A DNA stretch of 64,000 nt. It comes from Candidatus Poribacteria bacterium (GTDB lineage Bacteria; Poribacteria; WGA-4E; PCPOR2b). The notes under the pieces were generated by a model. The model worked only from the letters and a program-made list of their open reading frames with translations, was not told where the DNA came from and did no database searches. Numbering within the stretch: the stretch's first letter is position 1; each line of letters opens with the position of its first letter. The position numbers and the translations under genes were made by a program. Location: assembly GCA_965116925.1 (NCBI GenBank), contig OZ220744.1, positions 480,001 through 544,000 of the forward strand. The letters are read 5' to 3'. Positions 1 through 64,000 of the stretch are shown here, in pieces.

Positions 1-190
1 CTTGGCGGCCAGCTCGAACACATAAATCTGAGGTTGCCATATCAGGATCGGCGATACGCCGCTCAACAATACCAGTTCGTTGTCGAATCCATTCATCGCT
101 AGTATCAACCCGTTTTTCTAGATCAAAGTTTGTTAAAATGTCCTCCGGCAGGTATGAACCTGTTCCGGTAATTGCTGCATGTCGAGCCAT
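1..190 (-). CDS. fabH: 3-oxoacyl-ACP synthase III, N-terminal part (runs off left edge)
   Basis: Manual translation from ATG at 190: [47 protein letters not shown], a typical FabH N-terminus; follows rpmF. Not in the ORF track. Confidence 0.93.
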
Positions 191-258
191 TATGATAGCG
201 TCCTTTTTGGTTACAACCGTTATTCAATCGCACAGTTGAAGCGGATTATAGCATTAGA

Positions 259-444
259 TTAAACTTCTTCAACTGTTTTCACCACAACCCGCCCGTTATA
301 GTATCCACAGCTCGGACAAACACGATGAGACAGGATTGTTTCTGAACAGTGAGGACATGTTGAAACAAATTTTTCCCCAAGTGCATGGTGGCTTCGTCGC
401 ATTCGTTTTTTTGATTTTGAAGTTCTACGTTTTGGATGTGCCAT
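259..444 (-). CDS. rpmF: 50S ribosomal protein L32 (Zn-ribbon form)
   Basis: MAHPKRRTSKSKKRMRRSH start, CPHC...HRVCPSCGYY motif, AGGAG RBS. Confidence 0.97.
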   Translation of the reverse strand: MAHPKRRTSKSKKRMRRSHHALGEKFVSTCPHCSETILSHRVCPSCGYYNGRVVVKTVEEV

Positions 445-495
445 AGGTCATCTCCTTATTACCATATAGTATTGTGTATTTTAGAATCAGAGAAA

Positions 496-1041
496 TCAGT
501 TTTCAAGCGCGCGATCAGATTGATCTAATAGATCTGCCAAAGCAGCAAATGGAGAGGAGCTCTCTTGGGAAATCTGACAACCGCAATCAACGATGTTGAG
601 GTTTTCTCCACATTGCGGACAGAGTCCTTGGCATTCCTCCGAACAGAGGGGCCAATTGGGAATTTCGAGTATGAGGCTTTGCCGAACTTCCTCAGATAAA
701 TCGATTGTATCCCCCAGATAGTATCGTTCGCCGGTATCTGCTTGCCACGGATCTGAGGGAGTAGCCGCATCTGTCGGATAAAATTGGACTTCAATCTCGC
801 CCCAAACACTCGTTGCAAACGGTTCAACACAGCAACGACACTCGACCTCAATCGATGCAGAAACACTCCCTTTCACGTAAACATCTTCCAATTGGCGTGA
901 GAGTTGGAGATCTCCGTGAATATCTTCAACAAACTGTGCTTCTTCTAGTGCTAAGTCAATTTCTGCCGGAGGCACCCAAACCTCGTGTCGTGTGATTTGG
1001 TTGTCAGAAATTTCTCTAACAATGAATTCGAGGGTTTTCAC
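496..1041 (-). CDS. yceD: YceD/DUF177 family protein
   Basis: ECRCC and [18 protein letters not shown] motifs, C-terminal PFAALADL, position upstream of rpmF. GTG start overlaps the lysC TGA. Confidence 0.9.
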
Positions 1042-2261
1042 GAAGAGGTGCCTCCGAGTTCAAATCGATCGTGAATTGTACGCACGGCACGTTCCGTTTC
1101 ACTCTCATCAATGACACAAGAGATTGTGATTTCTGAAGAGCTGATCATCTGAATGTTGATATTTGCGTCAGCGAGGGCTTGGAACATTCGCGCAGCAATA
1201 CCGACGTGACTTTTCATCCCAATTCCGACTAATGATACCTGTGCAATGTTTTGGTCCGGGCTAACGCTGGCGAACCCAATTTCGCCTTTGAGTCCTTCGA
1301 TAATTTTAATTGTTGCCTGTAGGTCCTTCTCAGTTACCGTAAACGCTATGTCGGCAGTCCCTCCCGGATTTGTCGTCTGAATGACCATATCAATACTGAT
1401 GTGGGCATCAGCAACTGCCTGAAAGATGCGCGCTGCGATCCCCGGTTTGTCCGGTACACCGAGCAGCGATACCTTTGCCTGGTCTTTATCGGAGGTCACC
1501 GCGCTGACGACCACTTCTTCTATCATCTCGTCTTCCTTTACCACCATTGTGCCTTCGGCTTCACTGAAGCTAGAGCGGACGCACAGGTGAACATTAAATT
1601 TCTTCGCAAGCTCTACACATCGGGAGTGCAAGACCCGTGCACCGAGCCGGGCCATCTCAAGCATTTCATCATGGGTAACCTGATTGTGCTTTCGGGCATT
1701 TGGAACAACCCGTGGGTCTGCTGTGTAAACACCTTCTACATCCGTATAAATGTCACAACGGTCAGCCTCTAACGTTGCGGCAATGGCAACAGCAGTTGTG
1801 TCGGAGGCACCTCGTCCGAGGGTCGTAATCTCGTTATCAATAGTTACTCCCTGAAACCCCGCTAGTATGACAATTCTTCCACGCTCAAGTTCCGAGAGGA
1901 TGCGCTCTTTGTTGATGCTCTGAATTCGTGCATTGCTATAAAAGCCGCTGGTGATGATGCCGACCTGCGTTCCTGTGAGAGAGATTGCTTGGTGCCCAAG
2001 CTCGGAAACCGCCATCGCCAACAAGGCAATCGAGACCTGTTCACCGGTAGACAGCAGCATGTCGAGTTCCCGTTCAGGGGGATCTGCAGAGACATCGTGG
2101 GCAAGTTGAATCAGGTTATCGGTCGTATCTCCCATCGCAGATACAGCAACAACAACAGCGTGTCCACCCTCATGTGTTCGTGCGATTCGCTTAGCAACAT
2201 TTTTGATTTTTGTAGCATCTGCGACAGAACTCCCACCAAATTTTTGGACAATGATTCCCAC
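1038..2261 (-). CDS. lysC: aspartate kinase
   Basis: [31 protein letters not shown], two C-terminal ACT domains. Confidence 0.97.
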
Positions 2262-2333
2262 GCTTACTAACCTCTTTTGTAGCTCTGCATCAGGCCATGT
2301 TAAGGACTCGGTAGCGACTGTGTGTCACAACGC

Positions 2334-3395
2334 TCAAACTTCATAGACATACTTCAGGATTGCATCTTCGCTTGCAGACACGGTAATCGGCTTTCCCCCG
2401 ATCTCTCCTAGCGCAGTGTCCGGATCCTTCAAGCCATGTCCGGTTAGAATGCAGACAATTGTGGAACCCGGTTTGAAATATCCATTCTGATTCAATTTTA
2501 TGACACCGGCAACAGAAGCTGCCGAAGCGGGTTCAACGAACAACCCCTCTAATTTTGCGAGTATCTGATAGGCTTGCAAAATTTCGTCGTCGGATACGTA
2601 ACCGATTAATCCTTTCGATTCGTCCCGTGCTTCCTCCGCAGTCCGCCAACTTGCAGGATTTCCTATCCTAATTGCGCTCGCAACTGTCTGCGGTTCCTCA
2701 ATAGCATGTCCTAAAACTATCGGTGCCGCTTGGGCAGCTTGAAAGCCAAGCATTTTGGGAAGCATCTCTACCTTGCCACAGTCGTAATACTCTTTGTATC
2801 CCTTCCAATAAGCGGTAATATTCCCAGCATTGCCGACAGGCATCACTTGATAATCAGGGGCAAAACCAAGATGGTCAATGACCTCAAAGGCACCAGTTTT
2901 CTGTCCCTCGATCCGATAGGGGTTAAGTGAATTCACCAGATGAATCGGGTGCTTTTCGGTGATGTCTCGTACGAGTTGAAGCGCCTTGTCGAAATTTCCA
3001 TCAACCGCAAGCACCTTTGCGCCGTGCATCAACGCCTGTGCCAATTTCCCAAGGGCAATTTCCCCTTTGGGCACGAGCACAATACATCTCAGTTTCGCTT
3101 TAGCAGCGTAAGCAGCGGCAGACGCGGAGGTGTTGCCGGTTGAGGCACACATTACCGCTTGGGCGCACTCTTCAACGGCTTTGGAGATAGCAACGGTCAT
3201 CCCCCGGTCCTTGAAGGAGCTTGTCGGATTTAATCCTTCGTACTTTAGGAAGATACGCAGGTCGTTACCGATTACTTCATTTAAACTGGTCGCTTCAATG
3301 AGGGGTGTATTCCCTTCCTTGAGCGTAACAATCGGGGTCTCTGATGTGACCGGTAGATATGCACGGTAGTGAGGGATGACACCCTTCCAAATCAT
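2334..3395 (-). CDS. thrC: threonine synthase
   Basis: [10 protein letters not shown] (PLP lysine), [25 protein letters not shown]. Confidence 0.96.
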
Positions 3396-3410
3396 TCGCT
3401 TGCGATTTCC

Positions 3411-4733
3411 TTAGAATGCAACTTCCTCTTCAATACGGATCAGTCGGCTTGTCCCTTTGACAACATCGAGCGTATCAATCTCTTGAATCGCCATCTGCAT
3501 GTTTTTCTCAACAGCTTTGTGCGTTACGATTACAATTGAAGCAGTATCATCAATTTCATGTCGTTCTTTCTGGATGACAGATGCGATACTGATACGGTGT
3601 TCTCCAAGAATACTGCTAATCTGTGCTAATACCCCCGGTCGATCTAGGACAACAAGGCGGACGTAGTAACGGGTTTCAACATCATCAATGGGACAGAGAG
3701 AGATGTTGGCTTGTGATCCGGAAAGCCAACCGCGCGGGACTTGAGACCTAACCACCCCGCGAATTGATTTTGCAGCATCAATAATATCAGCAACGACGGC
3801 ACTCGCTGTCGGCATTTCGCCGGCACCTTGTCCATAGAAAAGGGTTGGACCAACGGCATCACCGATAACACAAACCGTGTTGAACGCACCGCCAACATTT
3901 GCGAGCATACTGCGAACGGGCACCAACGTCGGATGGACGCGGGTTTCAACCCTGTCCTGATTCAGTTTTGCAATAGCAAGAAGTTTGATCACGTATCCGA
4001 GTTCACGAGCGTACTGAATCTCATTGGGCGTGATATGTGTGATCCCTTCCGTATAAACCCCATCCATCGGCATGGCAAAGCCGTAAGCGAGGGAAGTGAG
4101 GAGGGTCAGCTTATGTGCGGCATCAATCCCTTCAACATCAAATGTCGGATCTGCCTCAGCATACCCCTTGGCTTGGGCATCTTTCAGCACTTCGTCAAAA
4201 TCGACTTCGTTTTCGTGCATCTCCGTCAAGATGTAGTTGCAGGTGCCGTTGATGATGCCGTAAATTGAATGGATACGGTTTGCGGCAAAGCTCTCCCGTA
4301 GGGTTTTGATTATTGGGATGCCCCCTGCGGCACTCGCCTCGAAATTCAGACTGACATTATGCTTATCAGCAAGTTGAAAGAGCTCGAATCCATGCGCTGC
4401 CAACAACGCCTTGTTTGCTGTCACAACGTGCTTGCCGTTACGAATCGCTTGACTGACTAAGAGACGTGCTTCATCGGTCCCGCCCATTAACTCTACAACT
4501 ATATCGACTTCAGGATTCTCGACAATCTCGGCGGGATTTGTCGTCAAACACTCCGCGCCCAGTTCGACCCCGGGACGAGATGCTGGCAGCGTACGTTTCG
4601 CAATTTTGATTAGACGCAATTGGATCCCGGCGTTCTGTTCAATCAGATTATTCTGATTGAGCAAAATCTTGGACACACCCGTGCCGACTGTGCCCCAACC
4701 AAGAAGTCCCACATTGATACTAGCGTTATCCAC
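3411..4733 (-). CDS. hom: homoserine dehydrogenase with C-terminal ACT domain
   Basis: GLLGWGTVG, VVTANKA, GIINGTCNYIL, GYAEADP. Start reassigned to GTG at 4733 (GAGAGG RBS) because the longer ORF overlaps a tRNA. Confidence 0.95.
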   Translation of the reverse strand: MDNASINVGLLGWGTVGTGVSKILLNQNNLIEQNAGIQLRLIKIAKRTLPASRPGVELGAECLTTNPAEIVENPEVDIVVELMGGTDEARLLVSQAIRNGKHVVTANKALLAAHGFELFQLADKHNVSLNFEASAAGGIPIIKTLRESFAANRIHSIYGIINGTCNYILTEMHENEVDFDEVLKDAQAKGYAEADPTFDVEGIDAAHKLTLLTSLAYGFAMPMDGVYTEGITHITPNEIQYARELGYVIKLLAIAKLNQDRVETRVHPTLVPVRSMLANVGGAFNTVCVIGDAVGPTLFYGQGAGEMPTASAVVADIIDAAKSIRGVVRSQVPRGWLSGSQANISLCPIDDVETRYYVRLVVLDRPGVLAQISSILGEHRISIASVIQKERHEIDDTASIVIVTHKAVEKNMQMAIQEIDTLDVVKGTSRLIRIEEEVAF

Positions 4734-4754
4734 TACTACCTCTCTATACAAAAA

Positions 4755-4828
4755 TCGGGGCGACTGGATTTGAACCAGCGACCTCTTGAACCCCATTCAA
4801 GCACGCTTCCGGACTGCGCTACGCCCCG
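4755..4828 (-). tRNA. tRNA-Pro(GGG), no encoded CCA
   Basis: Minus strand CGGGGCGTAGCGCAGTCCGGAAGCGTGCTTGAATGGGGTTCAAGAGGTCGCTGGTTCAAATCCAGTCGCCCCGA: cloverleaf, anticodon stem CTTGA/TCAAG with loop ATGGGGT, T-loop GTTCAAATC. Confidence 0.96.
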
Positions 4829-4859
4829 ACCATTATTCATTCGGATGAAATACGGCTAA

Positions 4860-4888
4860 ATGTTAGCATTCAGACCCCTAACTGTCAA
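4860..4888 (-). promoter_or_regulatory. sigma70-type promoter for tRNA-Pro/hom
   Basis: TTGACA (4888-4883), 17-nt spacer, TAACAT (4865-4860). Confidence 0.75.
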
Positions 4889-4930
4889 GAAAAAAATCAG
4901 AAAAAGGGGAGAGATGAAGAGTTGATTCCA

Positions 4931-5725
4931 TCACACCAGAGTTGCAAACCAATCCCGCACCCGTACTTTATCTGCATCGTCCCCAAAACCGAGACTGAAC
5001 CAGCCCGAATAGTCCTCTGCTTTCAGCCTTGCGAACAGTGCTTCAAAGTCAATATTTCCCTGACCGGGGACAAGATGAACTTCATAGTCGCCTGTGTTGT
5101 CGTTGAGGCGTACCTGACCGATATTCTCCACACCGAACGCATCGAGGAACCCCTGCCAGCCTTCGGGAACGAGATGGCCGTGGGCGACATTAAACGCCCA
5201 TTTAAAGTACGGCGATTGAATCGCATCAAAGAACCAGTGCGTCTCTTCGACATTGTGCGGGAGGTAGTGGATTTCAGCATAATCGGGCTCTTTGTTGTGG
5301 TTCTCGAAGAAGATAGGGACGTCTGCTTGCTCTGCTCTGTCCACCAATCGCTTCATCCGTTCAACCGCCACTTCCCGTCGTCGCGAAATATCACCGAAAT
5401 GATAGCCTCCATGTCCGATGAGCCAGCCGCAGCCGAGGCGGGCGGCTAGGTCAAGGTTAGCAAACAGGTATTCGTCGACCGCTTCCGCCATGATAGGCAC
5501 ATACTCGGCGTTATTTATTGCAGACGATGGATGGATGCCGATGGCGATACCGTGTGTTGTGCAGAGATCTCGCACTCTCCGGACACGAGTCGTGTCGAAC
5601 GAGGCAATCTCATTCGGGGGCAAGTCTGCTTGAAAATCAATGTACCGAAAACTATTTTCCGATGCCCAGCGGATCAAGTCCTCAATCGGCTGACCTGAAA
5701 CGTCAAAACCGAAACGATTCATCAT
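4931..5725 (-). CDS. sugar phosphate isomerase/epimerase (xylose isomerase-like TIM barrel)
   Basis: FENHNKEP, NVAHGH, EVHLVPGQGNIDF motifs. Confidence 0.8.
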   Translation of the reverse strand: MMNRFGFDVSGQPIEDLIRWASENSFRYIDFQADLPPNEIASFDTTRVRRVRDLCTTHGIAIGIHPSSAINNAEYVPIMAEAVDEYLFANLDLAARLGCGWLIGHGGYHFGDISRRREVAVERMKRLVDRAEQADVPIFFENHNKEPDYAEIHYLPHNVEETHWFFDAIQSPYFKWAFNVAHGHLVPEGWQGFLDAFGVENIGQVRLNDNTGDYEVHLVPGQGNIDFEALFARLKAEDYSGWFSLGFGDDADKVRVRDWFATLV

Positions 5726-5828
5726 TGCGCGTATCCCTCCTGATTATTGTGCAAAGAATTGGTCTATAAAAAACATAAGTGCAAAACGCAACGGACGTGA
5801 ACAGTGAAAACCCTTGGGCTCATGCCCG

Positions 5829-6917
5829 TTAGTGATCAACTCGATATTGATCAATCGCTTCCTCATCAAGCTCTATGCCCATCCCCGGTGCTTGGGGGAT
5901 TTGAACGCAGCCATCTTTTACCGTGTATAGTGTATCGGCTTTGACAAGCCTATTCAAAGGGGACCAAGCGTCCTCAGGGCGGATTGGTGGGGTTGTGTAA
6001 ACCAACTCTTGCATCCGGCATGTGCGGATGGTCGCAGCAACCTGCAGCGAATAGATTAGATCCATCCCGTGCGAACCGTGAAAAATACATTCCATGCCAA
6101 ACATCTCAGCCATACTTGCTACCCTCTTTAGCGTGGTGATTAGGTTGGCACAATGGGGTTGGACAATATCAAACGCTTCGCCTTGAACATATCCCCGATA
6201 TACCTCATCTGGTTGGTGCTCTCCGCCGGTAATAGCGATTTCTGTTTCTGCTCGCAGTCGGGCGTGCAGGTGTATGTCGCCGCGAGTGAACGGTTCTTCT
6301 AACCAGGTGGCATCAACTTCCTCCAATGCTCTGGCCGCACGAAGGGCAGTATCGTAATCCCAAGTGGACCCTGAGTATTCCCCCGTTCTATCCACCATTA
6401 CTTCTATTTTATCGCTGCCGCCAACCTGTTCACGAATTAACCGGATGGCTTCGACATCGTCCATCAGATCTGGCCGGAAAATGCGAATTTTGACGGCTTT
6501 CCACCCTTGCTCTGAATATCGCAATACATCTTCAGCCTGTTGTTGTGGTGTTACGTCGGTCTGATCCGCTGCGCCGGGCCAAACACAGGTTAGGTATAGC
6601 GGAATCTCATCACGATAGGATCCCATTAGCTTGTGCAGGGGGAGGCCTGCGGCTTTGCCTACTATATCCCACAGCGCGTTTTCTGCACCAAACCACTGAT
6701 TCAAACCGGCCTCAAGATGTCCCTCAATCTGAAATGGATCCGTTCCGACTAACAGTTGGCTGACAACATCGGCATCCACTGCCTCGAATCCGTAACCTGT
6801 GATCCCCTCATCGGTATGGATTCTTGTAATCGCCGAAGAATTGTAGTATCTCTTCTGTCGTTCCTCCTCAGATATTGGAACTTCAACACGAAAGCTCTCA
6901 ACTGAAGTTATTTTCAT
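5829..6917 (-). CDS. mandelate racemase/muconate lactonizing enzyme family protein
   Basis: MKITSVESF, TDEGITGYG, ALWDIVGK, KAVKIR, WLEEP, GGEH, PGMGIELD. Confidence 0.9.
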   Translation of the reverse strand: MKITSVESFRVEVPISEEERQKRYYNSSAITRIHTDEGITGYGFEAVDADVVSQLLVGTDPFQIEGHLEAGLNQWFGAENALWDIVGKAAGLPLHKLMGSYRDEIPLYLTCVWPGAADQTDVTPQQQAEDVLRYSEQGWKAVKIRIFRPDLMDDVEAIRLIREQVGGSDKIEVMVDRTGEYSGSTWDYDTALRAARALEEVDATWLEEPFTRGDIHLHARLRAETEIAITGGEHQPDEVYRGYVQGEAFDIVQPHCANLITTLKRVASMAEMFGMECIFHGSHGMDLIYSLQVAATIRTCRMQELVYTTPPIRPEDAWSPLNRLVKADTLYTVKDGCVQIPQAPGMGIELDEEAIDQYRVDH

Positions 6918-6945
6918 AGCGCACCTCTTAAGGATTCAGCTGCAT

Positions 6946-8052
6946 CTAATAATCAGCGACTGAACCATCTTTCAATCGACTATCGGGCCAATCAAACTTC
7001 CGATCAGGGTCTTTTCCGGTCTCAATGACTGCTGCCTCATCAACTTCAACGCCCAAGCCGGGCCCCTCTGGTAGCGACACGTAGCCTTCCTCGTCCATCT
7101 CCCATGTCTTCCGCGCCACGCTCTCTGGCAAGATACCTTCGTAGCCTTCATGTATTAAGAAAAATGGGACGGACGCTGCCACATGTAGACTGGCAGTCAA
7201 TCCGAGATGGGACATTGTACAGTGTGGTGCAAGTGGAACGTGATGGGATTCTGCGAGGGCTGCGACCTTCTTCATTTGACTGATGCCCCCACCATGTCCG
7301 CAATCCGGCTGAAGGATGTCAATCACCTGCGCTTCGAGGATTTCACGCACCTCCCAGATAGTCCGATCGCGTTCTCCTGTTGCGAGTGGAACGGGAACGG
7401 ATTCGCGGATTTTCCGCATTACTTCAATGTTACCGGGCACCCACGCCTCTTCCAAGAAAAGCAGATCATCCGCTTTAAGGTAGCTCGCAAACTGTTTCAC
7501 AATAGGTGGCGGCAGACAGCTATGAGCATCAAACATCACAGCACCATCGGGTCCAACCTGTTCACGCGCATCCCGTACCCTCTGCACTAAATCTTCAATT
7601 TCCGTAGGTGTTCCGGCAAACGGTTTGGATCCGCCGGGACCCGTTTTGATGGCTTTGGGGCTTGGATACTTCCATATTTTGTCGCGGCATGGACCACCGA
7701 GTAAGCGGTAGACGGGAACATTCCAGAGTTTACCGGCGATGTCCCACAGTGCCATGTCAATCGCGGAAATGGTGTGTACCATCAGCCCGCCACCACGGAT
7801 GTTACGGTGGGCGCGAAAGAGGCGTTGCCAGTGATGCTCAATGCGAGTCGGGTTTTCACCGATAATTAGTTCTGAGAGCGATTCTGCGAGGCGGCAGGTA
7901 ACATTGTTTTCCATATTGTTGATCTCGCCCCAACCTGTGACTCCCATATTGGTCTCGATTTTGACATAGGCTTTGACGCCCATCGGGAAAGCGTGTAGCG
8001 CAGTAACTCTGATTTGAGATCCGCTATCTTCGATTTTTGGTTGATTTGACAT
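6946..8052 (-). CDS. galactonate dehydratase-like enolase superfamily protein
   Basis: SAIDMALWDIAGK, MFDAH, LATGER, DILQPD, PGLGVEVD. Start at ATG 8052 (AAGGAG RBS). Confidence 0.88.
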   Translation of the reverse strand: MSNQPKIEDSGSQIRVTALHAFPMGVKAYVKIETNMGVTGWGEINNMENNVTCRLAESLSELIIGENPTRIEHHWQRLFRAHRNIRGGGLMVHTISAIDMALWDIAGKLWNVPVYRLLGGPCRDKIWKYPSPKAIKTGPGGSKPFAGTPTEIEDLVQRVRDAREQVGPDGAVMFDAHSCLPPPIVKQFASYLKADDLLFLEEAWVPGNIEVMRKIRESVPVPLATGERDRTIWEVREILEAQVIDILQPDCGHGGGISQMKKVAALAESHHVPLAPHCTMSHLGLTASLHVAASVPFFLIHEGYEGILPESVARKTWEMDEEGYVSLPEGPGLGVEVDEAAVIETGKDPDRKFDWPDSRLKDGSVADY

Positions 8053-8427
8053 GAAAGACTCCTTACCCTCGTATAATAAGCGTGAGATTAGATTATTAGC
8101 AGGATAACGCAAGTGCTAGTTGTCAGTTCACTGGAGCGAAGCATAATACCTAATGCGTAAGAAGAAACGGAACGCAGATTTGCGTTCTCTACGAAACTGA
8201 ATCGTTAGGGGCGGGCAAGATGCCCGACCTACGTTTATGTGTATAGGTCAGAACATATTCGGTTAGTAGGATAACATGATAGCATATCTGCCCCAAAAGT
8301 AGAACACAAAAACATATAACGCATAATGCTTTTCTGTTGACGCTCCGAATAAATTGTGATATAAGAATGGTGTTCTCCTACTTGATTCAGATTTCCGGCA
8401 GCGAGGATTGATAAGGAGTAGCTCTTC

Positions 8428-10731
8428 ATGGCTGAAAAACAAGCGGTGGCTCTCGTGGATGAGAGAAATCCGGTCTTCACAACGAACGTCTCGGAGCAAT
8501 TGAAAATGTCTAATACAGACATCCATCAACTGTACGGTGAAGTATGTCTTGAGCCGCAGGCTGAGGTGGTGGCGGGTAGTTACGGGACATGGATGCTGAC
8601 CTATACCGTAGGCAAAAAGGGGGTAGCAACGGGTGGGCGGATAAGGATTTACACTGATTCGGATTCAGATCGGGCGACACCACAGATGGACGATCCAGCA
8701 GGCGCAGATTATCTGACGATAGAAGCACCACAAGCAGCGCGGATAGGTGTGCTAGTACAAAGTGTACTGTCGGTAATGTTGGTCGTGAATGGTCGAGCAC
8801 TTGAACCAGGTGAGCAGGTGGTTGTGACCTACGGAGATCGAAGTGAGGGTGGACCGGGGTTTCGATCACAGACGTTTCAGGAGGCACGACACTATTTCTG
8901 GGTAGATGTGGACAGTGCCGGCGATGGAAATATCGTGACGCTGCCGGAGCCGCCGTACTTGAATATCGTCGGTGGGGCAGCGGAAAAACTGGTAGTGACC
9001 TTACCATCAATGGTTCTCACAGAAGAAGCGTTCCAGATCCAGATCAGGGCAGAGGATGTATGGGGCAATCCCGCCGCGGCGTACCGGGGGACGGTAGCAA
9101 TCCATTCAGAGAATGTGAGGGTTCCGACGGAGCGATTAACGTTTGGTGAAGGGAATAAGGGGGTACAGTGGATTGAAGGGTGCACTGTTACGCAGACGGG
9201 CATTCACCGACTGACTGTGATCGATGAAAAAGCTGGGTTGACCGCCCAGAGTAATCCAATGTTGTGCCAAGAAACCAAGGCACCCTATAACCTCTACTGG
9301 GGCGATTCTCACGGCGGGCAGGTAGCAATGGCAGAGAAGATTTCAGATTTCTTTCAGTACGCCCGACATGTTGCCGCAATCCATTTCGCAGGCTATCAAC
9401 GGAACGATCATGTGCTGTCCAAGCGAGACTGGGTACTACAACAGGCAGCTGAACGGGATTACGATCAACCCGGACGGTTTGTGGCTCTGCCCGGTTACGA
9501 GTGGTCAGCCAATACGAGCCGGGGCGGGCATCATAATGTGTATTTCCGGCGACATGACCAACCCATTCGGCGCTCCGACCACGGAGGACTGGAAGACAAA
9601 TCGGACGCTGATACGGATCTGTATCACATCCAAGATGTCTACGAGGCCTTCAGGAATTCTGACACAGTGGTTACCGCTCACGTTGGTGGTGAACACTCGG
9701 ATTTGACCTACCATGATCCCGCATTGGAGCCAGCAGTGGAGGTAACGTCCGACCATGGGACGTTCGAGTGGATTTTGGAAGAGGTGCTTGAGCGGAATTA
9801 TAAAATGGGCTTTTTCGGCGGCAGCGACAGTCACAATGGCCGTCCGGGCAATGATACGCCGGGCTTTCAACACCGGCGTTATGCCAAAGCCGGGTTGGCA
9901 GCTGTATATGCGCCCGAATTGACGATTTCGGCTGTGCTTTCGGCGTATAAAGATAGACGCATTTACGCAACAACGGGAGCACGGATTTTGATGTACACCG
10001 AAGCGGCAGGCCACTTGATGGGAACAGAGTTCATCACATCGGACAAACCGCAGATTTCCGCCTTTATTGCTGGCACGGCACCATTTGAATCGGTAGAACT
10101 ATTTCGGGGACTAGAACGCATTTACAGCCACCCCGTGGATTGCGGTGTGGACAGCAACCGTGTACGTATCCTTTGGGAAGGTGCCAGTCGCAAAAGTAGT
10201 TATTCGGGGGTAATCTGGGAGGGAAAATTGCGAGTCGCTGGTCGTCGTGTTGCAAACGTAGATAAGATTCGGTTCGACAGCCCACGCTCCCGGGTGTTCG
10301 ACGTGGAAGATTGTGGGTTGCGCTGGTATTCGGTGACCTGTGGCTACCGTAGCGGGATAATCTTGGATTTGACCGGGGAAGATGATGGAGAATTGGAGGT
10401 GGCGGTAAATACTTCGGTGATCACGGGACCACTTTACGGGGAAAGCGGCATTAATCCCCCTCGGCGGATGTCCTACGCCCCGGCGGAGAAAGTAGGGCTC
10501 AATATCAATCTGACTGAACTGAAGAAAGGTCCTGTGACGATGGAAATCGGCGGGTTAAATCGGCGGGTGACGATATCATTGGCACCTAGGTTACAGAAGG
10601 CTGGCGAGGTTAAATTCTCATTTGCCGACCCATCGCCAAACCCCGGCGTCAATCCTTATTGGGTGCGGGTCGTCCAGACGGACATGGAGATGGCTTGGAG
10701 CAGTCCGATTTACGTGGACTATGTAGCATGA
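8428..10731 (+). CDS. DUF3604 family (PHP-like) protein
   Basis: WGDSH, GYEWS, GGHHNVYF, GGSDSHNGRPG, RRIYATTG, C-terminal AWSSPIYV. Alternative start at 8506. Confidence 0.8.
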   Translation: MAEKQAVALVDERNPVFTTNVSEQLKMSNTDIHQLYGEVCLEPQAEVVAGSYGTWMLTYTVGKKGVATGGRIRIYTDSDSDRATPQMDDPAGADYLTIEAPQAARIGVLVQSVLSVMLVVNGRALEPGEQVVVTYGDRSEGGPGFRSQTFQEARHYFWVDVDSAGDGNIVTLPEPPYLNIVGGAAEKLVVTLPSMVLTEEAFQIQIRAEDVWGNPAAAYRGTVAIHSENVRVPTERLTFGEGNKGVQWIEGCTVTQTGIHRLTVIDEKAGLTAQSNPMLCQETKAPYNLYWGDSHGGQVAMAEKISDFFQYARHVAAIHFAGYQRNDHVLSKRDWVLQQAAERDYDQPGRFVALPGYEWSANTSRGGHHNVYFRRHDQPIRRSDHGGLEDKSDADTDLYHIQDVYEAFRNSDTVVTAHVGGEHSDLTYHDPALEPAVEVTSDHGTFEWILEEVLERNYKMGFFGGSDSHNGRPGNDTPGFQHRRYAKAGLAAVYAPELTISAVLSAYKDRRIYATTGARILMYTEAAGHLMGTEFITSDKPQISAFIAGTAPFESVELFRGLERIYSHPVDCGVDSNRVRILWEGASRKSSYSGVIWEGKLRVAGRRVANVDKIRFDSPRSRVFDVEDCGLRWYSVTCGYRSGIILDLTGEDDGELEVAVNTSVITGPLYGESGINPPRRMSYAPAEKVGLNINLTELKKGPVTMEIGGLNRRVTISLAPRLQKAGEVKFSFADPSPNPGVNPYWVRVVQTDMEMAWSSPIYVDYVA

Positions 10732-10793
10732 TAGCCAAAATAGGCACAGACAAAATATAGATCACCCATAATATTCACATCGAACAGGAGGCT

Positions 10794-11648
10794 GTGATGT
10801 TTATCAGTGCCCACATAACTGAATATAATCAGGACGGATACACCGTTTGCCCAAACTTCTTGACCTTAGACGAAGTTACCCAGTTACTCGCTGAAACTGA
10901 GAAGATTATCAACGGCAATACGCTCGCGAATCACGATAAAGATCGGATGGAAATGGAGCCAGATCAACCACCAAACGGGACAAAGGTGCGTCGCCTTTAT
11001 GAACCGTGCAGCTATTACCCGCTGTTCAGGACGTTATCTGAATCCGACAAACTGCTGGACGCTGTGGAGGGTTTGATAGGTCCAAATATCCTGTATCACT
11101 ACAGCAAACTTAATATGAAACCACCCGAAATCGGTTCAGTTGTGGAATGGCATCAGGACCTCTCCTACTATCCCCTGACAAATCGAGACTCGCTCGCTGT
11201 ACTGTTTTACCTCGATGATGCCGACGCAGAAAACGGCTGCCTACAGATGTTACCCGGCCGGCACGAAGGGGATCTGCTTGCTCATACGCGCGAAGGGTAC
11301 TTTCAGGGTAGAGCTACAGAAGTGGTTGATAGCTCAGAATCGGAGTTGGCTGCGGGCAAAGCCGGCACAGCAACCTTCATGCACTGCATGACTCCACACG
11401 CCTCAGTTACCAACCGCTCAAATCGTTCACGACGTACGCTGATTCTCAGTTACCGTGCCGCTGATGCTTTTCCCATCTACTATGGAGAGATGACGAGTCA
11501 TGTGGAAACGCATACACGGTTGGTCCGTGGACATCGGGCACAGATGGCGCGCTTTACGATGAAAGAATTCCCTGTCCCATACTACAAGGAGAGAAGTGCG
11601 TCACTTTATGAGTTACAGGAACGATCGCGGAAAGGAGAAATCAGATAG
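10794..11648 (+). CDS. phytanoyl-CoA dioxygenase (PhyH) family Fe(II)/2OG oxygenase
   Basis: WHQD, LDDADAENGCL, distal H in TPHAS, NRSNRSRR. Confidence 0.9.
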   Translation: MMFISAHITEYNQDGYTVCPNFLTLDEVTQLLAETEKIINGNTLANHDKDRMEMEPDQPPNGTKVRRLYEPCSYYPLFRTLSESDKLLDAVEGLIGPNILYHYSKLNMKPPEIGSVVEWHQDLSYYPLTNRDSLAVLFYLDDADAENGCLQMLPGRHEGDLLAHTREGYFQGRATEVVDSSESELAAGKAGTATFMHCMTPHASVTNRSNRSRRTLILSYRAADAFPIYYGEMTSHVETHTRLVRGHRAQMARFTMKEFPVPYYKERSASLYELQERSRKGEIR

Positions 11649-11715
11649 CTGAGACGAGTTGCAGTGAAGTCGACCAATCACGCCCTCCTGTCAGGATTCT
11701 ATCTACGGAAAACAG

Positions 11716-12954
11716 ATGTCAATCCAACTCATCCGACAAGTCTTCAACGGTAACCGACCACCGCCGAGAATGTGGCACTCACATGAACTGAAAGAACAGT
11801 ACGATGTCGTTATTATCGGTGGTGGGGCACATGGACTTGCCTGTGCCTACTATCTCGCCGAAGAGCACGGCATTACCGATGTGGCAGTGCTAGAAAAAAG
11901 CTACATCGGTGCAGGCGGCAGCGGCCGTAACACCGCAATTATCCGCAGCAACTACCTAACCCCAGAGGGTGTACGCTTTTACGACGAAAGCGTTAAACTC
12001 TATGAACAACTGTCGGATGAACTCAATTTCAATGTGATGTTCAGCCAACGGGGGCACCTGACACTCGCCCATACCGATGGCGGGGTAAATACCATGCGGC
12101 GGCGGGCGGAGGTCAACCAGATTGAAGGCGTTGATTCGCGGCTGATTTGGCCTGACGAAATCAAAAGTCTCTGTCCCTATCTCGATGTAAGCGACCATCC
12201 TCGCTATCCCATTTTGGCGGCACTCTACCATCCGCCCGGCGGTATCATCCGCCACGATGCGGTTGTCTGGGGTTATGCCCATCAAGCGGACGCGCGGGGA
12301 GTCCACATTCATCAAAACACAGAAGTAACCGGGATCAAGGTCAAGCGCGGAAAAGTGACCGGTGTGGAAACAAGCCGTGGTCCCATCAAAACCGGGACAG
12401 TTCTCAACGCGACTGCCGGCTGGGCTTCGACAATCACGGCAATGGTGGGGGTTAATCTGCCGTTGACCACTATCCCCTTGCAAGCCTGTGTGACTGAACC
12501 CCTCAAGCCGTTCTTGGATGTAGTTGTTGTTTCCGGCAGCCTGCACGTCTATATCAGTCAAACTGATCGGGGGGAGTTAGTGATGGGGGCAAGCGTAGAT
12601 CCTTTTTCCTCCTATTCGATGGCGGGTTCCCTCACATTCCTTGAGGGTATCGCGGGGCACGTCCTTGAACTTTTCCCGTCTCTGAGTCATGTCCGTATCC
12701 TGCGCCAGTGGGCTGGTATTTGCGAAATGCCTCCTGACTACAGCCCAATCATGGGGTTCACACCTGTCAATGGATTTCTGATAGATGTTGGTTGGGGCAC
12801 TTATGGTTTCAAGGCGTCCCCCATCGCCGGCAAGACCTTGGCAGAGTTAATCGCCACAGGCAAGACTCCAACTCTCATCGCCCCTTTCCGATTATCCCGT
12901 TTTGAAGAAAATGATCTGGTCGGTGAGAAAGGGGCCGCAGCGGTGGGGCACTAA
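11716..12954 (+). CDS. soxB: sarcosine oxidase subunit beta
   Basis: GGGAHGLACAYYLA, GRNTAIIRSNY, RHDAVVWGYA, GWGTYGFKA, C-terminal GAAAVGH. Confidence 0.92.
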   Translation: MSIQLIRQVFNGNRPPPRMWHSHELKEQYDVVIIGGGAHGLACAYYLAEEHGITDVAVLEKSYIGAGGSGRNTAIIRSNYLTPEGVRFYDESVKLYEQLSDELNFNVMFSQRGHLTLAHTDGGVNTMRRRAEVNQIEGVDSRLIWPDEIKSLCPYLDVSDHPRYPILAALYHPPGGIIRHDAVVWGYAHQADARGVHIHQNTEVTGIKVKRGKVTGVETSRGPIKTGTVLNATAGWASTITAMVGVNLPLTTIPLQACVTEPLKPFLDVVVVSGSLHVYISQTDRGELVMGASVDPFSSYSMAGSLTFLEGIAGHVLELFPSLSHVRILRQWAGICEMPPDYSPIMGFTPVNGFLIDVGWGTYGFKASPIAGKTLAELIATGKTPTLIAPFRLSRFEENDLVGEKGAAAVGH

Positions 12955-13206
12955 TAAGACACTTTTATTTTTAACGCAAGGTCGCAAAGAAAAAATATTA
13001 AAAAATCTTTGGCATGATGAAATTATAGTGAATTCAAAAAATAAAGAAACACTTGCGCCCCCCCGGTAGGTGCGGTTTGTAACCGCACCGGTTTGGCGTG
13101 TCCCATTAATTCTAAAATCTACTATAAAAGACTTGGCGCATGTTAAGAAATTGTGTAATAGGAACCGAGTTTTGAACAAAAAACTCGGTTTCTTATGGAG
13201 ATCAAT

Positions 13207-13473
13207 ATGTTACTTTTGACCTGTCCTAATTGTGGGGATCGAAATGTCAGCGAGTTCCGCTTTGGTGGAGAGCTCAGTTCGCGTCCCAAAGATCCTTCGG
13301 CCCTCAGCGATGCAGAATGGGCAAACTATCTGTACATGCGCAAGAATGTCCTGGAGGTGCAAACGGAGTGGTGGCATCATAACGCCGGATGCGGTCTATG
13401 GTTTCTAGCTGAACGGCACACACTGACCAATGAAGTGCTAAAGACTTACCCTTACGTGAAAAGGGAGGCGTGA
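13207..13473 (+). CDS. soxD: sarcosine oxidase subunit delta
   Basis: LTCPNCGDR..EFRFGGE, EWWHHNAGC; start at ATG 13207 with GGAG RBS. Confidence 0.92.
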   Translation: MLLLTCPNCGDRNVSEFRFGGELSSRPKDPSALSDAEWANYLYMRKNVLEVQTEWWHHNAGCGLWFLAERHTLTNEVLKTYPYVKREA

Positions 13474-13533
13474 AACGTGATGAGATATATCCCCATTGCG
13501 TCGTTCCCATGAAGCATAATAACTGGAGAATTA

Positions 13534-16467
13534 ATGCGAACTGAACAAGATACACTAACAATTAACCCTAATCGACTTCAGCCGAAGCAAGGTGAGGTGA
13601 TCGATCGCTCTACCACGATTCAATTCACTTTTGATGGAGTGGAATATACCGCCCACCCCGGCGATACTGTTGCTTCAGCTCTGACGGCAGCGGGTGTTAA
13701 AGTCTTGAGTCGCTCGTTTAAGTATCATCGTCCGCGTGGGCTGCTATGTTGTTCTGGACACTGTCCCAACTGTCTGGTGCAGATTGGAGATGAACCAAAT
13801 GTTCGTGCTTGTACCAGACCTGTCGAAGCGGGGATGGAGGTCCGGGCACAGAATGTTTGGCCCTCGCTTAATCGCGATCTGCTTTCGCTGACTCAACTGG
13901 GATCGCGTTTTATGCCGGTTGGGTTTTATTATAAGTCCTTCATCCGTCCCCAAAAGCTGTGGCCCCTTTACGAGCATACCTTACGCCATGCCGCTGGTTT
14001 GGGCGAGGTTGATATTGATACGCCCCTAGGCGTGTTTGACAAGCAATATCTGCATACCGATGTTGTCGTGGTCGGTGGTGGACCGGCAGGCATTAGTGCG
14101 GCATTGAGTGCAGCCGAAGCCGGTGCACAGGTGTTGCTTTTCGACGCGAACCCAGCCCTCGGGGGGCATCTTCGCTTCACTATTCCTCTGGAATCTGCCT
14201 CAACTACACAAGCATCCAAAGATTTACCGGAGTTATTAGAAGCAGTTAATCGGCAACCGAATATCACGGTTTTTACCGATACGAGTGTTCTGGGTTGGTA
14301 TCAGGACAACTGGCTTTGTGCTGTGAAGGCAGCACGTCTTTTTAAGATACGGATGAAATCGGTGGTTGTGGCGACCGGTGCCTATGAAACGCCGCTTATT
14401 TTCGATAATAACGATCTGCCGGGCGTTATGTTGGGGAGTGCCGTGCAGCGTCTACTTCACCTTTTCGGTGTCCTGCCCGGCGGACAGGTTGTGATTGTAA
14501 CTGCCAACGAGGATGGTTGGGATGTAGCCGCCGACCTTCAGTCGTCGGGGGTAAATGTGGCAGCGATCGTGGACGAGCGTGAACCCAACGCTTGTTTCAG
14601 TCCATACCGGGAGGGACTGACGAACGCTGGTATCCCGGTATTTTATCGACACACCATCCTTGAGGCTCTTGGTTCAAATGCAGTAAGAGGCGCGAAGATT
14701 GTGCGTCTCGACGAACGAGGTGAAATTATCCTCGCGACAGCACAATCGTTGCAGTGCGATCTTATCGTGACGAGCATGGGTTGGACGCCTGCTACTGAAC
14801 TTGCTTATATGGTGGGTGGAAAATCAGCATACGATGAAGATCGAGCGGAAACAGTACCGGTGTCTACCCCACCGGGCATCTATGTGGTAGGACGAGCAGC
14901 GGGCACACACGCCGTTGATTCCCAGATTGCTGAAGCACAGCAGGCAGGATCGAGTGCGGCTGCTTTTACGGGGTTCGGCGAATTCGATGAATTAACAGTA
15001 CAATCGTCTAGTGTTTCGGGACCGCGCCGTACCTCTGATCGGGTGTGCGTACCCGGCAAAAAGAAGGGATTCGTGTGTTATTGCGAAGATGTCACCGACG
15101 AAGACGTGGAAACAGCGATTGCGGAAGGTTACAATAGCATAGAGCTGCTCAAACGATACAGTACCATCTCAATGGGACCTTGTCAGGGTGCGATGTGTTC
15201 GATGAACACCATCCATCTCTGTGCCCGTGCCAACGGTTGGACAGTGCAAGAGACCGGCACCACCACTGCGAGACCGCCCACTACGCCGGTGACACTAGGA
15301 GCTTTGGCGGGACAAAACATGGAGCCCGTACAGACGACTCCGATTCATCAATGGCACCTGGATCACGGCGCAGAGATGATGGTCGCGGGGCTTTGGCTCC
15401 GTCCAAACCACTACGGTGATCCAGCGGCAGAAGCAATATGTGTTCGCGAACGGGTTGGTCTCATCGACGTAAGTCCGTTGGGAAAATTGCAGCTTACCGG
15501 TCCTGGTGTGCCTGAGCTACTGGAACGCATCTATACCAACCAGTGGGACAACCTCCGTGTGGGACGGGTGCGCTACGGTGTGATGTGTAACGATGAAGGT
15601 GTTGTGCTGAATGATGGAGTCTGTGCACATCTGAACGACGAAACGTGGTATATGACCACCACATCTACCGGTGCAACAACGATTTTTGAATGGCTGCAAT
15701 GGTGGTTGCAATCGGGATGGGGCGAAGGTATTCACTTAACCGACCTGACGGATACTTATTCCGCTTTCAACTTGGCGGGCCCTCAATCACGAGGGGTGCT
15801 AGAGAAATTAACAGACCGAAACCTCGCCAACAAGCCCTTCCCTTACATGCGCATCCGTTCCGCCAAGATCGCAGGTGTATCGTGTCGATTACTTCGGATC
15901 GGTTTCACCGGTGAGCTCTCCTATGAAGTTCACTGTCCGTCCGGTTATGCGCTGCATGTCTGGGAAGCGTTGATGGACGCGGGAAAAGAGTTTGGCATTG
16001 CCCCATTTGGTGTGGAGGCACAGCGCATATTGCGATTGGAGAAGGGGCACATTATCGTTGGACAGGATACCGATGCGATGTCCGATCCACTCTCCGCCAA
16101 TATGGCGTGGGCGGTGAAATTGAACAAGCCCGATTTTCTGGGAAAACCTTCACTGATGCGAATCTCTGCTGAAGGACCGAAGCAGCTTCTGGTAGGCTTC
16201 AAGATGGTTGACCCCGATGTTGTTCCCGCTGAAGGGTTACAGATTGTTGAGTCCGAAGCGGATGGACAGTTGAAAATTGTTGGCTGGGTCACTTCTAGTC
16301 GATTCAGTCCGACTCTTGAGGAGTCAATCGGACTCTGTTGGCTGCCGCCAGATATAGCATCTCAGAACGGTGCCTCCTTCACGATTCGTATGGACGGGCA
16401 TCTAGCAGAGGCGCGTGTCCATCACAGTGCCTTTTACGACCCCGACGGAGAAAGGTTACGCATGTGA
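13534..16467 (+). CDS. soxA: sarcosine oxidase subunit alpha
   Basis: RSFKYHRPRG, VVGGGPAG, KRYSTISMGPCQG, C-terminal GcvT-like domain (RIGFTGELSYE, LRLEKGH). Confidence 0.93.
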   Translation: MRTEQDTLTINPNRLQPKQGEVIDRSTTIQFTFDGVEYTAHPGDTVASALTAAGVKVLSRSFKYHRPRGLLCCSGHCPNCLVQIGDEPNVRACTRPVEAGMEVRAQNVWPSLNRDLLSLTQLGSRFMPVGFYYKSFIRPQKLWPLYEHTLRHAAGLGEVDIDTPLGVFDKQYLHTDVVVVGGGPAGISAALSAAEAGAQVLLFDANPALGGHLRFTIPLESASTTQASKDLPELLEAVNRQPNITVFTDTSVLGWYQDNWLCAVKAARLFKIRMKSVVVATGAYETPLIFDNNDLPGVMLGSAVQRLLHLFGVLPGGQVVIVTANEDGWDVAADLQSSGVNVAAIVDEREPNACFSPYREGLTNAGIPVFYRHTILEALGSNAVRGAKIVRLDERGEIILATAQSLQCDLIVTSMGWTPATELAYMVGGKSAYDEDRAETVPVSTPPGIYVVGRAAGTHAVDSQIAEAQQAGSSAAAFTGFGEFDELTVQSSSVSGPRRTSDRVCVPGKKKGFVCYCEDVTDEDVETAIAEGYNSIELLKRYSTISMGPCQGAMCSMNTIHLCARANGWTVQETGTTTARPPTTPVTLGALAGQNMEPVQTTPIHQWHLDHGAEMMVAGLWLRPNHYGDPAAEAICVRERVGLIDVSPLGKLQLTGPGVPELLERIYTNQWDNLRVGRVRYGVMCNDEGVVLNDGVCAHLNDETWYMTTTSTGATTIFEWLQWWLQSGWGEGIHLTDLTDTYSAFNLAGPQSRGVLEKLTDRNLANKPFPYMRIRSAKIAGVSCRLLRIGFTGELSYEVHCPSGYALHVWEALMDAGKEFGIAPFGVEAQRILRLEKGHIIVGQDTDAMSDPLSANMAWAVKLNKPDFLGKPSLMRISAEGPKQLLVGFKMVDPDVVPAEGLQIVESEADGQLKIVGWVTSSRFSPTLEESIGLCWLPPDIASQNGASFTIRMDGHLAEARVHHSAFYDPDGERLRM

Positions 16468-17150
16468 GCACCTCCAAAAACCCCATCAAGTTGACCCCTT
16501 TACACTCCATCGCCCAGCACTTGGGCGCGACGTTCACCGAACAGCGCGGTTGGCGTATTCCAGAGGTTTATACGACATCGGAGGCGGAAATTGCCGCCGC
16601 CCAAGGGAGCCTTGCCCTTGCTGATGAAACGCCGAATGGGAAACTGCTGCTTGAAGGAGATCAAGCCGAATCTGTATTGATGGATACTTTCGATTTAGAC
16701 TCCCTCAAAATCAACGAAGGATGCGATGGAATCTATCGCTTGCGAAATGACGTTTTTTTTATCAGTACGCCGCCCGGCAGAGAGGTTCGCACCCAGAGAA
16801 AGTTGACGACCACATTAAAAGCATCTGAACAGTTTGTCACAGTCACCGACATAACGCACGGACGAGCGGAGATCCGGGTGATTGGTCCTGATAGTCAGGA
16901 GCTTTTGAGTAAGGTGTGTGGATTGGATTTCCATCCTTCGGTGTTTCCAAATGAAACGGCGAAACAGAGCAGTCTCGCTAAGACAACACAGCTGATTATT
17001 CGCTGCGACATCGATGAATTAATGGCATTTTCCATTATCGGCACCCAGTCGTTGGGTCCCTATGTTTGGAATACTATGATGGAGGCGGGCAGAGAATTTG
17101 GAGTTGTCCCGATTGGCACGGCAGCGTTAGCTGCGCTGGCAGAGAAGTAA
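16464..17150 (+). CDS. soxG: sarcosine oxidase subunit gamma (with GcvT-like N-terminus)
   Basis: GTG start overlaps the soxA TGA; LTPLH, VTDITHGRAEIRVIGP, LLSKVCGLDFHP. Confidence 0.82.
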   Translation: MSTSKNPIKLTPLHSIAQHLGATFTEQRGWRIPEVYTTSEAEIAAAQGSLALADETPNGKLLLEGDQAESVLMDTFDLDSLKINEGCDGIYRLRNDVFFISTPPGREVRTQRKLTTTLKASEQFVTVTDITHGRAEIRVIGPDSQELLSKVCGLDFHPSVFPNETAKQSSLAKTTQLIIRCDIDELMAFSIIGTQSLGPYVWNTMMEAGREFGVVPIGTAALAALAEK

Positions 17151-17169
17151 ACAGGGAGGGAGACCGCCT

Positions 17170-19200
17170 GTGATGGCAAGGCAACTGACATGTGAAAACC
17201 TCACTGAATGTGGTTTGGACAGACTGACATCGGAGCAGCTGTTAGAGCGTATCAATCCGTTACTCGCATTGCGGACCGCCGCAGCATGTTGGGAGAAAAT
17301 TTCGCAAACCGTTTTAACCCCTGACCACCCATTTGCCCTTCATCAACTTCTCCACAATACAGTTTTTGCCGATTGGAAGGGACAGGCTGCCCCTGCTTGG
17401 TTTCCGGCGGAAGATAAAATTGAGAAAACAAACATCGCGGCGGTTATGCGGGAGTTAGATCTCGACTCTTATGAATCGCTCCATTCGTGGTCGGTGCACC
17501 ATCGCGCCGATTTTTGGGAATTGATGATTGAGCGGCTTGGGATTCAATTTCATCGGAAATTTAGTCAAGTGGTGGATGTGTCTAAGGGGGATGAATTTCC
17601 CAAGTGGCTTGTGGAGGCACGGCTTAATATCGTCGAGAGCTGCTTTAACGCACCAAGCGATGCTACGGCGATTGTGTTTCAGTCAGAGGACTCGACGCTT
17701 TCGACGATGACTTACGGCGAACTCAACGGATTGGTCAATCGGGTTGCCAACAGTTTGATGAACGCTGGCTTCCAGCCGGGCGATCCTATCGCCGTAAATA
17801 TGTCAATGCACCCCGAATCGGTCGCAGCCTATCTCGGTATCATCAAAGCGGGTTGCGTCGTGATTGCGATTGCGGACAGTTTTGCACCAGATGAGATCCA
17901 GATGCGTCTGCGTATTGCAAACGCGAAAGGGATTTTTACGCAAGACTATATCCGCCGTGCTGGAAGACAATTGTCGTTATATGCAAGGGTGGTTGACGCT
18001 AACGCGCCAAAAGCGATTGTCCTTTCCCGTGGGGAAGAGCATCAGATTGAATTGCGAAACGGTGATTTGACTTGGGAGGGGTTTCTTAGCGATAGGGACC
18101 GGTTTGATGCAGTTGACTGTGATCCGCATGATCACACGAATATTTTGTTTTCTTCGGGGACAACCGGAGAGCCCAAAGCGATTCCGTGGACACAAACCAC
18201 GCCGATTAAATGTGCCACAGATGCGTACCTACATCACGATATTCAGCGCGGAGATGTGTTGGCTTGGCCCACCAATCTTGGATGGATGATGGGGCCGTGG
18301 CTCATCTACGCGAGTTTGATCAACCAGGGTACGATTGCGTTATACGATGGCACCGCAACGGAAAGGGAATTTGGCGAGTTTGTGCAAAACGCTCGTGTTA
18401 CAATGCTCGGTGTCGTACCAAGTATAGTGAGGGCTTGGAAAAATAAGGATTGTATGAAAGGGCTTGATTGGCAGGCTATCAAAGCCTTCAGCTCCACAGG
18501 TGAGTGTTCTAACACGGAGGATATGCTGTTTCTGATGTCCACCGCGGGCTACCGTCCAATTATCGAGTATTGTGGCGGAACAGAGATAGGCGGCGGTTAT
18601 CTCACTGGCACGACTATCCAACCTGCCGCTCCGGCGACCTTTACCACGCCTGCTTTAGGATTGGATATAGTCATCTGTAATGAAGAAGGTCAACCAACGG
18701 ATAACGGAGAGGTTTTTGTGACATCGCCTTCTATTGGGCTTTCCACCGAGTTGCTAAACAGAGACCATCACGAGGTGTACTTTGAGGGAACTCCTCAACT
18801 ACCGAAGCTGCCGCCTCTTCGTCGTCATGGGGACGGGGTAGAACGGTTGGCTGATGGCTACTACCGCATCCACGGGCGCGTGGATGATACGATGAATCTC
18901 GGCGGTATCAAGATTAGTTCAGCAGAGATCGAGGGGGTTCTCAATTCGGTAAGTGGGATTCAGGAGGTTGCAGCGATTGCCGTGCCACCGCCCGACGGCG
19001 GTCCCAGTCAGCTGGTCATTTATGCTGTGTTGCTGCCGGGTGCAGATACCAATTTGCTGACCAATTCCCTACAATCGGCGATTCGAGAGCATCTCAATCC
19101 GCTGTTTCGGATTCATGATGTCGTTGTTGTTGATGCCCTGCCCCGAACCGCCTCCAACAAAATTATGCGCCGTATTTTGCGCGATGAGCGGGCCTGTTAA
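17170..19200 (+). CDS. AMP-binding acyl-CoA synthetase (acetyl-CoA synthetase-like)
   Basis: FSSGTTGEPK, EYCGGTEIGG, GRVDD, LPRTASNKIMRR. Confidence 0.9.
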   Translation: MMARQLTCENLTECGLDRLTSEQLLERINPLLALRTAAACWEKISQTVLTPDHPFALHQLLHNTVFADWKGQAAPAWFPAEDKIEKTNIAAVMRELDLDSYESLHSWSVHHRADFWELMIERLGIQFHRKFSQVVDVSKGDEFPKWLVEARLNIVESCFNAPSDATAIVFQSEDSTLSTMTYGELNGLVNRVANSLMNAGFQPGDPIAVNMSMHPESVAAYLGIIKAGCVVIAIADSFAPDEIQMRLRIANAKGIFTQDYIRRAGRQLSLYARVVDANAPKAIVLSRGEEHQIELRNGDLTWEGFLSDRDRFDAVDCDPHDHTNILFSSGTTGEPKAIPWTQTTPIKCATDAYLHHDIQRGDVLAWPTNLGWMMGPWLIYASLINQGTIALYDGTATEREFGEFVQNARVTMLGVVPSIVRAWKNKDCMKGLDWQAIKAFSSTGECSNTEDMLFLMSTAGYRPIIEYCGGTEIGGGYLTGTTIQPAAPATFTTPALGLDIVICNEEGQPTDNGEVFVTSPSIGLSTELLNRDHHEVYFEGTPQLPKLPPLRRHGDGVERLADGYYRIHGRVDDTMNLGGIKISSAEIEGVLNSVSGIQEVAAIAVPPPDGGPSQLVIYAVLLPGADTNLLTNSLQSAIREHLNPLFRIHDVVVVDALPRTASNKIMRRILRDERAC

Positions 19201-19224
19201 AACACGGCACACAGCGTGTGCCTA

Positions 19225-19692
19225 CTACTTTAGGATGAGCATCTTGCGGGTGGCGGAAAAATCGCCTGCCTCCAACTGGTAGAAATAGATGCTGCTTCCC
19301 ACTAGTTCGCCTAAGTCGTTGCGTCCATCCCAATGCGCTGCTTTTGTCCTTTCCGTGTAGTATCCTGCCTACTGATACCCCAAAGAGAGTTGACGGACGA
19401 CCATGCCTTTTGCATCACAGATGGTAAGCGTTACATCGGCAGCGTGGGCAAGGTGATAGGGGATCCATGTCTCCGGGTTAAACGGATTGGGATAGTTTGC
19501 GAACAAAACAGTTTCGGTGGGTGGGGAGCGCAGATCTGCGTTCTCTACGTCCGAGAGCAGACGGTAGAGATTCGCAATACCACGTTGGAAGATGGGCGAA
19601 CCGTCATCCGCTGTATGAGCCATGTCAATCCAGTTTTGAATGGTTGCGGCACGGAGTGCTGATGGATACCACACAAGATCGCTAGGTGCCAA
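19225..19692 (-). pseudogene. remnant of a C-terminal FlgD/Ig-like (secretion-tail-like) domain with internal TAG
   Basis: ANYPNPFNPETWIPYHL...LSLGYQ*AGYYTERTKAAHWDGRNDLGELVGSSIYFYQLEAGDFSATRKMLILK*. In-frame TAG at 19369-19371; no N-terminal domain or signal peptide. Confidence 0.8.
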
Positions 19693-19882
19693 AGGAACTG
19701 TTGATTCGCCCTAGACTTAATGCAGAATCGATCTCTGTGGCTAGGCCTGGGTTGAAGTCTGAGCAAAAGGAGGAGAGAAAAATCAACATCCATAGAGCAC
19801 AACGACACACAACCGCCTCCGATTTGGCATCAGGAACACGATTAGCAGATTTGCACCACTCATGCACACTTTTCATTTCTTT

Positions 19883-20668
19883 TCAATTTCCATTCCCATC
19901 TGGTTGCCGCAACAGTTCAATCAGCGATTCACGTTCTTGCTCGCTGAGAGTAGATGCGTCGAGGTTTTGGATGATTTTTTCCCAGCCAATGGCCTGGATG
20001 ACCTGTTCCGGCGGGAACAGGTCTAAAATGGCGGGTAGGTCAAGGTCAAAACCGCGTAGGCTTTCGAGATTCATTTCTTGTAACACCTCCTTGATAGCTT
20101 GGGGATGTAAGATGCTGATGAAGTTTCTCATCTCACCTAGCTCGTGATAATTTTCAACCAAAGACCGCACAATTTCCCTTTCACGCGCTAGGTCGCCTTT
20201 GTAAACCATCAACAGCGGAAGGGTTGCTGACGTAATTGGGAGGGTTGCGAGATCAATTTGATAGATTGGGAAGCGAGCGAGTGTGCCGCGCTGAACTCCC
20301 GGGCCAATTGGTATCAAGTCGTCGATGTAGAGCGGAAAATTACCGGCAAATTTGCTAGCAATGACCCACAGTGTGATTTGGTTACGGTCAACAATTTTCT
20401 GTTGCATCTGGTATAAGCAAGCATAGCTTTCGATTTGAGCAACAGTCGTCCAATTTGCCGTATCTCCCGCTCCTTTGAATTCCCCGATTGTCGGTTGTCC
20501 GAGATGGTTATACGGGTATGGAAGCGATTGAATCGGTACGCTCGGTTGAAACAGTAGATCCATTTCAAGCGGCATTTGTCCAAGTGAAATCGAGTCCTGT
20601 ATCTGGATTTGGTCGCTCAGAGAGTGTCGAAGAAATTGAGCGAGCAGCGGATGCCACTGGATAGCCAT
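19883..20668 (-). CDS. hypothetical protein, possible PD-(D/E)XK (Rpn-like) nuclease fold
   Basis: QWHP start, EMDLL...IGEFKGAGD...YACLY pattern; start at ATG 20668. Confidence 0.55.
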   Translation of the reverse strand: MAIQWHPLLAQFLRHSLSDQIQIQDSISLGQMPLEMDLLFQPSVPIQSLPYPYNHLGQPTIGEFKGAGDTANWTTVAQIESYACLYQMQQKIVDRNQITLWVIASKFAGNFPLYIDDLIPIGPGVQRGTLARFPIYQIDLATLPITSATLPLLMVYKGDLAREREIVRSLVENYHELGEMRNFISILHPQAIKEVLQEMNLESLRGFDLDLPAILDLFPPEQVIQAIGWEKIIQNLDASTLSEQERESLIELLRQPDGNGN

Positions 20669-20797
20669 CTTTTCGTTTTGATCGAACCTAAGAAGTGTGT
20701 AAGGGAGGGCACCGCTCCCCAGGGTCATTTAATCGGGCGGGGAAACCAGATGCCCCGCCTACGATTTCTATTGTATGATTTTTTAACATAAGCCAAT

Positions 20798-20841
20798 AAA
20801 AAACCGGTAGAAGCAGGTTGTGTTATGCTTCTACCGGTTTT
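20798..20841 (-). terminator. intrinsic terminator after the molybdopterin subunit gene
   Basis: Perfect 16-bp inverted repeat AAAACCGGTAGAAGCA/TGCTTCTACCGGTTTT with a U-run on the minus strand. Confidence 0.8.
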
Positions 20842-20845
20842 GCTT

Positions 20846-23146
20846 CTACTTCCCGTTGCCGTGCAACGCGTCTACAACCTTCTCCGGTTTCATTGGAAGT
20901 TCGGTAATCCGGATACCAACCGCGTCGGCGACAGCGTTTGCCATCGTTGCCAGCGTTGGGGTGATTGGCGGTTCACCGACACCCTTTGCACCGAATGGAC
21001 CATCGGGTGCTTCTACTTCGACGATCACTGACTCAACGGTGGGGAGATCCGCGGTGGTTGGCACACGATAATCGACGAAGCCCGGATTCACGTTGCCTTC
21101 CTCGTTATACTGCATCTCCTCCATGGTCGCCCAAGCGTAGCCTTGCACAGCACCCCCTTCAATCTGTCCTTCAACCGCCATCGGGTTGATAGCGAAACCG
21201 ACATCCTGTGAGGCTGCCATCTTCAGCACCTTGATCCTGCCGGTCTCTGAATCGATTTCGACTTTAGCGATTTGTGCGGCAAGGGCAGGTGTCGAAGGCT
21301 TTCGAGCAAAGGAGCCTTTGCCGACGATGGGTCCACCTGTTGTTGAGAGGCTGTATGCTGCCAATTCACCGAATCCGATTGACTTCGGTGGGTCGCCCAC
21401 GACGGTTGAAACCTTACCATCTTTGAGTTCGAGGGATTCAACGTCGGTGTTCAACCGCTCGGCGGCGAGTTCAAGGAGGCGTCTCCGCGTATCCTCTGCA
21501 GCGAGCTTGGCGGTATTGCCCATTGTAAAGGTGACAACACTGCCGCCGGAACCTGTGGCATAGGGTGCTGAATTGGTGTCACCGCGCGAGATTGTGACCT
21601 CCTCATAAGGAAGGGTCAGGATTTCGGCGACAATTTGGGCAAGTGCCGTATCTGTGCCGGTGATATCCATCGAGCCGTGGAAGATTCGTGCGCTTCCATC
21701 TTCGTGGATAGAGACGAACATCCCACCGGGCCCACAACCGTTTGTCCAATCACCAATTGCCACGCCCCACCCTTGATTGGGTCCTTTCGTGCGGTTCTTC
21801 CAATCCACCGCATCGGCGACCGCTTGTAGGGTTTCCTTATAACCGACCTTTGGCTCATTCGGTCCTGCGGGCACTGGGTCACCCTCGACCCGCATATTTT
21901 TGAGGCGAAATTCAACCGGATCTAGGTTGAGTTTACGGGCGATATCGTCAAGCTGGGATTCACCGGCAAACGCGACCTGCGGCGTTCCTGGTGCGCGATA
22001 AGCAGCGGTGCCGGACTTATTTGTGTAGACACCATACGCATCAACCTTCAGGTGGGGGAACTTATAGACGCCACGCAGGCGGATGGTGCTACCGATTGAG
22101 GCTCCCGATACGGAACCGGAATCCCAGAAAGCCAGTCCTTCGCGGGCGAGGATTGTGCCGTCGTTCTTCACGCCGGTCTTCAACTTAATCACACAACCCG
22201 GTGCCGGACGACCATCGGTAAACTCCTCTTCGCGGGTCATCTGAATCTTCACTGGACGACCTGTCTTTTGGGAGAGGAGAACAGCGGGAACATGCGTCAA
22301 CGCGACACCAAAGCGTCCACCAAACCCACCGCCCATTGTCGTCGCAACGACATTAATCTGATTGAGCGGAATGCCGAGTGTGCCTGCGATACCGGATCGG
22401 ATGGCGAAGGGACCTTGGGTGCTTGCCCAAACTGTTACTTTTCCAGTGGAATCGGCATCAGCAACAGAAACGTGTGGCTCCATGTAGGTCTGATGTACCC
22501 GTGGGATGACATACGTATCTTCCACAACCAGATCCGATTCTGCGAAGCCTTGTTCTATATCCCCGGCGGCGGAGTGCGTTTCGGCAGAGATATTGTAATA
22601 GACATCGTCTTCAGTGGCTTCCAACTGTGCGTTTAACTCAGCAATCCTTGCGCTGTGGTCTGCTGGCGACTTATCCCGCTCAAGTTTTCTCAATTCGGCT
22701 CTAATCGCTCGCCGGGCGGGTCCATCCTTCGTATCATCGCTCTGTAGGCGTGGCGCGCCCGGCTGAATGGCTTCCATCACATCCTGAACGGCGGGCAGCA
22801 CTTCGTAGTCGATTTTGACCAGATCCGCAGCTTCTTCCGCAATGTCCGGATCCGTTGCTGCAACGGCTGCAATCGGTTCACCGAGATAGAGGACTTTGTC
22901 GGTAGCAAAGACTCGTCGTCCGCTCTCGACATCATCTTGGGTGACAATCGCTCGTACGCCGGGCAGTTTTTCAGCTTCGCTCGTATCAATATTTAGGATC
23001 TTTGCGTGTGGATGTTCGCTGCGCACAAATTTACCGTGAAGCATACCGGGCAGATTGACATCTCCCCCATACTGCGCCGCACCGGTCACTTTTTCAAGTG
23101 CGTCAACTCTCGGTACTCTTTTACCAAGAACTGTATATTCTGACAT
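20846..23146 (-). CDS. xanthine dehydrogenase family molybdopterin-binding (large) subunit
   Basis: RVDALEKVTG, MGGGFGG, AYRAPG, VEGQIEGG, GAKGVGEPP. Start at ATG 23146 (AAGGAG RBS). Confidence 0.93.
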   Translation of the reverse strand: MSEYTVLGKRVPRVDALEKVTGAAQYGGDVNLPGMLHGKFVRSEHPHAKILNIDTSEAEKLPGVRAIVTQDDVESGRRVFATDKVLYLGEPIAAVAATDPDIAEEAADLVKIDYEVLPAVQDVMEAIQPGAPRLQSDDTKDGPARRAIRAELRKLERDKSPADHSARIAELNAQLEATEDDVYYNISAETHSAAGDIEQGFAESDLVVEDTYVIPRVHQTYMEPHVSVADADSTGKVTVWASTQGPFAIRSGIAGTLGIPLNQINVVATTMGGGFGGRFGVALTHVPAVLLSQKTGRPVKIQMTREEEFTDGRPAPGCVIKLKTGVKNDGTILAREGLAFWDSGSVSGASIGSTIRLRGVYKFPHLKVDAYGVYTNKSGTAAYRAPGTPQVAFAGESQLDDIARKLNLDPVEFRLKNMRVEGDPVPAGPNEPKVGYKETLQAVADAVDWKNRTKGPNQGWGVAIGDWTNGCGPGGMFVSIHEDGSARIFHGSMDITGTDTALAQIVAEILTLPYEEVTISRGDTNSAPYATGSGGSVVTFTMGNTAKLAAEDTRRRLLELAAERLNTDVESLELKDGKVSTVVGDPPKSIGFGELAAYSLSTTGGPIVGKGSFARKPSTPALAAQIAKVEIDSETGRIKVLKMAASQDVGFAINPMAVEGQIEGGAVQGYAWATMEEMQYNEEGNVNPGFVDYRVPTTADLPTVESVIVEVEAPDGPFGAKGVGEPPITPTLATMANAVADAVGIRITELPMKPEKVVDALHGNGK

Positions 23147-23293
23147 GAACAATCTCCTTTTTAGAATGGAACGTGATGAGTGAGGTATCGGGATTTGGAA
23201 ATCCCTCCTACAGAAAGACTAAATGACCCTAATGGGTATTGGGATTCGGAAATCCTTCCTACATAAAACCTCACCCTTAACGGGCAGTGGGCA

Positions 23294-23770
23294 TCATGAA
23301 TTGCGCATAACTTCCGCTGCACTCATCACAGCTTCAATGATCTTCGTATACCCTGTGCACCGGCAGATGTTGTTACCAAGTGCGTGTCTTATCTCTGCTT
23401 CGGTCGCGTTGGGATTTTCATCGAGAAATGCTTTGGACGCTACGATGAATCCCGGCGTGCAGAAGCCACACTGGTATCCCCCTTTGTCCATAAACGCTTG
23501 CTGGATGGGGTGCAGTTCATCTCGGCTTGCCAGTCCCTCTACCGTTGTGATTTCCTTGCCGTTGGCACTGACACCAAGCATCATACAAGATGTTACCGCT
23601 TTTCCGTCTACAATGACTGTACACGCACCACAATCGCCGGTACTACACCCTTCTTTGGTACCCGTTAAACCGATTGTGTCACGAAGGGTCGCTAACAATG
23701 TTTTTCTCGGTTCAATCAACAGATCATATGTATCAGTGTTGACTGTTAAACTCACTGGATGCTTCTTCAT
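23294..23770 (-). CDS. xanthine dehydrogenase family 2x[2Fe-2S] (small) subunit
   Basis: GTKEGCSTGDCGACTV, QCGFCTPG, NICRCTGY. Confidence 0.93.
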   Translation of the reverse strand: MKKHPVSLTVNTDTYDLLIEPRKTLLATLRDTIGLTGTKEGCSTGDCGACTVIVDGKAVTSCMMLGVSANGKEITTVEGLASRDELHPIQQAFMDKGGYQCGFCTPGFIVASKAFLDENPNATEAEIRHALGNNICRCTGYTKIIEAVMSAAEVMRNS

Positions 23771-23885
23771 AGGGTTATCCTTTCTGTTCTTCAAATAAGG
23801 CTCGGGAATGAGTCTAAAATAGATATGACATTCTGATTTTTTACACGTCCGATAAATTGGGCTTTCGCTGAACTTAACCTGCTGA

Positions 23886-24752
23886 TTAGCCTTGTGCGCG
23901 GTCGGCTGCGGCTTGAAGTGTCCGCCGGGTTAAAACACCAACCATTTCTCGACGATGTTCTGCCGAACACCGCAAGTCTGAAATGGGGCTCGATTGCGCT
24001 GAAGCAGCTGTAGCAGCTTGTTCTAACAGTTCTGCTGTCAGGGAATTTCCATTTACAATAGCTTCTGCATCGGTAGCTCGGAGCGGTGTGGGGGCAACAG
24101 CGGCAAGACCGATCTTGACATCTGATACGGTGCCGTTATTGGTTTTCGCGGATGATGCCACGCCGACGAAGGCAAGATCCATCACCTCTCTGATTTTCTG
24201 CTTGATGTACTGTGAACCTTCATTCGTACCGCGGGGCGGACATTCAAACCCTGTAACAATCTCCCCAGTTTCTAATACGGTTTGCCCTGGACCTAAAAAG
24301 AAGGTTTCAATGGGCACAGTACGCTCACCATCGGCACTAGCAATACTAACCTGTGCGCCAAGTGCTAGCAGGGGTGCTGCAGTATCTGCAGCGGGGGAAC
24401 CGTGACTAATGTTACCTCCTATTGTTGCAAGGTGGCGAATCTGGACACCGCCAACCTCACCGGCACCTTCGGCAAGGGCAGTATAGCGTTCACGGATTGT
24501 TGGATCTTTTTCGAGTGTGCGCATCTTCGTTAGTGCCCCGATTCGTAGGCCAGTTCCTTCATCGTAGTCAATGCCCACCAATCCGGGAATTTTTTCTAAG
24601 CTAATAACATACTCAGGCATCGCTGTCCGTGCCTTCATTTCTATAATGAGATCTGTTCCACCGGCTAAGAGCTTCGCTTTGCCGGTGTATTGTGTCAGCA
24701 GGGCTGACGCTTCCTCAATAGTTGTTGGTTCAAAAAACTCAAAGTTCCTCAA
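23886..24752 (-). CDS. xanthine dehydrogenase family FAD-binding (medium) subunit
   Basis: LLAGGTDL, ATIGGNI, SPAAD; TTG start at 24752 with GGAGG RBS. Confidence 0.92.
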   Translation of the reverse strand: MRNFEFFEPTTIEEASALLTQYTGKAKLLAGGTDLIIEMKARTAMPEYVISLEKIPGLVGIDYDEGTGLRIGALTKMRTLEKDPTIRERYTALAEGAGEVGGVQIRHLATIGGNISHGSPAADTAAPLLALGAQVSIASADGERTVPIETFFLGPGQTVLETGEIVTGFECPPRGTNEGSQYIKQKIREVMDLAFVGVASSAKTNNGTVSDVKIGLAAVAPTPLRATDAEAIVNGNSLTAELLEQAATAASAQSSPISDLRCSAEHRREMVGVLTRRTLQAAADRAQG

Positions 24753-24831
24753 TGTGATGACCTCCCTGAAAATACGAGGCATCCCGCGCCTCGCAAAATG
24801 GTTGACCCTGAACATAGTTTGACATGACTAA

Positions 24832-24860
24832 AGCATACCAAATCTGGTTGGGGTTGTCAA
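24832..24860 (-). promoter_or_regulatory. sigma70-type promoter of the molybdoenzyme operon
   Basis: TTGACA (24860-24855), 17-nt spacer, TATGCT (24837-24832) with TGn extension. Confidence 0.7.
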
Positions 24861-25121
24861 CTCTTTAATAGTTGCATCTAGGGTCATTTAATTCTCCCGT
24901 AGTTCGATCTCCCGGTCAAGGTTACAGCGGGGCAAGATGCCCCGCCTATGGGTTCGAGTCATTCCAAAATCAGCCAAAAACCAAAAACTATAGTGAATTC
25001 AAAAAATAAAGAAACACTTGCGCCCCCATGTTTGGTAGGCGCTGTTTTCAACTGCGCCGATTTGGAGTGTCTCATTAATTCTAAAATCTACTATAAATAA
25101 CCCTAAGTTGCATCGGTTTAC

Positions 25122-26102
25122 CTATTCAATGATTAATTGATGACGATCTTTCGGTGATTCAGCAGGACAGTCTGTGTCAGCCAACCGAACTGAATTTCCG
25201 TCAAACTCAATATGTTGCTGCGTCGTAAAAATAGCACACTGATCCTCGCGTTTCAACAGATGCACGTGAATGCATCCGGAAATTCCGTAGATATTAATGA
25301 AATCATAGATAATTTTGGTTGCCTGATCTAGCTCGCTATGTTGATGGGGCGTGTACGGTCCAACCAAGACCGGCGAGCGTCCTTTGAACGTACCGAGGGA
25401 CGCCTTAGGGCGAGAATCACGAAAAAGATGTAACACACTCTTATTGGGGGGGGGGAACAGTTTATTCCAAGCCCTTTTTAAGCGACGAAACGATCCAGAT
25501 GGCGGTGCAACATAAGAGGAGAGAGAATAGGTGATATTGGTTGGTGGATCGGTGTCCGGAGGGATATACCGGCAAATGAGAAGCGGCTTTGATTTGAACG
25601 ATGCTAAAAAGTAAGCATAGCGCGCCGGTTTTTCAACGAACAAGTCGAGAAATTCCGAAAAGCTTGAAAGTTCGCGTGATTTCTGCTCTTCGCGTTGATC
25701 TCCTGTTTGAAAAGAATGTAGCCAGAATTTGAAGCGGGCGTTAATACTAGTGCGAGTTTCGCCAATGACATTTATGAGCTCGATAGCGTGTAGGTACGCG
25801 TCTTCGATAGTGCTAGCGAGATACCGGTGATTTTCGGCTGCGCGTTGTGTGATTACTTCGAGATTTTCAATGAGGCGTCTTATCTTTCTTTGGAATATAT
25901 CAAACTCCAGAGGTGCCGCGATTAAATGTTCAATCTGATCCACAAAATTATCAGATTTTTCAAAATCTTCTGCCAACAGATTCAACTCTGACAGAGTCCT
26001 TTTAAGAGCGTCCGAGGTCAACTGAGTTATTTCTGTTATTGACCTATGAGTTAATAATTGCTGAGAATTATCTGTTGCCGCTAAATTCTTCTTTTCTTTC
26101 AT
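25122..26102 (-). CDS. hypothetical protein (helical N-terminus)
   Basis: 326-codon ORF; no motif recognised; contains a C10 tract. Confidence 0.7.
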   Translation of the reverse strand: MKEKKNLAATDNSQQLLTHRSITEITQLTSDALKRTLSELNLLAEDFEKSDNFVDQIEHLIAAPLEFDIFQRKIRRLIENLEVITQRAAENHRYLASTIEDAYLHAIELINVIGETRTSINARFKFWLHSFQTGDQREEQKSRELSSFSEFLDLFVEKPARYAYFLASFKSKPLLICRYIPPDTDPPTNITYSLSSYVAPPSGSFRRLKRAWNKLFPPPNKSVLHLFRDSRPKASLGTFKGRSPVLVGPYTPHQHSELDQATKIIYDFINIYGISGCIHVHLLKREDQCAIFTTQQHIEFDGNSVRLADTDCPAESPKDRHQLIIE

Positions 26103-26244
26103 GTGAAGTTGTGCTATAATAGATTACTTATTTTAATAAGAAATAGGCTGTTCAAATGTTTCCGTCAATTGTAGCTATCAGCTGTGGAAATTATACACTA
26201 TATTGATTGAAAATAAAACAACAATTTCAACGGCACTGTTCAAC

Positions 26245-26363
26245 CTAGTACACTGTCAGGCAAATTATGATTGTCTATATGGATTGAGACTCATAATACT
26301 TCGTAGGGGTCGGGTCACCCGATCCCCTTGTTGATATGCAAAACTTATCTGACTGAGTACTAG
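26245..26363. mobile_element. MITE family B (CTAG ends, ~22-bp imperfect TIRs, internal GTAG REP hairpin)
   Basis: 119 bp; differs from 58185-58303 at one base seen; longer variant at 53360-53788. Confidence 0.85.
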
Positions 26364-26471
26364 TGGGATTATTGACTGCGACTAGATTCATGATGATTCT
26401 TTAGTTATCTGTTAAAACGCTTTATTTTTAGGATAATCTGTCATTATAAATAAAGATTTTAAGGAGACAAC

Positions 26472-28607
26472 ATGGCAAATTGGAGTGAGTATATTGCGAG
26501 CACGCTGGATCGCCTGTCAGGCAAGCAAAAGACTTCAACACTTCCGCAAATCAGTCTGCAACCGCCCGAAACTTCTGAGGAGATCGCTATCTATGAAGGA
26601 AGGGAAACACGGCGTGAAAAGCAGGTTAAAGAACGCTTGTCGTATCAACTGTTTGAGAAAATGAGACGGCGCACCTTCAGTTGGAAATCGTATTACTACT
26701 ACGATGCGTATGATATTCCACGGATTGCAATTACAAACGAAAACGCAACGGGAACACATATTATCGAACGCCGTCACTTCCTTCCAGAGGACCGGATCAT
26801 CGAAGCGAACTTTTATACGAATTCCAATACTTCTGCCATCCTTATTGATGCTAATGATCTAGCACGCGTGAGTCAGGAATTGTTTGATCAACTCAACACT
26901 AGATCTATCAATTTCCAAATTTATAACCAGACCTATCCTTTGGAAATCTGGTTTGATAGTAATCAGAAGCAGGCCAACAAGTTTTTTCCGCTTGGTCAGC
27001 ATAAAATCTGTATAGTCGATCAACGAGCATACCTGCTGCGCCCGTTCCGGAATCTGGGTGCCGATGGGTTTACCGCTCTGTCGAATCGATTACTCGCACA
27101 AGAAGGTATCGCGGTCGATCCGAAAAGCACTATCGAATCATTGCTGATTGAGCTCGGTAGTGAGGAGCTGCTATACCACTACCAAGACGCTCTCAATCTA
27201 TATCACCAAAAAACTTCAAGGCGCCGATCTGCCGGTTCGTACGAAGATGAAGAGCAGCCCTTAATTATCACGAAAACGCGCCAACGTGGGCGTAGAGGAG
27301 ATGTGAGTCACCATTCCACTGTCGATAAAAACCGCCCTGACCCGATGCCGGATGAAATGTATGAGATGCTAGCCTTCGCTTTTGAGAAAAATTTTCCAGA
27401 AATTGAAGAGGATTTGATGCACATCAGTCTAGCAGCGTTGAGTTTGGATCGAGGAGCAGTCACTGATGGTTGTGCAATTTTGAGGGATAAGCTGTGCTCC
27501 TATACAGAGGCATCGGTGCTAGAAGAACATCAACTTGAATATCTCTATCAGTTCGTACAAAGGCTACTAGATGAAGAAGAGGAACAAGAAGAAGAGGTAT
27601 ACTCGCCCCTCGAAGATCAAGCGTATGAAGAAATCCTCGTCGAGTTGTTGGAGGGAATCCGTGACATTACAACAGATTTTCGCTACCTCCACTATCCCCC
27701 CATTACTACCCAAGTCGATTTGCTTCAAGAATCTGTCCAATCACTTTCACAAGCGTTCGAGGATGCCGAAGATAAACAACGCCGTCGTGAAATCAGCGAC
27801 AAACGTGAGATCCTGACGAAGAAAGCGTTTGAAGTTCCTAACCCCCGTACCTACACCCTTGATAGCACAAAGGAAAAAATTAGCTTTTACGGGCGGTTGT
27901 TGGAGATCCAGAAAACTGTTCACGATGTTCAAGAGCAAGCTAGCAATTCCGCTCATGATGTTGCTTTTAGTTTGGCAAAGTCTGCTTACATTTTAGTTCA
28001 ACTTCATTTGAAAGAGTTTCCAGATCTGCGCGATATTTCTAATCAACTGATCGAACTGATGCAGCGGGAATCGGACGACAATTATAAGGAATTTGAGCTT
28101 GAATTCACCAAAACGCTTGTGCAGCTTGCTACTACCCTCCATGAGAACATCAAAATCGCTCTATCGAACCAGCTAATGAAGATAACAAGCAAGTTGGAAA
28201 AGCTTTGTACCGCTAACGAACAATTCAACGAAAACAATTGGAATACAGTTTATACAGAGTTTGTCCATAGCGAGGTCGCAGCGTTTAATGATAAGGCGCG
28301 TGAGTCTGCAATTGAGAAATATGATCAAATTGCCGAACAAATTGATTACCAACTGGAGTTGATTGAAATTTTTATCAGCGGTATTAATGTTCCCGCATTG
28401 TTACCAGCACAATTGCACGAATCAGGAAAAGGGTTGCAGACCTTCCTCGTGGAACAACTGAAGAAATACTTGAACACACAAAACCTGCAACTTCAGAGTG
28501 TCCCAGGGCGTGAACATCAACTCAGATCGCTCATTAATGAGTTGATGCCTATGCAATTGGATACTCCACTTGAGCAATTGGAGTATTTTTTTAGAAGCAC
28601 TGCTTAA
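26472..28607 (+). CDS. hypothetical protein (acidic, coiled-coil-rich)
   Basis: 711-codon ORF with AAGGAG RBS; no motif recognised. Confidence 0.8.
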   Translation: MANWSEYIASTLDRLSGKQKTSTLPQISLQPPETSEEIAIYEGRETRREKQVKERLSYQLFEKMRRRTFSWKSYYYYDAYDIPRIAITNENATGTHIIERRHFLPEDRIIEANFYTNSNTSAILIDANDLARVSQELFDQLNTRSINFQIYNQTYPLEIWFDSNQKQANKFFPLGQHKICIVDQRAYLLRPFRNLGADGFTALSNRLLAQEGIAVDPKSTIESLLIELGSEELLYHYQDALNLYHQKTSRRRSAGSYEDEEQPLIITKTRQRGRRGDVSHHSTVDKNRPDPMPDEMYEMLAFAFEKNFPEIEEDLMHISLAALSLDRGAVTDGCAILRDKLCSYTEASVLEEHQLEYLYQFVQRLLDEEEEQEEEVYSPLEDQAYEEILVELLEGIRDITTDFRYLHYPPITTQVDLLQESVQSLSQAFEDAEDKQRRREISDKREILTKKAFEVPNPRTYTLDSTKEKISFYGRLLEIQKTVHDVQEQASNSAHDVAFSLAKSAYILVQLHLKEFPDLRDISNQLIELMQRESDDNYKEFELEFTKTLVQLATTLHENIKIALSNQLMKITSKLEKLCTANEQFNENNWNTVYTEFVHSEVAAFNDKARESAIEKYDQIAEQIDYQLELIEIFISGINVPALLPAQLHESGKGLQTFLVEQLKKYLNTQNLQLQSVPGREHQLRSLINELMPMQLDTPLEQLEYFFRSTA

Positions 28608-28786
28608 CCTCCATACCTAAAAAAAATAGCAAAAACTTCAAAAAAAGAACCAAAAGTGTGAAACGCAATCTGTTTTCTTTGCGTTTGATATGCGGATAGG
28701 GTCTATTATGGGCTCTTAAGGAGTTAATGAATGGAATAACAGCTCGATTTTAATCCCCCGCCCTTACTTTAACTACTTGGAGGATC

Positions 28787-30277
28787 ATGGACTTGTTACC
28801 GAAGAAATTAGAAACCTACCCCGTTAAGCCATACTTCTCTGAACAGCAGGAGCTAAATGAACGTTTGAGTGAGATTCTCCCGCCCTATATATCGGAAACA
28901 CCTCTCACTGCGCGAGGGAAGCGTCTGTTTCGGATCTTTGCCCGAATCACACTGATCATTTGTCTTCTATCTTTTTTGACACTGTGTGGATTCTTAGCGC
29001 ATCGCGCGGTGAAGGAGAAAGATACGTTCTGGTACTACCTCACAAAAAATCACAGCATTGTCCTCACCCTGACGCAAGGGAAGAAAGTACAGGACACCGC
29101 AACCTATGGTGTTCTGGAAACACTCACAACCTCCGGTAAAACAATGGAAGAGCGGCTGATTCAACTTCAGCTAGACGGATATACCCAAAGCACCGCGCAA
29201 CAAATTCCTATCATTTACGACCTAGGGGCGCAGGCGAATCACAAGAAGATCTACGAACAAGCAATTCAACCGGCGTTTGAACAAGCCTATCGAATTTGTA
29301 ACAATTTTAATCAGAAAACTGAGCAAGAAGTATACGGGATTACCACGAATGAACTGATATATCAAAAAGGATTGAGTGTCCCCGGATACAATCCGAAGGC
29401 ATTGGAACAGGTGTTATTTAATGCACGACGTTACTTCCCATTCGCGCTAATTGCCGGACGAGTTGCTGACATAGACCCATTGCTTCTGCTGAAGATTTTT
29501 GAAATTGAGACCCAATTTAATGAAATCCTGGTAGGTCCCAGTCAAACCGAAGATGGCGAAGATGATATTGGCATTGCTCAGAATAATCTTGCCGTTTTAC
29601 CTAACCTGATTCGTCATATCCTAGATCCGAGTATGCCAGCATACTCTCCCTTTTTTGAATTTCTCAGTCCTGGAGAGGAGTGGGAAACGGGAAAACAACT
29701 CACTTGGAATGAGTATTTGCCCCTATTAGAAGAAGAGCTAGCAGGGACCTACGATCATCAAAAAAATTCGACGGGCAAATATTACACGAATCTTCTGAAA
29801 GCTCCTCATATCGGCGCGCTCTTGGCAGCCTACCACATAAAACGTGATAAGACCTATCGTTTCGACGAATGTTTGGATTTTTACAGGAAAAATGCCAAAG
29901 CTCTCAAAGTTGAGCTCGATCTTAAGCAAGATCTACAGCCGTATCATTGGGCGTATTATACCTTTTACAACGGCGGGCCCAAGCGCTGGCATGTGATGAG
30001 AACATATTTGGAGATGCGCCAAAATCAAGAGTTGATTCCACCTGAGCTTCAGGAAGCTGTGGATACTATAAAGCGGCGTAACATGCAGGCACAACGGATT
30101 GGGGCTAAAAATCAATATCTGAAAAATCTCGCGTTCGACCACACTGAAGGCAAGATCGTTCAAAATGATGGACTGCTTGATTATGGTCTGTACGATTTCT
30201 CGCCAAATTTCAAACCTCGAGAGCTGATGTCTGGGCTTCCTCCCAACCTCGCTATGGCAAAAAAGATTGACGATTAG
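28787..30277 (+). CDS. membrane-anchored protein with divergent lytic transglycosylase (SLT/lysozyme-like) domain
   Basis: One TM helix near residues 48-72; IDPLLLLKIFEIETQFN (motif I, catalytic E), IGIAQ (GLMQ-like), FYNGGP (YNAG-like); GGAGG RBS. Confidence 0.65.
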   Translation: MDLLPKKLETYPVKPYFSEQQELNERLSEILPPYISETPLTARGKRLFRIFARITLIICLLSFLTLCGFLAHRAVKEKDTFWYYLTKNHSIVLTLTQGKKVQDTATYGVLETLTTSGKTMEERLIQLQLDGYTQSTAQQIPIIYDLGAQANHKKIYEQAIQPAFEQAYRICNNFNQKTEQEVYGITTNELIYQKGLSVPGYNPKALEQVLFNARRYFPFALIAGRVADIDPLLLLKIFEIETQFNEILVGPSQTEDGEDDIGIAQNNLAVLPNLIRHILDPSMPAYSPFFEFLSPGEEWETGKQLTWNEYLPLLEEELAGTYDHQKNSTGKYYTNLLKAPHIGALLAAYHIKRDKTYRFDECLDFYRKNAKALKVELDLKQDLQPYHWAYYTFYNGGPKRWHVMRTYLEMRQNQELIPPELQEAVDTIKRRNMQAQRIGAKNQYLKNLAFDHTEGKIVQNDGLLDYGLYDFSPNFKPRELMSGLPPNLAMAKKIDD

Positions 30278-30337
30278 TGCAGATGGATAGGCTTGTTGAG
30301 GATACTCCTTCCCCTCTGCAAGCCCGCTTAAATATCT

Positions 30338-32089
30338 ATGCTAAGAAAATACGATTTAACGCCCTCTGTCCTACTGCTCCTCCTACCAATTATTTTCTTT
30401 TTCTTCGTCTTTCTGATATACCCTCTCCTGTACATTTTCAAAGAATCTTTTTGGATTAACAACCGTCTGAGCATTGAGTATTTCAAGCTGATGGTTACGG
30501 ATGAAAGTATCCGGAAGTTGGTCGTCAATAGTTTCAATATGGGTATTGTGGTAACACTGACGACAACACTGATCACCCTGCCACTCGCCTATTTTCTCAC
30601 CCGTTACCGTTTCCCCGGACGTAACCTTCTACAAGGGGTTATCCTGATTCCGATTATCATGCCACCTTTCGTTGGAGCGATAGGTATGAAGCAGCTTTTC
30701 GGTCTGTACGGTAGCGTGAACATTTTTTTCAGCAAGATTGGGCTGATCGATTTGGCATCACCAATCGATTGGTTCGGTAGCGGTTTTTGGGGAGTGATTC
30801 TGCTGTCCACTTTGCATCTCTATCCGATAATGTATCTCAACGTCGTCGCGACACTGGCAAATGTAGACCCCAGTTTAGAGGAAGCAGCAGAAAACATGGG
30901 GGCATCACGCTTTACGCTTTTCCGGACGGTAACGCTTCCGCTCATGCTCCCCGGATATTTCGCCGGTGCCATTCTCGTGTTTATTTGGGCATTCACTGAT
31001 TTGGGTACACCGCTGATTTTCAACTATAATGAAGTTATAGCTGTCCGAATCTTTCGCCAAGTTACCGATGCCAACGTCAACCCGATGGGGTATGCACTGG
31101 TCGTCTTGATTATTGTGCTGACCGCCCTCGCATTTTACATCTCTAAGCGTTGGACTGGCACCGGACGGTATGAGATGCTCGGACGCGGGCATGTCGGTTC
31201 ACGTGAGATTCAAGCAAATCGCTGGATGTGTACCATTATCTATTGCTTCGTGGGATTCATTGTATTCATGGCGCTCTTGCCGCATATCAGTATCATCTTG
31301 ACATCGTTGACCCCTGACGCGAGTCAATGGCGCCTGAGTGTGCTGCCTCAGAGTTATACGCTGCAGCATTATTCAGAGGTTTTTAGCCATGAGAGCAAGC
31401 TGGAAGACACGCTGCTAAGTATCAAGAATAGTTTATTTTACAGTGTGTTCAGCACGCTGCTCGCGTTTCTCCTCGGAATTATACTCTCGTACCTTCTCAC
31501 CCGAAGGCGTATTCCCTTCAAGAACCTGCTCGATGCCATCGCCATGTTACCTTTAGCCCTGCCCGGTGTTGCACTCGCTTTTGGCTATGTGGGTAGTTTT
31601 GCGGATACGACGCTTTTACTCCGTCACTTGCCCCAGTCCATCGTATCCATCTTAGATCCTCGACAAAATCCGATTGTACTGCTAATCGTCAGTTACGCGG
31701 TGAGGCGTTTACCGTATATGCTTCGATCAATTTATGCGGGGCTTCAGCAGACTAGTGTTACATTGGAAGAGGCATCACAGAATCTTGGTGCTAACTCGGT
31801 ACGAACGTTGTACAAAATTACACTGCCCCTTGTAATTGCCAATATCATCGCCGGCTCAATTCTCGTGTTCTCGTTCTCGATGCTGGAAGTTGCTGACAGC
31901 TTGATCCTTGCGATGCGGGACCAGTATAATCCGATCACCAAAGCGATTTGGAATCTGTCCCAACGTCCAGTTGGCGGGGCGTATATTGCTTGTGCATTGG
32001 GTGTGGTAGGAATGTTTATCTTGATAGCGTGTCTAGTTGCTGCTGGGCGTATTTTGGGAGGACGTTTGGGTGAGATTTTCAAGATTTGA
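30338..32089 (+). CDS. ABC transporter permease, FbpB/Fe(III)-type with two TM domains
   Basis: Two EAA loops (LEEAAENMGAS, LEEASQNLGAN), FTDLGTPL. Confidence 0.9.
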   Translation: MLRKYDLTPSVLLLLLPIIFFFFVFLIYPLLYIFKESFWINNRLSIEYFKLMVTDESIRKLVVNSFNMGIVVTLTTTLITLPLAYFLTRYRFPGRNLLQGVILIPIIMPPFVGAIGMKQLFGLYGSVNIFFSKIGLIDLASPIDWFGSGFWGVILLSTLHLYPIMYLNVVATLANVDPSLEEAAENMGASRFTLFRTVTLPLMLPGYFAGAILVFIWAFTDLGTPLIFNYNEVIAVRIFRQVTDANVNPMGYALVVLIIVLTALAFYISKRWTGTGRYEMLGRGHVGSREIQANRWMCTIIYCFVGFIVFMALLPHISIILTSLTPDASQWRLSVLPQSYTLQHYSEVFSHESKLEDTLLSIKNSLFYSVFSTLLAFLLGIILSYLLTRRRIPFKNLLDAIAMLPLALPGVALAFGYVGSFADTTLLLRHLPQSIVSILDPRQNPIVLLIVSYAVRRLPYMLRSIYAGLQQTSVTLEEASQNLGANSVRTLYKITLPLVIANIIAGSILVFSFSMLEVADSLILAMRDQYNPITKAIWNLSQRPVGGAYIACALGVVGMFILIACLVAAGRILGGRLGEIFKI

Positions 32090-32248
32090 TACGTATGCCC
32101 GTGAAAGGTAATAGCTCAAACATGAGCAGAGGATTGCTTCTTTACCCTTGGCTCATGTTAAGAAATGGTGCAACAGAAACCGAGTTTTTTCGGTAAAACC
32201 CGGTTTCTCTTGATGTGTTGCACTTTCTTTTTATATGAGCGTTTCCTT

Positions 32249-34012
32249 TTACACGCTCGGTTCAACATACAATGTCTTTTCATGGGTGTAAGTCACGAAA
32301 CCCGAAGCGGTTCCTTTGGGTTTGATGACATACCGAAACCATGTATAATCGACCGGGACATAGCTAGCGTGTTGTGCTTTACTGAAGAATGCGGCGATCT
32401 GGGCGGCTTTTAGCAGCGTTGGCATAGGGATCCCCGGCTTATTTTCGGGATTGCGAATAATAACGTGTGAACCGTGAATTTGCTTTGCGTGTAACCACAT
32501 ATCCCGCTTTGACGCGATCCGGCGAAGGAGCAGGTCATTTTCCTTACTGTTGCGTCCCACATAAATCTGAAAACCGTCGGGCGAGGTATATTTCCGAAAC
32601 GCGCCGGCGGATTCGCTCTGTTTAGACTGACGTTTGGTTTCTTTTATCCAACCTTTCTTTACAAACTCAGATTGAATCGCTCGAAGTTCTTTCAACCTCT
32701 TTGCTTCTTCCACTTCCGAGACATAAGCCTGTAATGCCTCCTGTTCTGCTTCATTATCGGCAATCAACCGATGGATAACCGAACCCCCACGCTTTGCTTT
32801 GGTGTATCGCTTAAAGTATTGTTGGGCATTCTCTGACGGATTGAGTTGGGGATCAAGCTCGATTAGCAAGGTGCTTAAATCTGGGCTGTAGTAGTTCTGT
32901 ACCTCGATAACCGCCTGTCCGCGCTCGATTTGATGTAAATTTGCAGTGAGGAGCTCGCCTTTGATCCGATAATCTTCAGCCTGTTCCACAGTTGCCAAAT
33001 CCTGTCGTAGCGACACCTGTTTTCTCTCCAGTGCGGCACTCATTTTATCCAAAACCTGATGCAACGCGTTCCGTTCAGATTGCATCGCTTCATCACGAAT
33101 AATTGCGTCGTAGTAGGCGGATAGGGCTTCGCTCATAGTTTCAAAAAACCGGCTCTCAGTGTTTGGGAATTGCGCCAGTTTTAACGCAGCTACAGCTACA
33201 ACCTTATCTCCATCTTTCAAGTAGGTGTGGGTGTTTGCGTCCTCTGCTAATTGGAACTGTTTGACCGAATTGCCCCCTTCAATAAGCACTTGAGGTTGGC
33301 TGCGAGAGGGATCGAAACAGCTTACAATCTGCCGATATGCTTCCCATAGATCAGCTGGGGTTGAGCAATCACCGGCGCGGGCGATAATCTCTTTGGCGAG
33401 AGGTGGACTCAAGCCATCAATCTGGTTAAACAGAAATCGCCAACCGACTTCACGGTTTTCAATAAGCGAAATAAAGGTATCTTGGCCCAATTTGAGGGGA
33501 TGCCATTTATCCTGTTGTGGTGGTGGGGTATAGGTCAAACCGGGTAACACCTCACGATAACGGCTCATCGTCTCATCAATATGTTTGATACTTTCGAGGA
33601 TATTGCCAGTTGCTTCATCAATAAGGATGATATTGCTATATTTGCCCATTACTTCTGCGATAATCGATTTAGGTGACGATTCGAGAATATCAGATGTGGG
33701 GGCGATAGTAAGTTTGAGTATCCGATCCAAGCCAACCTGTTCTACCATTGTGATCCGACCATGCATAACGTGCTTTATCAGGAAATCCGCAAAATGGGAC
33801 TGAGGTTGTCCTTTCGGCGGGCGCTCAATCAGATGTGCACGGGCATGAATAGAATGGGTTGAAATAAGTAAAAAGTGAGTCTTGGTTGGCTGAGAGATTT
33901 TCAGTACAATGCTGTGGGGGTTCAGCTGTTCAATATGCCGAATGGTCCCATTCAGAATTGTATGACGGAGCTCGTCGGTCACAAGATGTAAAGCTAGACT
34001 ATCGAATGACAT
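32249..34012 (-). CDS. rqcH: NFACT/FbpA family ribosome quality-control protein RqcH
   Basis: MSFDSL start, GLDRI and EVMGKYSNIIL (NFACT-N), ENAQQYFKRYTKAKR, VGRNSKEND, WLHAKQIHGSHV (NFACT-R). Confidence 0.92.
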   Translation of the reverse strand: MSFDSLALHLVTDELRHTILNGTIRHIEQLNPHSIVLKISQPTKTHFLLISTHSIHARAHLIERPPKGQPQSHFADFLIKHVMHGRITMVEQVGLDRILKLTIAPTSDILESSPKSIIAEVMGKYSNIILIDEATGNILESIKHIDETMSRYREVLPGLTYTPPPQQDKWHPLKLGQDTFISLIENREVGWRFLFNQIDGLSPPLAKEIIARAGDCSTPADLWEAYRQIVSCFDPSRSQPQVLIEGGNSVKQFQLAEDANTHTYLKDGDKVVAVAALKLAQFPNTESRFFETMSEALSAYYDAIIRDEAMQSERNALHQVLDKMSAALERKQVSLRQDLATVEQAEDYRIKGELLTANLHQIERGQAVIEVQNYYSPDLSTLLIELDPQLNPSENAQQYFKRYTKAKRGGSVIHRLIADNEAEQEALQAYVSEVEEAKRLKELRAIQSEFVKKGWIKETKRQSKQSESAGAFRKYTSPDGFQIYVGRNSKENDLLLRRIASKRDMWLHAKQIHGSHVIIRNPENKPGIPMPTLLKAAQIAAFFSKAQHASYVPVDYTWFRYVIKPKGTASGFVTYTHEKTLYVEPSV

Positions 34013-34300
34013 GAGGCAAACCTCGTGGAAGTGATGTATCGTGAATGCTTGCACCCGCAGTGGTATCGTGTTTCTCAGCGTGTCGCTCGACGGAACGGTT
34101 GCTCATTATACCATAATTCCATAGAGAACGGCACGAAAAACCGACCTGTGGTGCTGCTGAGTTGAGGGTTTGACCTGTAGGAGATTTCGCTGTTTCCTTT
34201 GATATAGGGCAATCGCATATAAAAAAATCTTGACAGTGTTGTGAATTGGGTTAATGTATGATGAAGATGGCTGTCGTATCTAAAAAAAGAATGACAGTCA

Positions 34301-34433
34301 AAACTTTGCCATACTCCGACGGATTGCACTGAACCTGCTCAAGAGAAAACCCTCAGCCAAGATCAGGGGTGCCACCAAACGGTTGAAAGCCGCATGGGAC
34401 ACTGACTACTTAACTACGGTACTGGCTATGCTC
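34301..34433 (-). ncRNA. candidate structured ncRNA of ~133 nt, identity unassigned (6S-like elements)
   Basis: Promoter immediately upstream; 5' and 3' ends pair; long internal hairpin with G-U pairs that form only on the minus strand. Confidence 0.55.
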
Positions 34434-34439
34434 TTCTAG

Positions 34440-34468
34440 ATTCTCACATGCGATTGCTCTAGTGTCAA
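34440..34468 (-). promoter_or_regulatory. sigma70-type promoter for the ncRNA candidate
   Basis: TTGACA (34468-34463), 17-nt spacer, TGn-GAGAAT (34445-34440). Confidence 0.65.
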
Positions 34469-34690
34469 TTAAGAATCTTGTTTCAGTCCTCTGTAAACCG
34501 TGCTATAATTTTTAAGTGATACTATCGAATGCCTATAGTAGTAGTAACCTTTGATGCGAGTTGCTTCGCTAATGAACCAATCTGTGCATCACGTTTTACG
34601 TTTCGCTCACGGTGCGTGTTAATCCTTACCTACTAAATTCCGTCTCAATGTGTAAATGGAAATGATCACAAAAGCTACAGGAGATATTGA

Positions 34691-35935
34691 ATGCAAATTA
34701 TACAAAGCTTGTTCATTGGGTTGGCTGCTTTGAGACGGAATAAACTCAGATCGCTGTTGACGATGCTCGGTATCATCATTGGTATTTCTGCAGTTGTCGG
34801 TATGGTCTCGATTGGCGATGGGGCTAAATTTTTAGTCTTGGCGGAGTTTGAACGAATGGGTGGATCCGATCTGATTATCTGTTTCCGGCCGCGCTGGATT
34901 CAGAGGGAGGATGGCACCTGGGAACAGAATAAAGCCCCTGTGTACCTCGAATACGAGGACATTAATGCAATTATGACAGCTTGTCCTTCAATCAAGAGTA
35001 TCACGGGAGAGATTGATACGATGGCGCGACCTATATCGTACAAAGGGGAGACGAAGCATTTCCGATTTGAAGGAGTTACGCCGCTTTATCAAGAGGTTCA
35101 CAACTGGTATGTCCGATCTGGACGTTTTGTCCAACAGGAGGATTTGGATCGGAACGAGTCGGTATGCGTAATTGGGACGGAGGTCCAAAGAGATCTATTC
35201 GGCAAAACAGATCCAATCGGTCAAGAGTTAAAGATTGGCAGACAGCGCTTTACCGTCATTGGAGTGATGGAGGAGAAAGGTGACAGAATGGCGACGGAGG
35301 GCTGGGATAGAAAGCTAATTGTTCCATTTACAACGATGTGGACCCGTTTCATCGGCGATCAGAAGCGAGGATTTGAATTATGGATGAAAGCGGAGAGTTT
35401 TGAAAAAGTGGACCAAGCACTGGCGGAGGTGATGATTACCCTACGTCGCCGGCACGGCTCTGAAGAACACTTCCAATTTTACACCGCAAAGGCGGTACTG
35501 GAACAGGTCGGGCAAGTCAGTCAGGTCCTCAAGATTTTGCTCGGTGGTGTGGCGAGCATCTCCTTATTGGTAGGCGGCATCGGTATCATGAATATCATGC
35601 TTGTTTCCGTTACGGAACGCACGCGGGAAATTGGGCTGCGCAAAGCTGTTGGCGCAAGACATCGCGATATTTTGCAGCAGTTTCTAATTGAATCGGTTGT
35701 GTTGAGCGTCTCTGGGGGACTGATTGGAATTCTCATTAGCGGGTTCATTACTTTTGTCGTCGCGTGGGGAGTCACAACATTTCTCATCAAAGAGACAGAA
35801 TGGCCCGCCGTGGTGTCGTTATGGGCGGCAGCCGTTGCTTTCGGTTCTTCCATGTTGATCGGTGTAGTTTTTGGGATTCTTCCTGCCTATAAGGCGGCGC
35901 GCTTGATGCCAACCGAGGCTTTGCGGCATGAATAA
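34691..35935 (+). CDS. MacB/FtsX-type ABC transporter permease
   Basis: RSLLTMLGIIIG, GGIGIMNIMLVSVTERTREIGLRKAVGA, PTEALRHE. Confidence 0.93.
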   Translation: MQIIQSLFIGLAALRRNKLRSLLTMLGIIIGISAVVGMVSIGDGAKFLVLAEFERMGGSDLIICFRPRWIQREDGTWEQNKAPVYLEYEDINAIMTACPSIKSITGEIDTMARPISYKGETKHFRFEGVTPLYQEVHNWYVRSGRFVQQEDLDRNESVCVIGTEVQRDLFGKTDPIGQELKIGRQRFTVIGVMEEKGDRMATEGWDRKLIVPFTTMWTRFIGDQKRGFELWMKAESFEKVDQALAEVMITLRRRHGSEEHFQFYTAKAVLEQVGQVSQVLKILLGGVASISLLVGGIGIMNIMLVSVTERTREIGLRKAVGARHRDILQQFLIESVVLSVSGGLIGILISGFITFVVAWGVTTFLIKETEWPAVVSLWAAAVAFGSSMLIGVVFGILPAYKAARLMPTEALRHE

Positions 35936-36188
35936 AAATACTATTGAGAAGAAGCCACCGTCTAGGTAGAGGTAAATTGATAGAGGTTCATGTCAAAAAC
36001 TTGATTTCTCTTAGCATTTTGTACTTTCCTTGTGTATGAGCCCCGTAGGTCGTGCAGCCTAGCCCGGCTGCATCAATGAACAAATGGTTCTCACGCATCA
36101 CGTTTCACGCTTTTTGCGCTTTACACCTGTTTTTGACATGAATGTTGATGAAAATCTAGAGAGTTAAAGTATAAAAGGAGGGATAAAT

Positions 36189-37283
36189 GTGATCAAATTA
36201 TATGGCGAGGATTACCATCGTCTCCAGCTACTTCGACATGTCGGAGACATTTCCCAAATTGCGGGTGTGAAGCGATATGAATTAGCGAGCGGATCTGAGA
36301 AAGGAGTGACTGGCGTTGATTTTCGGACCGGTTCCGGGTTAAATTTTTCTGTCCTACCGGACCGCGGATTAGACATCTCTTATGCGGAATACAACGGTAT
36401 TCCGTTGTGCTGGCGTTCCAGCACCGGCGATGTCGCGCCCACCTACTACGAACCGGAGGGGAATGGATGGCTACGTGGATTCTTTGGTGGGTTATTAACC
36501 ACCTGCGGCATGACGTACCTAGGCGAGCCGGATACCGATCAGGAAGAATCGCTCGGCTTGCACGGCAGAGTGTCTTATATCCCTGCCCAAAATGTATGGA
36601 TCGATAGCCGTTGGGAGGGGGATCGGTATATCATGTGGGCGCAAGGCAAGGTGACAGAAACAACGGTCTACGGTGAAAACCTCTGTCGAACCCGGCGTAT
36701 TTGGACAGAACTTGGCGCAACGAAACTCCATATCGAAGATATTGTTGAGAATCTTGGCTATCAGGATACACCGCACATGTACCTATTCCATATCAACCCC
36801 GGATTTCCTATCGTTGCTGAAGGTTCCGAGTTGATTGCCCCCTCGTCGCAAGTAACCCCAATGGATGAACACTCGGCGGGAAAATTAAGCGACCATGCAC
36901 AGTGCGAAGCACCTACTGTCGATTTTCGTGAAGAAGTGTATTACCATGAGATGAAAGCGGATGAAGATAACCATATCTATGTTGCTCTGGTCAATCGGTC
37001 CTTCAACAATGGACAAGGGCTTGGACTGTACGTGAGATACCACAAAACGCAGCTTCCCAAATTCGTTCAATGGAAAATGAACGGTGAGGGCCTCTATGTT
37101 ATTGGCTTGGAACCAGCAAACTGCTGGGTCGATGGCAGGTCAAAGGAGAAAGAACGAGGGACGTTGGAATTTCTGGAACCAGGTGGACGCAGACATTATG
37201 AAGTTGAAATCGGTGTTCTGCCTTCTAACACAGCCATTGAGAGGCTAGCAGAAAAGATTGAAGCGACAAAGAGAAGTAACTAA
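36189..37283 (+). CDS. aldose 1-epimerase family / DUF4432 protein
   Basis: LPDRGLDI, GGLLTTCG, LHGR, LFHINPG, IGLEPAN. Confidence 0.85.
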   Translation: MIKLYGEDYHRLQLLRHVGDISQIAGVKRYELASGSEKGVTGVDFRTGSGLNFSVLPDRGLDISYAEYNGIPLCWRSSTGDVAPTYYEPEGNGWLRGFFGGLLTTCGMTYLGEPDTDQEESLGLHGRVSYIPAQNVWIDSRWEGDRYIMWAQGKVTETTVYGENLCRTRRIWTELGATKLHIEDIVENLGYQDTPHMYLFHINPGFPIVAEGSELIAPSSQVTPMDEHSAGKLSDHAQCEAPTVDFREEVYYHEMKADEDNHIYVALVNRSFNNGQGLGLYVRYHKTQLPKFVQWKMNGEGLYVIGLEPANCWVDGRSKEKERGTLEFLEPGGRRHYEVEIGVLPSNTAIERLAEKIEATKRSN

Positions 37284-37409
37284 TCTGGATCGACTGAAAC
37301 GGGTTGATAGATTCACCGTGTAAATTTCTCAAGCCTATCGTAAACTAGCATGATGCTAAAATCAGTTCTATATACGTACCAACTCACCTTTACAAAGGAG
37401 AAATAAATT

Positions 37410-39254
37410 ATGAGAACGTCCTGTCGTCTAACTGCCGTAGCTCTAATCTTGCTGACTAGCATCATGGTGTTAAGCTACAGCGGGAAAGAGATAATGGCAG
37501 CTCCCGAGGTTGATCCTGACAGCGTTTTGAATGTGATCCCGCAAGACACCGTTGGGGTGATTTACATACCGAGCTTACTTGGAATCAATGACGAAATTAA
37601 CGCACTTCTGGCAGAACTGATTCCTGAAGATCCACCGCAAGAACTGCCCGCTCAGATATTAGCTGAGACCTTTGGAGCAGGTTTTGAGACGCTAGAAGAA
37701 TTGGAGGAACTGGGTTTGGATATGCGGAGAAACTTCGCGGTGTTTCTCTCCGGTGTGAATCCGCTGATGTATTCCGCTGCAGTTCACGTTAAAGATGCGG
37801 AAAGCGTTAAACAGCTAATCGAAATGGAAGCGGAAGGCAGTAGTTCTTTTACCCATAACGGTGTGGCATATTATACTACGGGTGAGGAGGGCGCATTTGT
37901 TCTGATGGATGATGTAATGATCTATTCCGGTTCAGCGGAGATCTGTAAAAAGGTCATTGATACCCAGAAAAAGACGATGCCATCAATAGCAGACAATGCC
38001 GATTTTCAATCGCTCGAACTCGATACCACATCTGGCGTAAATGACGTGATTGCTTATTTTGCAATGGATGCGATTGCGGATGCCCTCCGTCCCATGTTGA
38101 CCGAAAAAGCGGAAGAATTAAAGGCAGACATGGAGACAAGTGCCGAAACGGACCCAGAACTCGGGGTTGGCTTGAGGCAGGCTCAAAGTCTAATTGACGG
38201 TGGGCTATGGGTGCTGGATCAGTCAAAAACCTTGACTCTTACCGTGCAGCTCAACGGTACCGATCTCCAGATTTCTCCGTTCCTTAAATTTAAGCCGGAT
38301 AGCGAAATCCAAGCATATATTAGTCAAATGCCGAGAGAACTGACGCACCTCAAATACCTGCCCCAAACTGCATTTCTCAATGGCGAAATGCAATTTCAGA
38401 AGGAGATATTCATTGAGCTTACACAGACAATGATGCAGCTGTTTATCCCTTCGAGTTTGAACGCGGATACAGCGAAGATTGAAGAAGCAACCGAGGCACT
38501 TACTGAAGCCACGAAAAAGTTCTACGCGGGCTTAGGAGATGAGATCGCTTTTTCTGGTAATTTCGGTGGGAGCCTGATGCCTGACATTTTATACATCTAC
38601 GATGTGAAGGATGAAGCACAGGTTAAAGCCACCATGGAGAAAGATTTCACCGGATATTTGGGAGCGACCATGGGACTAATGCAAGCGTTGGGAACCACGC
38701 AGGAATTAACTAGTATGTACAGCGATGTGTCTGCAGGTCCCCCTGAGATTTACAACGGCGTGGAGATTAAGAGCTACATTCTGCCGAATATCAACGCCAT
38801 TTTCGCTGAACTTCCGCCCGGTATGGAAGTTGCTGCCCCAGAGCAGTGGAATGTCTACTATACTATCAACGACGGCAAAATGCTCTACGCAATGGCGGGC
38901 GACGCCCAACCTATAAAAAGCGTACTAGACCGAATGGCGGGTATGGAAGCAGGCTTTGATGAAGCGGCAGGTTACACCAAATTGACCGGGGCGTTGACCT
39001 TGAAAAACAACATGTTCTTTGCGATTTCACCTATCACTACGGTCAAGAGTCTCGTACAGATCTTAGCACAAGTGGATCCAAACTTTGGCATGATCCAAAT
39101 GTTTTTGGTGAACATTCCCGAAACCTACAGCATCGGTATTGCTAGCCAAAATCGGGACAACGGTGTTGCAGGAGAGCTATTTATCTCGCTCGGCGATTTT
39201 AAGGAAATCATCATTATGCTTGTCGGTCTGCAGCAAATGGGAGGAATGCAGTAA
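37410..39254 (+). CDS. secreted hypothetical protein (possibly DUF3352-like)
   Basis: N-terminal signal peptide, AAGGAG RBS, acidic 614-aa body. Family assignment is tentative. Confidence 0.7.
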   Translation: MRTSCRLTAVALILLTSIMVLSYSGKEIMAAPEVDPDSVLNVIPQDTVGVIYIPSLLGINDEINALLAELIPEDPPQELPAQILAETFGAGFETLEELEELGLDMRRNFAVFLSGVNPLMYSAAVHVKDAESVKQLIEMEAEGSSSFTHNGVAYYTTGEEGAFVLMDDVMIYSGSAEICKKVIDTQKKTMPSIADNADFQSLELDTTSGVNDVIAYFAMDAIADALRPMLTEKAEELKADMETSAETDPELGVGLRQAQSLIDGGLWVLDQSKTLTLTVQLNGTDLQISPFLKFKPDSEIQAYISQMPRELTHLKYLPQTAFLNGEMQFQKEIFIELTQTMMQLFIPSSLNADTAKIEEATEALTEATKKFYAGLGDEIAFSGNFGGSLMPDILYIYDVKDEAQVKATMEKDFTGYLGATMGLMQALGTTQELTSMYSDVSAGPPEIYNGVEIKSYILPNINAIFAELPPGMEVAAPEQWNVYYTINDGKMLYAMAGDAQPIKSVLDRMAGMEAGFDEAAGYTKLTGALTLKNNMFFAISPITTVKSLVQILAQVDPNFGMIQMFLVNIPETYSIGIASQNRDNGVAGELFISLGDFKEIIIMLVGLQQMGGMQ

Positions 39255-39321
39255 TTCGACGACACTAGTCTCATCAAGGAGCTGTTAAGTGATATGGTAA
39301 AGGTAGGAAGGAAGAAATGGA

Positions 39322-39364
39322 AGAACGGAAGGTATCAGTTCGTTGATTCGACACCTTCCGTTCT
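39322..39364. terminator. hairpin between convergent genes
   Basis: AGAACGGAAGGT / ACCTTCCGTTCT inverted repeat. Confidence 0.5.
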
Positions 39365-39384
39365 CGCTTAATCGTAGGAATCGC

Positions 39385-39768
39385 CTAATTTGTCGCCGTC
39401 TTTGCGGGAAAACCCGCGTTCGTGACAGCATCGGCCAATTGGACACTAGTGGCTTTGCCTTTTTCCAGTTTAACGATGGCTGTACCATCTGCTTGAGAAA
39501 CATCGGCACTAATCACGCCGGGAACGTTTGTAAGTGCGGCCCGCACTTTGGATACACAGCCACCTCACGTCATCCCATCAACGTTTAGTGTGATCTGTTC
39601 GTGAGCTGCCGGTGCTGCTTCAGACATATCGGTACTTGCAGCGGTTTCAGTTTCCGTAGCTGCGGGTGCTGCTGTCTCAGCTGCCTTTTCCATCTTCTTC
39701 TCTGAAGCACAGCCGATAGCAAATAGAATTGCGACGCAGCAAATTAGTGTCAGTTTTAATATGTGCAT
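39385..39768 (-). CDS. lipoprotein with selenocysteine-containing heavy-metal-associated (HMA, CopZ/MerP-like) domain
   Basis: Lipobox AIGC, Ala/Thr/Glu linker, then ITLNVDGMT-[TGA]-GGCVSKVRAALTNVPGVISADVS...LADAVTNAGF. The TGA sits at the first Cys of the GMxCxxC motif, and the frame stays open for 59 more codons to TAG. Confidence 0.85.
39528..39564 (-). promoter_or_regulatory. bacterial SECIS-like hairpin
   Basis: AAGUGC-GGGCC-GCACUU stem-loop (39548-39532); the G-starting loop begins after 22 nt 3' of the UGA. Confidence 0.7.
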
Positions 39769-39810
39769 TTGGGTTACACCTCCTTTGGAATTGTAATCAT
39801 ATGTCTATCT

Positions 39811-39839
39811 ATTGTATGCGACGATATCGATTTTGTCAA
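39811..39839 (-). promoter_or_regulatory. sigma70-type promoter of the Sec-HMA gene
   Basis: TTGACA (39839-39834), 17-nt spacer containing the palindrome CGATATCG, TACAAT (39816-39811); GGAGG RBS. Confidence 0.75.
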
Positions 39840-39848
39840 ATAAAATAT

Positions 39849-40719
39849 AAATTTTTCAATATAGGAGTTACGCAGTTGAGTTTGTAGTAGCGCAATTCAT
39901 TGCGCGTTCTTCCCTCCCCATAGGAGTTACGCAGTTGAGTTTGTAGTAGCGCAATTCATTGCGCGTTCTTCCCTCCCCCTGCTTGTGGGGGGTAGAGGGG
40001 GGGGACGGGCGATAAATCGCCCTACTATAAACCTTTGTCCCTACTATAGTTGCCCGATTCATCGGGTGTGAGAAACGGTATCCTGCGGTGATGAATCGCC
40101 GAACTACAAGGCTTTGACCATTCAACTGCATAAGTCCTAAAATTTTTCAATATAGAAGTTACGCAGTTGAGTTTGTAGTAGCGCAATTCATTGCGCGTTC
40201 TTCCCTCCCCATAGGAGTTACGCAGTTGAGTTTGTAGTAGCGCAATTCATTGCGCGTTCTTCCCTCCCCCTGCTTGCGGGGGTAGAGGGGGGGGACGGGC
40301 GATAAATCGCCCTACTATAAACCTTTGTCCCTACTATAGTTGCCCGATTCATCGGGTGTGAGAAACGGTATCCTGCGGTGATGAATCGCCGAACTACAAG
40401 GCTTTGACCATTCAACTGCATAAGTCCTAAAATTTTTCAATATAGAAGTTACGCAGTTGAGTTTGTAGTAGCGCAATTCATTGCGCGTTCTTCCCTCCCC
40501 ATAGGAGTTACGCAGTTGAGTTTGTAGTAGCGCAATTCATTGCGCGTTCTTCCCTCCCCCTGCTTGCGGGGGTAGAGGGGGGGGACGGGCGATAAATCGC
40601 CCTACTATAAACCTTTGTCCCTACTATAGTTGCCCGATTCATCGGGTGTGAGAAACGGTATCCTGCGGTGATGAATCGCCGAACTACAAGGCTTTGACCG
40701 TTCAACTGCATAAGTCCTA
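39849..40719. repeat. tandem triplication of a ~290-bp MITE/REP composite
   Basis: Units start near 39849, 40140 and 40430 and are almost identical. TIR TAGGAGTTACGCAGTTGA / TCAACTGCATAAGTCCTA; several GTAG-type hairpins inside. Confidence 0.92.
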
Positions 40720-40779
40720 CAATAATAACATAGTAGTAGGCATACTCCGTATGCCGTGACTTACCGAAAACGGCTTTAT

Positions 40780-40963
40780 CTTGTAAAGCCCAAGCCTTTA
40801 GGCTTGGAGCCATTGGGGCGAAGCCTAGTATCGGGATTCCTGTTGAGTCCCGTAGTTGGGGCGATGGGGTCCCCGATAGGTGTCCGGTTCAATCCACACC
40901 TATCTAAACTCGGCTAACACAGCGTGTAAGAATCCCAATCCTTTAGCTTTGGGAGTACGTCAA
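40780..40963 (+). mobile_element. non-autonomous IS200/IS605-family element (both ends, no ORF)
   Basis: Left end AAAG + hairpin CCAAGCC-TTTA-GGCTTGG; right end GAAT + hairpin TCCCAATCCTTTAGCTTTGGGA followed by GTACGTCAA. Confidence 0.7.
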
Positions 40964-41012
40964 ATATATCCCCGCCGGCCATTGTGCCCCACTTATCTCT
41001 ACCCGAATCGCG

Positions 41013-42086
41013 CTAAACGCCCATCAACTCCCCTCGTAAGCATTCAACATCAACACGAGTACCTCTCCGCGCCGACGTATTACACGCCTCCATCAATATC
41101 CATGTCCCTAATGTGCTTTCCTGTAACCACTCCCGATTTTTGCCGGTGGAGAGTGCATCTGCAAAGGCATTAAATTGGAGACGGTCATCTTCGACCAGTC
41201 CGGGATGGAGGTCTTGAAGCTGGCAGTCTTTAACACATTCACCCTTACGAAAAAGTTGAAGATGTCCCGCGTCTCGTCGAATATCCCCATTTTCTCCGTG
41301 AAAACTCCAATGACCGCTCCAGCCGAATGGATTTGCATGGGAGGCGTTCGTTCCCGTATAGCAGAAAGGTGCACCATTTGGGTATTCCAGCAACGCTTGA
41401 CCACCCGCTGTGCCCCAGACGCCGGTCCGAGCAATATCATGGTCTTCCCGTTGGTGGATGCACGCCGTCACATATTTCGGAAGGCCTTTCGCTGCAACCA
41501 GTTGATCGAGTTGATGTGCGGTGGCGGCGTGAAAGAAGATCCCTTCGACGTAAGCATCCGGATAGCGTGAATTATCTGCACGCCAGAGATTTTGCCGAAT
41601 CCAGAATCGACACTCCCCACCGAGCATGTCGCCGATACCATCCGCCCCACGCAACCACTCACGCATCTTTGAAGCGGCAGGATTCCAGCGTTTATTTTGT
41701 CCCTGTACCAGCATCAGATCGGGATGTGCCTTGCGAACCTTGATAATTTCCCGAAACTCATCCGGCGTTGTTGCAATCGGTTTGACACACAACGTGTGCA
41801 GCCCAAGATTTAGGCTTTCGACAACCAGCTCTGTGTGCACCGGTGTTGAAGCATAGATGAGACATACTTCTGCATGATGTCTCGCCCGCGCTTCCGTGAT
41901 TGTTGTATAGATCCGGTCCCCAAGTCCTTCAGGTACATCGCCCTCCAAAGATCCTACCCCTTCTTGCGCTTCGTCGAGGTTGATATCCACACAGGCGACA
42001 GGATACAACCCCTTGCAGTTGACTAACGCCTGAAGCCGTCCACGGGCGAAATGGGTGCAGCCCACATGAATAGTTGGTATAGCCAT
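41013..42086 (-). CDS. Gfo/Idh/MocA family oxidoreductase
   Basis: VACVD, HTLCVKPIA (EKP-like), QNKRW, HQLD; start at ATG 42086 with GGAGG RBS. Confidence 0.8.
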   Translation of the reverse strand: MAIPTIHVGCTHFARGRLQALVNCKGLYPVACVDINLDEAQEGVGSLEGDVPEGLGDRIYTTITEARARHHAEVCLIYASTPVHTELVVESLNLGLHTLCVKPIATTPDEFREIIKVRKAHPDLMLVQGQNKRWNPAASKMREWLRGADGIGDMLGGECRFWIRQNLWRADNSRYPDAYVEGIFFHAATAHQLDQLVAAKGLPKYVTACIHQREDHDIARTGVWGTAGGQALLEYPNGAPFCYTGTNASHANPFGWSGHWSFHGENGDIRRDAGHLQLFRKGECVKDCQLQDLHPGLVEDDRLQFNAFADALSTGKNREWLQESTLGTWILMEACNTSARRGTRVDVECLRGELMGV

Positions 42087-42121
42087 GATCGCCTCCTTAT
42101 ACATATCGCCTAAATTTGATG

Positions 42122-42904
42122 TCACTCTCCTAATGCTTCGTCAAAATCTTGGCTGCTGCGCTCCAACACAGCCGCCAATGAGAAATCTCCCCCGTACGCT
42201 AGCAACTGCGCTCCTATTGCGCGGTACTGTTTAATCAATTCAGGTGTGCCGGCAGGAATGCCCCAAGCGATGTCATGCTTTCTAGCTGCATCGGCAACTT
42301 GGGTGATGGCTTCATCAAGACTGATCTGTGTCTTACTGTCACTCTGGCTCAGGCGTAATCCAAGATCTCCGGGACCGACGAAAAGCGCGTCCACTCCCGG
42401 CACGGCCGCAATCTCTTCGACATTCTCAAGTGCCTCCGGTGTCTCGATTTGAATCACGATGAAAGTCTCCCGATTGGCGTCATCGGTGTAGGTGCTGTCT
42501 GGAGTCCAGACCCCAAGCCCGAAATCACCATCCAGACCGGCACCGTCCATGCCACGATTGCCCATAGGTGGAAATTTCACAGCATTCACGATGTACTGTG
42601 CTTCCTCGGCATCTGAGACCAATGGCATCATCAAACCGGTTGCGCCATCTTCAAAGTAGCGATAGAGCCGTGTCCGTTCTTGGGTGGGAGGTCGCACCAT
42701 GCAGTCGATATCGTTGTGATAGCATAAGCCTAACAGGCTCTGCACCTCACGATCGGTCATCGCTCGGTGCTCCAAGTCTAACCAGATGACATCGTAGCCG
42801 AAATGTGCGGCATAACGCACAAAGAACGGCAGGTAGTGTCCCAAGCCGCACACTCGTGCGCACTGGTTTTGGTGGATTTTCGTCAAGGTTTTGCTATTTC
42901 TCAT
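42122..42904 (-). CDS. HpcH/HpaI aldolase family protein
   Basis: WLDLEH, KFPPMGNRG, QIETPEALENVEEIAAVPGVDALFVGPGDL. Confidence 0.92.
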   Translation of the reverse strand: MRNSKTLTKIHQNQCARVCGLGHYLPFFVRYAAHFGYDVIWLDLEHRAMTDREVQSLLGLCYHNDIDCMVRPPTQERTRLYRYFEDGATGLMMPLVSDAEEAQYIVNAVKFPPMGNRGMDGAGLDGDFGLGVWTPDSTYTDDANRETFIVIQIETPEALENVEEIAAVPGVDALFVGPGDLGLRLSQSDSKTQISLDEAITQVADAARKHDIAWGIPAGTPELIKQYRAIGAQLLAYGGDFSLAAVLERSSQDFDEALGE

Positions 42905-43392
42905 ATTCCTCCTCGTTCAGATTTTGCATTTCGCAAGTTTAGCTGTCATGAGCAAAAATGGAGATTCACCTCAAAAGAAAGTGCAGAGCAGCTCAGAGAA
43001 ACCGAGTTTTTTCTTCAAAACTCGGTTTCTTTGCACTATGTCTTATACATGAGTGAAAATGGATTGGATAAGCCAATCCGTTACGTCGGGGTATTGATCG
43101 AAATCCAAGACAAATTCTACTCAGAATTGACCTTATGTCTAATACACTCCTCACCAAATTGGAAAATCTCTCCAACCCCAAAAAGGATTGACGATTGGAT
43201 TAATTAAGACACCTTCCATTATAACCGATTGCCGTAGCGAATAGGGATTAAAATTTGTTCGGTGTTTTTTGTGCCGGAAAGGCCTTCATGAAAGGTGTGA
43301 CTTTTTCATTGCGGAATTGAATGGACTTTGCTATGATACCCGAAACTAAAGCCGAATCATAAATCTATTTTTTAGACATATCGGAGGATCCA

Positions 43393-45126
43393 ATGCGACA
43401 AAAAATTAGCGGTACAGGCGGAATGATCCTAGTCAAGATGCTCAAAGAATGTGGAGTCGAATATCTCTTTACTAACCCCGGTTCAGCAGAAACAGGACTC
43501 TTTGCAGCGGTTGCGGAAGACGGCGATTTAAGGATTGCCATGGCAAAACATGAGGGGTTGGTCTCCGCCATGGCAGATGGATACGCCCGCACCAGCGGCA
43601 AAGTGGGTGTGGCTATCGCTCACGTAACGGGCGGCTCGCTTCAGATGGCGGGACAACTCTACAACGCCCAGATGGCAGGTTCGCCGGTGGTTGTCATCGC
43701 TGGAGATTGGACAATGGAGGTCCAGGACTTCCGAGGCTTAACACCTTTCCCCGGACTGAGTCAGGCAGAACTGATGCGTGGCGTGACTAAAGAGGCGCGG
43801 TGTGCTTATCAAGTGAGCTATCAACCGGAGGCGCTTACGGTCGCAACAGCGAGGGCAATGCGAGAGGCGACGAACCCACCAACGGGTCCTGTTTTTCTAT
43901 CGGTAAACGCGAACCTGTTTCAGCAGGAGGGCCTTGAGGCGGAGATCGGAGAAGGCGCAGGGTATCAGATTGAAGGTCCGGGAGCAGCACGACCCCAAAC
44001 AATCGAAGCGATTGCCCGAAAACTAGGTGAGTGTGGCTGCCCCGCCCTGATGTTCGGCGATGATGTCTGGAATCAAAACGCACAAGACGAAGCCGTACAA
44101 TTGGCAGAACTGCTCGGCGCTCCGGTTTTCGGCAGCCGGCAAACCAGCGCGAACTTCCCGACCCATCATCCACTGTCCTGCGGTGGCTATCCAGTGGAAA
44201 AGGAATTCTCTGACGTGACAGGGCTGCAACCGGATCTTCTGTTCATGGTGGGTTGTCGAGGGCTTCATGGATCCGCGGAAGAATCTACTGTGATACAGAT
44301 TGGTCCCAACCCAACGTTGATGGGACGGCACTATCCACTCGATCTGGCTGCCCAATGTAACCTAAAGGATACCCTACCCGTTCTGTGTGAAACAATATCC
44401 AACATGTACGGGACTGATACCATCGAGTTGTGGCGAAACCAACGCGCCAAGGTCTCAACTTACGCAAAACTTCTGCTTGAGCGTGAGGAAACGGTGGTGC
44501 GGGAACATGCAGACGACGATGTGATTCATCCGAGTCTGCTAGAGGCACAGATGGCGACGCTTCTACCGAAAGACTCGATAATCATTGGCGAAAACCCAAC
44601 CGCCCGAACAACACTATTGCCATTTGGACATCAACAGATGTGGCGATTCGGTGGTGGCGGTGGCTCGCTCGGTTGGGCGGTCGGTGGTGCGGTTGGCGCG
44701 AAGATCGGGATTGGAGACGAAAGACCCGTCGTCTTGAGCATCGGCGATGGTTCGCTTACCTATAGCGCAGCAGGGTTCTGGTCTATGGCTCGCTATAAGA
44801 CCCCTGTTTTGACAATTGTTTCCAACAACGAAAGCTATCAAGTAGTACGCATAAACTGGGCGCGGGAAATGCCGGACAGCCAGATGGTGCAGGAAGGCAA
44901 ATATCCCGGACTCTTCCTTGGAGGTCCGTCGATTGATTATGCTGGGCTTGCTCGGTCTCAGGGAGTGGATGGCGAACGTGTTACCGATCCGTCAGAGCTG
45001 GAGGCGGCACTGAAGCGTGGAATTGACTGCATCCTCAAAGAAAATCGACCCTACTTGCTTGATGTTGTTGTAGCACGAGAAGGGCTTGGACATGAGTCCG
45101 AATGGCATCAGGGTTGGCAGATGTAG
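43393..45126 (+). CDS. thiamine pyrophosphate-binding enzyme (benzoylformate decarboxylase-like)
   Basis: FTNPGSAE, HEGLVSAMADGYAR, GGGSLGW, GDGS...NNESY. Confidence 0.9.
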   Translation: MRQKISGTGGMILVKMLKECGVEYLFTNPGSAETGLFAAVAEDGDLRIAMAKHEGLVSAMADGYARTSGKVGVAIAHVTGGSLQMAGQLYNAQMAGSPVVVIAGDWTMEVQDFRGLTPFPGLSQAELMRGVTKEARCAYQVSYQPEALTVATARAMREATNPPTGPVFLSVNANLFQQEGLEAEIGEGAGYQIEGPGAARPQTIEAIARKLGECGCPALMFGDDVWNQNAQDEAVQLAELLGAPVFGSRQTSANFPTHHPLSCGGYPVEKEFSDVTGLQPDLLFMVGCRGLHGSAEESTVIQIGPNPTLMGRHYPLDLAAQCNLKDTLPVLCETISNMYGTDTIELWRNQRAKVSTYAKLLLEREETVVREHADDDVIHPSLLEAQMATLLPKDSIIIGENPTARTTLLPFGHQQMWRFGGGGGSLGWAVGGAVGAKIGIGDERPVVLSIGDGSLTYSAAGFWSMARYKTPVLTIVSNNESYQVVRINWAREMPDSQMVQEGKYPGLFLGGPSIDYAGLARSQGVDGERVTDPSELEAALKRGIDCILKENRPYLLDVVVAREGLGHESEWHQGWQM

Positions 45127-45160
45127 AACAAATTTCCGCGTTCTGTGTAGGAGGAACAAT

Positions 45161-47395
45161 ATGCGTTTTGGCGCACAATTAGGTGCTTTGGCTTTCTCGA
45201 CGATACTGGCTATATCTCTTACAGTTGTTGCCGATGAGGAGGTCGAAGAGGTTATGATGCTGGAAGAGGTTGTGGTTACAGCCCAAAAGCGCGAGCAGCG
45301 ATCTTTTGACGTGCCGCTCTCTATTTCGACGCTGCAGGGCGAAAAATCCGACACCTTGCGTTCATCTGGTATGGATGTGCGATTTTTGTCGAATCGTACC
45401 CCTAGTTTGCAGATGGAATCCTCGTTTGGGCGTGTCTTTCCCCGCTTTTATATCCGCGGCTTGGGCAATACGGACTTTGATCTCAATGCCTCGCAGCCGG
45501 TTTCCGTTCTCTACGACGGGGTTGTACTTGAAAATGCCTTGTTAAAAGGGTTTCCTGCCTTTGATCTGGATCGGATTGAGGTGCTTAGGGGACCACAAGG
45601 CACACTGTTTGGACGTAATACCCCCGCAGGAATTGTTAAGTTTGAATCGGCGCGTCCCACGCAGAAATTAGAAGGGTATGGTCGGTTGAGCTACGGACGG
45701 TTCAACAGCAGTAATTTTGAGGGGGCGTGGTCTGGCCCGGTTATTCCGTCTGTGCTTGCCGCAAGATTTTCACTGCTTGTTCAGCAACGGGGCGATTGGA
45801 TAGATAACGAATACACGGATGAGGAAGATGCCCTAGGGGGCCATCGGGATATAGCGGGACGCTTGCAGTTTTTGTGGACACCTACCCCGGAACTGGAAGC
45901 ATGGGTGAAGTTCCATGCCCGTGATCTCGACGGCACTGCACGTCTGTTTCGCGCCAATACGCTATCGAAGGAGCGGGGAGATCTGGTGGAAGATTTTTCA
46001 CGTGACCGCATAGCACACGACGGGCGCAATGAGCAAACCTTAGGTACACAGGGGTTAGCAGCGAAGGTGCGTTATGACATAGGGGATTTCCAACTAGTTT
46101 CGTTGACAGGGCTGGAACGGCTCACCACCTTTTCGCGTGGAGATATTGATGGTGGATACGGTGCTGCTTTCAGTCTGCCGAGTGGACCCGGCACAATACC
46201 CTTTCCTTCCGAAACCGCGTCCGGCATTCCTGCGCTCCGCCAATTTAGTCAAGAACTCCGTCTGATGAGTACCGGACGGTACCGTCTCGCCTATCAGTTT
46301 GGGTTGTACTATTTCCGCGAGTTTGTGGAAATGGAAGATTTCAACTACAATACCTTTGCTGAAGGTGCTCAAGATGGAAAGGTACGCCAAGAACAACTAG
46401 CTATTGCGCGGGCGGCGTTTGCGGCGCTGACCTTCCGATTAGTCGAGGATCTGGAACTTGGGGCTGGCTTACGATTGTCTAATGATACGAAGGACTATAC
46501 AGCGTGGCGAATTGAAGCACCTGCTGTCACGGAGGCGGGACCCATCGGTCCCATCCACGAGACCCCTGAAGCCACGGTATGGAGCGGAGATCTGAGCCTA
46601 CGCTATAAGATCGCACCGAGTGTGCAGACGTATGTCCGCGCAGCGCGTGGATTTCGTGCTCCCAGTATTCAGGGGCGATTGTTGTTTGGCGATGAGGTCA
46701 CGGTAGCGGGTACAGAGACCATTCTGTCTGTTGGAGGTGGCGCAAAGTTGCGCCTGTTGGGACAACGGCTGCACTTAGATCTCGCTGCTTTCCACTACTT
46801 TATGCAGGATCAGCAGCTCACTGCGGTGGGCGGAGAGACCAATTTCAACCGGTTGGTGAACGCTGAAGGTACGATCGGGCGTGGCGTTGAAGCAGAGCTC
46901 GTTCTCGCACCGACCACAGCACTGGAGGTCACAGCCGGGCTTAGTTACAACCAAACGCGGATTGACGATCCGATTTTGGCTATACAGGGCTGCGGCGCAC
47001 CATGTACGGTGCTGGACCCGCCCGGTTCAACTGAAGGAACTTTTTCCATTGATGGAAATGGCTTACCGCAAGCTCCAGAGTGGATTGCAGATGTGACGCT
47101 GCGTTATGCGGTTGATCTTCCGGCAGGTACGCGCCTCATCGCTTCTACCGATTGGGCGTATCGCAGCCGGGTGCGTTTCTTTCTCTACGATTCTGTGGAA
47201 TATGCTGATGAGTGGCTCTTAGAGGGTGGACTCCGGCTTGCCTGTTTATTGCCATACGGCAACACAGAGATAGCAATTATAGGCCGCAACATTCTTAACG
47301 ACACCTCTCCCACCGGCGGTATCGACTTCAACAACCTGACTAGCTATGTCAATGAACCCCGGTTTTGGGGACTGGAAGTGGTGCGTCGCTTTTGA
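45161..47395 (+). CDS. TonB-dependent receptor
   Basis: Signal peptide, LEEVVVTAQKREQ, RIEVLRGPQGTLFGRN plug motif, C-terminal F; start at ATG 45161 with AGGAGG RBS. Confidence 0.95.
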   Translation: MRFGAQLGALAFSTILAISLTVVADEEVEEVMMLEEVVVTAQKREQRSFDVPLSISTLQGEKSDTLRSSGMDVRFLSNRTPSLQMESSFGRVFPRFYIRGLGNTDFDLNASQPVSVLYDGVVLENALLKGFPAFDLDRIEVLRGPQGTLFGRNTPAGIVKFESARPTQKLEGYGRLSYGRFNSSNFEGAWSGPVIPSVLAARFSLLVQQRGDWIDNEYTDEEDALGGHRDIAGRLQFLWTPTPELEAWVKFHARDLDGTARLFRANTLSKERGDLVEDFSRDRIAHDGRNEQTLGTQGLAAKVRYDIGDFQLVSLTGLERLTTFSRGDIDGGYGAAFSLPSGPGTIPFPSETASGIPALRQFSQELRLMSTGRYRLAYQFGLYYFREFVEMEDFNYNTFAEGAQDGKVRQEQLAIARAAFAALTFRLVEDLELGAGLRLSNDTKDYTAWRIEAPAVTEAGPIGPIHETPEATVWSGDLSLRYKIAPSVQTYVRAARGFRAPSIQGRLLFGDEVTVAGTETILSVGGGAKLRLLGQRLHLDLAAFHYFMQDQQLTAVGGETNFNRLVNAEGTIGRGVEAELVLAPTTALEVTAGLSYNQTRIDDPILAIQGCGAPCTVLDPPGSTEGTFSIDGNGLPQAPEWIADVTLRYAVDLPAGTRLIASTDWAYRSRVRFFLYDSVEYADEWLLEGGLRLACLLPYGNTEIAIIGRNILNDTSPTGGIDFNNLTSYVNEPRFWGLEVVRRF

Positions 47396-47442
47396 ACAAC
47401 AGCAAGGTATTCCTTCAATCCTCTGAATCTTGACCGTAAGAG

Positions 47443-49524
47443 ATGTTCGACAAATCCTTCTTGCCAAAGGCACTCTTTGAATTTGTTATCATTTCCGATT
47501 CTCACTACATGCTCGATCCAGGCGTGGCATCTCTCGAATTTGAGAACCGTCGGAAGCAGTCTGTCCGCCGAGAAGTAGCCTTGCACATGGCGGCGGCACT
47601 TGAACCCTGCTTTGTTGTCCACAACGGGGATATGGTTCAGGAATATCCCGACAATGTAGAGCGATTCTACAAATCAATGGATGAATCGCTTGAACAGATG
47701 CGAGCATGCGGCATTGAGCCTTACTATGTTGCGGGAAATCATGACATTGGTGATAAGCCCGATCCCACCGCACCCGCTTCCCATGTCAGTAGGGAGGTGT
47801 TGGATTGGTATCATCAGAGGTTCGGCAAGTCGTGGTATAGCTTCGATCAGGGGGATTGCCATTTTGTGGTGCTCAATTCGCAGATCATGAATAGTATACT
47901 CCCTGATGCTACCGAACAAGAGGCATGGATGGAAAAGGACTTGGCTGAACATGCAGAGAAACGGCTTTTCATCCTTCTGCACATGCCACCCTATCTGTTT
48001 GATGAAACTGAACCTTCGATGGGGCATTACGACAATCTGGCAAATCCCTCAAGAGCTTGGCTGCTCAACCTAGTGCGAGTTTACAAGGTCGAGATGCTCG
48101 TCGCCGGGCATGTTCACTTCGCCTTCTTTGATCACTTGGCGGAAGCACGATACACGGTTTTAGCATCCCCTGCTTTTACCCGCCCCGGATTTTCCTGTCT
48201 GTTTGCCGGGGGCCCACCACCCGAACGAGGTCGCGATGACGCTCCTAAATTTGGGTTTTATCTGATGCGGGTGAGGGCGGACAAAACAGACATTCACTTT
48301 ATTCGGACATCCGGAATTGAAAGGCTTCCATCAGATACGGAAGAGCGGCTCATCACACGGGTGAGCGGCACACTTCCTCAATCGCCGCTAGGTATCACGC
48401 TGAGTCAGCCATTGGCAACGGTCGCTGAAATTCCACGCGCTTGGCCCGCTGCGATACGAGAGAAGGTGAGAAATGACTATCCCCTGCTTGCCTGCATGGA
48501 GATGGGAGTTGGATATGTCCGTGCACCACTTACCGATTTTCTGGACACCTTTCAGCGGAGGCGTTTAGAAATCTTGTGCAAAGAGGGGGTGAACTTCAAT
48601 GCCGTTGTCATTTTCTCCGAAGAATTCGATATCTTGGATGCGATGTCCCAGGCCCGCCCAAGGATTGATGGTCTGGAAATCCAGATAGTTGAGACGCTTT
48701 ATCCGTCGGGCAAATGTATTGAGATCATCAAAACACTTCAGGAACGGTTTGGGGTGTCCGTTACATTGTCACCGATTGTTTGCAGAGAGGCAACTTCAGG
48801 GAAACAGTTTCCCCGCTTTCGTCTCGGATACACTCCTCAAGAAATCCTAACCCTTAACCAATTTTTGGAGGCAAATGACGTTGTGATTGATAGGGTCATT
48901 TGCAAATTGGATACCGATCAATCGCTGTATAATCAGATTCAGAACATCGCAGAAATAAGACCTCTCAGTCACATTGCCAACATAGATTTCAGCTTTGAAT
49001 TCTCTGAGACAAATGATCAGACCAATGCTAACCTAGCTGCGGAGGGGCTGTTTTCGATGGCGACGATACCGGGAAACCGCATCTATTTTGAACCTCTCAG
49101 CGATCTTGACCGCACGATGGATGTTACGCATGGGCTTCTGGACACCCTTTGCAATCCACGCGCCGCAAGTCGCTCCCTACAATCTCTGAACACGATTCTG
49201 TATAGCCGATCGCTGAATGTTTCAAAACACTCACTTTGTCTGAAGCAGGTGAACGGTTTGAAGGTTTTACAATTTTCGACTGACACCTCGACCTATACGC
49301 TGTTACTGCACAGCGGGACGGGATCCAAAGCAAGCGAAATAGTCAACATAGAAGCATTCCTAGAGTTGAAAGAGGGGGAACCGTTGAAGATTTACCAATT
49401 ATCCGAGATAACTCTCAAAAGTCTAATTTTTCATAAAGCTGAAAATTGTATTTCGTTGACTCCTGATTTAAGTCCTGTCCTCATTGAGAGTACGACAATT
49501 ATAGTGAATTCAAAAAATAAATAA
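47443..49524 (+). CDS. calcineurin-like metallophosphoesterase with uncharacterised C-terminal half
   Basis: SDSH, NGDMV, AGNHD, LHMP, AGHVH motifs in the first ~250 aa. Confidence 0.85.
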   Translation: MFDKSFLPKALFEFVIISDSHYMLDPGVASLEFENRRKQSVRREVALHMAAALEPCFVVHNGDMVQEYPDNVERFYKSMDESLEQMRACGIEPYYVAGNHDIGDKPDPTAPASHVSREVLDWYHQRFGKSWYSFDQGDCHFVVLNSQIMNSILPDATEQEAWMEKDLAEHAEKRLFILLHMPPYLFDETEPSMGHYDNLANPSRAWLLNLVRVYKVEMLVAGHVHFAFFDHLAEARYTVLASPAFTRPGFSCLFAGGPPPERGRDDAPKFGFYLMRVRADKTDIHFIRTSGIERLPSDTEERLITRVSGTLPQSPLGITLSQPLATVAEIPRAWPAAIREKVRNDYPLLACMEMGVGYVRAPLTDFLDTFQRRRLEILCKEGVNFNAVVIFSEEFDILDAMSQARPRIDGLEIQIVETLYPSGKCIEIIKTLQERFGVSVTLSPIVCREATSGKQFPRFRLGYTPQEILTLNQFLEANDVVIDRVICKLDTDQSLYNQIQNIAEIRPLSHIANIDFSFEFSETNDQTNANLAAEGLFSMATIPGNRIYFEPLSDLDRTMDVTHGLLDTLCNPRAASRSLQSLNTILYSRSLNVSKHSLCLKQVNGLKVLQFSTDTSTYTLLLHSGTGSKASEIVNIEAFLELKEGEPLKIYQLSEITLKSLIFHKAENCISLTPDLSPVLIESTTIIVNSKNK

Positions 49525-49573
49525 ACACTTTCGACTCACGGATTCAGTTAAGCGTTAACGGAGATCAGTTCAA

Positions 49574-50986
49574 ATGCCCAATAAACAAGTTGAAGTAGAT
49601 GGTAGCGAAGCAAAAGCGTTCGACAAATTTCTCGCCGGGGAAATATTCACCTCTACTGATATTCAGATGAACCTTGAAATTCTCTGTGATGATTTGGGCA
49701 GCCGATTTGCTGGGACACCGGCGGAGGCGGAAGCTGCACAATTTTTACAAGCGACGTTGGAGCGATACCGACTCAAAGATGTCCACAGCGAAGCGTTTGA
49801 ATACAACGGTTGGACGCGCGGCACCGCTAAACTGGCCGTTACCTCTCCTTGGCAGCGAGAACTGCCATGTCTGTCCATGCCGATGTCGCCATCAGGCAGG
49901 TGCAGTGGCAAAATTATCGATCTGGGGACAGGTTCCCCTGAAACCTTTGATGCACTACAAGGTGAACTCAAAGGCAACATTGCACTCGTCAACATCGCAA
50001 ACCCGGCCTCTGCGGGTCGCTGGGTGCACCGCACCGAAAAATACAACAGATCCATCCTCGCAGGTGCCCAAGCGTTTATCTTTATGGCAAATCAGGACGG
50101 TTACGGACCGATTACCGGGGCGTTGGGGTTCAATCAGTGGGGACTGATACCCGGAATCATGATCTCTAAGGAAACAGGAACACTCATCCAAAGAGCCATA
50201 CGCCGGAACGGCTTTGTCGAGACTGAAGTCGAAACCACTGACACTCTCGCCAAGAAAACGTCATGGAACATCATCGGAGATGTGAAGGGCAGCGCGGTGG
50301 ATGAGGATACGATTCTCATCGGTGTTCACTACGATGGTCATGATATCTCTCAAGGTGCGGAAGATCCAGCTTCAGGATTGGTTGCGGGGCTGGAAGTTGC
50401 ACGGGTCATGAGCCTACACGCTGACAAACTAAAGCGGGATGTGCGCTTTGTCCTATTTGGTGTTGAAGAGCTCGGGCTTATCGGCGCACATGCGTATGTC
50501 AACAACCACCCAAAGGATATTGAAAAGACTCGGTTCATGTTCAATTTGGACTCGGCGGGCGGTGGCGGACGGAAAGGACTGATGGTTTACGGACCAGACT
50601 CAAGGGCTTATTTCCGTACAATGGGACGGCAAATGAATGAAAACCTCATGGTAGACTTTGATGCCTCTCCATTGCGTGAACCCGACCATCTTTCCTCCGA
50701 TCACTACCCTTTTATGACGAAGGGTGTCGCCTGTGGATTCATCAGAGATCCATATAGCTATACTTGGCCCGGATTCTACCACACCGCACACGATACAGTG
50801 GATAAAGTCGATCTTCTCAAAGTAAAGGAGGCTGCATTTCTATGCGCTCGTTTGGCTTGGAGAATCGCCAACGACGATAATTGGTCCCTCAAACAGATGA
50901 GTGAGAAAGAATCAGCGGAACAGAGCACAACACCGGATGTCAGCGAGGTCCAACGGATCGAAAAGGCAGTTGAGAAGCTCCGATAG
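49574..50986 (+). CDS. M28 family peptidase with PA-like insert
   Basis: HYDGHD, EDPASG, GVEELGL, NLDS, SDH, YHTAHD. Confidence 0.9.
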   Translation: MPNKQVEVDGSEAKAFDKFLAGEIFTSTDIQMNLEILCDDLGSRFAGTPAEAEAAQFLQATLERYRLKDVHSEAFEYNGWTRGTAKLAVTSPWQRELPCLSMPMSPSGRCSGKIIDLGTGSPETFDALQGELKGNIALVNIANPASAGRWVHRTEKYNRSILAGAQAFIFMANQDGYGPITGALGFNQWGLIPGIMISKETGTLIQRAIRRNGFVETEVETTDTLAKKTSWNIIGDVKGSAVDEDTILIGVHYDGHDISQGAEDPASGLVAGLEVARVMSLHADKLKRDVRFVLFGVEELGLIGAHAYVNNHPKDIEKTRFMFNLDSAGGGGRKGLMVYGPDSRAYFRTMGRQMNENLMVDFDASPLREPDHLSSDHYPFMTKGVACGFIRDPYSYTWPGFYHTAHDTVDKVDLLKVKEAAFLCARLAWRIANDDNWSLKQMSEKESAEQSTTPDVSEVQRIEKAVEKLR

Positions 50987-51173
50987 CAAACCCAACAATA
51001 GACTATGGTGAATGCTAAAAATAAATAGACATTAATAGTAGTAGGCACACTCCGTGTGCCGTAACTCCACGAATCCCGATCTATCAGGGTCGGTAGGTGC
51101 GGTTTCTAACCGCACCGGTTTGGAGCGTCTCATTAATTCTAAGGTCCATAAAAGTTTAAAGAAAGCATGCCTC

Positions 51174-52076
51174 ATGTTCGACAATTTCACGAAAACCCAA
51201 ATCAAAGCCAACGGTGTTTCTATCAATCTCGTATATGGCGGAGTCGGCCCACCCTTGTTGTTATTGCACGGGTATCCACAGACCCATGTTGAATGGCATA
51301 AGATCGCTCCCAAACTCGCCGAGCATTACACCGTCGTTGCTCCAGATCTGCGTGGCTACGGCGACAGCGAAAAGCCGACCGCATCGGAAGGGGATTTGAG
51401 TGTCTATTGCAAACGCACGACCGCGCAGGATCAGGTTGAAGTGATGGAAAAACTCGGTTTTGAATCGTTCCATGTCGTTGGCCACGACCGCGGGGCGCGT
51501 GTCGGGCATCGCATGGCACTTGACCATCCGGAACGGGTGAGAACCTTCACATCACTTGACGTTGTACCCTCGCAAGCAGCTTTCGATCACATGGACAGCC
51601 AGCTTTCTTTCGCTTGGTTCCATTGGCACCTAATGCGTCAACCGTCACCGCTGCCAGAAACCCTGATCGGTAACAGTGCCAAAGCCTATCTGGACTTTCT
51701 GCTTGAGCGATGGACTGCAATCAACGGCTCCATTACAGATGAGGCGTACGCAGAATATCTCCGCTGTTTCAATAACCCTGAAACCATCCGCGCCACCTGC
51801 TTGGACTACCGGGGCATCGAGCTTGACCTGAAGCACGACGAAGTTGACCGAGGTCGCAAACTCACATGCCCGGTGTTGCTGCTCTGGGGCAGCAACATGG
51901 CGAAGCGTCCAGGTTGGCAAACCGGTGCTAGCTTGGACATGCTCACCGTCTGGCGAGACCGAGCTGTTGATGTGCGTGGCAAATCCCTTGATTGTGGACA
52001 TTTTTTGCCCGAAGAACTGCCGGAAGAAACGACGGCTGAACTGCTAGCGTTCCTCTCCGCCCACTATAATAAATAG
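51174..52076 (+). CDS. haloacetate (fluoroacetate) dehalogenase-like alpha/beta hydrolase
   Basis: [30 protein letters not shown]. Start reassigned to ATG 51174 because the upstream part of the ORF is MITE sequence. Confidence 0.85.
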
Positions 52077-52179
52077 ACACTTTCGCTCCCCATGTTTGGT
52101 AGGTGCTGTTTCCAACTGCGCCGATTCGGAATGTCTCATTAATTCTAAAATCTACTATAAAACCCAATCCAAATTTGAA

Positions 52180-52926
52180 GTGACCACCGCATCTTCCAAT
52201 CCCACATCCTCCGAGAATTCACCCGCCGCGCTCGTGCGATTAGATCGTTTGAGCAAAGCTTACAGCGAAGCGGGTCAAAACCGCATTGTGCTAAACCAAG
52301 TAAGCCAAGAATTTTATGAGGGCGAGTTTGTCTGTTTGTTGGGAAAATCTGGCAGTGGAAAGAGCACACTGCTCAATCTGATCTCTGGCATTGATGCTCC
52401 GAGTAGCGGCCATGTGTTTATTCGGGAGGATAAGCGAGAAGTTGATTTGACTCACCTGAACGAACATCAACGCACCCTCTTCCGTCGTCGTCACATCGGA
52501 ATTATCTTCCAGTTTTTTAACCTCATACCGACCTTAACGGTGTTGGAGAATGTACGCCTGCCACTTGAGCTTACAGGTAGTTTTGAATCCCATAGGGACG
52601 GGCAAACTCGTGCAGAGGCCCTGCTTGAGCAAGTTGAACTTGGCGATCGCTTTAATACGTATCCCGATAGACTGAGTGGAGGCGAACAACAGCGGGTTGC
52701 GATAGCCCGCGCGCTCGTTCATAATCCTTTGATGCTGCTTGCTGATGAACCGACCGGTAATCTGGACACAGAAATCGGCGCAACTGTTCTGTCGTTATTG
52801 CTAGAAATGATTCGAGGCACCGGCAAAATGCTGTTGATGGCAACCCATGCGCCGGAGATTGCACGTCGTGCAGATCGGGTACTGCACATCACCGATGGCA
52901 CACTAGTCAACGATACCGGAACGTGA
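52180..52926 (+). CDS. ABC transporter ATP-binding protein (LolD-like)
   Basis: [33 protein letters not shown]. Start uncertain (GTG 52180). Confidence 0.9.
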
Positions 52927-52962
52927 TGCGTGAAACGTAAAAACGAATTTTATTGGTGCTCG

Positions 52963-53363
52963 TTAGATCCTGTTGACATTTCATCGTAATCAGACAATCA
53001 AGGGGGCACACAAACAACACATGGCACTTCGTAGGGGTTGGGTTCCCCAACCCTTTGTTCGCACATCAGAGATGGCTTCGGATTTCTGTAGGTCGATTTT
53101 CTAAAATCGACACCACCGAGAACATCGCCCGATAGTTTTGGCTCAAAAAATCCGGATTGTTGCACGCCACGTTGAAAATCCCGATTCATCGGGCTGTGTA
53201 TTTTGTCGAGATATGAATCTTGACCGACAATCGACTTTTGTACCACGATCTGTTAGATTGTGATCCCAACCTGCAAACCAACAGTTCGCGCTACTTATGG
53301 CGGATTGCCTGATGATTACAGTGTTTGCTGAATGAGCAGCTTCAAAATGTCAACACGCCCTAA
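52963..53363. mobile_element. MITE family C (IS5-like ends, ...ATGTCAACACGCCCTA)
   Basis: TTAGATCCTGTTGACATTT / AAATGTCAACACGCCCTAA; right portion shared with 58481-58589. Confidence 0.7.
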
Positions 53364-53788
53364 TACTCTGTCAGGCAAATTATGCTTGTGTATATTGATT
53401 GAAAGCAAACGATAACATATATGAGGGGTGTACATCATTATTGTCTGAATCACGGAGTCAGCTGATTACGCAGAAAACATTGATAGGCAAACAAAAATGC
53501 TACCGGACTGACGGTCCTTCAACAAGTCCAATACACAGAAGTCCTGCTGATCCGACGGAAACCTTCGCTCCAGCGGAGCGATATGTCTATAGAAGGTGAT
53601 AAGGTCAATGCCTGCGCTCCAGCGGAGCGCAATGTGTATGCACAGCAATAGGGTGAATCTACGAAGATGTCTACACATGCACACCCCTCACATATATAAT
53701 AATCTAAGTTGCTAGTTATTAAAAATCCATCAGAATCTGTAGGTCGAGATTCACATCTCGACACAAAACTTATCTGACTGAGCACTAG
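53360..53788. mobile_element. MITE family B, long variant carrying CCAG-type hairpin repeats
   Basis: Ends CTAATACTCTGTCAGGCAAATT and AACTTATCTGACTGAGCACTAG match 26245-26363. Confidence 0.7.
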
Positions 53789-53962
53789 CGTCTTCGCATC
53801 AAAAATGTTGATGCCAGAGAAGTAGGGTGCTTGCCCATCCCCTACGCTGCTGCTCGCTGTGGATTGACAAATCCACAGCCTTTGGGACAATTTCTTGCTT
53901 CTTAAAACAGGTTCTTAACATGAACCCCCTAGATAAAATTCTGAAATCCTAATTTAATCCTA

Positions 53963-56521
53963 ATGCAATTATTAATCACTCTCGCTTGGCGTCATGCGTG
54001 GCGCCGTCCAGCTCAAAGCATCTTCTTCATCATCGGTGTGGGGGTGGGCGTTGCGATGATTGTCGCAATAGACCTTGCCACCGGTGCTGCCAACCGTGCT
54101 TTTACAATCAGCACGGAAGCTGTGGTAGGCAAAACCACTCATCAGATTGTTGGCGGTCCCAGCGGGTTGGATGAGAGTATTTATCTCGCGTTGCGGCAGC
54201 AGTTGGGCTATCGACTCAGTGCACCGATTGTGGAAGGCTATGTTACCGCCGAAGAACTGGACATGCAGCCAATGCGTCTGCTCGGTGTGGATAGCTTTGC
54301 TGAATCACCCTTTCGGAATTATCTAAACGACGATAACGCTAGCTTTGCGGATAACAATGGGTTTACCGCTTTTATTGTTCAACCGAATACCGTCTTGCTC
54401 AGTGCAGTCCTTGCCCATCAGTATAATCTCAAGATAGGCGATTTTATCCGCATACAGGTGGGAGGGCGTCGTGAAACTTTGCAAATTGTGTCTGTGCTGA
54501 AGTCAGATGAGAAAAATGAGCAGCGCGGCCTTGATGGACTACTGATTACTGACATCGGGACTGCCCAAGAGGTATTAGCTAAAGTGGGCACGCTCGATCG
54601 AATTGATCTGATTATTCCGGAAGGCATACAGAGAGAGGGAATTCTCAAACATATCACTGCTATCCTGCCTCCCGGTGCTCGCATTGAACAGCCGACGGAC
54701 TCGGCAGTGGAAGAGATGACAGCTGCGTTTCGATTGAACTTGACAGCACTCAGTATGCTCGCGCTGTTAGTCGGAATGTTCCTCATTTATAACACGGTTG
54801 TCTTCAGCGTGGTGCAGCAGCGATCGGTTCTCGGCAGCCTGCGTGCATTGGGGGTGACACGGGGGCAAATTTTCTCCATAATTCTGTCCGAGGCGGGATT
54901 GCTGGGGGTTATAGGCACAGTCCTCGGACTTGGCTTGGGGTATCTGCTAGGGCGTGGTGCGGTCCAAATGGTCACGACCAATATCAATGATCTCTTTTTT
55001 GTTGTCACTGTGCGCCGTATCGACTTTCCACCCTTGACGCTGCTTAAAGGGGCTGTCATTGGCATTGCCGCAGCGTTAATCGCTGCCGCACTCCCTGCTT
55101 ATGAAGCAACCAATGTGCCCCCTGCCTCTGCGATTCAACGCAGCAATATTGAAGAACGGGCGCGTACCGCGTTATACTGGGTGAGTGGGGTTGGTGTGGG
55201 AGTCCTGTTGTTGGGCATCGCCCTTCTAATTCCTGAATGGCATCTAATCATTACGTTTGTTGGCATTTTCGCGATTATCATCGGTATCAGTCTGCTCACG
55301 CCCATTCTGACTTTAGGGCTCATGCACATTTTATCAGGACTGAATAGCGTTGCACGAAAATCCTTCAACACTTTAATTCGGCTTGCGGTTCGTGACATCA
55401 CGCGCTCGTTGAGCCGCACCTCCGTCGCCATTGCTGCACTGATGGTTGCAGTTAGCGTGATTGTCGGTGTCGGTCTGATGATCAGCAGTTTCCGCCTAAC
55501 TGTTGAACGGTGGTTGACGGATCTGTTGCAAGCGGATATTTTCGTCTCGGCACCCAGTCTCATCTCTGATCAGACTACCTTGCCACTTGCACATGGCGTA
55601 GCACAGAAACTAGAAACGTTCCCCGGTATTGCCCAGATTGCAACGAGCCGGCTGGTAGATGTCAGTGCCGGCGACTTGGGAGTTATCCAGCTTGCCGCTG
55701 TCAGCATGGACATCGCCGGTGAAAAGCGTTACTACAAGGCATCCGTGGGAGACCCAACCAGGACTTGGGAGGCGTTAAAGGCAGGCGGGCTCATTATCAA
55801 CGAGCCGATGTCTAACAGATTCAAACTCGGAGTTGGCGATGAAGTATCACTGCTTACGGACCAAGGAGAACGGCAATTTCCAATCGTGGCTGTCGCTTAC
55901 GATTTTGATGTCCAGTCCGGCGCACTTATCGATGATGCCATTTATCGCACATATTGGGATGACTCCAATCTGTCGGCTGCCGCGCTCTTTGTGAAACCCG
56001 GTGTTGATGTGGACACCAAAATTAACGAATTGCGCGCAGCATTCGCCGGTGAGACTAAATTGATAATTCGCTCTAACCGTGCTCTTCGGGAACACTCACT
56101 CGCTATTTTCGATCGCAGCTTTAGCATAACAGTTGCGCTACAAATGCTCGCCACGCTTGTAGCTTTCATCGGTATACTGAGTGCGTTGATGAGTCTGCAG
56201 CTGGAGCGGCGTCGAGAAATTGGGACGTTGCGAGCCGTTGGCATGACACGCCGCCAACTATGGAGACTAACACTGGTGGAAACGGGACTGATGGGAACGA
56301 CTGCGGGGATTCTCGCCATGCCGACCGGCCTTGTCCTTGCTGTAATTCTCATCTATATCATCAATCTCCGCTCTTTCGGTTGGACGCTGCAGATGTATTT
56401 ACAACCTGTTTATTTCTTCCAAGCCCTCACAGTTGCGCTGGTCGCAGCATTGTTGGCCGGAGTTTACCCCGCATGGCGTGTGGGTAGAATGCAGCCGGCA
56501 GATGCGTTACGGGAGGAGTGA
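53963..56521 (+). CDS. FtsX-like ABC transporter permease (two MacB/FtsX modules)
   Basis: GSLRALGVTRGQI, REIGTLRAVGMTRRQL, QPADALREE. Confidence 0.92.
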   Translation: MQLLITLAWRHAWRRPAQSIFFIIGVGVGVAMIVAIDLATGAANRAFTISTEAVVGKTTHQIVGGPSGLDESIYLALRQQLGYRLSAPIVEGYVTAEELDMQPMRLLGVDSFAESPFRNYLNDDNASFADNNGFTAFIVQPNTVLLSAVLAHQYNLKIGDFIRIQVGGRRETLQIVSVLKSDEKNEQRGLDGLLITDIGTAQEVLAKVGTLDRIDLIIPEGIQREGILKHITAILPPGARIEQPTDSAVEEMTAAFRLNLTALSMLALLVGMFLIYNTVVFSVVQQRSVLGSLRALGVTRGQIFSIILSEAGLLGVIGTVLGLGLGYLLGRGAVQMVTTNINDLFFVVTVRRIDFPPLTLLKGAVIGIAAALIAAALPAYEATNVPPASAIQRSNIEERARTALYWVSGVGVGVLLLGIALLIPEWHLIITFVGIFAIIIGISLLTPILTLGLMHILSGLNSVARKSFNTLIRLAVRDITRSLSRTSVAIAALMVAVSVIVGVGLMISSFRLTVERWLTDLLQADIFVSAPSLISDQTTLPLAHGVAQKLETFPGIAQIATSRLVDVSAGDLGVIQLAAVSMDIAGEKRYYKASVGDPTRTWEALKAGGLIINEPMSNRFKLGVGDEVSLLTDQGERQFPIVAVAYDFDVQSGALIDDAIYRTYWDDSNLSAAALFVKPGVDVDTKINELRAAFAGETKLIIRSNRALREHSLAIFDRSFSITVALQMLATLVAFIGILSALMSLQLERRREIGTLRAVGMTRRQLWRLTLVETGLMGTTAGILAMPTGLVLAVILIYIINLRSFGWTLQMYLQPVYFFQALTVALVAALLAGVYPAWRVGRMQPADALREE

Positions 56522-56537
56522 TGTATCAATCTTTCTT

Positions 56538-56671
56538 GGCTCATATAAAAAGAGAGTACAGAGCATGAAAATAAATCGTAGGGGCGGGGTCTCCCCGCCC
56601 TTACTTATCAGTGCGAGTCGGGGGACCCGACCCCTACGAAGTTTCTGTTGCACGATTTCTTAACATGAGCC
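56538..56671. mobile_element. MITE family D (GGCTCAT...ATGAGC ends)
   Basis: Same ends as 32150-32240; related pieces near 13137-13195, 35986-36040, 42950-43053 and 59732-59776. Confidence 0.65.
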
Positions 56672-56803
56672 ATCTTTTTTAATCGCCTTGTGTCCGATGT
56701 CCTAGCCGAACTGCACTAATGAACTAACAGTTTTTCACGTTTCACGCATCACGTTTCATGTCCTACGCATTTTGCATTTTCTTTTTACACAAGCCTTAAT
56801 CTT

Positions 56804-57670
56804 ATGTACGATTCTAACATTATCAATCTTCTCCGCCCATCCGATTGGATCACAATCATTTATCTCGCAGCTACTGGCGTGCTCGCTTGCATCTTTCATA
56901 AAAACTTGCGATGGTGGGGAATTTATGTAGTAAGTCATGCGGGTGCTATATGTGGTTTGCTTTTGTTGACCGTCATTCCCGAAGGTTCTTTGCCACTTCC
57001 GCTGCAAATATTACGCGACTGGTATCCCATTTCAACAATTCCGATCTTCTACTTGGAAATACCGCCATTGACACAGATGGTCCTGCGAAGATATTTCGAT
57101 GATAAAGTTATAGAATGGGAGGGACTATTATTCAACGGGCAGCCGAGCATTTATCTGAGCGAGCGTTTTCCGTCGAGGTGGCTTTCGGAGCTTTTACATC
57201 TGTGCTATTTCAGCTACTATCCCATTGTTTTCGGGCTTGCCACGCTGCTTTACCTTCAAGGCAAGCATGAAGTGTTTCACGAAGTGGTTTTTGCGGAGAT
57301 ATTGACCTTCAATTTATGTCTTATCTGGTATATCTTTATGCCAGTCATGGGACCACGCTACAAGTTTGTGAAAATTAGCGGACCGCTTGCGAACGGACAT
57401 ATTTTCAAGCTGGTACACATGATCCTTTCCAGTGCATCATCTAAAGGCACAGCGTTCCCAAGTTCCCACTGTGCAATTGGTGTGATTGTAGTCCTCTACG
57501 CCGCTTGTTATCACCCGACTGCTTTTATTGCCATGTGTCCGTTTGGCGTGGGGTTGGTCCTCGGAACAGTCTACGGACGATTTCATTACGCACTTGACGC
57601 CATCATTGGAACAGTCTTGGCAATAATTGTCTTTGGGATTGCACCACCTCTCTATCGTTTGTTGCTATAA
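56804..57670 (+). CDS. PAP2 superfamily membrane protein (Aur1/IPC synthase-like)
   Basis: Multiple TM helices; PVMGPR, AFPSSH, GRFHYALD. Confidence 0.85.
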   Translation: MYDSNIINLLRPSDWITIIYLAATGVLACIFHKNLRWWGIYVVSHAGAICGLLLLTVIPEGSLPLPLQILRDWYPISTIPIFYLEIPPLTQMVLRRYFDDKVIEWEGLLFNGQPSIYLSERFPSRWLSELLHLCYFSYYPIVFGLATLLYLQGKHEVFHEVVFAEILTFNLCLIWYIFMPVMGPRYKFVKISGPLANGHIFKLVHMILSSASSKGTAFPSSHCAIGVIVVLYAACYHPTAFIAMCPFGVGLVLGTVYGRFHYALDAIIGTVLAIIVFGIAPPLYRLLL

Positions 57671-58184
57671 CGTAAGCTGCCAGTTATTGAAAATCCATCG
57701 GTTTCCCATCCATCAAGTGCTCTACTTTCGCTCCAGATGGGTTTTAAGAAATTAAACGGGTAATTCTATATTTCCCCAGACCCGGTAGGTGCGGTTTCCA
57801 ACCGCACCGGACATCGCTCGGAAATTACCCAATTAATAAATTAATCTTCATGCGGAGCGATATGTCTATAGAAAGGCGATGCGTCCAATTTTCGCACTCC
57901 AGCGGAGTGCCATGTGTATAGAAAGGCTAACTATAGTAGATTTTAGAATTAATGGGACACGCCAAACCGGTGCGATTAGGAAAATAAAGCTACCGTTCTT
58001 CTGTTTGGTAGGCGCTGTTTCTAACTGCGCCGATACGGTGCGGTTACAAACCGCACCTACCGGGTGGCGCAAGTGTTTCTTTATTTTTTGAATTCACTAT
58101 AAAGCCCCAGAGGGGCGACATGTGTGTCGTAACTTTGGTTATTTTTGATAAATGTCGGGCATAGAAACTCACCCTACAGGTTAC

Positions 58185-58589
58185 CTAGTACACTGTCAGG
58201 CAAATTATGATTGTCTATATGGATTGAGACTCATAATACTTCGTAGGGGTCGGGTCACCCGACCCCCTTGTTGATATGCAAAACTTATCTGACTGAGTAC
58301 TAGGTTCTGTTGACATCTACCAGTCCGTAGGTTGGGTTGAACGGTTAACCACCAATCCCTATCAACTACAATAGAGGTTCTGGGGCCCAACAACATCTGC
58401 TTATAGACAGATAAAGTGAAACCCAACTCCGTTTTTCATCGGGACGCTTCCTGTTGAAAAAAACTGTTTCGTAAAAGTGGGCTTTTGTACCACGATCTGT
58501 TAGATTGTGATACCAGCTGCATTTGGCAGATCGCCTGATGCTTACAGCGTTTGCCGAATCAGCAGCTTCAAAACGCCAACACGCCCTAG
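58185..58589. mobile_element. adjacent MITE B (58185-58303) and MITE C (58300-58589) sharing one CTAG
   Basis: Near-identity to 26245-26363 and similarity to 53236-53363. Confidence 0.8.
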
Positions 58590-58711
58590 CAACCTGCGTT
58601 AGGTTACTACCACAAAAAGAACTTGCGTTCCAAGCACAAGTTAGTGTATGCTATCAAAAACTTAGACTCCAGATTTATCCATCATTTCAATTTTTAGAGG
58701 CAGGAAAAAAC

Positions 58712-59713
58712 ATGAGACTTATACAATTTTATCAACCAGGCCAAGGCAAGCGTGTTGGTGTTGTAACACGGAGCGATGTTGTTACCGATATTACCAGCGA
58801 CGGGGATCGTGGCTTACTCAGTCGATCCGTTGAACCTGACGATATTGTGATTGATGTCACGAGCGATGAGTCGCCGGGTGTATTAGAATTAATCGAACTC
58901 TCCTACAAGGAGGGGGTAAGCATGGGGATTCTGCTTGCCGATATCCAAGAGCGTGTCTCAGGCGCAACAAGTCATGGACCGCTACCGGGACAAGTAGAGG
59001 AAGATAAACTCAAATTTGCCACGCTCGATGTGCCCCCAGATCCAAAGGTGCCTCACCTCTTATCTCCTCTCGATTCGCCAGAGGTATGGGGTTGCGGTGT
59101 GACCTACAAACGCAGCGCGGATATGCGGGATGACGACAGCGAGCAGGATATATACAGCCGCGTCTACAACGCGGATCGCCCCGAGATTTTCTTCAAAGCG
59201 ACACCCGCCCGGTGCGTTGGACCGAACGGTTTCGTCGGTATCCGAAGCGACTCCATACTCACAGCCACCGAACCAGAGTTAGCATACGTCCTCGGCGAAG
59301 AGGGAGAAATTGTTGGTTACACGCTCTGCAACGATGTGTCCGCATGGGACATTGAGCGGGACAATCCCCTTTACCTACCGCAGTCGAAAGTTTTTTACGG
59401 TTGTTGCGCCCTCGGTCCGATGTTCGTCACCGCCTCCGAAGTTGACGATCCCTATAACCTAAACATCAAATGCACAGTTATCCGAGACGATAAACCAATC
59501 TATGAAGGGGGCGTAAACACCTCTCAAATTAACTGGAAGTTTGAGGAACTCACCGAATTCCTTTGCCGAGATAATCCCGTTCCAGTCGGCACAGTTGTCT
59601 CCACCGGCACCGGCATCATCGTCCCGAACGACCTACCGTTGGCACCCGGTGATGTTGTGGAGATCGAAGCGGACGGACTAGGCAAGCTCTCCAACCCTGT
59701 CAAACAGCTCTAG
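58712..59713 (+). CDS. fumarylacetoacetate hydrolase family protein (2-keto-3-deoxy-pentonate dehydratase-like)
   Basis: EVWGCGVTY, RPEIFFK, EPELA, CNDVSAWDIERDNPLYLPQSK, STGTG; start at ATG 58712. Confidence 0.88.
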   Translation: MRLIQFYQPGQGKRVGVVTRSDVVTDITSDGDRGLLSRSVEPDDIVIDVTSDESPGVLELIELSYKEGVSMGILLADIQERVSGATSHGPLPGQVEEDKLKFATLDVPPDPKVPHLLSPLDSPEVWGCGVTYKRSADMRDDDSEQDIYSRVYNADRPEIFFKATPARCVGPNGFVGIRSDSILTATEPELAYVLGEEGEIVGYTLCNDVSAWDIERDNPLYLPQSKVFYGCCALGPMFVTASEVDDPYNLNIKCTVIRDDKPIYEGGVNTSQINWKFEELTEFLCRDNPVPVGTVVSTGTGIIVPNDLPLAPGDVVEIEADGLGKLSNPVKQL

Positions 59714-59792
59714 AGTTTCGCAAAATGCGAAGAGAAACCGAGTTTTTTCGGCAAAACTCGGTTTCTGTTGCACTATAGAAAAGGAGAACATC

Positions 59793-60110
59793 GTGGAACT
59801 CGCAAATACCTTTGACTTTATTAGTCCGGAAACGATTCGGATCAAAGGGACACGAGTCGGCATCGAAATTGTGATCGAGAAATTTCTTGAAGGTGCAAAT
59901 CCAGAGGAAATTCAGCGACACCATCCACATCTGACCTTAAAGCAGATCTATGCGACGACTACTTACTACCTGTTTAATCGAGAACAGATTGATGCCTATA
60001 TCAAAACCGGGCGCAAACAGGTCGAAGCTGCTTATGAGGAACAGCGCAAAAACCCCTCATCGGGTGTGAGGCGACTCACGCAAATTATGGTGAATGCTAA
60101 AAATAAATAG
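59793..60110 (+). CDS. DUF433 domain protein (putative antitoxin)
   Basis: IRIKGTRVGIE, GANPEEI...HLTLKQIYA..YY; AAGGAG RBS, GTG start. Confidence 0.85.
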   Translation: MELANTFDFISPETIRIKGTRVGIEIVIEKFLEGANPEEIQRHHPHLTLKQIYATTTYYLFNREQIDAYIKTGRKQVEAAYEEQRKNPSSGVRRLTQIMVNAKNK

Positions 60111-60332
60111 ACATTAATAGTAGTAGGCACACTCCGTGTGCCGTAACTCCACGAATCCCGATCTATCAGGGGCGGTAGGTGCGGTTTTTAACTGCATTTT
60201 CGTCCCCCGGTAGTTGCGGTTTTTAACCGCACCGGTTTGGTGTGTCTCATTAATCCTAAGATCCACTATAGTGTTATTCGTGGCGAAGGAGCACCGCCAA
60301 TTGACACGCAGGGACTTACCTCCAATTGCCCC

Positions 60333-61004
60333 TAAAGCCCCAGAGGGGCGACATGTTTATAGCCGGGCGACAGGCCCCTTCTTCCAAGCCCCAGCGGGGC
60401 GACATATCTATACGACTCGGCTTTTCGCTCCAGCGGAGCGATATGTCTATAGAAAGGTGATATGCCCAAGTCCTGCGCTCCAGAGGAGCGCAATGTGCAT
60501 AGAGCTCATCAGGCTAATTAATCAATGAACTATAGTGAATCCTAAAAATAAATAGACACTTGCGCCCCCGTGTTTGGTAGGCGCTGTTTGCAACTGCGCC
60601 GATTTGGAGTGTCTCATTAATTCTAAAATCCACTATAATAAGCCAATGCGCTAACAAAAAGCCCCAGAGGTGCGATATGTGTATAAAAAATAAGTATCCA
60701 AGTGACCTAAAGCCGCAGCGGGGCGACATGTTTATAGCCGGGCGACAGGCCCCTTCTTCCAAGCCCCAGCGGGGCGACATGTCTATACGACTCGGCTTTT
60801 CGCTCCAGCGGAGCGATATGTCTATAGAAAGGTGATATGCCCAAGTCCTGCGCTCCAGAGGAGCGCAATGTGCATAGAGCTCATCAGGCTAATTAATCGC
60901 TGAACTAATGAGCCAATGCCCTAACAAAAAGCACCAGAGGTGCGATATGTGTATAGAAAATAAGTATCCAATTACCCCTAAAGCCCCAGCGGGGCGACAT
61001 GTGT
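60333..61004. repeat. array of CCAG-loop hairpin repeats (GCTCCAGCGGAGCG / GCCCCAGCGGGGCG + ACATGTNTATAG) in a duplicated block
   Basis: 60345-60523 is repeated at 60720-60898; the same units occur at 53563-53640 and 57851-57925. Confidence 0.85.
60533..60635. mobile_element. MITE family A (27-bp imperfect TIRs, TA target duplication)
   Basis: TIRs TAGTGAATCCTAAAAATAAATAGACAC / reverse complement TAGTGGATTTTAGAATTAATGAGACAC. Other copies at 13024-13126, 24989-25095, 51004-51150, 52068-52159, 57932-58101 (inverted), 60086-60270; left end only at 49500-49532. Confidence 0.9.
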
Positions 61005-61057
61005 AACAGCGTTTGATAGTTGCCAACTCGAGTTGAATCTCTCACGAGGAAATAGAT

Positions 61058-64000
61058 ATGTCAGAAACATCACAACTTTATCTCGGCTTGGAAGCGGAAA
61101 GCGGAGAAACCCAAACCGGATTCCAAGGGGTCCTGAACCAACTTCGTGAATCTGCCACCTCCACATACCTCATAGGCAATGAGTTTGAACGACTCATGAA
61201 GCAATATCTCTCTATAGACCCCCTCTACAAAGAGCGGTTTACCGATGTCTATCTGTGGAAAGAGTGGGCGGCACTCCATACCGAATACGATGCCACCGAT
61301 ATCGGAATTGACCTCGTCGCACGAGAGAGGGATGGCGAATACTGCGCGATTCAGTGCAAATGCTTTGCGGAAGACACGCGGGTTTCAAAGCGGCAAATCG
61401 ACTCATTCATATCCGCCTCAGCAAGCGAGTTGTTCACGAAACGGATCCTCGTACATACAGGTGCCGAGTTAGGTCCGAATGTACGCAGGACCATCGATCC
61501 GTTGGGTGCCAATTTCCAAGTGATCGGCTATGGCCATCTTGCCAGTCGACCGATTGATTGGCCCGACCTACGCCAAGAAGCACCGGAACAACTGGACTAT
61601 CAACCAGAGCGGTTCAGTCTAAGACTCCATCAACAAGAAGCATTTGATGACGTTATCAACGGTTTCAAAGAATCCGATCGGGGCAAACTGATTATGGCGT
61701 GCGGCACCGGCAAAACCTTCACCGCCCTTAAAATCGCTGAAGAAATCGCAGGTATCGGTGGACGGGTGCTTTATCTTGTGCCATCTATCGGGCTATTTTC
61801 GCAGGCAATGCGAGAATGGGCGGAGCAGCAGGGTGTCCCGCATCGCTATATCGGTATCTGCTCTGATACACGCGCAGGGCAGAAGACTGAAGATGCTGCA
61901 ATTTATGAACTTGAGATTCCGCCTACCACAGATCCAGTAGCCATTAGCGCAGCCCTCCAGAGGACGGAATCGGACGCGATGACGGTGGTGTTCTGCACCT
62001 ATCATTCTCTGCCGTTGGTTGAGAGCGCACAAGGTCAGGGGATGCCTGAGTTTGATCTGATTCTCTGTGACGAAGCCCATCGAACTACCGGCATAGATCG
62101 CCCCGACGACAAGACTTCGCCATTTGTTCTGGTTCACGATGCGGAGCGGATACTTGCAAACAAGCGGCTCTATATGACGGCGACCCCGCGGCTTTACACC
62201 GAAAGCACGAAAGCGAAAGCGGCGCATCATGACAGAGAAGTGTTCTCGATGGACGACCCTGCCACCTATGGACCCGAATTTCACCGACTTCCGTTTTCTA
62301 TAGCTGTGGCGCGAGGTCTACTCTCCGATTACAAGGTTGTGGTGTTTGGCATATCCGAGGAGGGGGCGGATTCGGTGCTGCAAACATATATCAGTGGCGG
62401 GGGGAGTGAACTCAATATCACCGACGCGACCAAGTTCGTCGGCTGCTGGAAAGCATTAAAGAACCCGGAAGGAAAACCCGAAGGTGATGAAGCGATTAAA
62501 CCCCTGACACGCGTAATTGCATTTAACAATACCATCCGCAATTCAGAACGTCTAGCCGATCATTGGAATGACGTGATTGAGAGTGCCCTCCAACAGATGC
62601 CGCCGGACCAACACCCCGATGATTTCCAATGCGAAACCCAGCATGTTGATGGGAAGCATAACGCATTTGACCGGAAAACCAAGCTTGATTGGCTAGAAGG
62701 TGGTGGGACTGGCGGTGAATGTCGTATTCTCTCTAACGCCCGTTGCCTGTCCGAGGGGATTGATGTGCCTGCGCTCGACGCGGTTATGTTTATGACACCG
62801 AGAAACTCCCATGTGGACATTGTGCAAGCGGTGGGGCGTGTCATGCGGAAAGCACCCCATAAGACCAATGGGTATATCATTCTGCCTGTTGCTATCCCAC
62901 CCGGCACCAATCCCGCCGATGCGCTTGACAATAATGAACGGTTCGCTGCGGTGTGGAGTGTCTTAAACGCCCTTCGCTCTCATGACGATAGGTTCAACGC
63001 GGAAATCAACAGGATTGATCTTAACGAGACACCTACGGATCGGATTATCTTTATCGACGGAGATGGAGATGGAGATGGAAACGGGACCGAACCCACACAA
63101 GAGCTGATTCCATTCAGTCTAATAAAGATTCCGCCTCAAGAGATTTATGCAAAAATTGTGGAGCGGTGTGGGGATCGGCGGTACTGGGAGAGTTGGGCGA
63201 AAGATGTCGCAGAGATTTTCAACCGAGTCGTCCTCCGTGTCAAGAACCTATTGGACAATCCCGATAATGATACCCTGCGAGAATGGTTCGATGCCTTCCA
63301 TGTAGAACTGAAAAAGTCAATAAACACATCTATCACACGGGACAATGCTGTTGATATGATGGCTCAACATATCTTGACCCGTCCTGTCTTTGAGGCGTTG
63401 TTTGAGGGCTATGACTTCGCAGCTGGCAACCCGGTATCCGTTGCGCTTGATAGCCTGTGGAATGATTTTGGGGAGTTCGGGCTTGAGGAGGAGACGCGGG
63501 ATTTGGAAGGATTCTACGAAAGCGTTCGGGAGCGTGCTAGCGGTATTGACAACAGTGAGGGGAAGCAAACTGTCCTCGCAGAGCTTTACCAGAAATTCTT
63601 TAAGACCGCCACAAGGAGAGATGCAGAGCGGCTCGGCATCGTTTACACTCCTGTTGAGGTTGTGGATTTTATCCTACACAGTGCCGATGATGTATTGCAG
63701 CAGGAGTTCGGTCGAAGCCTCAGTGACGAAGGAGTGCATATCATTGATCCTTTTGTCGGTGCCGGCACCTTTCTCGCCCGCCTGCTCCAATTAGATCTGA
63801 TCCAGCCATCGGATCTTGAGCGGAAATACCGCGAAGAACTCCATGCTAATGAAATTGTTCTGCTTGCCTATTACATCGCAGCAGTCAACATAGAAGAAAC
63901 TTTTCGTGGGCGTCGGGGGGCAGATAGCGGATATGAGCCGTTCAAGGGTATTGTATTGACTGATACGTTCAATCTGAACAAAAAGGGGGAAGAACCTACA
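61058..64000 (+). CDS. Type ISP restriction-modification enzyme (Mrr-like nuclease, SF2 helicase, N6-adenine MTase), truncated by window end
   Basis: Manual translation from ATG 61058 (GAGG RBS): DIGIDLVA...AIQCK, MACGTGKT, CDEAHRT, LSEGIDVPALD, VQAVGRVMRK, GIVYTPVEVVDFI, IIDPFVGAGTF. The frame at 64000 matches the start. Not in the ORF track. Confidence 0.92.
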   Translation, partial: MSETSQLYLGLEAESGETQTGFQGVLNQLRESATSTYLIGNEFERLMKQYLSIDPLYKERFTDVYLWKEWAALHTEYDATDIGIDLVARERDGEYCAIQCKCFAEDTRVSKRQIDSFISASASELFTKRILVHTGAELGPNVRRTIDPLGANFQVIGYGHLASRPIDWPDLRQEAPEQLDYQPERFSLRLHQQEAFDDVINGFKESDRGKLIMACGTGKTFTALKIAEEIAGIGGRVLYLVPSIGLFSQAMREWAEQQGVPHRYIGICSDTRAGQKTEDAAIYELEIPPTTDPVAISAALQRTESDAMTVVFCTYHSLPLVESAQGQGMPEFDLILCDEAHRTTGIDRPDDKTSPFVLVHDAERILANKRLYMTATPRLYTESTKAKAAHHDREVFSMDDPATYGPEFHRLPFSIAVARGLLSDYKVVVFGISEEGADSVLQTYISGGGSELNITDATKFVGCWKALKNPEGKPEGDEAIKPLTRVIAFNNTIRNSERLADHWNDVIESALQQMPPDQHPDDFQCETQHVDGKHNAFDRKTKLDWLEGGGTGGECRILSNARCLSEGIDVPALDAVMFMTPRNSHVDIVQAVGRVMRKAPHKTNGYIILPVAIPPGTNPADALDNNERFAAVWSVLNALRSHDDRFNAEINRIDLNETPTDRIIFIDGDGDGDGNGTEPTQELIPFSLIKIPPQEIYAKIVERCGDRRYWESWAKDVAEIFNRVVLRVKNLLDNPDNDTLREWFDAFHVELKKSINTSITRDNAVDMMAQHILTRPVFEALFEGYDFAAGNPVSVALDSLWNDFGEFGLEEETRDLEGFYESVRERASGIDNSEGKQTVLAELYQKFFKTATRRDAERLGIVYTPVEVVDFILHSADDVLQQEFGRSLSDEGVHIIDPFVGAGTFLARLLQLDLIQPSDLERKYREELHANEIVLLAYYIAAVNIEETFRGRRGADSGYEPFKGIVLTDTFNLNKKGEEPT

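Follow-up and report, generated by a model that had tools for sequence, protein, structure and literature searches.

A probable order-wide selenoprotein of the HMA/MerP type encoded across an in-frame TGA in Candidatus Poribacteria

On the minus strand of the window, which is the whole 64,000-nucleotide stretch of Candidatus Poribacteria DNA analysed here, an open reading frame at 39768..39565 encodes 67 amino acids and ends at the TGA 39567-39565. If this TGA is read as selenocysteine (Sec, U), the frame runs on to the TAA 39387-39385 and gives a protein of 127 amino acids; both the short frame and its continuation, which had been described in a first-pass annotation, were seen in the sequence. 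The question raised by this locus is whether the TGA is a true stop, a lesion in a decaying gene or a selenocysteine codon, and what the longer product might do. The explanation that joins the observations described below, to which a probability of about 0.85 is assigned, is a selenoprotein of 127 amino acids in which Sec68 and Cys71 make up the soft-metal site of an HMA domain held on an extracytoplasmic lipid anchor, in a place resembling that of MerP. The coding features are as follows.

39385..39768, minus strand: full coding sequence of 127 codons and the stop TAA, containing a single in-frame TGA that is taken as selenocysteine
39565..39567, minus strand: TGA codon 68 (U68), putative Sec and the first of the two ligands in the metal site U-G-G-C
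39556..39558, minus strand: TGT codon of Cys71, second ligand of the metal site

Conservation of the TGA codon and the transcription unit

The TGA occupies the first Cys position of the motif G-M-T-C-x-x-C, giving the site U68-G-G-C71, and the Pfam HMA profile aligned across it, in agreement with the earlier placing of the TGA on the first Cys of the HMA motif. Cys71 is present in 28/28 aligned family members and is encoded by TGT in all 20 orthologs from the genus. A check for sequencing error found no run whose contigs differ at this codon: in the contigs of four sequencing runs, no letter other than TGA occurs at 39565-39567. Furthermore, contigs from the RNA libraries of two studies span the UGA and the hairpin that follows it; the support from these is weak, since contigs are no proof of transcription and a DNA run holds the same contig (the covering contig in runs X6 and X7 is identical to that of DNA run X4 of the same study). 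Run X13, in which 39281-39523 is without a contig, carries no evidential weight.

When 41 genomes of the order were searched with the read-through protein, each of the 20 genomes of the genus was found to have an ortholog with one TGA, located at codon 68 of 127 in 20/20 and with the same length throughout; the 19 orthologs other than that of the window share 77-93% protein identity with it. The close relatives, for which TGC or TGT at this position had been named as the pattern of a nonsense mutation, thus have neither of these codons within the genus. In a sample of the phylum, 55/55 genomes of the order were matched at E <= 1e-9, with one in-frame TGA in 111 of the 117 matches listed, and outside the order one of six genomes was matched, by an 838-aa frame without a stop. 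A scan of species genomes gave, among its best 80 loci, TGA at the site in the 13 Candidatus Poribacteria loci. Two pattern hits with TGA, L101 and L128, were judged by eye not to be HMA domains and were set aside.

The other genera of the order contributed 24 further TGA members, which came from 15 of 20 loci; the pattern search gave clean members in these 15, and loci L058, L059, L060, L062 and L065 were left out. Among the 24 members, 22 are small lipoproteins, frequently in tandem pairs, and the remaining two are HMA domains of a fusion protein (G021). The same loci contain two Cys forms, both in G027 (GMTCGAC and GLECGKC), and Cys stands at the Sec column in these, in P0004 and in P0060. 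Homologs with Cys and homologs with TGA at this column, for which a search had been proposed, are both present within the order. Each genome sampled from the order has the small lipoprotein, in many cases with two paralogs side by side.

The gene is monocistronic, extending from a conserved promoter to a terminator-like hairpin, and its flanking signals are as follows.

39811..39839, minus strand: sigma-70-type promoter, TTGACA 39839-39834, 17-nt spacer, TACAAT 39816-39811
39779..39783, minus strand: GGAGG ribosome-binding site, separated from the ATG by 10 nt
39321..39365, minus strand: stem-loop of 17 bp resembling a terminator, with a U/C-rich tract after it, between two convergent genes

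The near-consensus promoter and the GGAGG ribosome-binding site reported at first pass were both recovered, the promoter having 11/12 consensus matches. Among the 20 genus orthologs, TTGACA is kept in 18; as the -10 box, 18 have TACAAT and one has TATAAT; GGAGG is found in 17 and the ATG in all. Expression would probably be constitutive, judging from this near-consensus sigma-70 promoter. The terminator-like stem-loop has a folding energy of -26.9 kcal/mol and a z score of -4.83, and none of 200 shuffled sequences folds as well.

The downstream frame is under purifying selection. The dN/dS ratio is 0.27 for codons 69-127 compared with 0.175 for codons 1-67, as estimated from 190 non-independent pairs. 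A decaying gene, in which the TGA would be a nonsense mutation or a sequencing error, has nothing in its favour beyond the presence of the stop codon itself, and its probability is close to nil: the identical TGA recurs across the order and in every run examined, and the promoter, ribosome-binding site, start codon and downstream selection are those of a maintained gene, as had been suggested.

Selenocysteine machinery and the hairpin downstream of the TGA

The genome from which the window is derived is a single contig of 6.47 Mb that is 99.1% complete. The earlier proposal to search it for selA, selB, selC and selD was followed up, and all four gave scores above their curated cut-offs: tRNA-Sec 76.6 bits (cut-off 47; anticodon TCA according to ARAGORN), selB 373 bits (cut-off 242), selA 607 bits (cut-off 268) and selD 369 bits (cut-off 125). 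The genes for tRNA-Sec, selB and selA adjoin in one cluster, and selD has an in-frame TGA of its own, followed by a hairpin. TGA terminates 430 of the 1439 open reading frames of more than 400 codons; it is an ordinary stop in this genome, and the genetic code is therefore not reassigned.

A SECIS-like hairpin follows the TGA within the coding sequence.

39532..39548, minus strand: SECIS-like hairpin, with 5' arm AAGUGCG (39548-39542), loop GGC (39541-39539) and 3' arm CGCACUU (39538-39532)

The hairpin starts 16 nt after the UGA and its loop starts 23 nt after it. The first-pass annotation had drawn a stem of 6 bp, AAGUGC-GGGCC-GCACUU, with a loop beginning with G at a spacing of 22 nt. The hairpin and its G-starting loop stand, and the structure is better drawn with 7 bp, AAGUGCG/CGCACUU, and the loop GGC; the spacing of 22 nt holds for the shorter drawing and becomes 23 nt for the longer one.

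The local fold of the single sequence (76 nt) is not significant, with a z score of -1.03 and 33/200 shuffles folding as well, so that the hairpin can be set apart from chance only by comparison across relatives. For this comparison, 42 distinct sequences were aligned over a region that takes in 6 nt on the 5' side of the TGA and 45 nt on its 3' side. Without guidance, RNAalifold paired columns 27-32 with columns 36-41 in a hairpin, leaving a loop of three bases, the first of which is G in 42/42 sequences. Across these sequences the seven pairs are formed in 95.6% of cells, compared with 21-51% when the partner is slid, and both partners vary in three of the pairs, 32:36, 30:38 and 26:42. At 32:36, AU stands in 23 sequences and GC in 15, with GU in two and no pair in two; at 30:38, GC stands in 38, GU in three and AU in one, the shift there being a Val change from GTG to GTA matched by a change from Ala to Val on the other side of the stem. 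The covariation score of 0.226, compared with 0.133 in shuffles, was reached by none of 500 shuffled alignments. The hairpin, for which conservation had been named as a check, is thus kept across relatives with compensatory changes. A longer and more stable fold of the window sequence alone, which includes the UGA, was dropped; it is 77.9% paired in the alignment and 447/500 shuffles scored as high.

Part of the conservation of the stem is protein-driven, since much of it encodes Val, Ala and Leu residues that are conserved. A control was provided by forms that share the peptide V-x-K-V-Q-x-A-L: those with TGA form 6-7 of the seven pairs (13 cases) whereas those with TGT or TGC form 4-6 (nine cases), and the mean hairpin energies are -6.5 and -4.0 kcal/mol, respectively. 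In addition, Val in the stem is encoded by GTG in 41/42 sequences and Ala by GCA in all 38 that have Ala, compared with genome-wide shares of 27% for GTG and 29.5% for GCA. This codon preference and the weaker pairing in the TGT/TGC controls argue for a constraint on the stem at the RNA level. Within the genus, the invariance of the hairpin codons says little, since synonymous variation is low everywhere and many other codons are equally invariant.

Bacterial SECIS elements are described in excerpts of a review as having a loop of 3-9 nt, a stem of 4-16 bp and a G in the first two loop positions, at a distance of 16-37 nt from the UGA and with a minimum free energy of at most -7.5 kcal/mol (PMC13188914). 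Three of the four constraints tested, namely those on loop and stem size, loop G and spacing, agree with the hairpin (7-bp stem, GGC, 23 nt). The energy depends on the segment folded, being -7.2 kcal/mol for the bare 17-nt hairpin and -9.7 kcal/mol for 40 nt with the hairpin enforced, with the published limit of -7.5 kcal/mol lying between these values. An Rfam scan of 38500-41500 gave weak chance matches to microRNA families only. On the model favoured here, SelB and Sec-tRNA(Sec) would decode the UGA at codon 68, recruited by this hairpin within the coding sequence.

If the UGA were a true stop, or were read by near-cognate suppression, the product would be either a lipopeptide of 67 residues or a read-through protein carrying Trp or Cys as residue 68, in both cases free of selenium. 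Public gene calls follow this interpretation. Ten database proteins were examined, of which eight belong to the family and the other two are multi-HMA proteins; three of the eight are cut at the TGA (P0005, P0007 and P0037), three carry Trp there (P0002, P0003 and P0006) and two are Cys forms. The expectation that standard annotation would truncate the protein was therefore borne out by the three calls that end at the TGA. The 67-residue product, however, would consist of the signal peptide, the linker and one beta strand, whereas in 20/20 orthologs the frame beyond the TGA has no stop, does not vary in length and is subject to purifying selection. Furthermore, Trp is no metal ligand at an invariant Cys position, and the genome has the Sec machinery as well as the SECIS-like hairpin at this locus. 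A selenium-free product is accordingly considered very improbable, and the locus provides a clear case of a functional protein lost by standard annotation.

Architecture of the read-through protein and the nature of its site

The 127-residue protein is divided into three parts.

39709..39768, minus strand: signal peptide with lipobox A-I-G-C20, residues 1-20, Cys20 being the predicted lipidation site
39604..39708, minus strand: linker rich in Ala, Thr, Glu and Pro, approximately residues 21-55, predicted to be disordered
39397..39603, minus strand: HMA domain, residues 56-124, beta-alpha-beta-beta-alpha-beta (PF00403 and AlphaFold2)

The lipobox A-I-G-C20, which had been read as AIGC at first pass, is present; Cys20 is invariant in 28/28 family members, at least 90% of which also have Gly19. 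An AlphaFold2 model, calculated with 28 family members as input, has a leader helix at residues 4-18. Of the enzymes for lipoprotein maturation, lspA is found in the genome at 110.5 bits (cut-off 73.95), and there is an lgt-like match of 97 bits against a cut-off of 118.9. The protein would be exported, its signal peptide cut at the lipobox and Cys20 lipidated. The linker differs among relatives in both length and sequence and has pLDDT values below 50 for residues 21-50, in keeping with the flexible Ala/Thr/Glu linker proposed earlier; its roughly 35 disordered residues would hold the single HMA domain outside the cytoplasm.

The suggested comparison of the read-through protein with PF00403 yielded a near-complete domain, with residues 60-120 spanning positions 1-61 of the 62-position profile at 51.1 bits (E 1.8e-13), above the cut-off of 24.8. 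In the AlphaFold2 model the block-mean pLDDT is at least 93 from residue 61 and is 79 for residues 51-60. The modelled elements are strands at 56-63, 85-91, 96-102 and 122-124 and helices at 71-80 and 108-117, with U68 in a loop and Cys71 at the start of a helix. The positions that are invariant in the 28-member alignment are Cys20, U68, Cys71, Val75, Leu79, Gly84, Val85, Ala114 and Phe120. A Foldseek search placed MerP (PDB entry 1osd; TM score 0.93 of target), plant HMA7 and CopZ at the top, and the sequence scores were 53.7 bits for copper ATPase domains, 46.3 bits for CopZ and 37.5 bits for MerP. In its presumed location the protein resembles MerP, and in sequence CopZ and the ATPase domains.

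The same fold could in principle carry a U-x-x-C selenol/thiol redox centre in place of a metal site, for example in an extracytoplasmic reductase or in a selenium or sulfur carrier. This would fit the fusion, in relatives, of HMA(Sec) to a protein that has the haem-binding motif CQGCH (in G021 the fusion also matches Pfam PSCyt1 and WD40), as well as the absence of metal genes nearby. However, the closest matches in sequence and structure are all metal-binding HMA domains (ATP7B, CopA, CopZ and MerP), the G-M-T-x-x-x-C loop and the fold are those of a metal site, and there is no thioredoxin-like fold. A redox centre is thus regarded as improbable. In the metal-binding selenoprotein favoured here, a soft metal ion would be bound between the Sec68 selenolate and the Cys71 thiolate, and the protein may serve as a periplasmic metal scavenger or chaperone.

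A narrower reading is that of a dedicated MerP equivalent, which would capture Hg(II) in the periplasm with the selenolate raising the affinity and with partners that are elsewhere or absent. A MerP selenoprotein is on record in ocean metagenomes (table in PMC2398784). MerP (TIGR02052; PDB entries 1osd and 1afi) is likewise an exported single HMA protein with a G-M-T-C-x-x-C site, functions in the periplasm and is the best structural match; moreover, NF033553, the model for Gram-positive MerP, matched weakly along the whole length (E 0.0022), and a Cys-form lipoprotein HMA in L101 adjoins a frame that appears MerT-like by eye. Several features differ. The protein reaches only 55.2 bits with TIGR02052 against a cut-off of 92.55, and by sequence its matches to copper ATPase domains and CopZ outscore that to MerP; Sec replaces the first Cys; MerP is soluble, whereas a lipobox anchor and a long linker are found here; and MerP is encoded with MerT and MerA, whereas in the 99.1% complete genome no match to MerT and no MerA over the cut-off were found, the best MerA-like protein (389 bits against 454) having no HMA domain. 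MerR-controlled promoters typically have a spacer of 19-20 nt, unlike the 17 nt observed here. A dedicated mercury-capturing MerP equivalent is hence judged unlikely, although less so than a redox centre.

Returning to the broader assignment as a soft-metal HMA selenoprotein, Cu(I) would be a somewhat better candidate than Hg(II) for the bound metal, since the genome has a CopA-type ATPase and no mer genes. The only other HMA domains in the genome are the two on this ATPase, which has CPC and DKTGT motifs. As noted at first pass, the gene stands alone without a mer or cop operon: its neighbours are unrelated to metals and differ between families, and no conserved functional partner was found among them. 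The convergent downstream neighbour encodes a secreted protein of 614 amino acids without a Pfam match, which accompanies the gene at each of the 20 genus loci (in L045 it is cut) as well as in G022, and not further out; other neighbours restricted to certain lineages are multihaem cytochromes (G022 and G023) and a TPP enzyme (family f3).

Relation to known selenoproteins and occurrence in the order

The principle of HMA/MerP-type selenoproteins is not new and has been on record since 2008. The earlier statement that Sec-containing MerP/HMA proteins had been reported from environmental sequences is supported by a table row for the Global Ocean Sampling data, which lists a 'Mercuric transport protein MerP' selenoprotein with two sequences (PMC2398784); as compared by this table row alone, it is alike in being an environmental MerP-like protein with Sec. 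A MerT-type selenoprotein is also listed in excerpts of the literature (PMC9312934, PMC13188914, PMC2398784), and the NCBIfam collection includes a model for a MerT/CopZ fusion selenoprotein, below the cut-off of which the present protein falls. The NCBIfam family NF041115 (UxxU_metal_bind), given in an excerpted source as a 'putative mercuric reductase' with UxxU and two Sec (PMC13188914), is similarly an HMA-type selenoprotein that stands by itself and carries Sec in its metal site. However, it has two Sec (U-x-x-U) rather than the single Sec of U-G-G-C, its 74-position model is without a lipoprotein leader or linker, and the score of the present protein is 57.8 bits against a cut-off of 95.

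Reviews, as far as their excerpts extend, also list a cation ATPase selenoprotein with the same motif, U-x-x-C (PMC9312934, PMC13188914). In that protein the motif lies in the cytoplasmic part of a large pump, whereas the present protein is a free-standing extracytoplasmic lipoprotein. The Sec of the ATPase is taken by us, from its family, to be the first of the metal ligands in an HMA domain. CopZ/Atx1 and the N-terminal domains of copper P-type ATPases (PDB entries 6ff2, 2rml and 7xuk) have the highest sequence similarity and the same fold and site, but these are cytoplasmic and have two Cys, in contrast to the export and lipidation signal and the Sec found here; the CopZ models were all under their cut-offs (NF047957 61.4 against 85 bits, NF033794 47.1 against 95 and NF033795 46.5 against 91). 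The read-through protein was in fact under the cut-off of every named NCBIfam HMA family, including the curated selenoprotein models. A lipoprotein HMA family with U-x-x-C was not found in the excerpted main texts, supplements aside, of PMC9312934, PMC13188914, the BSepDB paper and the SAO preprint. The gene of the window thus very probably encodes an unannotated, order-wide selenoprotein of an HMA/MerP type that has already been listed.

Since the gene is found in 55/55 sampled genomes, the handling of metals with the help of selenium outside the cytoplasm appears to be one of the core traits of the order. The members of this order are uncultivated, sponge-associated bacteria. A wider proposal, which is put forward tentatively and with rather low probability, is that the order has a hitherto undescribed selenium-based extracytoplasmic system for the capture and redox processing of soft metals, with the lipid-anchored HMA(Sec) protein as its core and a haem c-WD40-HMA(Sec) protein as its partner. 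If this were true, the system could capture and redox-process the Cu, Hg, Ag and Cd that accumulate in the sponge host, and the advantage of the selenolate might be that it remains reactive under the oxidising conditions of its compartment. The occurrence of Sec and Cys forms within one order provides a natural pair for asking what advantage a selenolate has over a thiolate when the site binds a metal and is not a redox site. On this proposal, most families of the order would have, in addition to the small lipoprotein, a secreted protein with a haem c motif, a WD40 propeller and a C-terminal HMA(Sec) domain.

Convergent neighbour and upstream repeats of the HMA gene

The lipoprotein HMA(Sec) gene is flanked on both sides by further elements, located in the window as follows.

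37410-39254, + strand: gene for a 614-aa protein, convergent with the HMA gene
39321-39365: 17-bp stem-loop between these two convergent genes
39849-40723: three copies of a 290-bp unit (99% identity), immediately upstream of the HMA gene promoter

The 614-aa protein, which has a hydrophobic, leader-like N-terminal stretch and returned no match in a Pfam search, is encoded next to the HMA gene in all 20 of the loci from the genus (cut in one, L045), as well as in the relative G022. The stem-loop has a folding energy of -26.9 kcal/mol (z -4.83); it was not picked up by the terminator scan, which accepts loops of up to 8 nt and so probably passed over its loop of 11 nt. Within each 290-bp unit, a 59-bp element that contains a palindrome occurs twice. 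Since blastn gave 81 matches to this element across the genome, it is a dispersed intergenic repeat, and the ORFs listed within the array are probably spurious.

HMA proteins in relatives

Elsewhere in the order, other families carry the lipoprotein HMA(Sec) gene as a tandem pair of paralogs, and in family f2 one of these paralogs has the site U-x-S-C-P, with a C-P pattern also found in MerP. Among the best 80 loci of a scan of all species genomes, the only full-length match beyond Poribacteria-titled records is a Cys form with 33% identity, which is immediately preceded by a frame with a C-C motif inside a hydrophobic stretch that looks MerT-like by eye. A second family of HMA selenoproteins (∼530-590 aa) was also observed in relatives, but not in the window's own genome. 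Its members carry a leader, a CQGCH haem c motif and WD40-like repeats, with the HMA domain at the C-terminus. At the HMA site, members from the genus of the window have G-M-[TS]-C-G-A-C, and those from other families of the order have G-M-T-U-x-x-C.

L052, L053, L055-L057, L063, L064, L066, L067: tandem lipoprotein HMA(Sec) paralogs
L101, about 1143-1990: Cys-form lipoprotein HMA, in a record titled Deltaproteobacteria
L172 358-1956, L180-L187: second family, Sec forms
L171 354-2105, L173, L175-L179: second family, Cys forms
L076, 5991 to about 8000: protein of the relative G021 with Pfam matches to PSCyt1 and WD40

Pfam was run for the second family on the G021 relative only. The frame of the G021 protein continues through two consecutive HMA domains and, because each contains its own in-frame TGA, the product would be a two-Sec protein.

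Another selenoprotein and a further candidate in the same genome

Two further frames with an in-frame TGA lie outside the window on the same contig.

G000:C1:6018631-6019551: selD, TGA within T-C-G-U-A-A-K
G000:C1:5117624-5117908: frame of 506 aa, open apart from a single in-frame TGA

In selD the TGA is followed by a hairpin with the loop AGUU, and from these two features selenophosphate synthetase is itself a selenoprotein. The 506-aa frame weakly matches the MerA model, which is of the pyridine nucleotide-disulfide oxidoreductase type (24.3 bits), and may encode another.
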